A stretch of DNA of 64,000 bases from Octopus vulgaris (Eukaryota): assembly GCA_951406725.2 (NCBI GenBank), contig OX597837.1, forward strand, positions 16,306,001 through 16,370,000, read 5' to 3'. The stretch's first letter is position 1. Every line of letters begins with the position of its first letter. Shown here piece by piece: positions 1-64,000 of the stretch. The notes under the pieces are model-generated. The model was not told the DNA's origin. It worked only from the letters and a program-made list of their open reading frames with translations, and searched no databases. The position numbers and the translations under genes are program-made.

Positions 1-20
1 AATCTATTCCATGTAACAAG
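1..20 (+). CDS. ARFGAP2: ArfGAP2/3: 3' end of first coding exon (5'-truncated by window edge)
   Basis: aa tct att cca tgt aac aag|GTAACA = (K)SIPCNK then a phase-0 donor. Matches the 'R-x-x-P-x-N-K' stretch preceding the ArfGAP zinc finger and joins in frame to QCFDC at 31315. Only 20 nt visible. Confidence 0.8.
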
Positions 21-1211
21 GTAACACCACTTCACAGCTTCTCTTCTCTTCTTTATCCGCTGACATTTCCTAATATTTATTTTGCTTCTCTCCACCATTC
101 TACAGCCAGTCCTCTGGTCTCTGCGCTGCTTACATACGTATCTCTTGTATATAGAGATTTTATATATATATGTTATATATGTTATGTATATATGTTTATA
201 TACATATGTATATATATATATACATATGTATATGTTATATATATATATATTCGTGGCTACTGTCAATCGAAGCTGTCCAAATTTGTGCTTTGCCCTCTTC
301 CCTGTCTCCAGCTGTTGTCAGTTTATAATGGATTTGTATTTAATAAGAATAATAATAATTTCTTTTGCTTTCACACCTTGACGAGTAAATCAGTTTTCAT
401 AGATTGAAAGAATTATAAATATACAGAAAAAAAGAATATATGAAATCAACCCAGATGTGATTCGAACTGGAGATCCTAAATAGAAATGGGTCTTATAATC
501 ATAGTAAAGGCCTGACATTTGGGAGTAGGGTCCAGTCAGTGACCTCGACCCCCAGTGCTCACCTTATTTTATCGAACCCGAAAGGATGACAGTTGACCTC
601 GGTAGGATTCGAACCCCAGAACACAATGTTTATTGTAATAATAATAATTATTGTTATTCTGGAATTTGTGAGAGCGGATTAGTGGTTGCCTCGACCCAGT
701 ATATGACTGGTACATAATTTAATTGATCCCTTCGCTTGGAGTATAATTGATTCAGTCGGTCCCAGGATATAATTGCTTCTTAATTAAACAACAACGGACT
801 GTCAGAAAAAAACAAAGAAATCCAGATTGAAAGACGAATTTGGACACAAAATGTTGAGAAGGGAATTCAGTCGAGGAATATTGATAAGGCTTTCTTTTCA
901 TGTGTCACGATGCCAAATTTTTCAAAGGTTTTCTGTGAGTTTTGGGGAAATGGTTGAGTGAAAGGACATCAGTGTCTTTCTCTACTGTTTACAGAGTCAA
1001 ACGAGAGAAGGTTTTTATGTGGCCGCTCGATATGCTAGAAATAACAGCTAAATCTCCCTAAAAATCACACCCTAGGGTCTTAAAATAAAGGACAGCTGGA
1101 TAATGTTATCCTTGGTGTGCCACTGAAAAGACGGTGGAATTCCTTCGATCACAGATCTGCTTGGTTAAGTTTTGAACTGGGCAACACAGCAACGACTGTG
1201 AACGATTGGTT

Positions 1212-1251
<40 letters not shown>

Positions 1252-1253
1252 AG

Positions 1254-1396
1254 AAAATTTTAAATTGGGGTATCTCCGAGATACCACCATCCTGAAATAG
1301 CCGTGAACCGACTCTAAAACCACCTTCAGTTGAGTCAGTTCACGGCTGCTATTTTCAGCATGGTGGTATCTCGTAGATACCCTAATTTATAATTTT
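1254..1396. repeat. Imperfect inverted repeat (about 60-bp arms), MITE/Penelope-like hairpin next to (TA)n
   Basis: AAAATTTTAAATTGGGGTATCTCCGAGATACCACCATCCTGAAATAGCCGTGAACCGACTC is mirrored by GAGTCAGTTCACGGCTGCTATTTTCAGCATGGTGGTATCTCGTAGATACCCTAATTTATAATTTT. Confidence 0.85.
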
Positions 1397-1486
1397 AATA
1401 ATTATTACCTTTGAAGGTTATTTTTTCCATGCTGACCACTTGATAAGAAGGTTATTTTATTTTAAATTAACTATCTTATCCTTATT

Positions 1487-1526
<40 letters not shown>

Positions 1527-2779
1527 AGCAACATACACACACACACACATGAACTGTTTACAATCACCATAACTTAATAGGATGGGATAAGCAAGGGATG
1601 GTTAGGAAAATAAGAGTAAATAAACTACATCAAAAACCAAATCTTCATACAGTTATCTCCTATCGATTCAATGTAAGAAAACAGTGGAAAAAACACTGGC
1701 GAAGCTTTGGAGAATTCTATTATTATTATTTTTATATAAAGCTCAAACCTAGCTTGACTTGATCTGCTCCTTCTGGACAGGTTCTTGAATGTAAGTTGTT
1801 TTTCTCTCCTTATTAAATATACATCTTATAGTGGTTGGGGGGTGGGTTATGGCTACGATTAACCTATTCTGAAAAATTCTATTTCATGTGTGTGTGAATT
1901 TATATACGGTAAAACTCAATGCGTAAATTAAGAGTGTGTGTATGTATATATATATATGTGTGTGTGTGTATGTATGTATGTATATATATAACCTTTTATT
2001 CAAAGCACTAAATTCAAGATCCTAGTGTTTCGGCCAAAGGAGCCTGTCAGTTTGACAAGTACCCAGGATTTGAGAATCTAATTGACAACTAGTGAAAATA
2101 TTTTACAGACATACAATATATATATATATATATAGCGTGTGTGGTTGCCATTAATTTTGCCCAATTTGGGGCGAAGCTTATAATAATATTAAACAAACAA
2201 CAAAATATTGGACCCACTAATTTGGGTGTCAATATTGTTTGATAACATTGCTCGTGTCCCAGTCAAAACCTATTTTTATAATAAATGAGTGTTTTTTGTA
2301 TTGAATTTCTCCATACACTGATATTTCATTTTTAAAACTCTTTCAAAATAACAACCCCCAACAAAATGAACTTCTGTACTGAACAATTGATCAAGCTTTG
2401 TTGTTTGGATTTGGCTACACCTCTTCACTGCCTGCTCACCTTCTCTTCCTACTCGGTCCGTTTGTTAATCGTAACCACTTGTAGCTATTCTCACTCCTCC
2501 AACCTCTCATATTTATTCTCTTATTTACGACTCTCCGACTGATGACTTGGCACTACGTGTGAATGCGTGTGCTGGTGGTGGTGGAAAACTATAAATCATT
2601 CTCAACAGCTGTGTAATAGGTTTTATTGTGTGGCTTCATTATTAAAACACTAATCGCCACCGACAGCTCAACACCTCCGCCTATTTACGCAATCGTTGAC
2701 CTGTTAGATATAACAGCCAAACCGCCCTCAAATCCAACCGTATTATCTCCATAATGATAATAATCCTTTCTATTATAAG

Positions 2780-2945
2780 CACAAGATTCGAAATTGTGAC
2801 AGATGGGGTCTAGTTGATTACTTCGACCCCAGTGTGTCACTAGTACTTAATTTATCGACTCCGAAAGGATGAAAGGCAAAGTCTACCTCGACGGAATTGA
2901 ACTAAGCCTTTTGCCCGGCGTGCTAACGATTCTTCCAGCTCGCCG
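2780..2945 (-). mobile_element. tRNA-derived SINE with Nin/Deu-type core (family A)
   Basis: Reverse complement contains GCGAGCTGGAAGAATCGTTAGCACGCCGGGCAAAAGGCTTAG and GACTTTGCCTTTCATCCTTTCGGAGTCGATAAATTAAGTACTAG. Dozens of copies occur in the window. Confidence 0.8.
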
Positions 2946-4589
2946 TCTTAATGATATTATTAATAATTATTATTATATTAATTTAAGATATGGAGAGGTC
3001 GTATTGTAGTCTCGATAAAAAGAAAAAAGATGCTTACGGCTAGAACTCCTTTGGTTATAAAAACAGAATTTTCCTTTTCCTCTTAATTTTTTTTTTTCCT
3101 AATTTTAGTCCTGTACACAGAGGGATTAGCCAAGTACTGACACCCTACCAATTAACCCATAAACGTGAAGGGGGGTGGGTGGCGTTTGAGGTATTGTTTA
3201 TTCAATTTAACCCCCAAGTATTATTATATGTTTAGTGGTATTTAGCTTGGAAGGTTAACGTGATCGCTTGATCTACCAGAAATCACCACCGGAGTTTCCC
3301 CGAAATCATATCCGAGCATCTTAAAACAAAACAAGGACGCAAACTGATAATATAAAGCCCTAAAAAGGACGTCGCACACGAGCAGGCGCGGGCGGGCGGG
3401 CACTGCTGGAAACGTCTTTGATCATAGGTTTACCTGTCTGGATCTCAGTAAGAACCACCACTACCACCGGCCCTTGTTTTATCGACCTCTGGTGGGACTT
3501 TAGCAGAAAAATGCAGGAAGGGCTGAAATGAAAACCTTAATGCTTTAGCTTTCTAACCCTGTCTGTCCCCGTTAATACTTTTGTTTGGGTTGGAAGAGAA
3601 TATTTCACGCTATAAACATGGTTGGATATCGAAATGGAAGTTCATTTCATTTAGTATCCTCGACTGATTCATCAATGTTTCTCTCTCTCTCTCTCTGCAT
3701 GTCACATGATCCATTTTTTCCATTCAGTGAGTTTTCATTATATTCCAAATGACAGAATTGATTTTTCTCTCTATTTTCTCAATTGTCAGTAAATACATTC
3801 ACCTTCATTTTCGATTACCATTTTCGATTATACAATTCTTGCCACTTATCACACTTCGATGTTACTCTTGTTGTCTAACCCCGATCGGCTCTGCTCAAAC
3901 AAACCTACAATCAAAAGCATTTCAACCATAATCAAGTCTGGGTTTATATTTTTGTAGATGGATACAAACAGAGTGTATCTAATACTATCCAGAGTTCCCC
4001 TTTTCTTACGGTAGAGCTGTATTTCTTAGACTCTGTGTTGTTTATTCGAAAAGTGACAAAATCAGTGGTTTGATGTGTTTAGTTACCTCCCCCTTTACCT
4101 TGTGTCTGTGTGTGTATGAAATAATGTTTAAAATGAAGATTTTCCGGAATTGTAACACCATCTTTAGAGAGTAATGTTTACAATATAAATATTGGTTCCC
4201 TATTTTTGGTACAAGGCCAGCGATTTCGAGGAAGGGGCTGAAAAGCAAAGTCGACCTTGGCGGAATTTGAACTCAGAGCGTAATTACCGAGGAAATGCTA
4301 AGCATTTTGTTCCACGTACTAATTATTCTGCCAGCTCGCCGCCTTATTTACAATATAAATATTAGACGATCGGTTAGCGGAATCAGAAAATATCAGACAA
4401 AACTCCTTATAGTATTTGGCTTTCTTTTTACGAACTGAGTTCAAATGAGGCCTGTAGTTTGTTGCTGCTAGAAATCAAACTGGGACTTGACTAACTCCGG
4501 CTGAGTCAGATGGGCGAGAGAGTCTGATGTTGAACATAAGACGCCACCCCCACCCACCCACCCACCAAGAACATCACTAACGATGCATC

Positions 4590-4900
4590 GGGACCTGATC
4601 ATCAAAAACAATCATTCTCCTGTCATCTCAATCTTGGTCTACCCCTATGTCTCCCGCCAGTTGGCTCCGCTTGAAGAATCTTGCAATCCTTTCCTGTAAC
4701 ATTTTAACCCCATGTCCATAGTACAGCAAATAGACAACATATTTTTCAGGATGTAAGACACTTAATGAACTCTATCAATTTCTCCATTCTTCAAGAAATT
4801 ATAACGTCTTTGAAAAGCAATAAAAATTGACATAAGAAAACACTTGCCTCCTAGCTGCTCTCTACTCCATCAGTTAAGATCAACACGATGTTGTTCTTCT
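4590..4900 (-). pseudogene. Decayed RTE-type LINE ORF 3' fragment
   Basis: Minus strand reads ..KILQAEPTGGRHRGRPRLR*.., resembling the RTE C-terminal GxRxRGRPRxRW motif. Weak and disrupted. Confidence 0.45.
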
Positions 4901-7900
4901 GACATTAACACAAAGAGGATGTCCCGGTGTGCTTTCTTTTCTCTGCTCCCTTCCTTAAAGTGAATTTTTATGTCCTATTACAGACCAACAAAGCATTCAT
5001 AATATTTTTGATTAAACCTCAAGGCAAAATAATGACTGTGTGAAGAAAGTGCACTCCTTTAATGTAATGTATATATTCTGATAAAATATCTAACAATATT
5101 GAAAAGAGAATTATCTCGCCTCAAATGTGTTGTACTCTTCAACCAAAGTCTCTCTTTGTAACCATGTGGTTTTAGGTTCAATTCCACTGCACAACACTTG
5201 GGGCAAGAGATTCTATAACTCTGAAGTTTACCAGTGCCTTGCATGTGAATTTGGTAAACAGAAACTGTGTGGCAGTTCTGTGTGTGTTTGTCCTCACTAC
5301 TACTTGACAGTTGGTGTTGTTTATATCTCAGTATCTAGCGAAAGATTTAGATAAATTACATATCACACTTGGAAAAAAAAAAGTGCTGAAGTTAATTTGT
5401 TTCACTAAACAGTTTAAGAGAGTGTCCTGTCAATGCCACAGTCCAATAACTGAAACCAGAAAAGATAGACATTCACACCAAATTGTGTCATCCACATACG
5501 AGAAGGTTGTTGCAGTTTATAATAGAAAAAAAAAAAGTTTTGTATTTCTCTTAAGTTTTTTTTTAATCTGTTAGGATTATTGGATATGTTCTGAGCCAAA
5601 ACCTAAATTCAGAATGCATTTCATTAGGTTTCATTGGACCTAATGAGTTACTATCTCTAAACAAATGCTTCTTCAGTAGCAGTTGATGACCATTCACTTG
5701 TATCCTTTTGATTTTCTTTGTACGGATATCATCTCTCAAATCCTTGTCTCGAAAAGATATTTTTCTTGTTAGAACTCCTGTTGCTGCCCACAGTGACACA
5801 GGAGCTTAATTCATGTTTACATAAGTGAATTGTTTTTTGTTTTTTGAACAAGGGCTTATGCACACAAGAATTAACCCTAGAGGAAATGGGCAATGTGAAC
5901 ATGCCACTTGGACAAAAGTTGGTATTGTTAGCTTTGAAGTCCTGGACTCTTTCAGGATCTCACTGGGAAGATATTCTTTTTGGAATACTTCATTTAGTCT
6001 GGTCTCTGCTCTCAGCTGGTTGTCTTTCTTTAAATAAACATGTATACACTTAAAAAGGTGATCCTTTATTTGAAGAAACTCAACTACTAGATTTTAAATG
6101 ACAACTTTATCTTCATTCAGAAAAATGATAATAAACACTGTCTCACTTCTAATTCCTCATGATGCCCCACATATCCAAGTGAAATAGTTACACTTGCAGG
6201 GTCTGATTTTCTAATTGCTGATTCAGTTCTACATCTTAGTATCACTCAGGGTTACTCAGCCTTCCTTCCATGATACTATTTCTCAAACAGTAGACCTCTT
6301 GGAGTAACAGAAATATTTTATTTATGGATGAATTTCTTTTAAACAGAACCATTAGATTTATTATTATGTGCAATTGTACAAACATAAAATTTAATTCCAG
6401 AACAGAATTGTAACATTACTATTACATTTAAAGTTGCATAAGTTTTCTTTTTTTTTTTTTGGTTTTTCTTTTTGTGCTTTTCCTTAATGAAGGGTAAATG
6501 TTGTGATTCTATGTTCTTTTAACAAGTGATGTCTCATGTAATGGTTGAGGGCAATGTTGAGCCGTAGTAAGATTCCTTAAAGTCTTTCATGTGCAGTTAT
6601 GTTATTAGGAAGTAAAATAAAGAATAGATCTGATCTGTTTCAATCAATTTAATTTCCACTTCTGTCATTGGATGTTGTATTCCTGTGGGTGTATAATATA
6701 ATCGACATCATCATTTTAACTCCCACATTTCCATGCTTGCAAGAGTCAGATGAAATTTGTTGAGGCAGATTTTCTACCGCTGGATGTTCTTCCTGTCTCC
6801 AAATCTCCACTGTTTCTAAACAAGCTAATATTTCCCCTAGTCTAGATATGTTTTCACTTAAGATTACAAACAAACACCATCACTTATAAGTTTCGTTTAT
6901 AATTAGCATGTTTCTAAACATGGTGCCAATATATATATACACTCTTGTGTATATTTACAATAGATGACCTTGTGCCTATGTTAGAGATCAGTGTTGCCAT
7001 TGCTTAACCCAAAGCCGACTCTGAATGAGACAGTCTGTGATCGAAGTGACGTATCGTAATGTGTCCTTTTATTGTCTCAAAGGTATTTGGTAAATTCAAC
7101 TGTCATTCCTTGTAGGTCATGTAACCAAATAGAAGCTTCCTTACCTTTTTTGACGACTTCTGGACACCTCATTTCTCTTATCTATCTCTCACAGCTCCCA
7201 CTGAACTTTTATCTCCCTTCCCCACTAAATGTAAGTAACTGTGCAGTTCTTCTACAACAACCGGCATTCCTCCCCCTTCATCCCCTAGCATAAAGCTAAC
7301 CCCTATCCTCTTGGGGGTTTGTTGTCTTGCAAGTTGCATAGCAACATTCATAGTTCTGGTGGCATGAAAAATGCACCCTGTACACCCTGTAAAGTGGTTA
7401 GTATTAGGAAGGGCATCAAGTCATAGAAACCATGCCATAGCAGACGTTAGAGCATGATGCAGTCTGTGGACCCATCAGATCCTCTCAGATCCTGTTCAAA
7501 TTGTTAATTTATGATGACAAATGTTGGATAAAATGTATAACAATATTTAGTTCCAACCAATTACATTCTGAATTCAAATCTCACCAAGGTCAGTTTGCCA
7601 TTCAACTTCCCAGGGTCACTAAAATAAAGTACCAGCCACATACTGAGGTCAATATAGTCTGTTGCACTCTGCTCCAAATATCTGACCTTGTGCTTGTATA
7701 AGAAATCATTCTAGCCTTGTAGTATTTAGTGGCTCTGGTAAAGACTTCAGGTTTCTTAGTATTGAATCCAACATCTTATAGCACTTAAAATGAAACGATG
7801 ATTGTAATGATGGCAATAATTATTTCCGATTCTAGCACACAACCAGAAATTTTTAGCGGGGAGGATTAGTTTGATACCATCAACCCCAGTACATGATTAG

Positions 7901-8106
7901 TGCTTTATTTTATCAGCCCTTGAGGTATGAAAGGGCTAGTTGACATCAGCAGGATTTGAACTCAGAATGTAAAGAACTAGAACAGATATCACAAGCCATC
8001 TTCTCACAGAATTTTGAATATGAGTGACACTGTTTCCTTGATAGTGACACTCACTTCTGTCAACACAATGTCACAACTGTCAACAGAATGTCAATACAAA
8101 GCGATG

Positions 8107-8405
<299 letters not shown>

Positions 8406-8552
8406 CAGGCTTCTTTTATCAAGGCTTTATTCAACACAGTGCTATAAGAGAAGACAGTTAACTCAGGTGCCACACTGTGGGACTGAACTTGAAACCATGT
8501 GGTTTGGAAGCAAAATAGTTAAAAGAAAAAAGTCCACCAAAATATGTGTATA

Positions 8553-9390
8553 CTAGCTGACGTACCTGGTAGTTCCCAGGAAAGCAGAGCTTATCCCTTG
8601 GTTCCGTTCTCATAATTGTTTCGTTAATCTAATAACAGCAATACAAAGTATGTAGCCTTTAAAATGGGTTTTTGTGCATTTACAGAGAATATCGAACTGT
8701 CTTACACAGGATCTTGTTTTTAAGAATACCCAATAAGTTATGAATACCCAAATTGTGAAATCAGTTATGTAATAATTTGAAATTAGTTACCCTATAGTAA
8801 GAATTCAAATAGAGTAGCTCCGAAAAGGGCTTTAATGCGTTCCTAGAATATATAGAACATAGGAAATACTAATTAGGTATGTATACTAAAATCGTGAAGC
8901 ATGTTACGTAATAACAGGCTAATCAGATATGAGATAAAAACAATTCAAAGTAAAAAACTCTGAAAAGGGCTTTTGTGCATTCCCAGAGAATATTACCCTC
9001 AGTGGTGCTAGTGTTGGTATACTTGTGAATAAGTCACTAACCGAAATAAGTGATTGTATTGTTTAGGAAAATACTATTTACTTGTTTAAGGGTTGTACTG
9101 GATAAATTGCCAAAATAACTCTAACAGTTCAAATACTAAGAAATAAGTTTGATTTATACCAAATAATTTAGGAAAATGAATGGGTTATTTCCCTTGACTT
9201 TTAAAATAAAATGTATTGGATATATACAAGGATCCCTTCCAGGAGCCCTATTATCGATATTTTTTCAACAATCTGAATATGCTCTACATGAGTTCTTCTC
9301 ATGTGTCAAGTTTCATCAAAATTGATTGAACGATGTAGAAGTTAGCGAACTACTCCACAAACGCACCCACAGACACAATTTTCCGCATAT
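8553..9390 (-). mobile_element. Non-autonomous Helitron-type element
   Basis: Minus-strand 3' end: hairpin CCTGG-GAACTA-CCAGG followed by TACGTCAG-CTAG|T. The 5' region has TGTGTCTGTG...CAATTTTGATGAAACTTG, shared with the Helitron at 24315. Left boundary is precise, right boundary approximate. Confidence 0.7.
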
Positions 9391-10242
9391 GTGCCCAGAA
9401 AAATAAAATTCCTGTCCATGAACACCTCTCTCTCCCACACCCCATCTATCCTCACCACTGATGTGTACCTCCTCTATTCTCCTTCACATGTCCATCTACC
9501 TAACTGTTAAATCTTTCCCCTCACCTAACTCCCACTTGTTTCAAAACCTTGTGAACTCACCCACCTACCCACCCTCTCTACTCCCTGCTACATTCCACTA
9601 TATACATCACCTTTTAACTCACCCCCTTCTCCCTCTCTGTCACATCATCACCCTCTTTCTCTCCCCTCTTTCATCTAAGGAAACCATATCTCTCTCCTAC
9701 ATTTTCTGTCCCTCAGTACTATTCCCTCTATTTGAGAGGTCTTGTCCTGCCAGTTACTTTCTGACCTCACAGCTGGTGCCACAAAAATAGCACCCAGTCC
9801 ACACTCTGTAAAGTGATTGGCATTAGGAAGGGCATCCAGCCAGAGAATCCATGCCAAAACAGACAGCAGAACTTGGTGTAGCCTTCTAACTTACCTGTTC
9901 CTGTCAAACTGTCCAACCCATGCCTGCATGGAAAATGAACATTAAATGATGATGTATGTATGTTGTGTGTGTGTGTGTATGAGTCAATGGACAAATGAAA
10001 GAAAAGGGTGCTTAAAACATTTAGCATTCCAGAAGCCTGAAGGAGTTGGGCTCCTGCAAAACTTGAAGTATCATGGACCTGAATCAAACCATTTTAAATA
10101 TATATATTTAATTAGAAGGTATGTTAACCTTGTGAAGGGATGCTTGCATCCAAGGAAGTACTGGTTCAGTACCTAGTATTTTAGGGGAAAGAAATTCCCT
10201 TAAAACAATAGGTATATATAAAGCATATAGTTTATATCCATT

Positions 10243-10547
10243 TAAAAGAAGAAAAGGAAATGGGGACTAGGAAGTTAATAATTGTTTGTTATTAACAACA
10301 AATCTTCACTTCTTACACCTGTTTCAGAGTCTGCTGAAATGAAATGATAAACCCACATATAACATCCAAAGCTACATCTTTGTTCTCTGATGAAATTATA
10401 CTCATGTCACATAAATGTAAATTTAATGTACAAATTTGTAATTAAATTATTGAGTATTAATTGAAACAGATGTAAAGAAGTGAAGATGACCAATTTGTTG
10501 TTAATAATAAACAATTATTAACTTCCTAATTTTCTTTTCTTCTTTTA
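10243..10547 (+). mobile_element. Palindromic non-autonomous element (Penelope pLTR-like) with minimal hammerhead ribozyme core
   Basis: About 80-bp inverted arms (10243-10325 / 10463-10547). Core: TTCT-CTGATGA (10387-93), stem AATTATACTCA..TGAGTATTAATT, GAAAC-AGAT-GTA (10463-74), (A)AGAA. Confidence 0.7.
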
Positions 10548-10549
10548 TA

Positions 10550-11409
10550 CAGGGTGTCCCAAAAGTCATTGATGAGTTTCAATTTTTAAGAACTTCCTTA
10601 ACTTTACAAATAAATGGATGAAATTTTGATACAATATAAAAGATATAATGCAAATTAATATGCACAAGTCAAATTTTGCAACACCACTTCATTACATATG
10701 AAAAATGACATCACTTAAATGGTAGTCATTTTCAGCTTTGCATGCCTATACTCTTTCCAAGACTTGCACCATAACACCCTCAAGAGTTTCAGACCCCACA
10801 CCTCTGATTTCTCTATTGATGTTCTCCTTCAGTTGCACCTGGGTCTCCAATTTGTTAACGTAAATCCTCTCTTTTGGGTCTCCCCATAAGAAAAAATCCA
10901 GGCTAGTCAAGTCTGGGCTGCATGAAAGCCATTCAAAGTAGACCTCACATATGGTTCCAGCAAGATGGGGAAACTGTTTATACTGCAAAAGAAACAATGC
11001 AGTTGCTACAGCAGTGCTTTGGAGAGAGAACAATCTCCCACTACAGCAATGACTAGTTCGGATTTTTTCTTGTGGAGATATTTGAAAGGGAGACTTTACG
11101 TCAACAAATTGGAGACCCTGATGCAACTGAAAGAGAACATCAATAGAGAAATCAGAAGTGGTGTCTGAAACTCTTGAGGGTTTTATGGTGCAAGTCTTGG
11201 AAAGAGCATGAGTGTGTGAAGCCGAAAATGACTGCCATTTAAGCAATGTCATTTTTCTTATGTAATGTAGTGGTGTTGCAAAATTTGACTTGTGCATATT
11301 AATTCCCATTATGTCCCCTTTATATTGTCTCAAAATTTCATGCATTTATTTGTAAAGTTTAGGAAGTTCTTAAAAATTGAAACGCATCAGTGACTTTTGG
11401 GACACCCTG
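10550..11409. mobile_element. Tc1/mariner-superfamily foldback element made of two inverted transposase 3' ends
   Basis: TA|CAGGGTGTCCCAAAAGTCA ... TGACTTTTGGGACACCCTG|TA. About 350-bp arms each encode DFFLW..KxRxYVNKLETxxQLKENINREIR; the left arm also has W..CSPDLTSLD (SPDL motif). Confidence 0.92.
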
Positions 11410-12114
11410 TATATATATATAAAATATAAGTTAGTGTGCTCTGTAGTCATTAACATTCTCTTCCCAAATATATAAATTTGGGTGATGTATGTTAGTGATT
11501 ACACAATATAGTAATTTTCGTGTGTGTTTGTGTGAAAAAAAACCTGTTTTTTTACTCTACTTGCCATGTCACTCCATTTCATAGTATGTGATTAAGTATA
11601 AATTCAATAGGTATCTATTTGTCATACGAGTTTTTGAACACGTGTCTAGTGTTACACCTATTATCAGTATTGCCTGTCATGTTATGTCAATACAGACATG
11701 TCTTTTAAATAGCACATGAATCTGTGTCTAGCAGGAGTAAATGTGTTTATTTCATTTGTCAGTTTTTTTTCCACTCCTACAGGTGAGGCTACCTTTTGGT
11801 AGCCAACTAACTGTCATCTAGCTCCAACACTGTTGTTCTTTGCCTAGCCTCTAGTCAACCCTGTCATTCAAGGTATAGCCACATAATCACCAGACCCTCT
11901 TTGTTAAAGGCACTGGTCTTTACTCCATTTGTAATTTGGGTCTCTACTTTCACCAAACGACATTTTACACATGCCTCTTTCACATTTCCCCCCTCCCCCA
12001 AATATTATTTTAACTATAGTGAAGTTAATTTTGCTCATTGATTTATCACCTACCATGTGTCTGCTCCTACTCATATGTTCATCTTGCCAATTTTCTTTTT
12101 TTCATATATAATAG

Positions 12115-12512
12115 GCACAGGTATGGGTGTGTAATAAGAATTTTGCATCCTGACCATATGGTTCTGAATTCAGTTCCACCATGTAGCACCTCAGACAGCT
12201 GTTGTCTGCTATTGCCCCAGGCCAACCAAAGCCTCATGAGAGGATTTGTTTGATGACAAGTTAAAAAAGCTAATCGTGTGTGTCTGTGTGTCCTTGTCTT
12301 TACATAGTGTGATAAGTGTAAATGAGGGTCACTGTCATACACGCAGTGTCATTTCTTTCCTATCTTCTGTGAAAACATGTCTGGCCATGGGGAAATATTA
12401 CCTTGCTGGGAAACTGGTGGTGGTTGGCAACAGGAAAGGCATCCAGCTGTAGAAGATCCACCTCATAAACCTTGTCTGATCCATGGGAAAGGGGACGGTG
12501 ATGATGACGATG
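12115..12512 (+). mobile_element. Long tRNA-derived CORE-type SINE (family B) with RTE-like 3' tail; similar copies near 18560, 28205, 42595, 48295, 56870
   Basis: A/B-box-like head (GGTTCTGAATTCAGTTCCAC), CCAAAGCCT..GGATTTG core, (TG)n, and tail GGAAAGGCATCCAGCTGTAG..CCATGG..GATGATGA. Confidence 0.75.
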
Positions 12513-12929
12513 AAATATTGTACCTGTTTTAAATACTTTATTTAAAATCACAACCACTCTAAACACCCAATGTTCTCACCACCACCACCACCTTAATATT
12601 TGCTGCTCCTTCTGAGTTGAAAAGATGTCCAAGGGGGAAAGTACTGCCCAGGTTAAAAACTTGGGCAAGTAGTTTAAGGTACAGGATTACAGCATTCTGA
12701 ATTTACATGTCTTTTTCCTTTCTTAAGCTTGTAGTATGTGATGAGGGATGTGGCTGCTTATTTTAGCAGGTTGAGTGGTCACTTAGAAAGGAAGGCGTCT
12801 TGTTTTTTTTAATATCCAACTTCTGATCCTTTCTTTATCTCATACCATAGTATTTATGCTATGTCTAAAATTTGTGGTCTTGTACCAAAGCTAGAACTAA
12901 TAGTTATTGTTGTTATTGCTATCCCTATT

Positions 12930-13905
12930 ATCAAGGTGGCAGAATCATTAGCATGCCAGACAAAACACTTAGCAACATTTTATTCATATTTACATTCTCT
13001 CCTCAAATTCCACTGAGGTCAACTTTGTCTTTCATCCCTTTTGGGGTTCAATAAAATAAGTACCAGTTGAGTATTTTAGAGTTGGTGTAATTGGCAAGAG
13101 TCACCTCCACCAAACTTTTAGGCCTTGTGCCTATAGCTTAAGGATTCTGTTATAATTATCAATATCATTATTTTACTTCAGTTTTACTTACCCTGGTTGA
13201 TTCTGTGAGAGCAGATATCCACCTGTTGTTAGGGGTCTCACAGGGTCTCTTTCTGCAAATTATAAGCTTTGGTACCTGAATGTTAACCTATCGTGGAAGT
13301 CGCTGAACACCTTAGCACCAATCTCAAAATCCTAGCTGTACCCACGAGAGCAGTTTTGGAGGCCTGCTCTGCTCCCATTTCAATTCCCGATTTTTCTGAC
13401 ATAGTTCATTAGCACATTGGGTGAAATGCTTAATATTTTGTCTGTCTTTACATTCTGAGTTCAAATTCTGCCAAAGTTGACTTTGCCTTTTATCCTTTCT
13501 GGATCATAAAATAAGTACTAGTTAAGTACTGGGATCAATGAAATAGACTAGCCCCCCCCCCCCACCCAATTTCATGCCTTTTACCTGTAATAGAAAGGAT
13601 TGTTTGGAGTTGGGAGAATCATTAGAGCATCAGAAAAATGTTTAGTGGCGTTTGTTTATTTGTTGTCTTGAGTTCAAAACTTGTCAAAGTCACCTTTGCC
13701 TTTCATTGTTCCAGAATTGATAAAACACGGTACTAGTCAGGTACTGGAGTACCCCACCCCTCAGAATTGCTGGTCTTGTGCTGAAATCAGAAATCATTAT
13801 TATTATTATTAAGGTGGTGAGTTGGCCGAATTGTTAACATACTGGACAAAATGATTAGCAACATTTCTTGAGGTTTTTTTATGTTCTGAGTTCAAATTCC
13901 ACCAA
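12930..13905 (+). mobile_element. Cluster of head-to-tail family-A SINEs with a short LINE-like fragment
   Basis: Repeated GGCAGAATC(A/G)TTAG..TTCAAATTC..GACTTTGCCTTT..AAAATAAGTACCAG units separated by (TTA)n. Confidence 0.75.
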
Positions 13906-15050
13906 GTGGCACAGAAGTGGTCTGAGACTAAGGTGCCATTGTTGAGTCTGATGTCCCAGAGATGTTCAGCGAACCGGCTGGCTGAGCCGTGTCCTGTTTG
14001 ATCAGGAGATACAGTAGATAACATTACTGGCTGGAGATGCAGGTGAATGAATCAGTGATGTGGTAGATGTGGTGCTGGGATAGGTAGGGGCAGGTGTAAC
14101 AGCATGGGTGAGAGCAAAGGAAGGAGCTATGTTGGGTGCCGGGAGTGGGGAAGAAGCTACAGACCAGAAGGTCATGTAGGTTATTTGAAAGAGGGAATGT
14201 GTGGGTTGAGTAAGATATGGGAGGGTGCAGGGGTTAGATTGGAGTCAGGTGAAGACAAGGTCAAGGTACTTGGAAGGGTTGTTGGACTTATGGGTCCTAG
14301 GAAGGAAGTAAATAGTGGGGGTTCATGGGGTATGGACAGTGATGTTGTATGTAGTGGGAGGTAGACTGGAGGAAGAAATAAGATCGTGAATTGTAGAAGA
14401 CCCTTTCTGTTGCTAGTGTGATGTGGGGTTGGAGGGCAGAGGGCAAATAGAAAGCATTATCTTGAAATTGGTAGAGTACTTCAGCTTTATAGAGGTCTGT
14501 GTGCTACAGGACCACGACTCAACCTTTGTCAGCTGGTTTAATGATGATGTCTTGATGGCATCAGAGACACTGAAGAGCCGAGAGTTTGGCCTGGGCGATG
14601 TTGAAATGTTGGGGATGCTTACAAAAGTTCAACTGGTCCACAATACAACAGACACTTGCAAATCGATCAGCTGCCTGGAATTAGCTGGGAGCCTACATCC
14701 AGTGGGATGGTTGGCAGCCCAGGTCAGTGAAGCAGTCTTCTTCATTAGATGTAAGTGGAGTATTGTGGAATAGAACATGCAGCCTGACATGGTGCACAAA
14801 GTGTTGGATGTTGGCAAGGGTCTGAACCTTGTTGCTGGATGGAGTGAGTGGTATGAAACAGAGACTCCTGAGGAGAAAACATTCTGCTTCAGAGAAGGGG
14901 AGATCAGGAGGAATGGTAATAACAGAGTGAAGTGGAGGAAGGTGAGGCGGGTGGCAAAGGAGTGGTGGAGGTGGTAGTAGGCTGGAAGGAGAGATTCTTT
15001 TACTAGTTATAGCAGCCATGTTGGGACAGCAATCCAGTAACTAGTAATCT
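13905..15050 (-). mobile_element. Penelope-like retroelement relic (N-terminal region plus GIY-YIG endonuclease; RT core deleted)
   Basis: Minus-strand VITIPPDLPFSEAE..LCFIP..., YFLPRTHK (RT-start LPKIHK-like) and QTG..ASRFAEHLWDIR..VSDHF (GIY-YIG). Frameshifts and stops throughout. Confidence 0.85.
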
Positions 15051-15239
15051 TCAAGGGTTCAGTCAAGCATAAATAACCCTTAATTTAGGAATGTGTTTTT
15101 TGTAGAACTGCTTGGCTATATTACATAAATATCACCAGTTTTAAGTGGCATACATGTAAACACACACACACAATGGGCTTCCTTACAGTCTTGAGTGACA
15201 TTTGGTAAACAGAAGCTGTCACACAAAACAGTGTAGTTT

Positions 15240-16070
15240 CTGCTGGCTCTTTACATTCTGAGTTCAAATGCTGCCAAGATCAACTTTGCCTTTTGTCCTT
15301 ATTGGGTTAATAAAATAAGTACCAGTTGAGTTTTAGGGTCAGTGAAATCAACTTATGTTCTCCCACCCTTAAAGTCACTGATCTTGTGCTAAAATTTGAA
15401 ATTATTATTCTTGTTGTTATTGTTATAATATAATAAGGCAGCACGCTGGCAGAATTGTTAGCATGCCAGGCAAAATGCATTTCACCTGTTCTTATGTTCT
15501 GAATTCAAATTCCACTTAGGTCATCTTTCAGGGTCAATAAAATTTAAGTACTAGTTGAGTACTGAGGTCTGTATAATTGACTATCTCCCTTCCCCAAACT
15601 TCAGGCCTTGTGCCTATAGTAGAAAGGATTATTATTGTTATTAAAGTGATGAGCTAGCAGAGCCATTAGGGCATCTTCCAAAATGCTTTGCAGTATTTTC
15701 TGAGTTCAAATCTTGCCATGGTTGACTTTGCTTTTCATCTCTTTGAAGTCAATAAAATAAAGAACCAGTCAAGTTCTGTGGTCTAATAGACAACCCACCC
15801 CCAATTACTTGCCTTGTGCCAAAATTTGAAACTGTTATTATTGGGGGATGGGGCTGGCATTGAGCTCACAGATTTAATATGGCAGGAAGGAATGCTTTGT
15901 TGTATTTGTTTCGTTGCTTTATACTCTGAGTTCAAATTCCAGCATAATCAACTTTGCTTTTTATCCTTCCAAATTTGATAAAATAAAGTACCAGTCATGT
16001 ACTGTGCTGATGTGATCCACTTCCCTCAAAATATCTGGCCTTTTGCCTAAATTAGAAACAGTTATTACTT
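15240..16070 (+). mobile_element. Tandem array of 4-5 family-A SINEs
   Basis: Direct repeats of TTCTGAGTTCAAAT..AACTTTGC..AATAAAGTACCAG..GGCCTTGTGCC, each ending in ATTATT tails. Confidence 0.8.
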
Positions 16071-18094
16071 GCTAGAAATGGTACTGAGCTGGAAGATTTA
16101 TTCTCGGACATCCTTGAGAAAAAAATTATTTGTTGTTTTGTATTCAGTTAGATACTCAGATCATTTGTAAATATATTAGTATGAATAATTTTTAATTATG
16201 ATCTTGACATTGATCAAAGCTCTTTTGCTTCTGTGACCTACTTCCTTGTATGCGTGTATGCATTCATCCAACATGGATTTAGCTGGGTTCAATCAATGAA
16301 TTTACAGCATCATAAATAGAAACTCACTTCATTAATTATAAATGTCTAATGTGGAGTTGCAATTTTAAGCTTGGTTTTCAAGTTTAGAATTTGCTCTCTG
16401 ATCCCAGTTGTGTGATGACAATCCAAGTGAAGGGACACAGAAATAATCTTGGTTGGTGTTAGGGTTTGCAGTAAAACTACCAAGAGTGAGGGACCCTTAG
16501 CTGTTGAAGAGGGGCATTTTGCTGAAAATCTGCAGTTTCACATGATTACTGATCATCTCGATTCAGCTTTGTCATGAGGTGCTAATCATGGAGACTCAGA
16601 GAGTGGTACTCATGGTGTACAAGCATCAATCACTAGAATCCAGTGATGTACAGATGTCTCCTTTTGGTGACCTCATTTGTCATTCCATCTACTGAAAGTT
16701 GTAGGGTTAATGGAAGAGAGGTGATGTGTGCAGATCTAACCATTTTGGAGCACACAGTAAGCTACAACTTTCGTCTGTCACTAGTACTTTAGCCCGTGCA
16801 GGTCTGCAATGGAATTGAACAGTCATCTGTGAAGTAATGGATGGAAAATCAGAAATACAATTGACAACAAGGAAGAAAAAAGAGATGCCAATCATCAGTG
16901 GGGGAAGTCACTGTGTTTCGATGTATGTGTGTGTGTGTGTGTGTGTGTATGTATATGGATGAATGCGTACATGAATATATATATTTGTATATCAATATAA
17001 ATAGGCATACCTTATTGCTTGTATCCCCCCCCCCTAATGGTTCTGGAGACTTGAAGACAGTGGGGGGCAGTAAGACTGCTCACCATCAGATAATTCATGA
17101 TGAATAAAGGAAATTACAAAGACTAATTCAACCAATCAGTAGAACTCTCTCCCGACCCCATCTCTCTCTGTCACTCACTCACACACACAGAAAAAGGCAC
17201 ATTCCTCTCCCTCTCCACTGTTAAGATAATATTGTCCTAACATAAATATAGTCCCTGTGTAGCTACTATATGTTTGTACATTTTTTTTAACACTGGAAAC
17301 TGCCTAGTTTTTAGTTTAGCTTTGCTTAACCTTCACCTGAGCATAGTTATTTTTAAACTGTCTACCTTGAACATTTTCAACAATATTATACACAGATAAA
17401 CTAAATTGTCACCAACCAACATTTGTTTATCCAGCTTTTCAAAACCATTTGACAGTAGGCTGACCTCTTTTACCTACTTTTTGTTGTTGCTTTGTGTTCT
17501 TTTTTCTCCTGCAACTTGCTTATTATAAATAAAACAATGAGAAAACATTATTTGTTTGATTGGTATTCACTGCATTAAATATGTTAACACTATGTTAACT
17601 ACTTAATCCTCCATATATATCTCAATTTAAAAAAAAAAAAATTTGTTAATTTATATTTCAGAGTGAGCTCCCCTGTCTCTTTAAGGAAAATTTTCATTAA
17701 TATTGTAGAGATTTGTTTTCTCTTTATGAGTATGAATTTAATTGATTAAAAGTTCTTTCTTGTTCTTTACATTATGTAAACCTGCACTTGGCTGTACTTA
17801 CTATAAACCCCTGTTATTTTATCCAGGTCAACTCTGATCAAGCAGACCTATGATCAAGGGCATTTCAATCACAGCTATCCTGTTATATATACATAAACAA
17901 ATCACAAATCCTTTCAGGGAGGTGGCCTTGCTTGATGTGTAGAAAAGGTGTAGGTAGGGACTCAATAAGGTGTACCCAGTGCAAGCTATGCATACATTAG
18001 AGATGCAGGTACAATAAATGCTAGAAATGTACAGAAAATAGACTTCATCAAATGCCAGTGGGGATCATTAGTAGTAGATAGCTTCTGTTAATTA

Positions 18095-18290
18095 GGTGAT
18101 TAAGTCATCAGTGGAGGAGGATGTTCTGGGAGTGTAGCTGCTAGAATAAGAACAGGCTGGGTAAAATTTAAAGAGCTTCTACCTTTGTTGGTAATAAAGG
18201 GCCTCCCCCTCAGAGTGGAAGGCAGATTGTATGATGCCTGTATGCAAACAGCCATACTACAAGGCAGTGTAGCATGGGCTGTGACTTCAA
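18095..18290 (+). pseudogene. RTE-clade LINE RT C-terminal fragment
   Basis: Reads GGGCSGSVAARIRTGWVKFKELLPLLVIKGLPLRVEGRLYDACMQTAILQGSVAWA. Followed after a deletion by RTE 3' UTR-like sequence. Confidence 0.85.
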
Positions 18291-18419
18291 AGAGCAAGCA
18301 AAGTCTCGTAGACGTGATGACACATGACTGAGATTTCTGGCAATTTGCTGGACTTGAGAAGACCCATCAAGCTAAGTGAAATTTTGGTTGCAGATAGTGC
18401 CAGTGATACATAAAAGGGG

Positions 18420-18524
18420 AAGGCGCCCGTGTCGCTGGCACGTAAAAGGCACCCGTGTCGCTGGCACATAAAAGGCACCCATGTCGCTGGCACATAAAAG
18501 GTGCCTGTGTCGCTGGCACATAAA
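18420..18524 (+). repeat. 26-bp minisatellite, 4 copies
   Basis: Unit AAAAGGCACCCGTGTCGCTGGCACAT. Confidence 0.9.
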
Positions 18525-19858
18525 AAAAGCATGATGATGATTATGTATGTATATATATCAAAAAGTTTGCTTCCCAACCATATGATTCTGAATTCTGTTT
18601 CACTGCACCCTTAGGCAAGTGTTGTCTACTATTGCTCCAAGCCTACCAAAGCTTTGTGAGTGGATTTGGTAGACAGCAACTGAAAGCAGATCCCATCATG
18701 TGTGTGTGTGCGTTTCCTCGTCCTGACATTGCATGATAGTTGTAAATGATAGTCGCTCATACGTGTTATTCATTTCCAGTATTCTGTGAGAACATGTCTA
18801 ACCATGGGGGAAATATTACGTTGCTTGGAAACAAGTGAAGGGTTGCAACAGGATGGGCAACTGACCCTGTAGAAAATTTGCCTCAAATAAACTCCGTTTG
18901 ACCTAAGAAAGCATGGAAAAGTGGATTCCCAACCCATCTGTTCATTAGCTGTGTTCAAAGTTTTGAAAAGCTGCCATGTAAAATGTATAATTACTCAGTT
19001 ATATATAATTATGCAGTGATCTATAACTTTTAACTGATGTTGGGATGAGTTTATTGTTAATAAAATCAGCTTATAGATTACACATACTTTTTTAGAGGGG
19101 ATTATTGAAAATTTCATTTAACCCTTTTACTACATTTCTATATAAATTAACTTTCTTTCAGTTAAACTTTAAAATAATGAAGAATTTAGTAAAATTACTG
19201 TGTCCTTATTAATTTGGTGTCAGGATCAAAGAGGACAGAAAATTTTGATGGAAACTTTTAATTTCACTTTAAAACAGAAAGTTAGTGTCATAATGAAGAA
19301 GTGTCAGGCACTTTGGTTTGTTGCCAGTATCGCTTATTGTTTAGCTCTCTGGGTCAGCTTTGATTTAACAGACATACCAAGATCCTAGCCATTCCTATCT
19401 ACTCCCATTTTGAGACATTAGCATGTTTATTTAAGACTCCGTAATGCATTTCTTTATTTTGTTAATTAAAAAAAAAAGACAAAAAGCAATAGGAAGTGAT
19501 TTGAAGTACATATAGCTTATATTTCTAGCAGTTCAAGTGGCCATATAGAGGTTCCCTATATCAGAAGAATATTGACAAGATTAAGCTACCACACACTGTG
19601 TAGGTTTCCTAGCTTTTGTCAACAAAAGCTGGCAATTAATAAACTTGTTCAACTTGTTTTATCGCTGCAGTCCTTTATATTAAACCTTATTGTGTCAAAA
19701 ATTCAAAGTTCATTTTCTCTGACATAAAGTTTTAATTATTTTCTTTGTGTTGTTGGTATTTTTATTGTCATTTTGTTGTTTGTTATGTAATAGCTATCTA
19801 ATCAACATTAACGCATATATAAAGTGTATATATAAATATATGTACGTGTGTGTGTTTA

Positions 19859-19909
<51 letters not shown>

Positions 19910-20017
19910 GTACACACACAAGGGTGCTGAGAAAGGACCAAGCACATTGATCCTCAGAAAGATTCATGGAAGTTGAAAACCTTGACTAATACAAAGAATA
20001 AGCTTACTCTGTGCATG

Positions 20018-20052
<35 letters not shown>

Positions 20053-21474
20053 ACGTGTGTACAGGCAACAGATGTACTCAGCACATTGGCATCTGTGATT
20101 TACTTCAAGGAAGCAATAGTTGTAAGACCAATACAAATTCAGAGAGAAAATCAGTAGATAAAAGCAATAAAGTAAAAAAAAAAAAAGAAATATCAGAAAA
20201 ATATAAAGTATTTAATAAAATAGATTTATCAAAGAAATTGGCTTGGAAGCTGATTTACACTGTTTGCTTTTTGTGTGTGTGATATGAACTTTAAACATGA
20301 TAGAGAGTGGCAATTTGTATTGTCCAGGGGCTAAATTTATGGTGAAAGCTGCGCCAGTCATGGACCATTCCCTCATTTCTTTTCTTTCTTTTTTTTCTTC
20401 TAGGCAGTCTGTTTAGGGCTACATTATCCACTGTGTTAATCTCTTAAGATGGGTGGGATTTGAGGGATTTGGCTACTTTTTCCAGCAGACCAAATGACAA
20501 CACAACTGCTCCTTTAGTGACTTGATATATTATGAGACTGAATGTAATAATAATAATAATGAAACATTGTGTACAGTGCTCAGGTGCACTACAACTCATC
20601 TAAAGTGTATGTATAGTACATAGGGTAATGTACAACAGTGCATGAGTCATGACATACACATATGTGTATGAGTATGTAGTTAATGTTTATAGCATCATTG
20701 GAACCGGATGGTAAGGGTTTCAAAAAGCATACATGTTCATGGTGCCATGTTTGGCACTTAATACATATTATTGAAGCTGACTTTGTTCTTCATCCATCTT
20801 GATTCTATAAACTAGATTCCAGTCACTGCTGGCTGAGTGGGTAAGGTTGTACATCAGGAATTCCTTAAACCAGGGTTTAACAACTGGGCCATTGTTGTGT
20901 TTATTCTCTGAGCCAAAGCCTTTCAATGTTGAGATCCAGGTCAGCTCTAATGAAGCAAATACAAGATCAAAGATGTTCCAGCCATGACCATCCTGTGTTT
21001 TTGTGTATGGGGAACTAAATTGCTCAATGTGTGTGTGTGTGTGTAGGAGTGGCTGTGTGGTAAGAAATTTGCTTCTCAACCACATGTTACTAGGTTCAGT
21101 CCCACTGTATGGCACCTTGGAAAAGTATCTTGTATAACCTCAGGCAGATCAAAGCCTTGTGTGTGGATTTGGTAGACAGAAACTGAAAGAAGCCTACCAT
21201 GTGTTGATTCATTCAACGAAAATTGCACAAGGCAATGCCCAGCAAGGCTGACTCTAATAACTGAAACAAGTAGGTGTGTTTTTATAAGTAGATAGTATTT
21301 TATAAGTAGATAGTATATAAGTAGATAGTATTATAAATCAAGCTGTGTCCTCTTGAAGCACATCTGCTTATTCCAGTACTCCAGAATTGTATGGAGATGT
21401 TATCTTTGTTTGAAGCATGCATAAGCTTTGGAAAATACTGGGAAATCTTTTTGGCAGAGTAATTATATAATAAA

Positions 21475-21717
21475 ACAGGAGGTGGAAAAAAATTAGTGGG
21501 GGGGGGTATTCACCATTACCCATGTTTCATTTGCTTAAAGAAATTACAAAATTGTACACGGTGAGAGAAACATTTAAGATAGCTCCTATTGGAAATTCTT
21601 CAGAGAATCACAATCTTACATGTTTCTCCTACATGTACAATTTTGTAACTCCTTTAAGCAAATGAAACCTGTCTAATTGTGAATAAATAATACCAAAATC
21701 TTTTTGCGATCTCCTGT
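21475..21717. repeat. Long imperfect inverted repeat (MITE-like, about 105-bp arms)
   Basis: GTTTCATTTGCTTAAAGAAATTACAAAATTGTACA..GAGAAACAT is mirrored by ATGTTTCTC..TGTACAATTTTGTAACTCCTTTAAGCAAATGAAAC. Ends are ACAGGAG/CTCCTGT. Confidence 0.85.
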
Positions 21718-22920
21718 GTGTGTGTGTGTGTGTGTGTGCCTGCCTGCCTGCCTGCCTCCCTCCATCCCTTGTGGAGGCTCTGTGTTGGTAGTAGTGGTGA
21801 CAGCGTAATGGGTTGTGATGATGTTTTAGTAGATAGTGGTGACAGTGATATTTACTTAGGTGCTGATGGCAAAGTATCAGTAGGCGATGGTGGGTATTGT
21901 TTCAGTAGGTGATGATGTTATTGTTTAAGGTAAAGGTTGTGGTACTATTATTTTAGGTAGTAGGAGTGGTGGTGATTTTATTGTTTTAAGTAGTTGTTGC
22001 GCGGTGGTGTTAGTGTTGAGTATCCTCATTCAATTTTCCTGTGGCAGACTTGAAGTATTTTCTTTAATTATATGTGAGGAAGTGAAATAATTAGTAACTT
22101 CATTTATTTTTCTTTTTATTTGTGTTATAATTTCTCATAATGACATTGATAAACCAGTTTGTTTCCTCATTTACAGATTCAGCAATTAACATGCAAATGA
22201 TGAATAAATTTTTTGTTTCACCCAATGAAGCTAGCAGAAATATTCACATATTATAAACTTCTCTTGATCTCTAATCTATGCATGGACACATACACGTGTG
22301 CTCACACACACCCACATTATATCTCCTTTTCCTTGCAAATTTTAAGTTCATAACTTGTGACCCACATGGAAATCTCTATTATATGCAATTCTCAAGATAA
22401 TATTGTGATTCAGTGCTATTTATATACTCTACTGATGTAAGAATGAAGAATATTTGGAAATATGTAGATAAGAAGATGAGAAAGTATAAGGACAGTGATT
22501 AAGAGAATCGATATACAGAAGGTGTGAATTTGAGTCCCACAGGCAGCCTTCAACTTTTTTCCATCCAAGGGTTTTTTTAAATCCCTTTATCTACTTTGAT
22601 TCATTAGTTGCATCATAGGAATATAGAGACTTTGAGGGACATGAAATAGTTTTTAGAAAGTTGATGACCGTATAAATAACAGCATTTAACTACTGAGTTT
22701 GGAGGGAAAGTCAAAATTTGCTCCTGGGACTTGAATGCACATCATCTGTGTGTGTGAGTGTGTGCGCGTAAGCAAACACATTCTCCTAACTGTATTTCTC
22801 CTAAAATTCTGACATTCTTATTGTCTCTGCCACTCCCCAAGCCACCCATAATCAAGAGGAAATGAGAATAAAGCATGATTTGTATATATTGAATTCCCCA
22901 TCGCCTTCTCTCATACCACC

Positions 22921-23686
22921 ATTTTTCTGAAGAGGCTAAAATCAACTTGTTTGGGTCAGATGGTATTAAATGAGTATGGTGACGACCGGATGAAGATGAT
23001 AGCAACAAATGCACCGTGCCTACCATGAAATCCAGCGGTGGAAGTGTTATGCTTAGGGGATGCGTGTGTGCGGCTGGCGTGGGAGGACTCACATTTATTG
23101 AGAGAGAGAGCAATGGATTCAAGGCTTTATTGTGGCATATTGCAGAAAACAATGTTGAAAAGAATTAAGGAACTAGGAAGGCATTTTATGTTCCCTAAAC
23201 ACACTTCAAAGATGACGACTAAGTTTTTAATCAGATAAAAAGGTAAAATTATTGCCTTGGTCTACCATGTCACCTGATTCAAACCCAATAGAACACCTGT
23301 GAGGTGTTTTGAAAAGGAAGGTTGAGGAGAAAAACCCCACAATCTAGCACAGTTGAAAGACATCATTCAGGATGAATGGAGGTCGATTTCATTATATGCG
23401 GAAATTTAGTTGACTTAATTCAGTCACTGAAAGTAAAGGTGGTCACACCAAATATTGAATATAGCAAATAATCCTTTACAATGTACATATTTTTGTATCG
23501 TTTGGAAATTAAAATTTCATTCATATCTTTAAAAATGTTTATTGTTTTGCATTCCAAATTTGTGTAATGTTTGCATGTTTAATATATTTTATTCAGTATA
23601 ATTTCAGTATTGATTTCCTCCGATATTATCAGATTAATGGCAATTCTACTGTAATTTTTTAGGGGTGTACATACTTCTGTGAGAGA

Positions 23687-23688
<2 letters not shown>
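22921..23688 (+). mobile_element. Tc1-family transposon relic (DD34E catalytic region plus right end)
   Basis: IFSEEAKINLFGSDG..VPTMKSSGGSVM..G.LTFIE; PKHTSK..W..MSPDSNPIEHL*..LKRKV..GGHTKY*; terminal GGGGTGTACATACTTCTGTGAG before (TA)n. Confidence 0.9.
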
Positions 23689-23734
<46 letters not shown>

Positions 23735-24314
23735 GTACACGTAACAGCTTTTCTGTTCTTGTCTACCAAATTCAGTCACAAGGCATTGGTTGGCCTGGGG
23801 CTATAGTAGATGACACTTGTCCAAGGTGCAATGCAGTGGGACTGAACCTGAAACCATATGGTTGAGAAGTAAACTTCTTGACTGTACATCCACATCTGAA
23901 GGATGAGGGGGAATTATTCTTGGACTTCTTTATAGTCACAACACTCTCTCTCTGCTGATTGCTGTTCTATATATACAGTCAATCTTCTTGTTGGACAATG
24001 CTTACTGTGGTTATCGGTATTGATTCTATGTTTAGTCTGTTAGACAAGCTTTCAGCTTCAGTGGAATCCCTTATTGATTTCCATATTTTTATACAACATA
24101 CATTCAAGGTGTAAAGAGTTTTTGTTGTTTTTCTGCCTTTTTTTATGATAAACCATTTAAAAAATTTTCTGTTATACCATCATTCGTTTATTGTTAATAT
24201 TAATCCATTCTTTGAATTGTGGCTAAGCCATAATCATCATCATTGTTGTTATAACATCTGTGTGTGTGTGTGTATGTGTGTTTGTATGAAGGTGCTAAAG
24301 TCTCATTTGTCTAA

Positions 24315-27300
24315 TCTAGTTATAAAACGTGAAATGTGTGTGTGTGTGTGTGTATGCTAAATGTTTCCACATCATCCGATTTTGATGAAATTTTTTTTCA
24401 TTAAATGGCAAATTTACCCAGACAGGTCACTGCCACTTTATCGATGCCTAGAGATACCCCCTTCTAGTAGAAAATTCAATAAAACTGAAAGGGCCCCACA
24501 CTTTTTGCAAAAAAAGGCAAAAGTTGCATGCGAGAAAAGTTTTTACAGGAATGTCCAATTTTTATAAGTTTGGTGTCAAAAGGACCATCAATTTGCGACA
24601 TTTCAGACAAATATTTTGGTGCATCCTTGAGGCCTCTGATTCCCAAGAAAATTGTGAAAAACTTAGTAAAAAACTTCATTTTTTGCAGTTTTGCAAAGTT
24701 ACGCAGAAAATGTTTTCCGAGAAAGTCTAATTTCCTTGGTTTTTGCAGCTAAAAAAACCACCATGTAACAGGGGTTCTATCAAGTATCTGTTCTATGTCC
24801 AAAGACATCCCTGTGCAACAAAAAACTGTGAAAAAAATCGATTTTTTTCAAGTTTTGCATCTTGAGAACAGCCAGAGAGTCTACTTCTCCGGCTCTAATG
24901 CTGTTCAGCTGGCACAAGAACCCAAACACACCACACTCACTGCTTTCCTCAAACTATGCACCAATGACCCCTTCGCCAAGACCCTCCTGTATCCCCAGGT
25001 TCCATCACATTACATTTGAAAAAAGAAAACATGCATTCGGGAATCAAGGAAACAAGGACAACCCGTCGAGGAACAGACAAACTTAAAATCTTCCCCCACC
25101 CTTGGAAGAGTTTACACAGTTCGCCCTAACCAACAGGAATGTTTTTACCTTCACCTACTGCTGAGGTCATGGGACTGACATCTTTCAATGACCTGAAAAG
25201 CTTCAACGGTGATGTTTTTGCTACATGCCACAAAGCCTGCCTTAAAAGTGGCCTGCTAGAAGATGGCGCTCAGTGGGACACAACAATGGGTGAAGCAGCA
25301 ACAATATGCTTGGCGAGGAGTCTTCAAAAGCTCTTTGCAGTGCTACTGCAAAGATGCGAACTCAATGATCTTGCAACCTTATGGGGAAAAATACAACAAA
25401 GACCGCTCAGAGGACTACCACCACCAACAACAACTTCTGTTGCCTCACTTGAACATCGGTTTCGACGATGAATTCTTCAACAGAGCACTCATCAACATTG
25501 AGGACAGCCTAATTACTGCCGGCGGTAACAACCTTTCATTCTATGGTCTACCGAAAGTCAGCAGAACGGGCTCGCACACACTACCAACAGGCGTTATTCA
25601 GGAAACCCTAACCCTATGACATTGATGCTCTTCAACAATACATCAACGAAAATGAGCCAAAGTTGCTTCAGGACCAGCAGCACGCATACTTCGTGAATGC
25701 AAAGGAGGTATTTTCTTTTTAGATGCCCCAGGAGGAACTGGTAAAACATTCGTGTTTAAACTCCTCCTTGCAAAAGTATGCCAGCAAAAGGGGATCGCTT
25801 TAGCTGTAGTTCCTTCCAGAATTGCCACAACTCTACTGCCCAGGGGTAGGATGGCTCATTCGACCTTCAAATTCCCGTTCAATGCTTCTGCATCCGACTC
25901 GGCCACCTGCAATATTACAAAAGACTCAGACAAAGCAGAAGTGCTGTGAAGGTGCCAGCTCATTGAGATGAATGCACCATGGCACATAAAGGATCCCTTG
26001 AAGCACTGGACAGGACCCTGAAAGACACCAGAGGCTGCATGAGCCTCAAGGGAGGCGTTTCCCTCCTTCAGTCTGGTGATTTCAGACAAACCCTACCCAT
26101 AATTCCAAAAGGCACCAGAGTCGACGCTCTAATGGCATGCATTAAGTTATCTTCTCTGTGGCTGGACATGACAATTTTGACTCTTAGAACGAAAATGAGG
26201 ACCCAGCTTTCCAGCGACAGCTTATCAGGCAACTTCTCCAAGTAACTTCACACTATTGGTGATGGTACAGCTCCCTCCGATGTGGCTGGAGAGATGGCTG
26301 TCTCACATGTAGGCACACCTGTGGACACTGTGGATGACCTTACGACTGCTGTTTTTCCCGACCTACACATAAACTACTAAAACCTGAATTGGCTGTGTGA
26401 AAGAGCCATATTAGCTCCCAAAAACACATTTGTTGTGAAACTCAATGAAAACCTACAGCAAAACCTTCCTGGAAACCTCAAAATTGGAGCTCTGGTCATG
26501 CTGCTGAGGAACCTGGAGCCACCATGTCTGTGCAATGGAATGCGCTTAGAGGTAAAAAATGTGCTGCCTCATGTTATTGAAGCAGCAATTCTCATGGGTT
26601 GCAGCATCAGAGACATCTTTCTACCCAGGATACCTTTTACTCCATCAGATTAGCAATGCCCCTGTTCCTTGCATCGACTTCAGTTCCTTCTTCAACTTTG
26701 CTTTGCCATGTCCATCAACAAGTCCCAAGGCCAAACACTAACAACAACAGGCTTCCATTTAGGCCAACCATGCTTCTTGCACAGCCAGTTATACGTCGAT
26801 TGCTCAAGAGTTGGATGCAAAAAAAAAACCTTTACGTGTTTGCTCCAAAAGTCAAAACAAAAAATGTTGTCTACTGTGAGGTGCTGTACATTGTCCAACA
26901 GCGCAGCTTCCCTGCCAAACAGGTTTATGGTGATGGGTGCTATTGCTGCCATTCTTTCAAAATTACCTGTTTTTCTTAAGTCGGTTTTTTAATTTTTTTT
27001 ATTTTCTCCCCTACAGCTTCTCAATCTCCTTGCAGAAGGCTTGAGTTTTGGCATCACTGCTTTTCATATGAACCAAAAAGGATGTTTATACCTGTTGATG
27101 GTTAACAATCCTTTTCAGGGCTATTGTGAGGACAATAACATGGCCCTTTTCAGGGTCACTTTACATTCAATTGTTGCACCTCCTGAGATGCTCTTGTCGC
27201 TTCTCCAGGGCTTTTCACCCTCTGTTGTTACTACTTTATTTATGGTCTTTGGGAAAAATCACTTCTTCCTCAATGTCATTGCTTGCAACTTTACGCAAAA

Positions 27301-27390
27301 AATCTTTGAGATGTACAACAAAAAAAGTGGTAGAACTTAAGACCATTGCCAAGTATTTAATACCCGAGCAATGCTGGGTACTCCTGCAAT
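24315..27390 (+). mobile_element. Helitron, internally deleted, with decayed PIF1-type helicase
   Basis: 5' A|TC start with (TG)n and CATCCGATTTTGATGAAATT. Helicase motifs: LDAPGGTGKTF, AHSTFK, MAHK..EALDRTLKD, GDFRQTLP, VMLLRNL..LCNG, CFAMSINKSQGQT, LYV..SRV. 3' hairpin TACCCG-AGCAATGC-TGGGTA (27361-80) with a degenerate CTAG. Confidence 0.93.
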
Positions 27391-28779
27391 TCAAGCAGTG
27401 CTGCTCTTGTGTTAGTGAAACCTCCTCAAATTGATGTCCTAACATTCTCAGGTCTTGCATGATGACTTCTTAAAGAGTCTTTCAGCTTGTGATTTAGCTT
27501 CCAACTATACTGGGCCAATGAGGATTTCTTCACCTGCCAGAAATACCAACCAAATCTCCTTAAAATCATATTTTACCCCACTAAATAAAGAAAGAACATA
27601 TTAAATAATACAGATCTAGATTCACTTTCTAATTGAAAGCTGGAATGGTTTGGTTAGTGTTTTTGATCATAGAATTGTTCAAACATGGTTGACTGGCAGC
27701 AGACAATAACAATAACTAACCAATGAGGAAGCTTCATGACCTTCATTCAATTGGCTAGAAATAGCAACTCAATCTCCTTCAAATCACACATTACCATCTT
27801 AAAAGCAGAAAGACATAATATAATCCTTGATACACTGTATTAGAAAATAAATAAATGGCAATGGTCATGGATCAGGGCTGACCGGGATTCTCTTCCCAAT
27901 AGTTTGTTATAACATATTTTTGCCAGATGACAAAATATGGTTTCCACCTGTTTCTACCAGTGTGGATATATATGTTTTTCTTGTGTGGAATTGGAATTCT
28001 TCGCATGGTGTGTGTGTGTGCGTGCGTGTCCTTGAGTCTAGATTGCCTGTCAAATTACCTGATTGATTATCCATGCTTTTAAAATATCCCCCTATCCTCA
28101 GATCCCTAGCTGTAAATATTACGTGGTCTCATTTGATCTATTATACTCTGACTGTGTTTAGTTACCAAGGAATATGAGAAATAATTTTACAGTTAGAAAT
28201 GTAGGTGCAGACATGACTAGTTAAGAAGCTTGCTTCTCAACCATGTGGTCTTGGGTTCAGTTTCACTCTGTGGCACTTTGGGCAGGTTGTCTTCTGCTAC
28301 AGCCCCAGGTTGACCAAAGCCATGTTAGTGGATTTGGTAGACAGAAACTAAAAAAAAAAAAACACAAGGTGCATGTGTGTGTACCCTTGTCTTGACATCG
28401 TGTTATGGTTGTAAATGCACATCATCATCATAAAAGAGATGTTTGCTTCAAGTGTTCTGTGAAAAGCATTTCTGGCCTTGGGAAAATATTACCCTGCTTG
28501 GAAACAGGTGAGGGTGGGCAACAGGAAAGGCACCCAGCTATAGAGCGTCTGCTAAAACAAATTCCATCTGACACATGCAAGCATGGAAGAGTGAATGTTA
28601 AATCATGATGATGATGTTGTTATTATCGCAGTTTCAACAATGCTTATTTCATTTATTTTCTTTCATTATTTTTTTTTTGTGTGTGTGAGAAAGAGTGAAT
28701 CAATAAATTTACTAAGGATTTCTTTTTTTTTTGTCTTTCTTTTCCATATATTTTCAAGAACCTTCTTCAGAATCGAAAC

Positions 28780-29710
28780 TGTTTTCAATAGTGCCACCTT
28801 CTGTTGAAGCTATGTGCACATCTCAGTTCTGCATTTCATAATCTGCCCTCATGGTTTAGTTATTATTGTCCCTTGGGCACCCACTGCTCTTGGTTCACGT
28901 CAACCTTTTTTTAAATTTGCTTCTTCTTACACTTTTCCGCTTGCTATGTTATCACCAGCAATAATTCCAAGTCCAGAGTTGTTGACAAAATATTTTCCCA
29001 TGTGTTGTCAGTAGAAGCAGCTTAATCTTCACTGCTTTTTATCTTCTACAGATCTATATAGATATTCTCATTGATTTGAAAATCTTTGACCAATACCTTG
29101 AATGCCATTTGGCCGTGAGACTTTGGAATTAGGAATTCCACATCATTACTTATTCTTTATCTCTCTTGGTTTGTCTTCTCGCCAAATTTCTCTCCAGAAC
29201 TCCTTACTTGTATATCTGCTATAGCCTGTTCTTAACTTAAGTTTCCATCGAACTCCTTAGATATTGCTTTCTGCTCTATATTGTGTATACAGTTTTGTCT
29301 ATAAATTATTCTTTGTTCAGTTTATTTTCACTCTTTTGGCAAAATCCTATTTCAACTCCTTTATTACTGCTATTACATTTCTTATTTTTATGTTATATTG
29401 TATATTATATTTTGTTATATTTTCTTTCTCAATCAACTTCCTTTGGGACCTGAACCAACTGCTTTCTTTGTCTTTTCAATAAAATTTGTCAGATTTCAAT
29501 ATTTTTATATCCCTTTGCATTCACCTCTTCTGTCATGTATCTTACTTCTCAATCCCACTTGAGATATCTTTCAATCCTTAATCATTCGTATTAATTGCTT
29601 TTATCAAATTCTTGGTTTTGGTTATATCGCTCGTTTTCACATAATGGATAATTCTTCTGACTTTCTTTTATCTCTTCTAGTTCAACCCTATCGACATTCT
29701 TGAAAGCTTT
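28780..29710 (-). pseudogene. Decayed R4/Dong-type non-LTR ORF fragment
   Basis: Minus strand ..SKEFWREIW.. resembles the pre-RT region of R4-clade elements. Heavily degraded; family assignment tentative. Confidence 0.45.
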
Positions 29711-30104
29711 TCTGTCACTAAAATATTTCTTTCTCACATTAAAGCTGCATATATATGTACGACACCATTCACATAAAAAAAAAAAAGAGTAGTATAGTTT
29801 TTCATGATGTGTGTATGTTTTTAATGGGTTTTTTTTTCTAATGCCAAAACAAGGCAAATTGATGATTTGCACTTTTACCATTATATCTTAATATGTCTGA
29901 ATTAAAAGTACAAACCATTGAATTGTATTATATTTCTTTATAACTTGCTTTGTTTTGACTTTATAGAAAATTAAGAATATTAATGAAAACGATGTTTGTC
30001 TTTGGGGAAGTGTATGCTCCATTGATGAGGTCAAAACACATTCAAAATTGTCTTCTGGGCTTGCTTAAATAATTATAACATTAATCAATGAATAATATTG
30101 TTTT

Positions 30105-30482
30105 TGTTCTTTTACTGGTTTCAGTCATTTGACTTCAGCCATGCTGGAGCACTGCCTTTAGTTAAACAAATTGACCCCAGGACTTATTCGTTGTAAGCCT
30201 AGTACTTATTCTAATGGTCTCTTTTGCCGAACCTCTAAATTACTGGGATGTAAATACACCAACATCAGTTGGAAAGCAATGTTTGGGGGGGGGGGGGGCA
30301 CACAAACACACATATATATAGACGATGGGCTTCTTTCAGTTTCCATCTACCAAATCCACTCACAAGACTTTGGTTGACCGAGACTATAGTAGAAGACACT
30401 TGCCCAAGGTGCCATGCAGTAGGACTGAACCCAGAACTATGTGGTTGGGAAGCAAGCTTCTTGTCACACAGCGACGCCTGCA
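30105..30482 (-). mobile_element. Family-B SINE with alternative tail (plus-strand tail copy at about 54360-54600)
   Basis: Head/core is the reverse complement of GCTGTGTG..AAGAAGCTTGCTTCCCAACCAC..GGCACCTTGGGCAAGTGTCTTCTACTATAG. Tail is GTGCTCCAGCATGGC..CAAATGACTGAAAC. Confidence 0.75.
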
Positions 30483-31314
30483 CCTATGTTTTTTTTTTGT
30501 TTTTGTTGTTGTTTTCTTTTCTTTTTTGTTTTGTTTGTTTTTCACACTCACTGAATAAACGTTTCTAAATAACTTTTGAATGGTTGCAAGATAGAAGACA
30601 CAAGTTAGCCATTCAGAAACACACAAAGGATGTTTAACTTCATTTAAACATTTAATGTTTGCAAAATGGTGTCAAAATTTTCATTGCTTGAAACTGCAAC
30701 CTGGTCACTTAGAAAATTTATGCTGTACAAATTTTGTTAGTGACTAAGGTCACAGGATTGAGCAACATAAATTTTGGCTCTATGTTAGTTCTCTGTGTGC
30801 CATGAGGTGCATAAGGCTGCAGCATGATCTCTCCAACCAGCTCTGTTTTCTGCCACTGTCCTCATCTTATTCCAGCTTCTCCATCCTTCTCATTTCCTTT
30901 CCTCATCAATAGTCCTTTGCTATGTGATGTTAGGGTACCCTGCTACTCTTTAACCCTCAGGCTTCCAATTCACATGCCTAAGGAGAATACTCAACAAGTG
31001 GCTGCAAAGAATCCAAAAGGACACAACTGAGATGGGAGCAGGCATCAACAAGATCAGTAATGAAATAAGACACTAGAACTGGATCAGACAAGATCAACAA
31101 ATGATGACACCATTTTACAAACAATAAATTTTTTATGTGAAGTGAATGGTTTTTGTGTTTCTGAACAGCTGATTTGTATCTTTCACAGTGGATTTAGTGT
31201 CAACACATGATCTTGGCTCAAAATACTTACCATACAGACACATTACTGTAACTTTTTAATGTTCTGTGTTAATTTTTAATGCTGACCTGTAAATCTTTTT
31301 TTTTTTTTTTTCAG

Positions 31315-31506
31315 CAATGTTTTGATTGTGGCAGTAACAATCCTACATGGGCCAGTGTAACTTATGGAGTATTCCTGTGTATAGATTGTTCAGCAGTTCA
31401 CAGATCCCTTGGAGTCCATGTTAGCTTTATCCGGTCTTCCCAGCTTGATACCAGCTGGACATGGTTGCAACTGCGTACCATGCAGGTTGGAGGTAATGGA
31501 AATGCG
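31315..31506 (+). CDS. ARFGAP2: ArfGAP2/3 exon: ArfGAP domain zinc finger (CxxC-x16-CxxC-x4-R)
   Basis: Poly-T/CAG acceptor and GTGAGT donor, 192 nt, phase 0-0. Encodes [64 protein letters not shown], the ArfGAP2/3-Glo3 signature. Confidence 0.97.
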
Positions 31507-32208
31507 GTGAGTTGGAGTTTCTGTTTTTAGTAATAATTTATGAAGATTGATGTGTCTCTTCACAAAGGTAAATAAGCAATAAGGAGAGGCTGATGTGATT
31601 TGTAATAGAAATTGACTCTGTTTATTGAACTTCATTTCAACTGATTGTCTGTCTTCCTTGGGTTCAAAATGTACAATTCACTTGCGAAGACCTGTTGAAG
31701 CAAGTGAAATCAAAATCGCTGACGTGGCTGATGACAGTACTGCCTGATTGGCACTTGTGCCAGTGGATTGTTAAAAGCACCATCCAACCGTGATCGTAGG
31801 CAGGTCCACTGACTGGCTCCTGTGCTGATGGCATGTATAAAAGGCACCATTCGTGCATGATCATTGCCAGCGTCACCTTACTGGCACATGAAAAACAACA
31901 ATCGAGCATGGTTGTTGCCAGAACTGCCTGACTGGCCCTCGTGCTAGTGGCACGTAAAAGCACCCACTACACTCTCAGAGTAGTTGACATTAGGAAGGGC
32001 ATCCAGCTGTAGAAACTTTGCCTGATCAGATTGGAGCCTTGTGCAGCCTTCTGGCTCACCAGTCTTCAGTCAACCCATGCCAGCATGGAAAGCGGATGTT
32101 AAACAAATACGATGATGATGATGAAACTCATGAAATACCATTTCGGTACTTACCTTACGTCCTCTGTTGGGAAGATTGTGAGATTTATTTGTTTGTTTAT
32201 TTTGACAG

Positions 32209-32340
32209 ATCAGTTTCTTTCGGCAACATGGCTGCACTACCAATGATGCCCAGCAGAAGTACCATAGCCGTGCTGCCAATCTCTACAGGGAACGTTTGCT
32301 AACTCAGGCTCAAAACATGATGAAACTTCATAAAGACAAG
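32209..32340 (+). CDS. ARFGAP2: ArfGAP2/3 exon: C-terminal part of GAP domain
   Basis: TTTGACAG acceptor, GTAATC donor, 132 nt, phase 0-0. Encodes [44 protein letters not shown]. Confidence 0.95.
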
Positions 32341-33229
32341 GTAATCTTTTCTTGATCCTCCATCATTACTTTCCAGGTTTTGTTTTGTTAAATATTCAGT
32401 CAGTGGGTTGACAAAATTGTTAGCTCATTGAACAAAATATTTTGCTGTATCTGCTTCAGCTTTTTTTTCAATTTTGAGTTCAAATCCCCTCAAAGCTCAA
32501 CTTGGCTTTCATCCTTCTGGCATTTATTACATCAATTAACCTCTTCCTTTTGAAAATTGTCAGCCTTGTTCATCACCGTCATAATGTTCTTTTGTCTCAT
32601 AGTGTTGTGCCTGATTTATGCTGCCTCTTCCTATCACACCACAGCTCATGGTCTAAAATGAAGAGCATTTTTTTTACCTTCTGTATAAAAATTTTTGCAG
32701 CTCTTCATATCTGTTCTTACTTTATATTGAGGAAAACTTATTAGGCTTTTTTTCTTCACTGCATCTACTCTCAGATTAAGATCATGTTTTTCAAGGTTTA
32801 TTCTAAAGTATTTTTGTCACTGTTCCCAAGGCCCTAATGATAGCCAGGAGTTTCATAACCTTGTTAACTTCTCTGTTCCAGCACTTGAGTATTTCATACT
32901 TTAAGTCAGTACAGTACTCTGCTTATACATTCTCTTTCTTTTTACTCTGCTGTCAAGTGGGCATTTATTATTATTAAGCCAGCAAGCTAGCAGAATTGTT
33001 ACCATGCCTGACAAAATGCTTAGCATTTTGCTTGTCTTTACATTCTGTGTTCAAATTCCACTAAGGAAATAAGTACCAGTCAAACACTGGGGTCAATGCA
33101 TTCGACTCTCCTCCCAAATTTCAGACTTTGTACCTATAGTACAAATTATTGGTTTGACTCTGGTTCAGTCTTATTCCTGGCAAGATTTATGTGGGTTGTG
33201 GGTTACTACATGTAACATTAGGTGTCCAC

Positions 33230-33520
33230 TACCTTTCAATAGTCTTTCAATTGCTTAAAAAACCTCCTGATAATTTTTCTTGTCTCTATGAGGCAAGCTT
33301 TCTGTCGAAGCTCTACAGGACATTTTATTCCAATCTCTTTCAACCATTTGTCTATGCATTTGCTTACAGTTCCCAATGCACCAATTATTATAGGCACAAC
33401 CTTTACAGCTTTCATATTCCAATTTTCTGCAAAATATGTCAAGCTACGAAGAAATATTATGTTGCTTGGAAACAGATTAGAGTTGGCTGCAGAAAAGCCA
33501 TTTCCCATTCAGAAGTGAAC
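33230..33520 (-). pseudogene. R4/Dong-clade LINE restriction-like endonuclease C-terminus
   Basis: WNMKAVKVVPIIIGALGTVSKCIDKWLKEIGI..VELRQKACLIET.KIIR, the typical RLE-clade ORF end. Related fragments lie near 32760-32960 and 39790-40030. Confidence 0.8.
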
Positions 33521-33609
33521 TTCTTAATGACACAAACCATACGTGGAACTTCATTCCTAAAACATTGTGCATTTTGTAGAGGGGTTTCTAACTGTTGTTT
33601 ATGTGTGTA

Positions 33610-34310
33610 TATGTGTAATGTCAGTGTGCACACATGACAGAGTGTAAACACCATGAGAGAAAAGTTGAACATAAAAAGCATCAGATGTGGTGTGCAAGGG
33701 AGATGGTATTGTCATATGTTGCATATGGATGAGGACAGCTGTGTGAAAAAGTGTCACACCCTAGCAGTAGAGGGAACCTGTGGAAGAGGTAGACCCAGGA
33801 AGACCTGGGATGAGTTGGCGAAGCATGACCTTTGAACGTTAGGCCTTACAGAGGCGATGACGAGTGACCAAGACCTTTGGGGATATGCTGTACTTGAAAA
33901 AAACCTGGCTAGCCAAGTGAGACTGTAACCATGGCTTATGCCAGTGCAGCATAACCAGCCCATTTAAGAGTACTCTTCAATCATTGGGCATTAAACTCTG
34001 CTTGCGAAGACCTGTCGAGTCATGTGAAGTCATGGTTGTAGCCAATGCCAGTATTGCCTGACTGGCTCCCATTCCAGTGGCACATGAAAAGCACCATTCA
34101 AGCATGGTCAATGCCAGTATTGCCTGACTGGCCCTCGTACTGGTGGCACGTAAAAAGCACCTACTATACTTTCAGAGTGGCTGGTGTTTGGAAGGGCATC
34201 CAGCTGTTGGAGCCTGGTACAGCCTTTTGGCTTGCCAGGCCTCAGTCAAACCATCCAACCCATGCCAGCATGGAAAGCAGACATCAAACAATGATGATGT
34301 TGATGGTATA
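33610..34310 (+). mobile_element. RTE LINE 3' end (ORF C-terminus plus 3' UTR)
   Basis: MREKLNIKSIRCGVQ..RWYCHMLHMDEDSCVKKC...GRGRPRKTWDE. The UTR ends GGAAGGGCATCCAGCTGT..CCAACCCATGCCAGCATGGAAAGC..GATGATG. UTR-only copies lie at about 31660-32120, 9770-9955 and 59280-59570 (-). Confidence 0.88.
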
Positions 34311-36235
34311 TACATATAAAGCACTCAGTTCACTCTGCTGGGTGGTTGGTGTTGGGATGGGCATCTAGTCATAAAAACCATACCAACTCAAACACAGAAG
34401 TCTGATGCAGTCTTCTGCCTGGTCGGCTCCTCTCAAACTGTCCAACCCATGCCTGCATGGAAGCTGGACATTAAACGATTATGATGGATGGATGTATGAA
34501 TATATATATATATCATTATCATCATCATTTAACACCCAGTTTTCCATACTGGCATGAGATATATGTATATATATAAATATGATGTAATAATGAAGTCCAA
34601 CCACATAGAGATATTTTGAAATCATTTAATACATACTTTAAGATCGGTGGAGTATAAAACAGGAAGCTCTTATGTGACGGATGCATTTCCTATTCTATAT
34701 TACATAGACCTGAAATGTACATATTTAATGATATCCAAATATCATTATTTGGTTTGACTTATAACTTGATGCCAGTATAAACTGGACAGTCCAGGCTCCA
34801 CTTATGTGAATACTCGAACAACAATTTGGAGGTGTTTGTTATATTTGACTTGAACCGAAAATTCTGGTACCATGCACTGCTTCTTAGCATAATGCATAAT
34901 ATATACATATAAAGCTATAACAGAAGAATTAAGACTCACTGTCCATGGGAGTTTCTATATGCTGGTGGCTGAGTTAATCAGCTTATAGGAGTTCTAGTCA
35001 GCTGGATGTGCAATGTAAGTGAGCATAAAAGACACAGTACTGATAAGCTGAGAGATGAACTCAGTGTAAGAGAAATCATTTGTAGCATGCGAGCATGAAG
35101 ACTACATTGATAGGGACATGTGATGTGTAACAAAATGCCAGGGTATGTGGTTAGGGTAAGAAGCTCTGGAAGAGGATGGCTGAGAATGAGATGAGTAGAA
35201 GTGGTGGCAAAAGCTGATCTAAGATGTTGAACCTCACAAAAGAGATGATAAAAGAATGCAGCAAGTAGCAAGACACTATGTGGGAAAGAACCGATGCAAG
35301 CCTGAAAAAGCAGACATGAAAATGATAATGATAATACATGCATGTATCTATAATGTGTGGGTATGTATAGATAAGTATATATGTATCTGTGTGTGTGTGC
35401 ACATGTACACACACGCACATATACATATATACTGATTTACTGACTGCTTTCATTGAATTCTTCATTCTAAGTGGCATGACGGTGTTCCCATGAACTTATC
35501 ACACTTAAGAATAAGTGTGTGGGTATATATATGCTTGGGTATATTTCATGCATTATATATATATATATATATATATATTTATGACAATACATATTTACAT
35601 ATACACACAGGCATATAACTAGTTCAGCTAAACAACAGCTGTTATGTGTATCAAACAAGAATCAATATTGGAACCTTTATCTGACTTTGTGTTCTTTTGA
35701 CAAATGTTAAATATCTCTGTCATGAAATTGACAATCAATAGACTCAGTTGTTGAAGCCCTGTTGATAAGCCTGTTCTTTTCTTTCAAATTGGTGCTTATA
35801 AACATCAAGTGGCAACCTGACCCAGAATGCACACCAAATGATCTGGTCATACTATTAAACTTAGCAATGGATTAGGTTTACCACACAAAATATTTTGTCC
35901 TTGTTATTGTGGGAGATGAGGAGGAAGATTGGGTTTTTCTATACTGAGAGATGAGAGCAGTTGTGACTAATCTATGATGTAATGAGCACTAACGAATTGA
36001 GGAACCAAAATCAAGGAGTATGAGATAGTGCAGCCTAGCTTTTTATAGAATATTGAGCTGAGTAAATTGTTGGTGAATTCCAACAGTTGTAAAGATTGAA
36101 ACAAAGTTGCTTGTGAGCCTGCTATTATTGATTAGACAATGTTGTTACTGTTTAACCTTAGACCAATGGGGTCGGGTTCATTAATTTTGTGGTTGTTTAT
36201 ATAAATAACAATGTAATCACATTTGTATTTCTTAG

Positions 36236-36437
36236 CTGCACCTGGATAGTACTACCCATGTGGAGGAACCAACACCACCAAAAGAAGTAGATTTCTTTGA
36301 GGAAGTTTCTGACAATATTTTGCTGTGCAACAACAGCACAAATGGTATTACAGACAGCTCTAAAGTCTTTTCAGAAACACTCACCCATAACAACAACAAT
36401 GTCAAACTCTCAGCAACAAAACTTTATACAGACACTA
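36236..36437 (+). CDS. ARFGAP2: ArfGAP2/3 exon: linker with DFF motif
   Basis: TTTCTTAG acceptor, GTAAGT donor, 202 nt, phase 0-1. Encodes LHLDSTTHVEEPTPPKEVDFFEEVSDN...KLYTDT. Confidence 0.88.
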
Positions 36438-36854
36438 GTAAGTTTCATTTTTGACTCATAAGTTAATCCATATTTTTTTGGTTTATTTTTCCTTTTCTTT
36501 TGTTCTAAATGAAGCAGGGTACCCCTGGCCCTCCCAGATAGGTAAGATTAGTACCATTAATGTTCCCAAGGCAGCATGTGGCAGTACTGTTCGCACACCA
36601 GGCGAAATGCTTAGCAGTATTTTGTTCATCTTTACATTCTGAGTTCAAATTCCACCAAGGTCATCCTTTCAGGGTTAATAAAATAAGTAACTGTTGAGCA
36701 CTGGGATCAATGTAATTGGCTTAACGACTCTTGGGTAATGAGTATAAAAACTGCATCCTTCTGTCAAGCTAGTGTGCCAGAGTATGATGATCTCAAGCCA
36801 TTCTCTGGTGGAGAGAGCATGCTGAGGCATTTGTCCTGCACTGGACTGAATATG

Positions 36855-37094
36855 TATTTCTTTACTACCCACAAGGGGCTAAACACAGAGGGGACAAACA
36901 AGGACAGACAAAGGGATTAAGTCGATTACATCGACCCCAGTGCGTAACTGGTACTTAATTTATCGACCCCGAAAGGATGAAAGGCAAAGTCGACCTCGGC
37001 GGAATTTGAACTCGGAACGTAACGACAGACGAAATACTGCTACGAATTTCGCCCGGCGTGCTAACGTTTCTACCAGCTCGCCGCCCTATCTGGA
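36855..37094 (-). mobile_element. Young full-length family-A SINE with 19-bp target-site duplication
   Basis: CpG-intact copy flanked by CTGCACTGGACTGAATATG at 36836-36854 and 37095-37113. Confidence 0.92.
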
Positions 37095-39591
37095 CTGCAC
37101 TGGACTGAATATGGTCAATCCAATGATCCAAGTCGGCACCTGTGGAGAAAGACATGAGCAATGATGGAATTTCAGGGCACTAAAATCTTTACTATGTCTT
37201 CTGCCTCACCCCAACCTCCCAAAAATCCCACATTAAACGTTTACTGACCTTCCACCCCTCCCCAATCCTTTATCTTACACTTCAGTCCTCTGAACTCTGC
37301 CCCCCCCCATTTTTCCTACAGAAATTTAAAACTGAACGTCTATCCATCCACTCATCCGTCCTTCTCTGTCCCCTAATTCCTGGGAGAGTCAGGTCCCTCC
37401 TCTGTAGGCTCCGATTGGAACAACTGTCATTACACTTTCCTGCTGGATTCCCAAGCATGACCAATTGAGATGATGGAGATGATTCAACCCTCACACTCTT
37501 GGTCTTCCCCTGCATCTCCTCTCATCTGTCTTGAGGTTTTTTCCTGCAACTTTCTAATTACATATCTCTAGTACTGGACCCCTGTGATATCTCAATGCGT
37601 AAAAGTAGCATCTCAACCTGAAGGGATTCCCTAACATGGCTGGCCATTTGAATATTCTGAAAAGCTTCTGCTTAAAGACACTAGTCGAAGGTGTTGCTGT
37701 ACATTGGGTTTAAACTGGAGACCTTATGGCTGTGGAAACAAGCTGCTTAACCATTCAGCCACACATGCACGTACACTCTTACTTTCACGTTCATGCTCAC
37801 ACTTCACACTCACCCATACTCATTCACACTCTCCAAAATAGCTGAAACTGCTTCTAGTGTCAAATGTATTTCTGTTACCAATAACCTGCAGCATGCCTTA
37901 GTTGGTGAGAATGGAACTAAATTTACCATTATAAATCACCAACATTTCTTTATTCTTGGCAGGCTGACTGGATTCAAACCTAATGAAACACTTTAGTGTC
38001 AGTGGACAGAGCATGGCCAAATGGTTTAAGTAGTTTGCTGTGCATATTTACAAGGTTGTAGGTTTGATCTCACTAACTGGCATTTTACGTCAACCCAAGC
38101 TTTGTGAGTGAAATTAGACAGAAACTGTGTGGAAGCCTTTCAAATGGATTGTATGCACCTGTAATTCAAAGGTCCAGCCTTGCCAAACACAGCCTCACAC
38201 TGGATTACATTAAGAATTCAAGTGTTCTTGGAATACTCGGCCATTTACATGGTAATTTCATGAGGAGATCAATCAATCAAACAACTGAATATTCAGAGAT
38301 CTGCTTCTTTGTATGGCAGCTGCATTCAGCATTGCTCCATAAGCTGGTACCAAAATATATGCCTCAGAACCTCCCAAAACTAGACACCAGTATCTACGTT
38401 TTATCTAAGCTTAATAAGATTATCCATGAAAAAAAAAAAACAAATAATATTAATGTAAATAATCTCCACAAACCATGAATCCACAAACCCTTTCCACTTT
38501 ACTAGAATGAAGAACAACTCAGAATAATGAGCCTGAAATGTAAAAAAAATTGACAAAAAGCATAACAAATTTGTATCCCCATCATCAGCTGCCAAACGGA
38601 CATCACTATGGTTTTGATCCCTGGGCAGTGCTATTCAATCCATTGGTGTCAAGTGTTAAAAACATTAACGCTGCTTGGGAATTGATAGTAATCAGCAGGA
38701 ACAAAACATTAGGGCATATTGTGTTAGATATTTTTGTGTAGATAGATAATATCAAACACACCGAATGTCACCACTAAATAAAGCTTTCTATGAGCGAGTG
38801 AGGAATTTTCTGTGCAGTTACTTTGCCTGTTAGAAATAGCAGCTAAATCTTCCTCAAATCACACCAAGCATTTTGAAAATGAAAGAACATAATGGATTAA
38901 TGTACTAATGTATATCTCCTCCTTGTGTTGTGGACTTGTGTACCTCAATGACTGTGAAAGCCATGCCAGCAGAGCAAAATCTCCTTGTAGAACCTCTCGT
39001 GCTAGACAGGTCAAAAAGTAGAAGCCAGACTAATATGGACGGTCTCTTCTCCGAGGTAAAAATGAATTTACTTAGGGCTAACACTCCCACCTAAAAAGAA
39101 GCAATTCAAAACCCAACAAGCTGTGGTAGATAAGAGCCCAGGGTTGGGAATGGCAGAGAAAAGTTATCAATGGCCTGTGCTTCATCAGGGGCGAAAAGCT
39201 TAAGTAGCTGATGTATATTTTGGTAAACATACTGTGGTCAAAAGAAAACAAAAAAAAAAGATGAATACTGGATTGCCACAGTTGGAACACATTTGATCAT
39301 AGCTTAAAAGTCTGCTTGATCACCTAAGGGTGGGTGGAGATTAATTAACTAAGCCAAAAGAATCCCACCATGAGCCAACAAAGAAACCTGTATGCTGTTC
39401 CTCAACTTTCATTCTCTTTTCAAAGACATTGAATTAGATAAGGTAGTTCTGCAAAAGCTGGGATGATCACAACTGCAACAGCTTTAATCATGGATTTGCT
39501 TCATTCGGGTTGACTAAGAGATAAACTTATTGTATATAAATAACTAAAATATTATCTAATCAGAGGATGTTTGATTTGTATTTATTTTTAG

Positions 39592-39701
39592 ATGTTGCTG
39601 AAGGTCCAAATGTGGATGTTGCCTTAAGTTTATCATCAAACCAAACAGAACCCAGAAAATCTGTGTTAACCTCGAAAAAAACTAGTACTTCCAAGAAAGG
39701 C
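39592..39701 (+). CDS. ARFGAP2: ArfGAP2/3 exon
   Basis: TTTTTAG acceptor, GTATGT donor, 110 nt, phase 1-0. Encodes (N)VAEGPNVDVALSLSSNQTEPRKSVLTSKKTSTSKKG. Confidence 0.9.
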
Positions 39702-40555
39702 GTATGTCTTTATTTCATTTTCAACTTAATTAATTTCAGTTGTTGCTTGAAATCTTTATTTTGTAATTAGAAATTATTCTTTTTATCTCCAGTTTTGTTG
39801 TAACTCCTGGAGTCTTGCATGCATAGTGGGCTTGCTACCTGCAGCCTACGGTACCATGCTATCTGTTCTTTTTAACTAGCTAATACTTTCCTGATTATTC
39901 TGGCTGAGCCATGGAGGTAAACCTTTTGTAACAGTTCTACTGGACACTCTCTTCCAATTTCCTTTGTATCCTTCTTGATGCCTTTTCATACTATCCCCAA
40001 GAACCCAATAATAACTAGCACTATCTCCACCTTAGCAGTAGTGGTAGTAGTATTAAGGCAGAATTGTTAGCACATTGAATTAAATACTTGGCAGAATTTG
40101 AACTTAGAACAACGTAAAGATTGACAAAATACCACTAAGATAGGTGTTTGTCTTTCATTTTCCAGGATTGATACAGTAAGTACCAGTCATGTACTGGGTC
40201 AATGTAATCGACTTCCTGCTCCCTTCAAAAACTGTGCCAAAGTTTGAAACCGTTATTGTTGTTGTTGTTGTTGTTGAGGCGGCAAGCTGGCAGACCCATC
40301 AGCACACTAGACAAAATGCTTAGTGGCATTTCCTCTATCTTTTTGAACTGAGTTCAAATTTTGCCAAGGTTGATTTTGCCCTTCATCTTTTCAAGGTTGA
40401 TGAAATAAATCTCAGTCGAGAACTGGAGGGTCAATATAATTGATTGGCCCCTACCCGATAAACTTTAGGCCTTGTGCCTATAGTAGAATTATTATTGTTA
40501 TTATTAAGGCAGTTAAGAATTGTTAACGTGTTTGACAAAATGCTTTGACAGTGTG

Positions 40556-40605
<50 letters not shown>

Positions 40606-40993
40606 GGTATGAACTTCCACCCATTGATCCACCTGTCAGTTTCACTCTCAGAGCCCTACACAATAAGGCCAAACCTGAAAATGTGGGACTACTGTTCAGC
40701 CACACAACCGAGCCTGAATTCCTTCTTTTTTTTTTTACTTCTTCTTTTGTAAGCTTTTGTCATGATGGTTGCAGATCCTTGTGGTTGTGTTCAGTTTAGA
40801 AATCTGTATGCCAATGCTTAGAGGAAATATTTTTTGCTGAGAGGGAATTCCAGAAAGTTAGCACACCTCTAGCTTCAGGGTGTTGTCTCTTTTTTTCCCA
40901 ACAATAGTCCCAGAAATTTAATTAATGGTTTATTAAAATGAATTACCTTAACTAATTTATCTCAATTGAATGTAAATATCTCTTTTGTTGTAG

Positions 40994-41139
40994 AAAGGTG
41001 GCCTTGGAGCACAAAGAGTGAAGGCAAATTTTACAGAGATCGAATCTCGTGCACAGCGTAAGGATAAAGAGAAAGAAGACCTGGAGGCTTTGAGGAATAT
41101 GGAACAAGTGAGGAATAAAGCTGAAGAAGAAAGGCAAAT
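40994..41139 (+). CDS. ARFGAP2: ArfGAP2/3 exon: basic/BoCCS region
   Basis: TTGTTGTAG acceptor, GTAAGG donor, 146 nt, phase 0-2. Encodes KGGLGAQRVKANFTEIESRAQRKDKEKEDLEALRNMEQVRNKAEEERQ with the conserved GLGAQ(K/R)V..F.EIE motif. Confidence 0.93.
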
Positions 41140-42262
41140 GTAAGGCTTAGTTAATAGATATTCTTCTCTTCTTTGAGTAAACAAGATTTGAAGACTCCTT
41201 GTGTTTTCTCTTGTTAGCTCGTGCATGAAGAGTAATGAGCTGAAATACTTGGACACCTGCTCTTTATGCTTTTGATACCAACCCGTCTGTGACCACCCCC
41301 ATTGGTTCTATAATACAAAAATTAACCTTCCATCAAAATTTCATGTTAGTTTGTGGTCCAAACACCAGGTTGTTTTGCTTTTGTTTTGTTTTTTGACAAA
41401 TTCTTCACTAGTTTAGAATTAACTGAAGCAAAGGCAGTGTATTTCAACTGAAATATGGTAACAAAAGTGTTCATCTCAAACCTATTGCCATATTTACCAA
41501 GCCCTGAAGGGTTTTTTTTTTTTATTAGTGACAGGATTTTTGCAGATGTACCCAGATTGGGGAAAAAGTGATGAAGTTGATATTTATAAGGTGGCAAAGT
41601 GTGGACTGGAAGGGAGTTTTTCAGTGGATTATTATTGTGGAGTATGACTGGTGGATAAAATGTTAGGAAAGTGGTTGTTGAGAAGAGAGATAGTAAAAGT
41701 GATGGGAGGAGGAGAGTCTAGTAGGGGAGGGTTTGAAATGCCACTACTTTTGGTGACATAGGTCAAAGTGGTGGCGGTAGGAGTGATACTTCTGATTTAG
41801 TGAGCCAAGAAATGTCTGTTGAATCTTATCCTCCTCTACAGTACAGTATCACATGAGACTGCATCAGTCAATCAATCCAGAAACATGGTATTACACAAAT
41901 CCTACTAACCTCCTCTACATTAATTTAAACCCTTTAGCTTTCGGTTACTCTGTCAAATGGAGCACAAATGGAGCACCTGATTTGGTTTCATTGGGAGTCT
42001 CCAGTGAAGAGTCTTATCATATATTCAGGTGTCTGAGTGACTGGCAAAAGAGAGAGAGAGAGAGAGAGATAGGATTTTGTGAATGAGCATTGAGCAATAT
42101 GATGCTTTAAAAGAATAATTAGGGGAGTGATAGTGATATAATGTGAGGTCCAACTGTTGATTTTGGACTTAGAGATCACCTTACGATCAGAAGTCCTACA
42201 ATTGCTGTTGAGTAAAGATCAGATATCAACTTTCATACCTTTCAGAGTTTTTTGCCATATTG

Positions 42263-42313
<51 letters not shown>

Positions 42314-42382
42314 TATCAATGTGTGTCAGTAAACTATTTTTACTTGCTAAATAATACTGTTTTCTTGTTCTCTCCAATTCAG

Positions 42383-42511
42383 TGCCTCGATGAAATTAGC
42401 ATATCAAGATATGAAATTAGAAAGGAAGAAAGAAGAGGAAAAATTAAAATCTTCTGACCCCCAAAAAGCAGCTCAACTGGAACGGCTTGGGATGGGTTTT
42501 TCCGGTAGTCG
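42383..42511 (+). CDS. ARFGAP2: ArfGAP2/3 exon: ERLGMG motif
   Basis: CAATTCAG acceptor, GTGAGT donor, 129 nt, phase 2-2. Encodes (I)ASMKLAYQDMKLERKKEEEKLKSSDPQKAAQLERLGMGFSGS. Confidence 0.95.
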
Positions 42512-43198
42512 GTGAGTACTATTCTGTGTGTGTGTTTGTCTATCTTTTGGTCTAACTTTCTTTAATGAATTCAAAGTGCTTCTTAGAGTGTCAAGCAGGT
42601 ACAAGAATGACTGTGTGGTTAAGAAGTTTATTTCAGAACCGTGTGGTTTTGGGTTCAGTTCCATCATGCAGCATCTTAGGCAAGTGTCTCCTACTCTGGC
42701 CCCAAGCCAATCAAACCCTTGTGAGTGGATTTGGTAAACAGAAATTGAAAGAAGCCTCTGTGTTTTTGTGTTTACCCTTGTCTTGGCATCCCAAGGTGGT
42801 TTTAAATGAGTGTTACCATCATACACATAATGTTGTTTGTTTCCAGTCTTCCATGTAAAAATATGTTTGGCCGTGGGGGAAATATCACCTTGCTTGGAAA
42901 CAGGTGAGGATTGATGACACAAAGAGCATTTAACCGTAGAAAATTTGCTTCAAAACATTGTCTGACCCATGCAAGCATGAAAATGTGGACATTAAATGAC
43001 GATGATGATAGTGATCACCTTATTACAGACTTTTATTTACTTCATCACCTCACCATTTTCAAAGAACTTTCTTATTACAGTTTGCTGCATGATTGCGGGG
43101 GTTTAATTTTTTTTTTACCTTTATTTCAATAACAGTAATTTTTGTTTTCTTTTTTCAACTGATTTTTCATTTTTTTTTTTATATATTTGTTTTTACAG

Positions 43199-43366
43199 AG
43201 GGGTCAGTCACTCCATTCTCTCAGACATGACCGTCATCGACCAAGAGACACCAAGTGGCCGGACATCAAATTCCTCTAATTTGGATAGATTTGAAAGCAG
43301 CCAGAGTGGTCGCGACTTTTTTGAGGATGAATTTGACAAGTTAGGAGGCTTTTCTTTAAGCTCTAA
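43199..43366 (+). CDS. ARFGAP2: ArfGAP2/3 exon: VSHS motif
   Basis: TTTTACAG acceptor, GTAATT donor, 168 nt, phase 2-2. Encodes (R)GVSHSILSDMTVIDQETPSGRTSNSSNLDRFESSQSGRDFFEDEFDKLGGFSLSS. Confidence 0.92.
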
Positions 43367-43963
43367 GTAATTTCCATTCTTTTGCTATATATTTCTATAT
43401 TTTTTACACTTTTTTATAAATGTTTAGACTAAGCTATTTTATTGTGTTCTGTGCAACTAGTCCAACTTCAAACCCCACTTCTTTTTTTCTGTTCTTTTTT
43501 TTTAAATTATTAATAAATTTTAGAATAATTACTCTATACCATTTACGGTTTTTAAAGTTCAACTATTGGAAGGCGGGGATCAAATTAATTGTTGATTTGT
43601 GATTTGATTGTAAGCCTCTAACACTTAAACCAGCCTTATCCATTCCAAACATTCTACTTATTTTATGTTCAAATTGGCCAGATCTGGCGTCTTGCAGATC
43701 TGACCCAACAATGTCATTCCAAAATAATCACAGCATCAAAATCTCAAAACTATGAGATAATCCCATAATTAATTCAAAACAATGTGAATAAATAAGCATT
43801 ACATTCAACAGAGTAATCTGAATGCTGAAGGGGTAAATGCAATGTGGTGGTGGGAGGGGGGAGGGTCAGTTTATAACTTGGTCATATAGGGAGCATTAAG
43901 TTCTAATATATAAACTTTAAAAGAATTTAGGTCCCCAAGTGGGCCTTATATTATTGAGGAGTT

Positions 43964-46900
43964 TGTAGTTGTGTGGCAATTTTCAATTTCACTAATACAG
44001 GAGGCTGAAAAGATTGGCCGTAAATGGGCTTTACTCTTCTAAGAGCAAGAGTACAGTATCGGTCAGTAATAGCTTTAGCCATGAACCTGGCTGGTCAGCA
44101 GACAACCATGTTTGAATATCATTTCTAAGCCTTGTTTCCAACTGGCTGTAGTAATATTAACAGTAGTAAATATAACCTGTATAGTTATAGTAATAATATT
44201 AGTACTTGTTACCTTTGCTGAAGAATCTGAGCACTACCAGGTGAATTCATAAAGTTCTTCACCACCAAAATATAACCTGGGGCATTACAATATTCTGGAT
44301 AATTTACGTCTTTTGACTTTGCAAATTGTATTGATGTAGAATGCTGTTGACCAGCCTCTCAGTTTCTCAGGTTTTATGAGAGTAAATGGCTTTTGATTGC
44401 TCAGGATTATCAAGCTTTGAGCTGTTAGCTTCTTCTTCTTCTGGATTGATATTACTGGTTCTGGTTTCAACTCCTGGTGTTTCTGCTTCAAGATCATTCA
44501 CAGGTTCCTGGCTGCATGATGAGATATCAAACCCAGTCGGTCTATCAGAAAATTGAGTGAAACTGAACAGCCTCGCATGAGGCGTCGTGTTAGGGGCTGT
44601 ACCAAGGAAGGAGCGAATCGGGTGCAGAGCATCAAGGAATACGTGCTTTTAGTGACTTGCACTCAATTCCTTGGACTTCGGTGCCAAAGTAATGGTTTTC
44701 CATTAGGTTGAGTTGAGCCTTTCAACATGACCATTCCCTGCTGGATTGTATGCAGTCGTCCAGCTGGTTGCTATGCCTTTATCATGGAGGAATTATTTCA
44801 GTTCAGCTTACATGAAGGCAGCACCACAATTAGAATGAATGAAAGAAGGGAGTCCAAAATCGAAAATAGTTGGCGGAGATAACAAATGACAATAGCAGCT
44901 GATATATCTGAACATGCAAACGCAAACAGAAAGCAAGAAATTTTTTCAATAATTGTGAGTAGATTTGTTGTGATTAGTGGATGGGAGTGGATCCCTTGAA
45001 GTCTACATTTAATCTCTCAAACAGCTGAGTTGCCATCACAAGTTTGGCTGTTGTTGGCACAGAAAATCTAGGCTTCAGTTCAGTGCATGCAGGACATTGA
45101 AATGTTATAGATTTTAGATCAGGAGTGGAAAATGGTTGATTCTTTGACCACATGAAATGGAGCGATCACATCATGCCTGGATGGCACAAGGAAACGTGGA
45201 GCTGTGTAAGGTCCACAGGGGTAGAAGATGCAGCCTTGTTCTCCTTACCCAGCCAATAAATGACATCATATTTGAAACAATACAGCTCAATCCTCCAACA
45301 ACAAAGACAAAGTCAAGAACGGCAAGGTCTTCTGATGAAAGTCAGGGACTGAAGATGAGCTCCAATCAGGTAGGGTTTCCATTTATGAAGAGCTGCTTCA
45401 ATGATGACATAAGCTTCCTTCTCAGCTGAGGACTGGTTCTGTTCACTGCAAGTAAGTGTTCTAGAGAAAAAGGCTACAGGTCTTCCATTCTGGTTCAAGG
45501 CTGCAGCAATAACAATATCAGAAGCATCTGTTTCCACAATCAAAGGTATTTGGTGGTTGACAGTGACCAAAGTAGCGCCTTCAATCTCTGACTTGAAGTT
45601 TTGGAACGACTGTTCAACAACATCAAGGTGTGGGGAAAATCTTATTGTGTGTCAAGGGTGTGATTTCCTCAGAGATCCAGTGAGAATAATAAGCAAATTT
45701 CTATGTTTCTTTCTTGTGCTTTGGCATCTTGAGATGGGAGCTTGCTTAAGCAGTGGAATCATTCTGGATCAGGTCTGATTACCCCTTTGGACACTTTGTA
45801 ACCCAGGAGCATGATAGTCCTGGCAGCAACGACTGTTTTCTTATCATTGAAGATTCGTACAGCCTGTTGGAATCTTTCACAATTCTCATCATGTTTTCTT
45901 CTGTTGCGCCTGCGTATTGTGACACTCTCAACGTAGGTTAAGGTATCCTCTAGTTTTGTTTGCTTGATAAGATTATCAATGATATGTTGAAAAGAAGCTA
46001 TACTATTTGTGACTCCAAACAATATACAATGGAATTGATACAGATTCCCACATACTTCGAATCCTGTAAATTTTTTCTCCTCTTTGCATATAGAGATCTG
46101 ACGATAAACATTCTTAAGATTGAAAGGGTGAATATTTTGTAGCGAGATATTTTCTCAGCCAGTTCATTGATGCATGGTGCAGGGTAGGCATCGAGTTGTG
46201 CATATTGATTGATTGTCTGGTTATAATCAATTACCATTCATCTTTTGTGAGATTCATCACTGGCAACTAAAACTTGCACCCTCCCTGGAGAATGGGATGG
46301 TTCAACGAATTGTTCTGACAAAAGACAGCTGACTTCACTTTTGACAAATTTCTGATCCGGCAATGACAGGTGCCTGGACTTAGTAGCAATAGGTTTGCAA
46401 TGTGGTGAAAGCGACCTGAATTGTGTAGGAGTGTCAACATGTCACAAAGTGAAAATGGAGGTCTGAGACCTCCGAAGGCTGTGTTTACTTGTTCATACTG
46501 TTTCAAAACATCATCCCCAATTAAGACATGTGAGCAAAGCCCAGGTAAAAATGAAAGCTTCACACCGAGGTAATCATTGTCATGAAAGACCAATTTAGCA
46601 AAACAGTGACCTTATGTAACGCTTGACCAGGTAGTAGAGGCCATTGAAATCAGTGTTTGATGGATACACCAACCATGTGAGTGTACCTTATGAGATCATA
46701 CATAACTATCAGAGCTTCCAGTATCAACCAGAGGGTTGAGTTTCACACCATTTATGTACACTTTAAAAACAGCAGAAGATAATGTTGCAGGAAAAGCTGC
46801 AGAGAATATGGCAAACAATGTGGCATTTGAGTATGTAACAAAGTATTTGGTCCTGCATACCCTCTGGAAGTGACCGACTTTGTTGCAGGCTTTACATGTC

Positions 46901-48010
46901 GCTTCCCAGGCTGGGCTCTTGGAATGTGGGTGTTTGTTGTAACAACAGGAAAAAACATTTAGGTATCATGTTTTGGGCTGAGAGGACATGCAGTATAGGA
47001 TTCATTGGGGGACTGACTGACCTTAGGTAACTTGAAGATTGAACCTCTACCATCTCCTGCATCGATACTTGGATAAAGGCCCAATCAAGATGTAGGTTGT
47101 CCTGCTCCAACAACCGTTGGCGTATGCTACTAGAATGCATGCCACTTATGAAGGCATCTCTTACAGCTTTGTTGAGATGTTCAGTAGCCAAAACAGCTTT
47201 GTATCCACAGTCTTTTGCCAAAAGTTTGTGCTTCTGGAGGTATTGATCTAAACTTTGTCCATACTCCTGCTGGCAAGTCTATAACAGGTGATATGCATAC
47301 ACTACATCAGTGGTTCGCGACCTGTAGTCTGTTGACCCCTAGTGGTTCACAAAAGTAGTACTGGGGGTCTGTGAACTAAATTCAAAATTTCATATCTATA
47401 TAAACATAAGGATAACAATATCCTGGGGTCCGTGGGAAAACTCATTTAAATAAAAGGAGTCCTTGCTAATGAAAATTGGGAACCACTGCGCTACATTCTT
47501 TGGTTTCACGTATAGTGAAGTAAGACTGTCAACCGCTCTGGTGTCCATGATGCAGTCCGTGATATATTCGAACACGTCATGGCCAATGGGATTGGTGAGC
47601 CACTGCAATTCATTCTCTTTCACTGCATTGAGTGAGTTTAGGTAGTTGGTAAAAGTAAAATGCTAATGCAGAAAGGTGAGGCTGGGTCAATGTCGAAATG
47701 TTCCAGGTGTAGCACCTTGTCCATTTAGAAGAGTAAATTCCAGTAATGTAGCAATTCTCAGTTTAATTAATACAGGAGGCTGAAAAGATTGGCCGTAAAT
47801 AGGCTTTACTCTTCTAAGAGCAAGAGTACAGTATCGGTCAGTAATAGCTTTAGCCATGAACCTGGCTGGTCAGCTGACAACCATTTTTGAATATCATTTC
47901 TAAGCCTTATTTTCACTCCAAAGCCTCGTTTTCAACTGGCTGTAGTAATATTAACAGTAGTAAATATAACCTGTATAGTTATAGTAATAATATTAGTACT
48001 TGTTACCACA
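43964..48010 (-). mobile_element. Gypsy/Ty3 LTR retrotransposon, decayed, antisense to host gene
   Basis: LTRs at 43964-44213 and 47739-48010 (TG...CA), 5-bp TSD GAGTT/CAGTT. gag MDKVLHLEHFDIDP..RDAFISGM.S..IRQRLLE; RT MVIDYNQTINQYAQLDAYP, FGVTN; RNase H VETDASD..AALNQNGRPVAFFSRTL..EKEA; integrase TTAYNPAGNG.VER. Order gag-RT-RH-IN. Confidence 0.95.
47308..47488. mobile_element. hAT-type MITE nested in the Gypsy gag
   Basis: TIRs CAGTGGTTCGCGA / TTGGGAACCACTG; 8-bp TSD CACTACAT (47300-07) / CGCTACAT (47489-96). Confidence 0.9.
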
Positions 48011-50989
48011 CAGTTTTAACTTACTGCCTCTCCAAGGATATGGGATCTTGGTAGGAGTGAAGCAATTTATTTAAAAGACTCATGAAAAAGTAGATCTTTG
48101 TTTCTATCCATTATTTTGTAGACACAGCAACATTCCTTCTCTTCTGAACCATATGGGATTGGCTTTCCTGTTCTGTTTGAAATAATAATGTGCTTGTTTG
48201 TTTGTTTTAGGTTGGGTGGGGGTAGTACTTTTTATCACCATCACAGAACTGCTTGTATGTTTCAATATGTTCAAAAGGTTTTAGTAAAATATACAGGCTT
48301 CACTATGTGGTGAAGGAGTGTACTTCCCAAGCAGATGCTTTCAGGTTCAGTCCCTCTACATGGCAAGTGACTTCTACTAAAGTCCTGAGCTAAACAAAAC
48401 CTTGTTAGTAAAATTAGTAGATGGAAACTGAAAGAAGCGCATCATATACGTGTGTGTGTGTGTTTTCTTGTCCTGACAGATAGTTGTAAATGAGTGTCAC
48501 TGTCATACAAGCAGTGTTATTCATTTCCAATTTTCTGCAAAAATGTGTGACCATGAGGAAATATTACCTTGAGTGGGAATAGATGGTAGCAGAAAGAGCG
48601 TCCAGTCATAGTTTATTCTGCCTCATTAAATTCTGTCCGGCCTACACAAATATGGAAAAGTGTACGTTAAAAAAAGTGATGTTCACTGCTGTTCATATTA
48701 CAAGGTACCTGATGGGGGAATTTAATCTAAATGTCCCTAAATATAATATAAATATCAACTTGTCTTGTAACAGGCTGACATTAAGGAATTGTTCTGTACC
48801 TGCTCAGTTCACATTAGCCATTAAGAATGGGTGTCAGATCATGTGCAATTGTTACCAGGGGTAGATTAGCATTTTATTTGTGGGAAAAATTATCTCTCAG
48901 TTTGCTTAATTTTGATATGATGCAACTGAAGGCAGACACCGGCCCTTTATGGGCATTTTATGCTTGCAATAATGAATGTATGCAATTTCATTGTTTTAAT
49001 GTAAAGTCTCTACTCCTGGATTTATAAATCTATTTGGCTGATTCATTTTTATAGTTGATTAATTAGTATGAGAGGTGATATTAATTAAGTTGTAAAACTA
49101 TTTCCTCCTGAAAAAATTATGTAGCTGCCTAAATTAAAAAATTTTGAAGCCCTAAATTCCTGATAGTTAAAAAAAAATGTTTTTCATACCAACCCTTTAC
49201 AAAGGAAACATGAATCTCCTTTCCTCTCCCTTACACGATTATCCAGCCTGTCTAGGATGGAGCACAATGAAATTCACACACACACACACATCTATTCATT
49301 CAGTCATCATACTTGCACATGTCCATTCACTGGATGGTTTCAAAACAACAAAAAGGTATCTGCATTATAAAATCCAAATGAATATGTACATCACTGTAAG
49401 TTTAGTTGCTCTCAGAACTAGGAAAAATATGTCATTTTAGACACAGGTTATTCAACAGATGTCTGCTTAAAGGACCTTAGACCAAACTGTAAGATTTTTT
49501 TTCCACTCCTCATACCGATTAAACTTACTGTAATTTTCATCTCTTGGACTGTTGGATTTTTTTACTATTGTTATTGCCAATGCAAGGCTTTTTCCATCTT
49601 CATCAGGTTCCATATTTTAATCCTAAACTACATGATAGACAAAGCTTCATCGTCACCAACACTCACCATTGTTGCCTCTGCCATGACTGTCGCACCTCTA
49701 AAACTGGTTTACTTCATAACAACCTAGATTTAAACCCACTCAATGCACTTCTCTCTCCCCTCCACTTCTTCCTCCGGTTCCTGCCTCTCAGGGATATTTC
49801 ATACCCCAATATATTAGAGACAATGGAAGTGATCTTGGTGCATTAGCATATATATATCTATGAACTGTTTCAGAACCATTACGGTCTCTCGTTAAGTACC
49901 TTGCTTCTCCGAGTTCAACTGCCAGAACCAACTTTGCCTGTTATTTCTTTCAAGGCGTTAGCAACCCACATACCAGTTATATACTTGGGTTAGTTCAGTC
50001 TATAAAATCTTTCTGCCCTTTTTGCAAAGAAAATAAAATAGGTCTTGTGCCTAAAAAAAAAAAAACAAAAAAAAAATGGTCAATGTTGTTCTTTGTTGTT
50101 GTTTGTTTCACTGCTCTGAAATTAGCTTTTTTTTTAATTTAATTTTATTTTCAAGTTTTTAGTTTGATTTAAATATTGATGAGGTAAGGTATAATAATAG
50201 CTGTGAGGTTTAAGTGCTGGACTTCTTGACCACATGTTCATAAGTTCAAACCTTACTTCTGCCATTGTGTTGTGCTCCTTCTATTATTTTGATATTATAG
50301 AGAGAACAAATTCCTCTCCTACTTCCACGTTACATGGTTAGCTGCAGGAAGGGGGTGAGGGTGCCTAGCTTGGAAAAGAAATAGGTAAAAGTTGCAATAT
50401 GGATTAAAACTGGGGAAAAAAGAATCCATCTAGTTCTATTTTATTCACCCCCCCCTTATTTTCATTGCCTGTTTTTCTTGGAAGGTTGCAGGGGTAGAGT
50501 CTTTAGGCACTGCCAACCTTCGTTAAACTTTCCTACCGGATTCTGAACCATTAATGGATATTACCTCTTGGACCTACCTGCTTTGCAGTACAAAGATCTG
50601 CAACCTTTCTGCTTCTGTCTCAGAACAAGGTGTACATTGTGCTGGCTCTTGATGGAAAATGCAATATATTTTTCAAACAAACCCCTCTGTCTTAGGTTCA
50701 AATACATCTCCTGTTAACCTGTGTGACAGACAATGAATAAAAATATCATTTTTAAAAGCTTCTAAACTGCCTTTGTATTTAATTAAGTTTACAAAGCACT
50801 CAGTGTTCCATTAGGACAAACTGTATTTTAATTTTATTGACCTATTTTGAAGAGAGGTAATAGCAGGTAGATGTAGGGATCTCCTCTCTGTTGTAAAAAG
50901 GGAGAACAACTCAAATATTGACATCCTCCACATCTTTCCACTTTGGAGTATAACAGCTGAGGTCCAATATTGCACCAAGTATGACTCAT

Positions 50990-51550
50990 TGAAAGGATGT
51001 CTATGTGGTTGCTCGACCTGCTAGAAACAGCAGCCAAAAATCTTCAAATCATAGTTATCCTTCTGTCTTTCTGACCTGCTAGAAATAGTGGCCAAAATCT
51101 CTTTCAGAACATACCTACACTAATTTTCACTGGATATTCTGACTGTCAATGTACCATCAGAATAAAAGACAGATCATTGCTTTTCGTAATAGATCAGATC
51201 TGCTGAACTGGAGCAGACTTGGGGCTACACAGCAGGTTCAGTAAACTCATTATTGTCACTTTTACTGGCTTGGGTTCAAAAGCTGCCCCTGCAGCCATCA
51301 GTGCTTTGAGAATCAAAACCTGTGAAGCTCACTGTAAGTCAGTAAAGCAGAAGAGTTTGATGTTGTTGTTTAAGCACAGGTCAGCCCTAATCAAGTGAAC
51401 CTGGGATCAAAAGGGGACTCTCACCATGACCATCCCATTTCTGTTTCATCAGTGATGTACATCAGACCACATTATCTAAAATGTGTGATTTGAGGAAGGT
51501 TTAGCTGCTATTTCTTACAGGTTGACTGATTACATAGAGGTGCCATCATT
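50990..51550. repeat. Inverted pair of an unclassified interspersed repeat (family C)
   Basis: GACCTGCTAGAAATAGCAGCCAAA..GATCTGCT..GGGGCTA(A/C)AC on + (about 51000-51235), reverse copy at about 51360-51550. Other copies near 1020, 2690, 3265, 19350, 27740, 38825, 56080, 57450. Confidence 0.7.
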
Positions 51551-51892
51551 GACTTACGCTTTAAGGTGTTTTTGTTGATATTCTTGTCGAGTTGTTTCAG
51601 TCAACTCCATTTGAGCAAATGAGGTTCAGGCAGAGCTGGGTGTGAAGTATTTACAAATCTCACCATCTTTGTCATTTTACATTTTTCTGTTTTTTCATCC
51701 TTGCTAGCATGGTTTGCAGGATTCTCCCAGCATCTCACTATTTCTCGTGGTTCTTTAATATTGGCACATACAACAAGAGACAGAAAATAAAAGAACTGCC
51801 AGTCTTTCTTGTTTTGGACATGGCTATTGCTAGACACCTTTCACTAACTACTTCACAGTATGGACTTGGTGCATTTTGCTATGGAATTAATT

Positions 51893-52116
51893 GAGCTGGC
51901 AGAAACGTTAGCGCGCCGGGCGAAATGCTTAGCGGTATTTCGTCTGTTGTTACATTCTAAGTTCAAATTCCACCGAGGTTGACTTTGCCTTTCATCCTTT
52001 TGGAGTCGATAAATAAAGTACCAGTTTCGCACTGGGGTCGATGTAATCGACTCAATCCTTTTGTCTGTGCTTGTTTGTCCCCTCTATGTTTAGCCCCTTG
52101 TGGGTAGTAAAGAAAT
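51893..52116 (+). mobile_element. Young family-A SINE
   Basis: Near-identical (reverse) to the 36855-37094 copy, CpGs retained, same GTTTGTCCCCTCT..GTGGGTAGTAAAGAAATA tail. Confidence 0.9.
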
Positions 52117-52999
52117 ATAATACTAAAGATGTTGTCTGTGACAGGACTACTTCCTTCTGATCTATATTGACTTCTTGCTTTGTTTTTTGTTTTTTTCCCT
52201 CAAATTATTTTTTCTCCTAGATAGATTGCTTTCACAGCAACATGTGAAGTGAGTCTCTTCTATTCAGTTTCTTTTTTAAAAAACGACAAATTATATTTCT
52301 TTAAGATGTAGACACAAACATTAATGGATATATAAGACAAGTTAAGAAGTTTAATGTAATATTCAATTCTTGATATGTAACATAATCTAGTGGCAGGAGT
52401 TTAAAAACAAAATCAAATATTAAAAAAATGACTGAGTACCTTGGCAAACCAAAACCAGAGTACCATTCCAGTCCCTGATATGGTCACAAACTTTCTTTTA
52501 GAAAAGGCTTCAACACCATAGTATAATCATTACTCTTTCACTTTTGTTTTTCACAAGTGATGGGGCTTGTACAAGAATTAACTTCAATATTTTTTTTAAC
52601 CTTTCTCTGCCAGTATGTCGGGGGTGCAATGTCCATTGTTGCCACTTAAAGCCTGTGGACCTAGTTTCATTTTTCTGTTATTATTTGCTTCACATCTGTT
52701 GCTAGAGTCTCACAAATACATGGTTATTATGTTTGTCAGTTCACCTTCTTTCATAAACCTGCTGTTGTGCCTAATCAATAATGAACTAGTCAAGGAGCCT
52801 CTCTACAAGAAGTAGAAATAGCAATCAAAATTCCTTTGTTTCACACTATCATTTCTTAGAAAGGAAGGACAAAGATTAATGAATGTAATCCAAAATATAT
52901 TGCCTATAAGAAGAAAAAAGGCATGCCTGGGATTATGTCTACCTAATCAAGACTGGTATCACTTTTATTTGTTTTGATCCATTTGTATTTTGTACAGCT

Positions 53000-53605
53000 C
53001 TTATTAACCATTCATTGATCCCCAGTTTCTGCATCACCCACCAGATAAGGGATCAGGGGACCCTTTCAAAGGCTTTCTCTAAGTCCACAAAAGCCAAGTA
53101 TAGGGGTTTATCTTTGGCTAGGTATTTCTTCTGCAGTTACCATATCAGGAATATAGCATCAGTGGTGCTTCTACCTGGCACAAAACCAAACTACATCTCA
53201 TCTAAGCAGACTCTCTCCCTAATTAGTTGGGCTATGACCCTCTCCATGACCTTCGTCACCTGATCCAGCAGTTTAGTACCCCTGTAGTTATTTCTATCTT
53301 GAGCATCACCTTTACCTTTGTAGCAGTTGGCTATGGTGCTGCTACACCAGTCATTGGGTATGACTCCATCATGAACTACCTGGTTTACAATACAGGTGAC
53401 TAGGCCATAGCCCACTCTACCAAATATTTTAAGCATTTCAGCAGTGATTCCTGATGGGCTTTTCCTGTCTTCATACCCTTAATTGCTTTATCTACCATGG
53501 TGCTGTGTATTTGGATAGCTGGTCCTTCTACTGGGTCAACATTTGGCAGGCTCTCCTCCTCCCATTCATTCTCCACGTTCAGCAGTCTTTCATAATGGCT
53601 TCTCC
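53000..53605 (-). pseudogene. RTE LINE reverse transcriptase fragment
   Basis: WRSHYERLLNVENEW..KAIKGMKTGKA..IPNDWCSSTIANCYKGKGDAQDRNNYRGTKLLDQVTKVMERVI..FGFVPGRSTTDAIF..AFVDLEKAF. Confidence 0.92.
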
Positions 53606-54779
53606 AACTAAAACAATTCCAGTCAATTTCTTCATCAACCATAAGGTTGAGAAAAAGAAGGGACGATACGAGGACAGACAAAACAAACGTTGGGGTCAGG
53701 GTATCAAATGAGATGAAACGTATGAATAAACAAACAATTAAAATATATACAATTAAATGAGAATGAGTGATTTACAAAAAATGAAACGGAGGATGCGGTC
53801 GACCCCAAAATCCACATACTCACACTGAAGACTTTGCTTTCTCCTTTTTATGGCAAAGCAACAGGTAGGAAGAGAGAGAGTGAGAGAGAGAGGTGAAGAC
53901 TTGGTTGTGGACTGACACTTAGTCTGTCTGTCTGTCTGTCTGCCTGCCTCTCTCTAGATATGTGTGTATGTTTGTATGTATATGATTTTGCATGTTGCTG
54001 TTTTGTATTCCTTTCTGACCTTAAACTGCTATTAAAGGCCCAACCACACACACATTTGTTTAAACCCATTTCAACTGCAGCCATACACCAAAGAACCTGG
54101 TGTTTTGCTCCAAAGTTTAAATTTTGAATTTGTTTCCATTATAAAATCACATCTTTCGGCTTCAGAATACAACATTGTCTTTTTCTTTCTATATTTTTGA
54201 AGTTAGAATTTCTGGCTCATTTGTTGATGTCTCGTCATTACACATCCATATTACACCTTTAAGATCAGGGAACCAGTTAGGGGCCTATTGGATCTCTCTC
54301 GGCATACCAGCAAACCACAAAATCGCATCAGCCAGCATCACCAGTGACTCCAAGCCCATCATATACATATATATGTGTGTGTGTGTGTGTGTGTGTATAT
54401 GTCTGTGTTTGTCCCACCACTACCATTGCTTGATAACCGATGTTGGTGCATTTGCATCCCTGTGATTTAGCTGTTCAGCAGAAGAGACTGATAGAATAAG
54501 CACCAGGCTTACAGGGAATATGTCCAGGGGTCAATCTCTTCAACTGAAGGGTGGTGCTCCAGCATGGCCACCGTCAAATGACTGAAACGAGTAAAAGAAT
54601 ACCAGAAAAACGTTCCGTACCACTAAACCAAGAAGGTTCTTTGAATATGTGCGATGTATTCTAAGGTTAAATAGTAATTCCGTTTATGTTTGTGTAACTG
54701 AGATATTTTGGTTGGATTATATTAGTCATTGGTGTTACATTACTTTCTATATTCTATAACTCTCACAATATACTTTTCT

Positions 54780-55510
54780 AGGCATGAAAATGTTGTGGGG
54801 AGAGGGGGGTAGTTGATTAGATCGACCCCAGTACACAACTGGTACTTAATTTATTGACCCCGAAAGGATGAAAGGCAAAGTCGACCTCAACAGAATTTGA
54901 ATTCAGAATGTAAAGACAGACAGTCATAATATATAAACATTTCTCATGGCATCAGTACACTCTTTACAGATGCTTACATTTTTTAGGTTTTGCATGAATT
55001 TTTCATGAGTCCAGTTAGTTATTATTATTAAATGAGCTGGCTGAGTTGTTAGGATGCTTAGTGGCATTTCATCCATCTTTACGTTCTGAGTTCAAATTCC
55101 GCCAAGGTCCACTTTGCCTTTCATCCTATTGGAGTCAATAAAATAAGTACCAGTCAAGTACTGGGGTTGATGTAATCGACTAGCCCCTCCCCACAAATTT
55201 CAGGCCTTGTGGCTTTTAGTAGAAAGGATTATAATTAAGGCAGTGAATGGGCAGAAATGTTTATTGTGTCAGATTGAATACTTGGCAGCATTTCTTCTAA
55301 CTCTTCTGAGTTCAAGTTGACTTTGCCTTTCATCTTTGCAGGGTCAATATAATAAAGTACCAGTTAAATTTGAAACCATTATTATTTTTAGGAAGCAACC
55401 AGGCAGAATCCTTAGCATCCTGGAAAAAATGCTTTGCACCATTTTGGTTGTCTTTACGTTCTGAGTTCAAATTGCACCAAGGTTGACTTTCCTTTTCATC
55501 CTTAAGTTCC
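54780..55510. mobile_element. Family-A SINE cluster: one minus copy then three plus copies
   Basis: Minus copy at about 54780-54920; plus copies from about 55033, 55240 and 55400. Confidence 0.75.
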
Positions 55511-57654
55511 AGTAAATTTTATTGCAGTCATTCAGTTTGAAATCAAACCTTTTACAAAAATAAGCCAGGAACCTTAAAAATCTCACCAAATTTGCCATTG
55601 CCATCCCCACACCTGTTCCTACCCCCACTAATGCCTTTCTCCCCAATGCCACCTGCACCACCTATTCCACCACCACCACCACCATCTGCACTGCTATTAA
55701 TACTTAAGTTATTTCACCTCCAAATCTTTACTACCCCATTCTTCTTCTTCTTCTTCTTCTTATTATTATTATTATTATTATTATTATCATTATTATTATT
55801 ATATTTTATTTCTTGGAACTTTCAATCTTTCTTGTTCTTGTTAATTTTGTAAAAGAAAGTGGACTGCATCCTGTTGTCAAAGGTCTCACAGGATCTCTTT
55901 CCACAAATTATAAGACTCAGTACCTAGGTGTTAAAGTTCATGGAAGATTATTATTATTATTATTAATAATAATAATAATAATAAAGTTGGGGTTGATTTA
56001 CTCAACTAATGCCCTTCCCCTCAGAATTGTTAGATGTGTTCTTAAATTAGAAACAATCATTACATGAACTGTATGGTTGTCATATTTGGCTGCTATGCTA
56101 GACATAGCAGCCAAATCTCCCACATACCATTGGTTAAGAATAAATGAAACAGATTCTGGTACAATGTTTCAGATGGTCACAGCTGGAATGTCTTTGATAG
56201 TCATTTACACCACTCAGACATTGTGAAAATGATACTTTATCGGAATGATAAGAATTGGTCAAAATGATCCTGAACCAAATTTAGTGCCTTACATGTTAAT
56301 TTACATCCTGTTTTATGGTTTTGTAGCCAAACATCTGCCAGGTCATTTTTCTCTCCCTAAGTCCATGAAACTCAGTGCCTGTCTTCAAGCACATCATTCA
56401 CACTACCCCTCCCCTCAACTAACTGACGTCTATATTGAAGTAAATATAATTATTATTAGATGAGATTAAGACAGTGAGATGGCCAAATTGTTGAAGCATC
56501 AAAGGCTGCAGGGAAAGGCCTGCAGTATTTCTTCCAGCTTGCTATGCTCTGAGTTCAATTCCTTCCAAGATAAACTTTGCAGTTCATCTATTGGTGGTCA
56601 ATAAAATGAAATGCTGGTCAAATACTGAGGTTGGTTCCATTGACGAACTCCCACTGCCTAAAATTACTGGTCTTGTCTGAATATGACGCAAGGCCAATGA
56701 TTATTAGACAAAGTTGTTTAGTTCAGGTCAATGATCTAAGACATACCAGATGTGGCCACTCCATTTTTTTTAGTGTATCTAGCACTACATTATTTAATGT
56801 GCACTTTCTTTTTCGAAGCTGCTCGGTGTAGGTATGGCTGTGTGTAGGTACAGGCATGACTGTGACCTAGACACAGATGTGACTGTGTGGTTAAGAAGTC
56901 CACTTAACAGCCACAAGATTTTGAGTTCATTCCCACTGTGTGACACCATCCATGGACACGTTTCTTCTACTGTAATCTAAGGCCTTTGGAGTGAAATTGT
57001 GCAGAAACTGTATGAAGGCCCTATGTGCGTGTGTGTGTGTGTGTGTCTTGAGATTGTTTACATGCTGTAGCATGTGATCAGTGTCACTGTTTAGGCAGTA
57101 GTGTCTTTGTTTGTGCTTGCCATAAAAGCGTGTGGCACTGCTAAGCAGTTCATCTTGTAAAAGACTCGATTAATGATAATTACCATATCTGGAAACAAGT
57201 GAAGGCCGATAACAGAAAGGGTGTCTATCTGTAAAATACTGCCACAATAATTTTGGTTCAACCCATTCCAGCATGGAAAAGGGAGATGTAATTGTGAAAA
57301 ACAAAAGGCATTGATAATTGTTGGATGAAATCTCATGATTGTGATCAGCATTTCTTTCTAGCAGCTTTATTTTTAGAATAGGTGGGGAAATTGTATAAAT
57401 TACTTGGCTCTTTTCCTTTTTCCATTGAGTTTAGATCCTGCTAATAAAGGAGCCTCTATGTGGTTGCTTGGTTTGCTAGAAATAGCAACACAATACCGTT
57501 CTACCATCTTCCAAAAATAAAAAAATAAAAAGCAAGTGGGTACACAGGATAGATAACATTGAAACTGACAAGCAATATGTTGAGTTTGTCTTGGTTGAAA
57601 TATCTTCTGACCATAGTTCTACTGGATTAGAACCAAGCTCAACTTAAATTAGGA

Positions 57655-57832
57655 CTGGATGACCATTTCTCCACTCCCTTTCAATAAATGACAACTTCCT
57701 CCTCTGCTACAAGTGACCATACTTCATCCATCTCTCTAATCAACTATATCTCTTATTTTCTATAAATGACCATACTTCCTCCCCCTCTACAAACAATCAT
57801 ACTTCCTCCGCCCCTCTATAGATGACCATACA
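57655..57832 (+). repeat. Degenerate minisatellite, period about 28 bp
   Basis: Recurring ATGACCATACTTCCTCC(C)CCTCTA(C/T)A units. Confidence 0.65.
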
Positions 57833-57919
57833 AATGTTTTAGCCTTGTGCCAATGTTACAGGTTAACCATATTATTTTCATTATCAGGAAGTTGAAAGGC
57901 CACAATTACTAACCACGAA

Positions 57920-59260
57920 GGGCAGTGAATTAACCGAATGGTTACTATGTCAGACAAAACTGCTTTGTGGTATTACTTCTAACCCTTTATCTTCTGAGAT
58001 CAAGTTTGCTTTTCATCCTTCCAGTTTCAATAAAATAAAGGACCAGTCAAGTATTGGGACCAATATCCTCAAATTTTTAACCTTTTGCCTATGCTATGAA
58101 TAATTGTTAGGAAGATGGTGAAGTATTAGAAATGCTAGCCTGACATAGTAAATGCTTTGTTAGTAGCAATCTGTATATCATTACGCAATGCAAATATGCC
58201 ATCGAATGTCTGGAAACTGTGGTGTTTGTCTCCAGAAAGCATCTGGTGTAGATGTATAAGTGTTAAAAGACAAAGATGTATCAATAACAGCAGTGTCTAG
58301 CAGCTGTAGACATTTTCCATGAGTTGTTAGTCTTTGCTCTTGTTGTAAGTCGAAGCCCTGCTGTGGTTAGCTTCTCTTTTATCTTTTTGAGGTTGTTAAA
58401 ATAAGTGCTGGCCAAGTGGGGCAAGATTCCAGAGACTAATGACCTCCTGCTATGTGTGTGTGTATAATTATACATGATATTATTATTAACATGGTGGTGG
58501 AGGACAGTGGATTAGCAGAAATGTTCAAATGTCTGACAAAATACTTTTCGGGATTTCTTCTAGCTTTCAATGTCCTGAGTTCAAATACTTCTAAGTTTAG
58601 CTGTGCCTTTCATCCTTTCTGGGTTGATAAAATAAAGTACCACTCAAGTACTGGGCTTGATAATATTGTTGAGATTCTTCTCTCAAAATTGCTGGCTTTG
58701 TGCCTAAATTAGAAATAATTATTAAGGTGGTAGGTTAATAGAACCATTAAGGCAACACAGTGCCTTGTGGGTTTATTTTTTTTTAACCAATCCTTTACAC
58801 TCTGAGTTCATCTCCTACCTAGGTTTTTTTCTTTATTTCTCTCCTAGGGATGCTAAAATAAAGTACCAATCATGTACTGAGTGTGAATTTAATCAACTAA
58901 CCCCAAGTGCTACACCCAGCCTTGAGAATGGCTAGCCTTGTATCTAAATCAAAAACCATTATTATTTTAGAAGGGTGACAAGCTAGTAGAATTGGTAGAG
59001 CATCATAAAAATGTTTTGTTGTACTTGTTCTGTTCTTTACATCTTGGGTTCCAATTCTGCCAAGGTCGGTTTTAAGAGACTGTAAAGTATCAGTCAGAGA
59101 CTGGAACTGGTGTAACTGATTAACTCCTCCCCTCATGCCTAGATCAGAAATCATTATTATTGGGAAGCTGCTACATTCTAAGTTCAAATCTTTCTGAAGC
59201 CAACTTTGCCTTTTATAACTCCAGAGTCAATAGAATGAAGTACTGGTTATGTACTAGGAT
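57920..59260 (+). mobile_element. Array of old family-A SINEs
   Basis: Multiple degraded TGAGTTCAAAT..TTTCATCCTT..AAAATAAAGTACC units, all on +. Confidence 0.65.
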
Positions 59261-62162
59261 CAATCATCATCATCATTATCATCATAGATCCTGGCATGAG
59301 TTGGATAGTTTTTGACAAGAGCTGGCCAGGCAGGAGCCTGCACCAGACTTCTTGTGTATGTTTTGGCGTGGATTTTACAGCTGGATGCCCTTCCTAACAC
59401 CAACCACCCACCCATCAGAGTGGAGTGAGTGCTTTTTACATGGCACAAGCACAGGCGAGGTCAGTTTGGCATGGCTTTTACAGCTGGATGCCCTTCCAAA
59501 CACCAAACACTTTACAGTGTGAACTGGATGCATTTTAAGTGGCACCAGCACTGGCAGGGTCACCAAGTAACTTGCAAGACAAAGATCCTTTGAGAGTTGA
59601 GGGGGAGGGGCATTGGAGGAGGAGGTGATCTTGTGTCAGATGATGAATGGTTAGAGTGAGACAGACAGGTGTCTTGCTATAGGAGAGGTACATGGTTTCC
59701 CAGCAAGAGAGAGATGGTGGTAAAATGCCGTCATACTCACAAGGGATGCTGATCAATACAATCAACTATTTTCTCCTTGCAAATTCCTGGCTTTATGCCT
59801 ATGTCAGATACTATTACACGCCTTTCCTTCAGTCTATAGTTTTGCTTCAATATAAAAATCAATATTGTCAGAAAACGACAATATTGATTTTTGTAGGTCA
59901 ACAGGTCATCTGATTTTAGCTTCATTACCTTATATTCATCAGCAGCAACATTTAACATCCACTTTTCTATGCTTTCAAGGGTTGGATGGAATTTGTTGTG
60001 GATTTTTCTGTGGCCAGATTCCCTCCTTGTCACCAACCCTCATTTGTTTCCATTTAAGTCAATATTTAACCATGGCCAGACATTTTCAGGAAACTTTGGA
60101 AGTGAAGGACACTGCTTGCATCACAGTGATACTCATTTACATCTGTAATATGATGGGAAGGCAAGGGGGACAGCCTCACACACACATACTCACTCACATG
60201 TGCCTATATTCTCAATTCAAATCCTGCCACAATTGACTTTGTCATTGATTCTTTCAGGGTCGATGGTACAACCACCAGTCTTACACTAGACTCAAATTCG
60301 TCAGTTGTATCGTCAGTCAACTTGGTGGCTTGAGTCAGTGTGGGAAATCAGTAGAGTAACGGCAAGTTTAGTAATGTACAGTCTTAAGTTATGTCCCTTG
60401 ATGTTCTGAAGTTAAATTTCACTGGGGTCAGATTTGACTCTTCATCCTTACAGTGTTAAAATGTATCGCAGCCAAATATTGGTGTCAGTTTCATCTGTAA
60501 GAAAGCAGGAAAGAAAAATGAATAACAGCATCATTTCGAGTATTTTGATATAAAGAAGAAATGGCTGTTCCACTGCAGTCATTGATATGAATAAAGCCTG
60601 GCTGAATGTGGCGGATAATTGAATGAGAGGAGCACTGGCTGAAGGCATCGTTTATTGATGAATAGATGATAGAATTTGATGAGGCTGGATGCCCTTCCTA
60701 AAGCCAACCTCTTTACAGAATGTTCTGGGTGCTTTTTTTATGGTACCAGCATTACTACTCCCCATCTCAACAGAGATGGGAAGTAATATTGAGGGAGGTA
60801 GCTTTGACCTTCTTTCAGTTTCTATGTATCAAATCCACCCCTAAGATTGACCTGGGGCTGTAGTAGAAGACCTTTATCCGAGGTGCCACACAGTGGGACC
60901 AAACCTGAAACCATGTGGTTGGGAATCAAACTTCTTAACCTGCACCATCTTAGCCACCCCTGCACCCAGTTTATTATTCATTTTCCTGTTGTTGCCTCAT
61001 AAAATTTAGATTGAAATCTGATTTGCATTCGTTTCTGTGTCTTGAGCTTAAATTGCAAACGTGCAGAACCCCCCCCCCCACTTGCTCTTTAGGTTGTACA
61101 AGTTAAAACAATATTATCTCATGTAAGCAATTATTAATGTCTGGAATTGTCTTGAAGAACGACAGGACATTGGTAATTATTAGAGTAATCAGCTCTACAT
61201 ATTCTGAGTTCAAATCCCACTGTGGTCTTTTTGGGATCGATAAATGAAGACCCCCCCCCCACCATCATAGGTGAGCAATTGAGCATCAGACATTATGCCT
61301 CGTGGTATCTGTTACAACTCTTTGCATTGAGTCCAAATTTCACTTCCTTTCACTGGGCCTCTGGAAATGATTCTGACGGTGTATCTGCCACTTCCTAAAC
61401 TGAAATAAATGCTAAAGCAAAGTTGCAGAACTGCTTTCATTTGAGTCATATCTACACACGCATGCATGCACCCACACACACACACGCATGCACCCACACA
61501 CACACACACACATACAGTTTTTTTTTTTAATTGAAACTGGACTTGAGAGTTTGTCTTGTGACCAAGATTGAAGTGGCATGAACGAAGACAAACTTTCAAC
61601 TTCAGTTTTAATAAAAGAAAACCTATATCTTCTATAATGTGTGTTGGTTCCAGTCATTGGACTGCAGCCATGTTGTATTGCTCATTTCAAGATTCGATTG
61701 TATTGATTTAGTTTTAATTGATACTATTTTATCAGTTTCTATTTGTTGAAATGACAAATCACAGTATACTGGTTTTTGAGTAGTTTAAACATATGCAAGC
61801 TACAAATATGCATGCAGCAGGCTTCCATACAGTTTTTATCTACCAAATTTTACTTAGAAAGCATCAATCAACCTGAAACTCCACAGTCCAACTCTGTGGC
61901 ATCTTGCCCAAGATGTCATACAGTTATGCCTGTATAAATTAAATCTTTTACATCAAATGTTCTTCTTACTATTAAATTTGGATTTTATAAGGTTAAAACA
62001 AATGAGTTTTGTATTGTGGAACCAATGTTCTTCTCCGTGGGTTTGTATTGGAAAATGTCAATAATCTCTAATCAATTATATAAAGTGTGATGCCAATGTT
62101 TCTTTTCTCTTTTTCCTTTTTATGGTGTGTTTGTTCCTGCATGTCTCTGTACACACCTACAG

Positions 62163-62324
62163 GTACCGTGATGGTATGTTTGGCAGCAGCAGCAGTGGTG
62201 GTGGTAGTTCCAGTTCAAATTCCAAATGGGGTTATTCTAACCGAACTGGTTCTTGGGATGTTGATAGATTTGAAACTAAAACTAGTTTTACAGACCCAGT
62301 TCCCAGCTATGATGATTCTGATAA
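62163..62324 (+). CDS. ARFGAP2: ArfGAP2/3 exon: Ser/Gly-rich region; gene continues past the window
   Basis: CCTACAG acceptor, GTAAGT donor, 162 nt, phase 2-2, in frame with the previous exon: (K)YRDGMFGSSSSGGGSSSSNSKWGYSNRTGSWDVDRFETKTSFTDPVPSYDDSD. Confidence 0.82.
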
Positions 62325-64000
62325 GTAAGTACTTCACATTACCTTCTTCATCTCTCTCTCTCTCTCAGTCTCACACACACACACACACAGTGTCTCTCCT
62401 TTTCTCCCTGCTCTTTATTTCTCTCTCCCCTCTCTTCTCTTTTTCTCTCTCCTTTCTCTCTATTTCTCCTCTGTCCTCCTATCTCTCGAAGCATTTTCCT
62501 GGCTCTCCCTCTTCCAGGGGTTCCTTTCACTGTAAACAATTAGCACATCTTTCTACAGCTGCCCTTCCTCTAAATACATCACATATCCAAAATAACGTAC
62601 ACTGAATGTGTCTTTGTACTTAGTGTTAACCTTCACCTTGCTGGCACACATGTAGAGCAAGTTGCCATTCAGTCTCCCACACATGTGGTGAAGTACAGTT
62701 TACATGACAAAAGAAATTCATTTCACAAAATATACACAGATTGTAAGAGTTGGAAGCAGAGCCAAACACAGCCACTCTGATTCTTTCGTGTGCTGGTTGA
62801 GGTAGTTGTTACTACTGCAAAATATATTCAAATTCAGAAAACTTGCTCCACATGTGTGTGTAGGTTTAGTGGTTAGGATGTCAAACTCGTGATCTTGTGG
62901 TTGTGGTTTCAATTCCCAGACTGGTGGCACATGGTGTACTTCAGCAAAACACTTTGTATCACTTTACCCCAGTCCACTCAACTGCACGTGGGTCACCCTG
63001 TGATAGACAAGCATTCTGTTCCGGGGAACATCAGCTGACCTCACTGGCCAGTGGCATGGCATCATTTGAAAGCTGCAACAATGCAAGGAAGCACATTGTG
63101 ACCAGCAGTGTGTAACAAAATCTGATAGTCTGGTCGGATATAGTGATACATGGCAGCAAGGTGAAAATTAGTTATAAGAAAAGGGAAAAATTAATGCTCC
63201 TTGTCTTGGGTATGAAGGAGGCAGCTTGAGTATAAAGCTGTGTCAGCTGCTTATAGAGGAAGAAACCTGTAGAAGAGGGAGACCCATGGAAATGTGGGCT
63301 GAAGTAGTGAAGCTTATATTCAGGATGACCACATAAATAGTATAGTTAGCACTACGAAATACATAGAAAATACATGACCCTAGTATTTAAGCAATTGGGC
63401 TTGCAATCATAAGATTGTAGGTTTGATTCCTGCACAATGTATCCTTGGTCAAGGTACTTCATTTTTCCTTGCTACCATCCAGCAGAAATGAGTATTAAGA
63501 TAGTGTGCTTGGTTATCTAGTGCAGCATTGTTAACAAACATGGTACAACCAAATGCCCTCTGCCACACCTCACATGGGGTATGTCCAGCAGTGAACTGCT
63601 CTATCTCTTCTTCACCCCTTTTTAGCTACAAAATACATTCTTACTGATTATTTATTGAATGAGACAGTTGTGGAGGCTCACATACAGCACTTCAAGTTTC
63701 AGTATCAAGGATTTGCTGATTGCTGCACTTCTTCAGCTGTTGTAAGTCCAATGCCTGTAGCATCATCAATTACAAACACACACATGTAAAAATGGTTTTC
63801 ACCCTTTAGATTTCGGTCCTGCTGAATTGCTACTTTCAAGTATTGATTCCAGGATTTATTTTTAAAAATATGATACTTATTTTATCATTTTCTATTTGTT
63901 GGACTGCCAAATTATGGCATTCTGGTTGTTTTAGCAATGTAAACATAGTTGCACACAGCCATGCATTCATGATAGGCTTCCATACAGTTTCACTTACAGG

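Follow-up and report, generated by a model that had tools for sequence, protein, structure and literature searches.

A decayed octopus Gypsy element points to probable self-priming in an animal retrotransposon lineage that lacks a chromodomain

A decayed Gypsy element in an apparent ArfGAP intron

The window analysed here, a stretch of 64,000 nucleotides from Octopus vulgaris, contains a decayed Gypsy element at 48010-43964 on the minus strand. The element lies antisense within an apparent intron of an ArfGAP-family gene on the plus strand, which we recognised from a Pfam ArfGap match at 31273-31527 (E 5e-27; gene region 31273-31530) and which has further exons to at least 62300. An exon-like contig piece covers 43198-43369, and the element lies about 600 bp after it. 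Four contig sets cover the element and its flanks evenly, which is what an intron would show and is therefore no sign of element expression. Elsewhere in the window, ORF fragments of a LINE-type reverse transcriptase were noticed by eye in the translation of the minus strand at 53191-53771. The Gypsy element has the following features, in the order in which it is read:

48011..48015, minus strand: target-site duplication, 5' copy, AACTG
47739..48010, minus strand: 5' LTR, 272 bp, starting with TG; its terminal bases are unlike the CA end of sister copies
47848..47853, minus strand: weak TATA-like hexamer CTAAAG, 36 nt upstream of the paired segment and found in many LTRs of the family
47805..47817, minus strand: candidate self-primer, 13 nt, with AGTAAA as its final six bases
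47792..47804, minus strand: stem of GCC, a 7-nt loop, and GGC, beginning at the first base past the predicted primer end
47725..47737, minus strand: putative primer-binding site that complements 47805-47817 exactly, one base past the LTR end, without TGG
44285..47724, minus strand: broken gag-protease-RT-RNase H-integrase region with stops and frameshifts
44214..44220, minus strand: remnant of a polypurine tract, mostly deleted relative to sister copies
43964..44213, minus strand: 3' LTR, first bases missing, CA end; the primer segment recurs here at 44030-44042
43959..43963, minus strand: target-site duplication, 3' copy, AACTC

The paired LTRs, a target-site duplication with 4/5 bases identical, and the gag-protease-RT-RNase H-integrase order of the interior identify this element as a Ty3/Gypsy LTR retrotransposon. 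The copy is dead: its coding region is interrupted by stops and frameshifts, most of the polypurine tract is lost, and the start of the 3' LTR is missing. The two LTRs have a K2P distance of 0.054 over 249 sites, and the U3 region contains a 19-nt unit (47913-47931), of which the 5' LTR has one more than the 3' LTR. The number of these units varies between copies (L004 and L020 were noted), with about a dozen in another copy. The internal region also turns up in contig sets whose runs bear the labels of three other organisms, in two of these sets as pieces of about 3 kb with 18-19 letters different, so the insertion in the window probably predates the split of these organisms.

On the minus strand, the 5' LTR (48010-47739) is followed by a single A (47738), then by TTTACTCTTCTAA (47737-47725), and then immediately by the gag ATG (47724-47722, MDKVL..), which reproduces the layout described in the first-pass annotation of this DNA. 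The reverse complement of TTTACTCTTCTAA is found at 47817-47805 in the 5' LTR and at 44042-44030 in the 3' LTR, as that annotation had also stated, and a loop of 67 nt separates the paired arms. Within the window the 13-nt motif has three matches, compared with 0.17 expected, and none of 100 shuffles attained three. The leader of this copy is predicted to fold modestly better than its shuffles (z -2.27, 3/200); in this fold we saw no convincing duplexes beyond the primer duplex and the stem.

A DNA search of the genome for related copies returned 48 matches from 40 scored candidates. Most of these are solo or 3' LTRs with a CA end at the aligned position, and the LTR boundary, which had earlier been placed from an alignment and the target-site duplication, is now firmer. 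The 5' junction is retained in four further copies (L004, L009, L016, and L025), each of which has the LTR end, an A, the site with at most one change, and the gag start. A pattern search of the genome allowing up to three mismatches gave eight matches (two for a reversed-pattern control), namely the window copy, three of the junction-keeping copies, and four others with three mismatches each. The window family is small and old.

Self-complementarity across families

Searching the genome with gag yielded 73 matches, from which 30 loci were fetched, and added four further clear families, for a total of five in this genome. The sites of these four sister families have only their first bases in common with the window site, and each is complementary to 16-18 nt of its own LTR. 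A sixth type of the same lineage (L056/L096), with clear LTRs, lacks a good complement at the primer position (the best, of 9 nt, lies elsewhere) and is either decayed or an exception to the rule of self-complementarity. A metagenome scan with an alignment of 35 proteins found 439 relatives, 80 of which were kept; the 5' end is present in 32 of these 80 loci, and the 48 without it were set aside. The family set comprises 24 families, five in the genome and 19 in metagenomes.

When the 110 nt before gag were compared with the DNA upstream, the best perfect complement was at least 11 nt long in 36/52 loci (11/20 genome loci and 25/32 metagenome loci), compared with 2/239 control windows placed inside coding regions. 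The other 16 loci are mostly visibly decayed or truncated copies. With one copy taken per family, the site matches the LTR of its own family over at least 10 nt in 18/22 families and that of another family in 16/462 pairings (mean 4.9 nt), counts that are not fully independent because the families are related. Three of the four families below 10 nt pair over 13-16 nt with one mismatch; in the fourth (L148) the test offset was one base off, and the 3' LTR has the full 16-nt complement. With family offsets placed manually, and with LTR-LTR alignments as a guide in families that have both LTRs, the site begins one base past an LTR-type CA in 23/24 families, the exception being the window copy.

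The altered 5' LTR end of the window copy and its imperfect target-site duplication are what might be expected if the match were a chance inverted repeat or the product of a mis-set LTR boundary. However, both the comparison with coding regions and that with the LTRs of other families contradict this idea, and the same position and pairing recur in 24 families of differing sequence. We therefore find an origin by chance or misplacement barely credible.

The complementarity is kept through complete turnover of sequence between families, and compensatory changes can be seen within them. L112 is one of five copies that are 99% alike, and both partners of one base pair are changed in it relative to the four others, which are near-identical; L111/L116 and L033/L034 also differ in step at paired positions. 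The double change in L112 fits selection on the pair or, alternatively, a plus-strand synthesis in which the primer is copied into the site, as we would infer from the proposed reaction.

The absence of a TGG start, which had been noticed for the window site, holds for all families: none of the 24 sites begins with TGG. The lineage is in this respect unlike the tRNA-primed Gypsy clades (CsRN1- and Mag-type), whose site starts with TGG and complements the 3' end of a tRNA. Six elements from other Gypsy clades of the same genome have TGG sites and self-matches of only 5-6 nt. They are the usable part of a control set of 20 loci, in which 12 were without a usable LTR pair or junction and two were set aside: L200 has a 14-nt self-match, but its repeat pair lacks TG..CA ends and was not taken for LTRs, and L208 has TGG six bases past the aligned end.

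A site without TGG could still bind a host tRNA fragment or another small RNA, the LTR match being a by-product, and half-tRNA priming is described for Copia lineages (PMC6317226, accessible text). When the five sites from the genome were compared with 30 host tRNA genes, a partial set that spans six amino-acid types only and so leaves some room for such an RNA, the window site matched over 7 nt at most, and none of the other four matched over more than 5 nt. Against a host RNA stands the fact that five families in one genome have five different sites, each of which matches its own LTR; we consider priming by such an RNA very unlikely.

Two further observations concern the copies themselves. 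In L140 and L171, an LTR followed by the primer site and gag start occurs again at the 3' end, as in tandem or circular forms of the element. A single contig (G000:C31) holds seven or more copies of one family, near-identical and truncated at the 5' end (L046, L047, L049-L052, and L057), whose common flanking DNA suggests segmental amplification rather than transposition.

The predicted primer end and the proposed priming reaction

The paired LTR segment has a poly(A) hexamer as its last six bases in 15/24 families (AATAAA in seven, ATTAAA in seven, and AGTAAA in one); the AGTAAA that ends the window segment is presumably a variant of the poly(A) signal. The other nine families have different terminal hexamers, including CTTTGA and TGAAGA, and retain the duplex. 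Directly past the duplex, RCC is found in 21/24 families, and 20/24 have an RCC...GGY stem of 3-6 bp that starts from the base after the predicted primer end. Among these 20, the first pair of the stem is A-U in eight, G-C in six, and G-U in six. The combined shuffle p of the stem is 3e-8 (single-family p mostly 0.01-0.2), a value to be read with the knowledge that the stem was noticed post hoc, after inspection of the data, and that L093 was substituted for L094, whose sequence breaks the stem. The stem score has its highest mean, 10.0, at offset 0, compared with 6.2-8.5 at other offsets. The stem of the window copy has only 3 bp, with a shuffle p of 0.18 for that copy alone. Both the poly(A) hexamer and the RCC...GGY stem at the predicted primer end are new here.

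The gag start is less regular in its position. In 9/24 families no more than 5 nt separate the duplex from a gag-like ATG; the distance is 13-21 nt in five families and about 60 nt in two, and the remaining eight have a first ATG that does not start gag. An ATG adjoining the primer site is thus a trait of some families only, and the earlier suggestion that translation might be coupled to priming is weak, failing as a rule for the lineage because the two adjoin in so few families. In the sister family L033-L038, a GA microsatellite of variable length separates the primer site from the gag start.

Self-priming without a tRNA, as the first-pass annotation had proposed, is the best reading of the site, given that a tRNA-type site is absent, that the complementarity is conserved, and that compensatory changes occur. 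By analogy with Tf1, transcription would start at the paired LTR segment or a few bases before it, and this segment would fold onto the site beside U5. The element's RNase H would then cut at the 3' edge of the duplex, a cut that the adjoining RCC...GGY stem could help to mark, and the new 3' end would be extended into U5. Since most families have a poly(A) hexamer at the end of this segment, the pairing may at the same time conceal the poly(A) signal of the 5' LTR. No TATA box at a fixed distance was seen by eye across the families, and for this reason we can only infer that the paired segment is the 5' end of the RNA; in the window family, CTAAAG at 47848..47853 might serve as a promoter element. 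Altogether, we estimate a probability of a little under 0.8 that the window element is a dead copy from a chromodomain-less animal Gypsy lineage whose site pairs with its own LTR rather than with a tRNA, and whose active members likely self-prime with their own RNA.

Occlusion of poly(A) signals by RNA structure is known in retroviruses, and the frequent poly(A) hexamer at the end of the paired segment would suit a pairing whose main role is to conceal the signal of the 5' LTR and so guard against premature transcript ends, while another primer is used. However, the duplex is kept in the nine families that have other hexamers, and no other primer site is present. Occlusion also needs no partner exactly one base past the LTR end, which is where the 3' end of a primer must sit. 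We judge it unlikely that concealment is the main role of the pairing.

It is similarly unlikely, in our estimation, that self-priming proceeds from the copy of the segment in the 3' LTR. In such a scheme the tail of the RNA would pair with the site at its front and be cut after the hexamer, and the genome, or its partner in a dimer, would prime in a circle. A working hexamer must sit in the 3' end of every transcript and the segment is present in both LTRs, while transcription of the 5' copy would require a start upstream of it, where no conserved TATA was seen. On the other hand, a weak TATA-like hexamer does lie 36 nt upstream of the segment in the window family, and the proven precedent (Tf1) uses the RNA 5' end. 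A cut near the 3' end would presumably also remove the 3' R that is needed for first-strand transfer, unless a second RNA supplied R. Priming by the RNA 5' end is the form of self-priming that we carry forward.

Placement of the lineage and comparison with known systems

In intact relatives the coding region is a single ORF of about 1200 codons, and for one of them the best PDB match was Ty3 Gag-Pol. Named relatives come from sea cucumber, wax moth, pillbug, and leafhopper; 1613 proteins reached E<=1e-40, not necessarily all of the lineage. None of 35 relatives (25 families listed) matches Pfam Chromo at E<=0.01, and the Tf2-type SH3 domain is absent from all 35 lineage proteins. Two chromodomain-bearing elements from a viral collection served as chromovirus references, and both are positive for the chromodomain and for the Tf2-type SH3 domain. 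One of them, L193, is a Tf1/sushi-type element: this fungal-type chromovirus has a 9-nt self-complementary site two bases past the CA, with a TATA box upstream (L193:1060-1175).

In a tree of RT-RNase H with 18 rows, the 11 lineage rows stood apart from the 7 others at 100/100, and a quick tree of 36 rows agrees with it. An AU test rejected a grouping of the clade with the two chromoviruses (p 0.015) and did not reject one with L193 alone (p 0.058). Because the 18-row tree is unrooted and contains these two chromovirus references and no rows for Tf1, Mag, or Cigr-1, it only suggests that self-priming had an independent origin. Membership in Tf1/sushi was rejected in view of the missing chromodomain and of an RT-RNase H that branches apart from the two chromoviruses sampled. 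The description of the window element as a Tf1-like self-primed Gypsy thus probably stands with respect to mechanism, where the complementarity bears it out, and falls with respect to a Tf1/sushi grouping. The absence of a chromodomain and the separate branching indicate that the lineage likely works like Tf1 without being Tf1/sushi.

The lineage may be the Cigr-1 clade. Cigr-1 of Ciona intestinalis resembles the present lineage in that its LTRs are short and that it has one ORF, which spans 3.6 kb or about 1200 codons. In the accessible part of supplement 3 of PMC6238403, an octopus genome is listed with seven low-copy Cigr-1 families (RepeatMasker class Gypsy-Cigr; 3-45 copies), which resemble the handful of low-copy families found here. 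The text of PMC6238403, in its accessible portion, mentions primer-binding sites nowhere, that of PMC2774666 mentions none of Cigr, primer-binding sites, or self-priming, and a short RT motif of the lineage is not in the readable supplements of PMC6238403 and PMC8556966. Look-ups of protein clusters yielded no informative clade names, ESM Atlas matches carried generic gag names only, and a PDB search with a broken RT piece gave only spurious repeat-protein matches. A single-protein query had no match in viral or metagenome contigs, nor did the alignment in viral contigs; of the motif scans, one gave 0 loci and another a single RT locus among 13.

If the lineage is self-primed, its elements would be independent of host tRNA and presumably beyond the reach of tRNA-fragment silencing, and such elements escape detection by tools for which a tRNA primer site is a prerequisite. 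Since the duplex differs from family to family and the RCC...GGY flank is common to them, the family set also makes a prediction about RNase H recognition. The window copy, being dead, matters only as a witness. We give even odds to a broader proposal, in which self-priming without tRNA arose independently of Tf1/sushi in a large Gypsy lineage found across animals; one duplex would both yield the primer and silence the 5' poly(A) signal, and the place of the cut would be set by the conserved RCC...GGY stem.

For Tf1, self-priming has been proven; its chromovirus relatives and one plant Copia lineage are assumed to use it, and to these a widespread animal lineage can now be added as a probable case. 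In the accessible portions of the open literature (that is, outside subscription journals, Repbase, and GyDB), we found no description of self-priming in the present lineage; the mechanism itself is known, but for these elements it has apparently gone undescribed. In Tf1, the RNA's first 11 bases pair with the primer-binding site, RNase H makes its cut between bases 11 and 12, and the short RNA serves as the primer (PMC7175516, accessible text); two more, flanking duplexes are required (bioRxiv 2022.12.06.519325, accessible text). The same scheme has been proposed for Tj1 of S. japonicus (PMC4600332), and self-priming has been proposed for Tcn1 and the plant TAR Copia elements (PMC6317226), as far as the accessible parts of these papers go. 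The TAR prediction means that the mechanism has already been proposed outside Tf1/sushi. In the TAR lineage of plant Ty1/copia (Houba, Osr-1) and in Tcn1, a complement to the LTR of at least 10 nt lies 0-5 nt past the LTR, which is the same kind of evidence as ours (PMC6317226, accessible text). TAR belongs to a different superfamily, however, Tcn1 is a chromovirus, and their hosts are plants and fungi, unlike those of the present lineage.

The closest parallel is with Tf1/sushi. As far as the accessible sources describe them (PMC7175516, PMC4600332, bioRxiv 2022.12.06.519325), Tf1/Tf2 of S. pombe, Tj1, and the Tf1/sushi chromoviruses share with the present lineage the Ty3/Gypsy domain order, a primer-binding site just past the LTR CA that is complementary to an LTR segment, the lack of a tRNA site, and extra structure beside the duplex. 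The present lineage differs in having neither chromodomain nor Tf2-type SH3 (0/35) and in the separate branching of its RT-RNase H. Its duplex, predicted from sequence, is A/U-rich and 10-19 nt long instead of having 11 nt throughout, with a poly(A) hexamer at its end in most families. Where Tf1 has a pretzel of three duplexes, a single short RCC...GGY stem 3' of the primer is predicted for 20/24 families of the lineage, and it adjoins the primer-binding site in some families only. The animal lineage seems to have reached the same solution as Tf1 on another branch.
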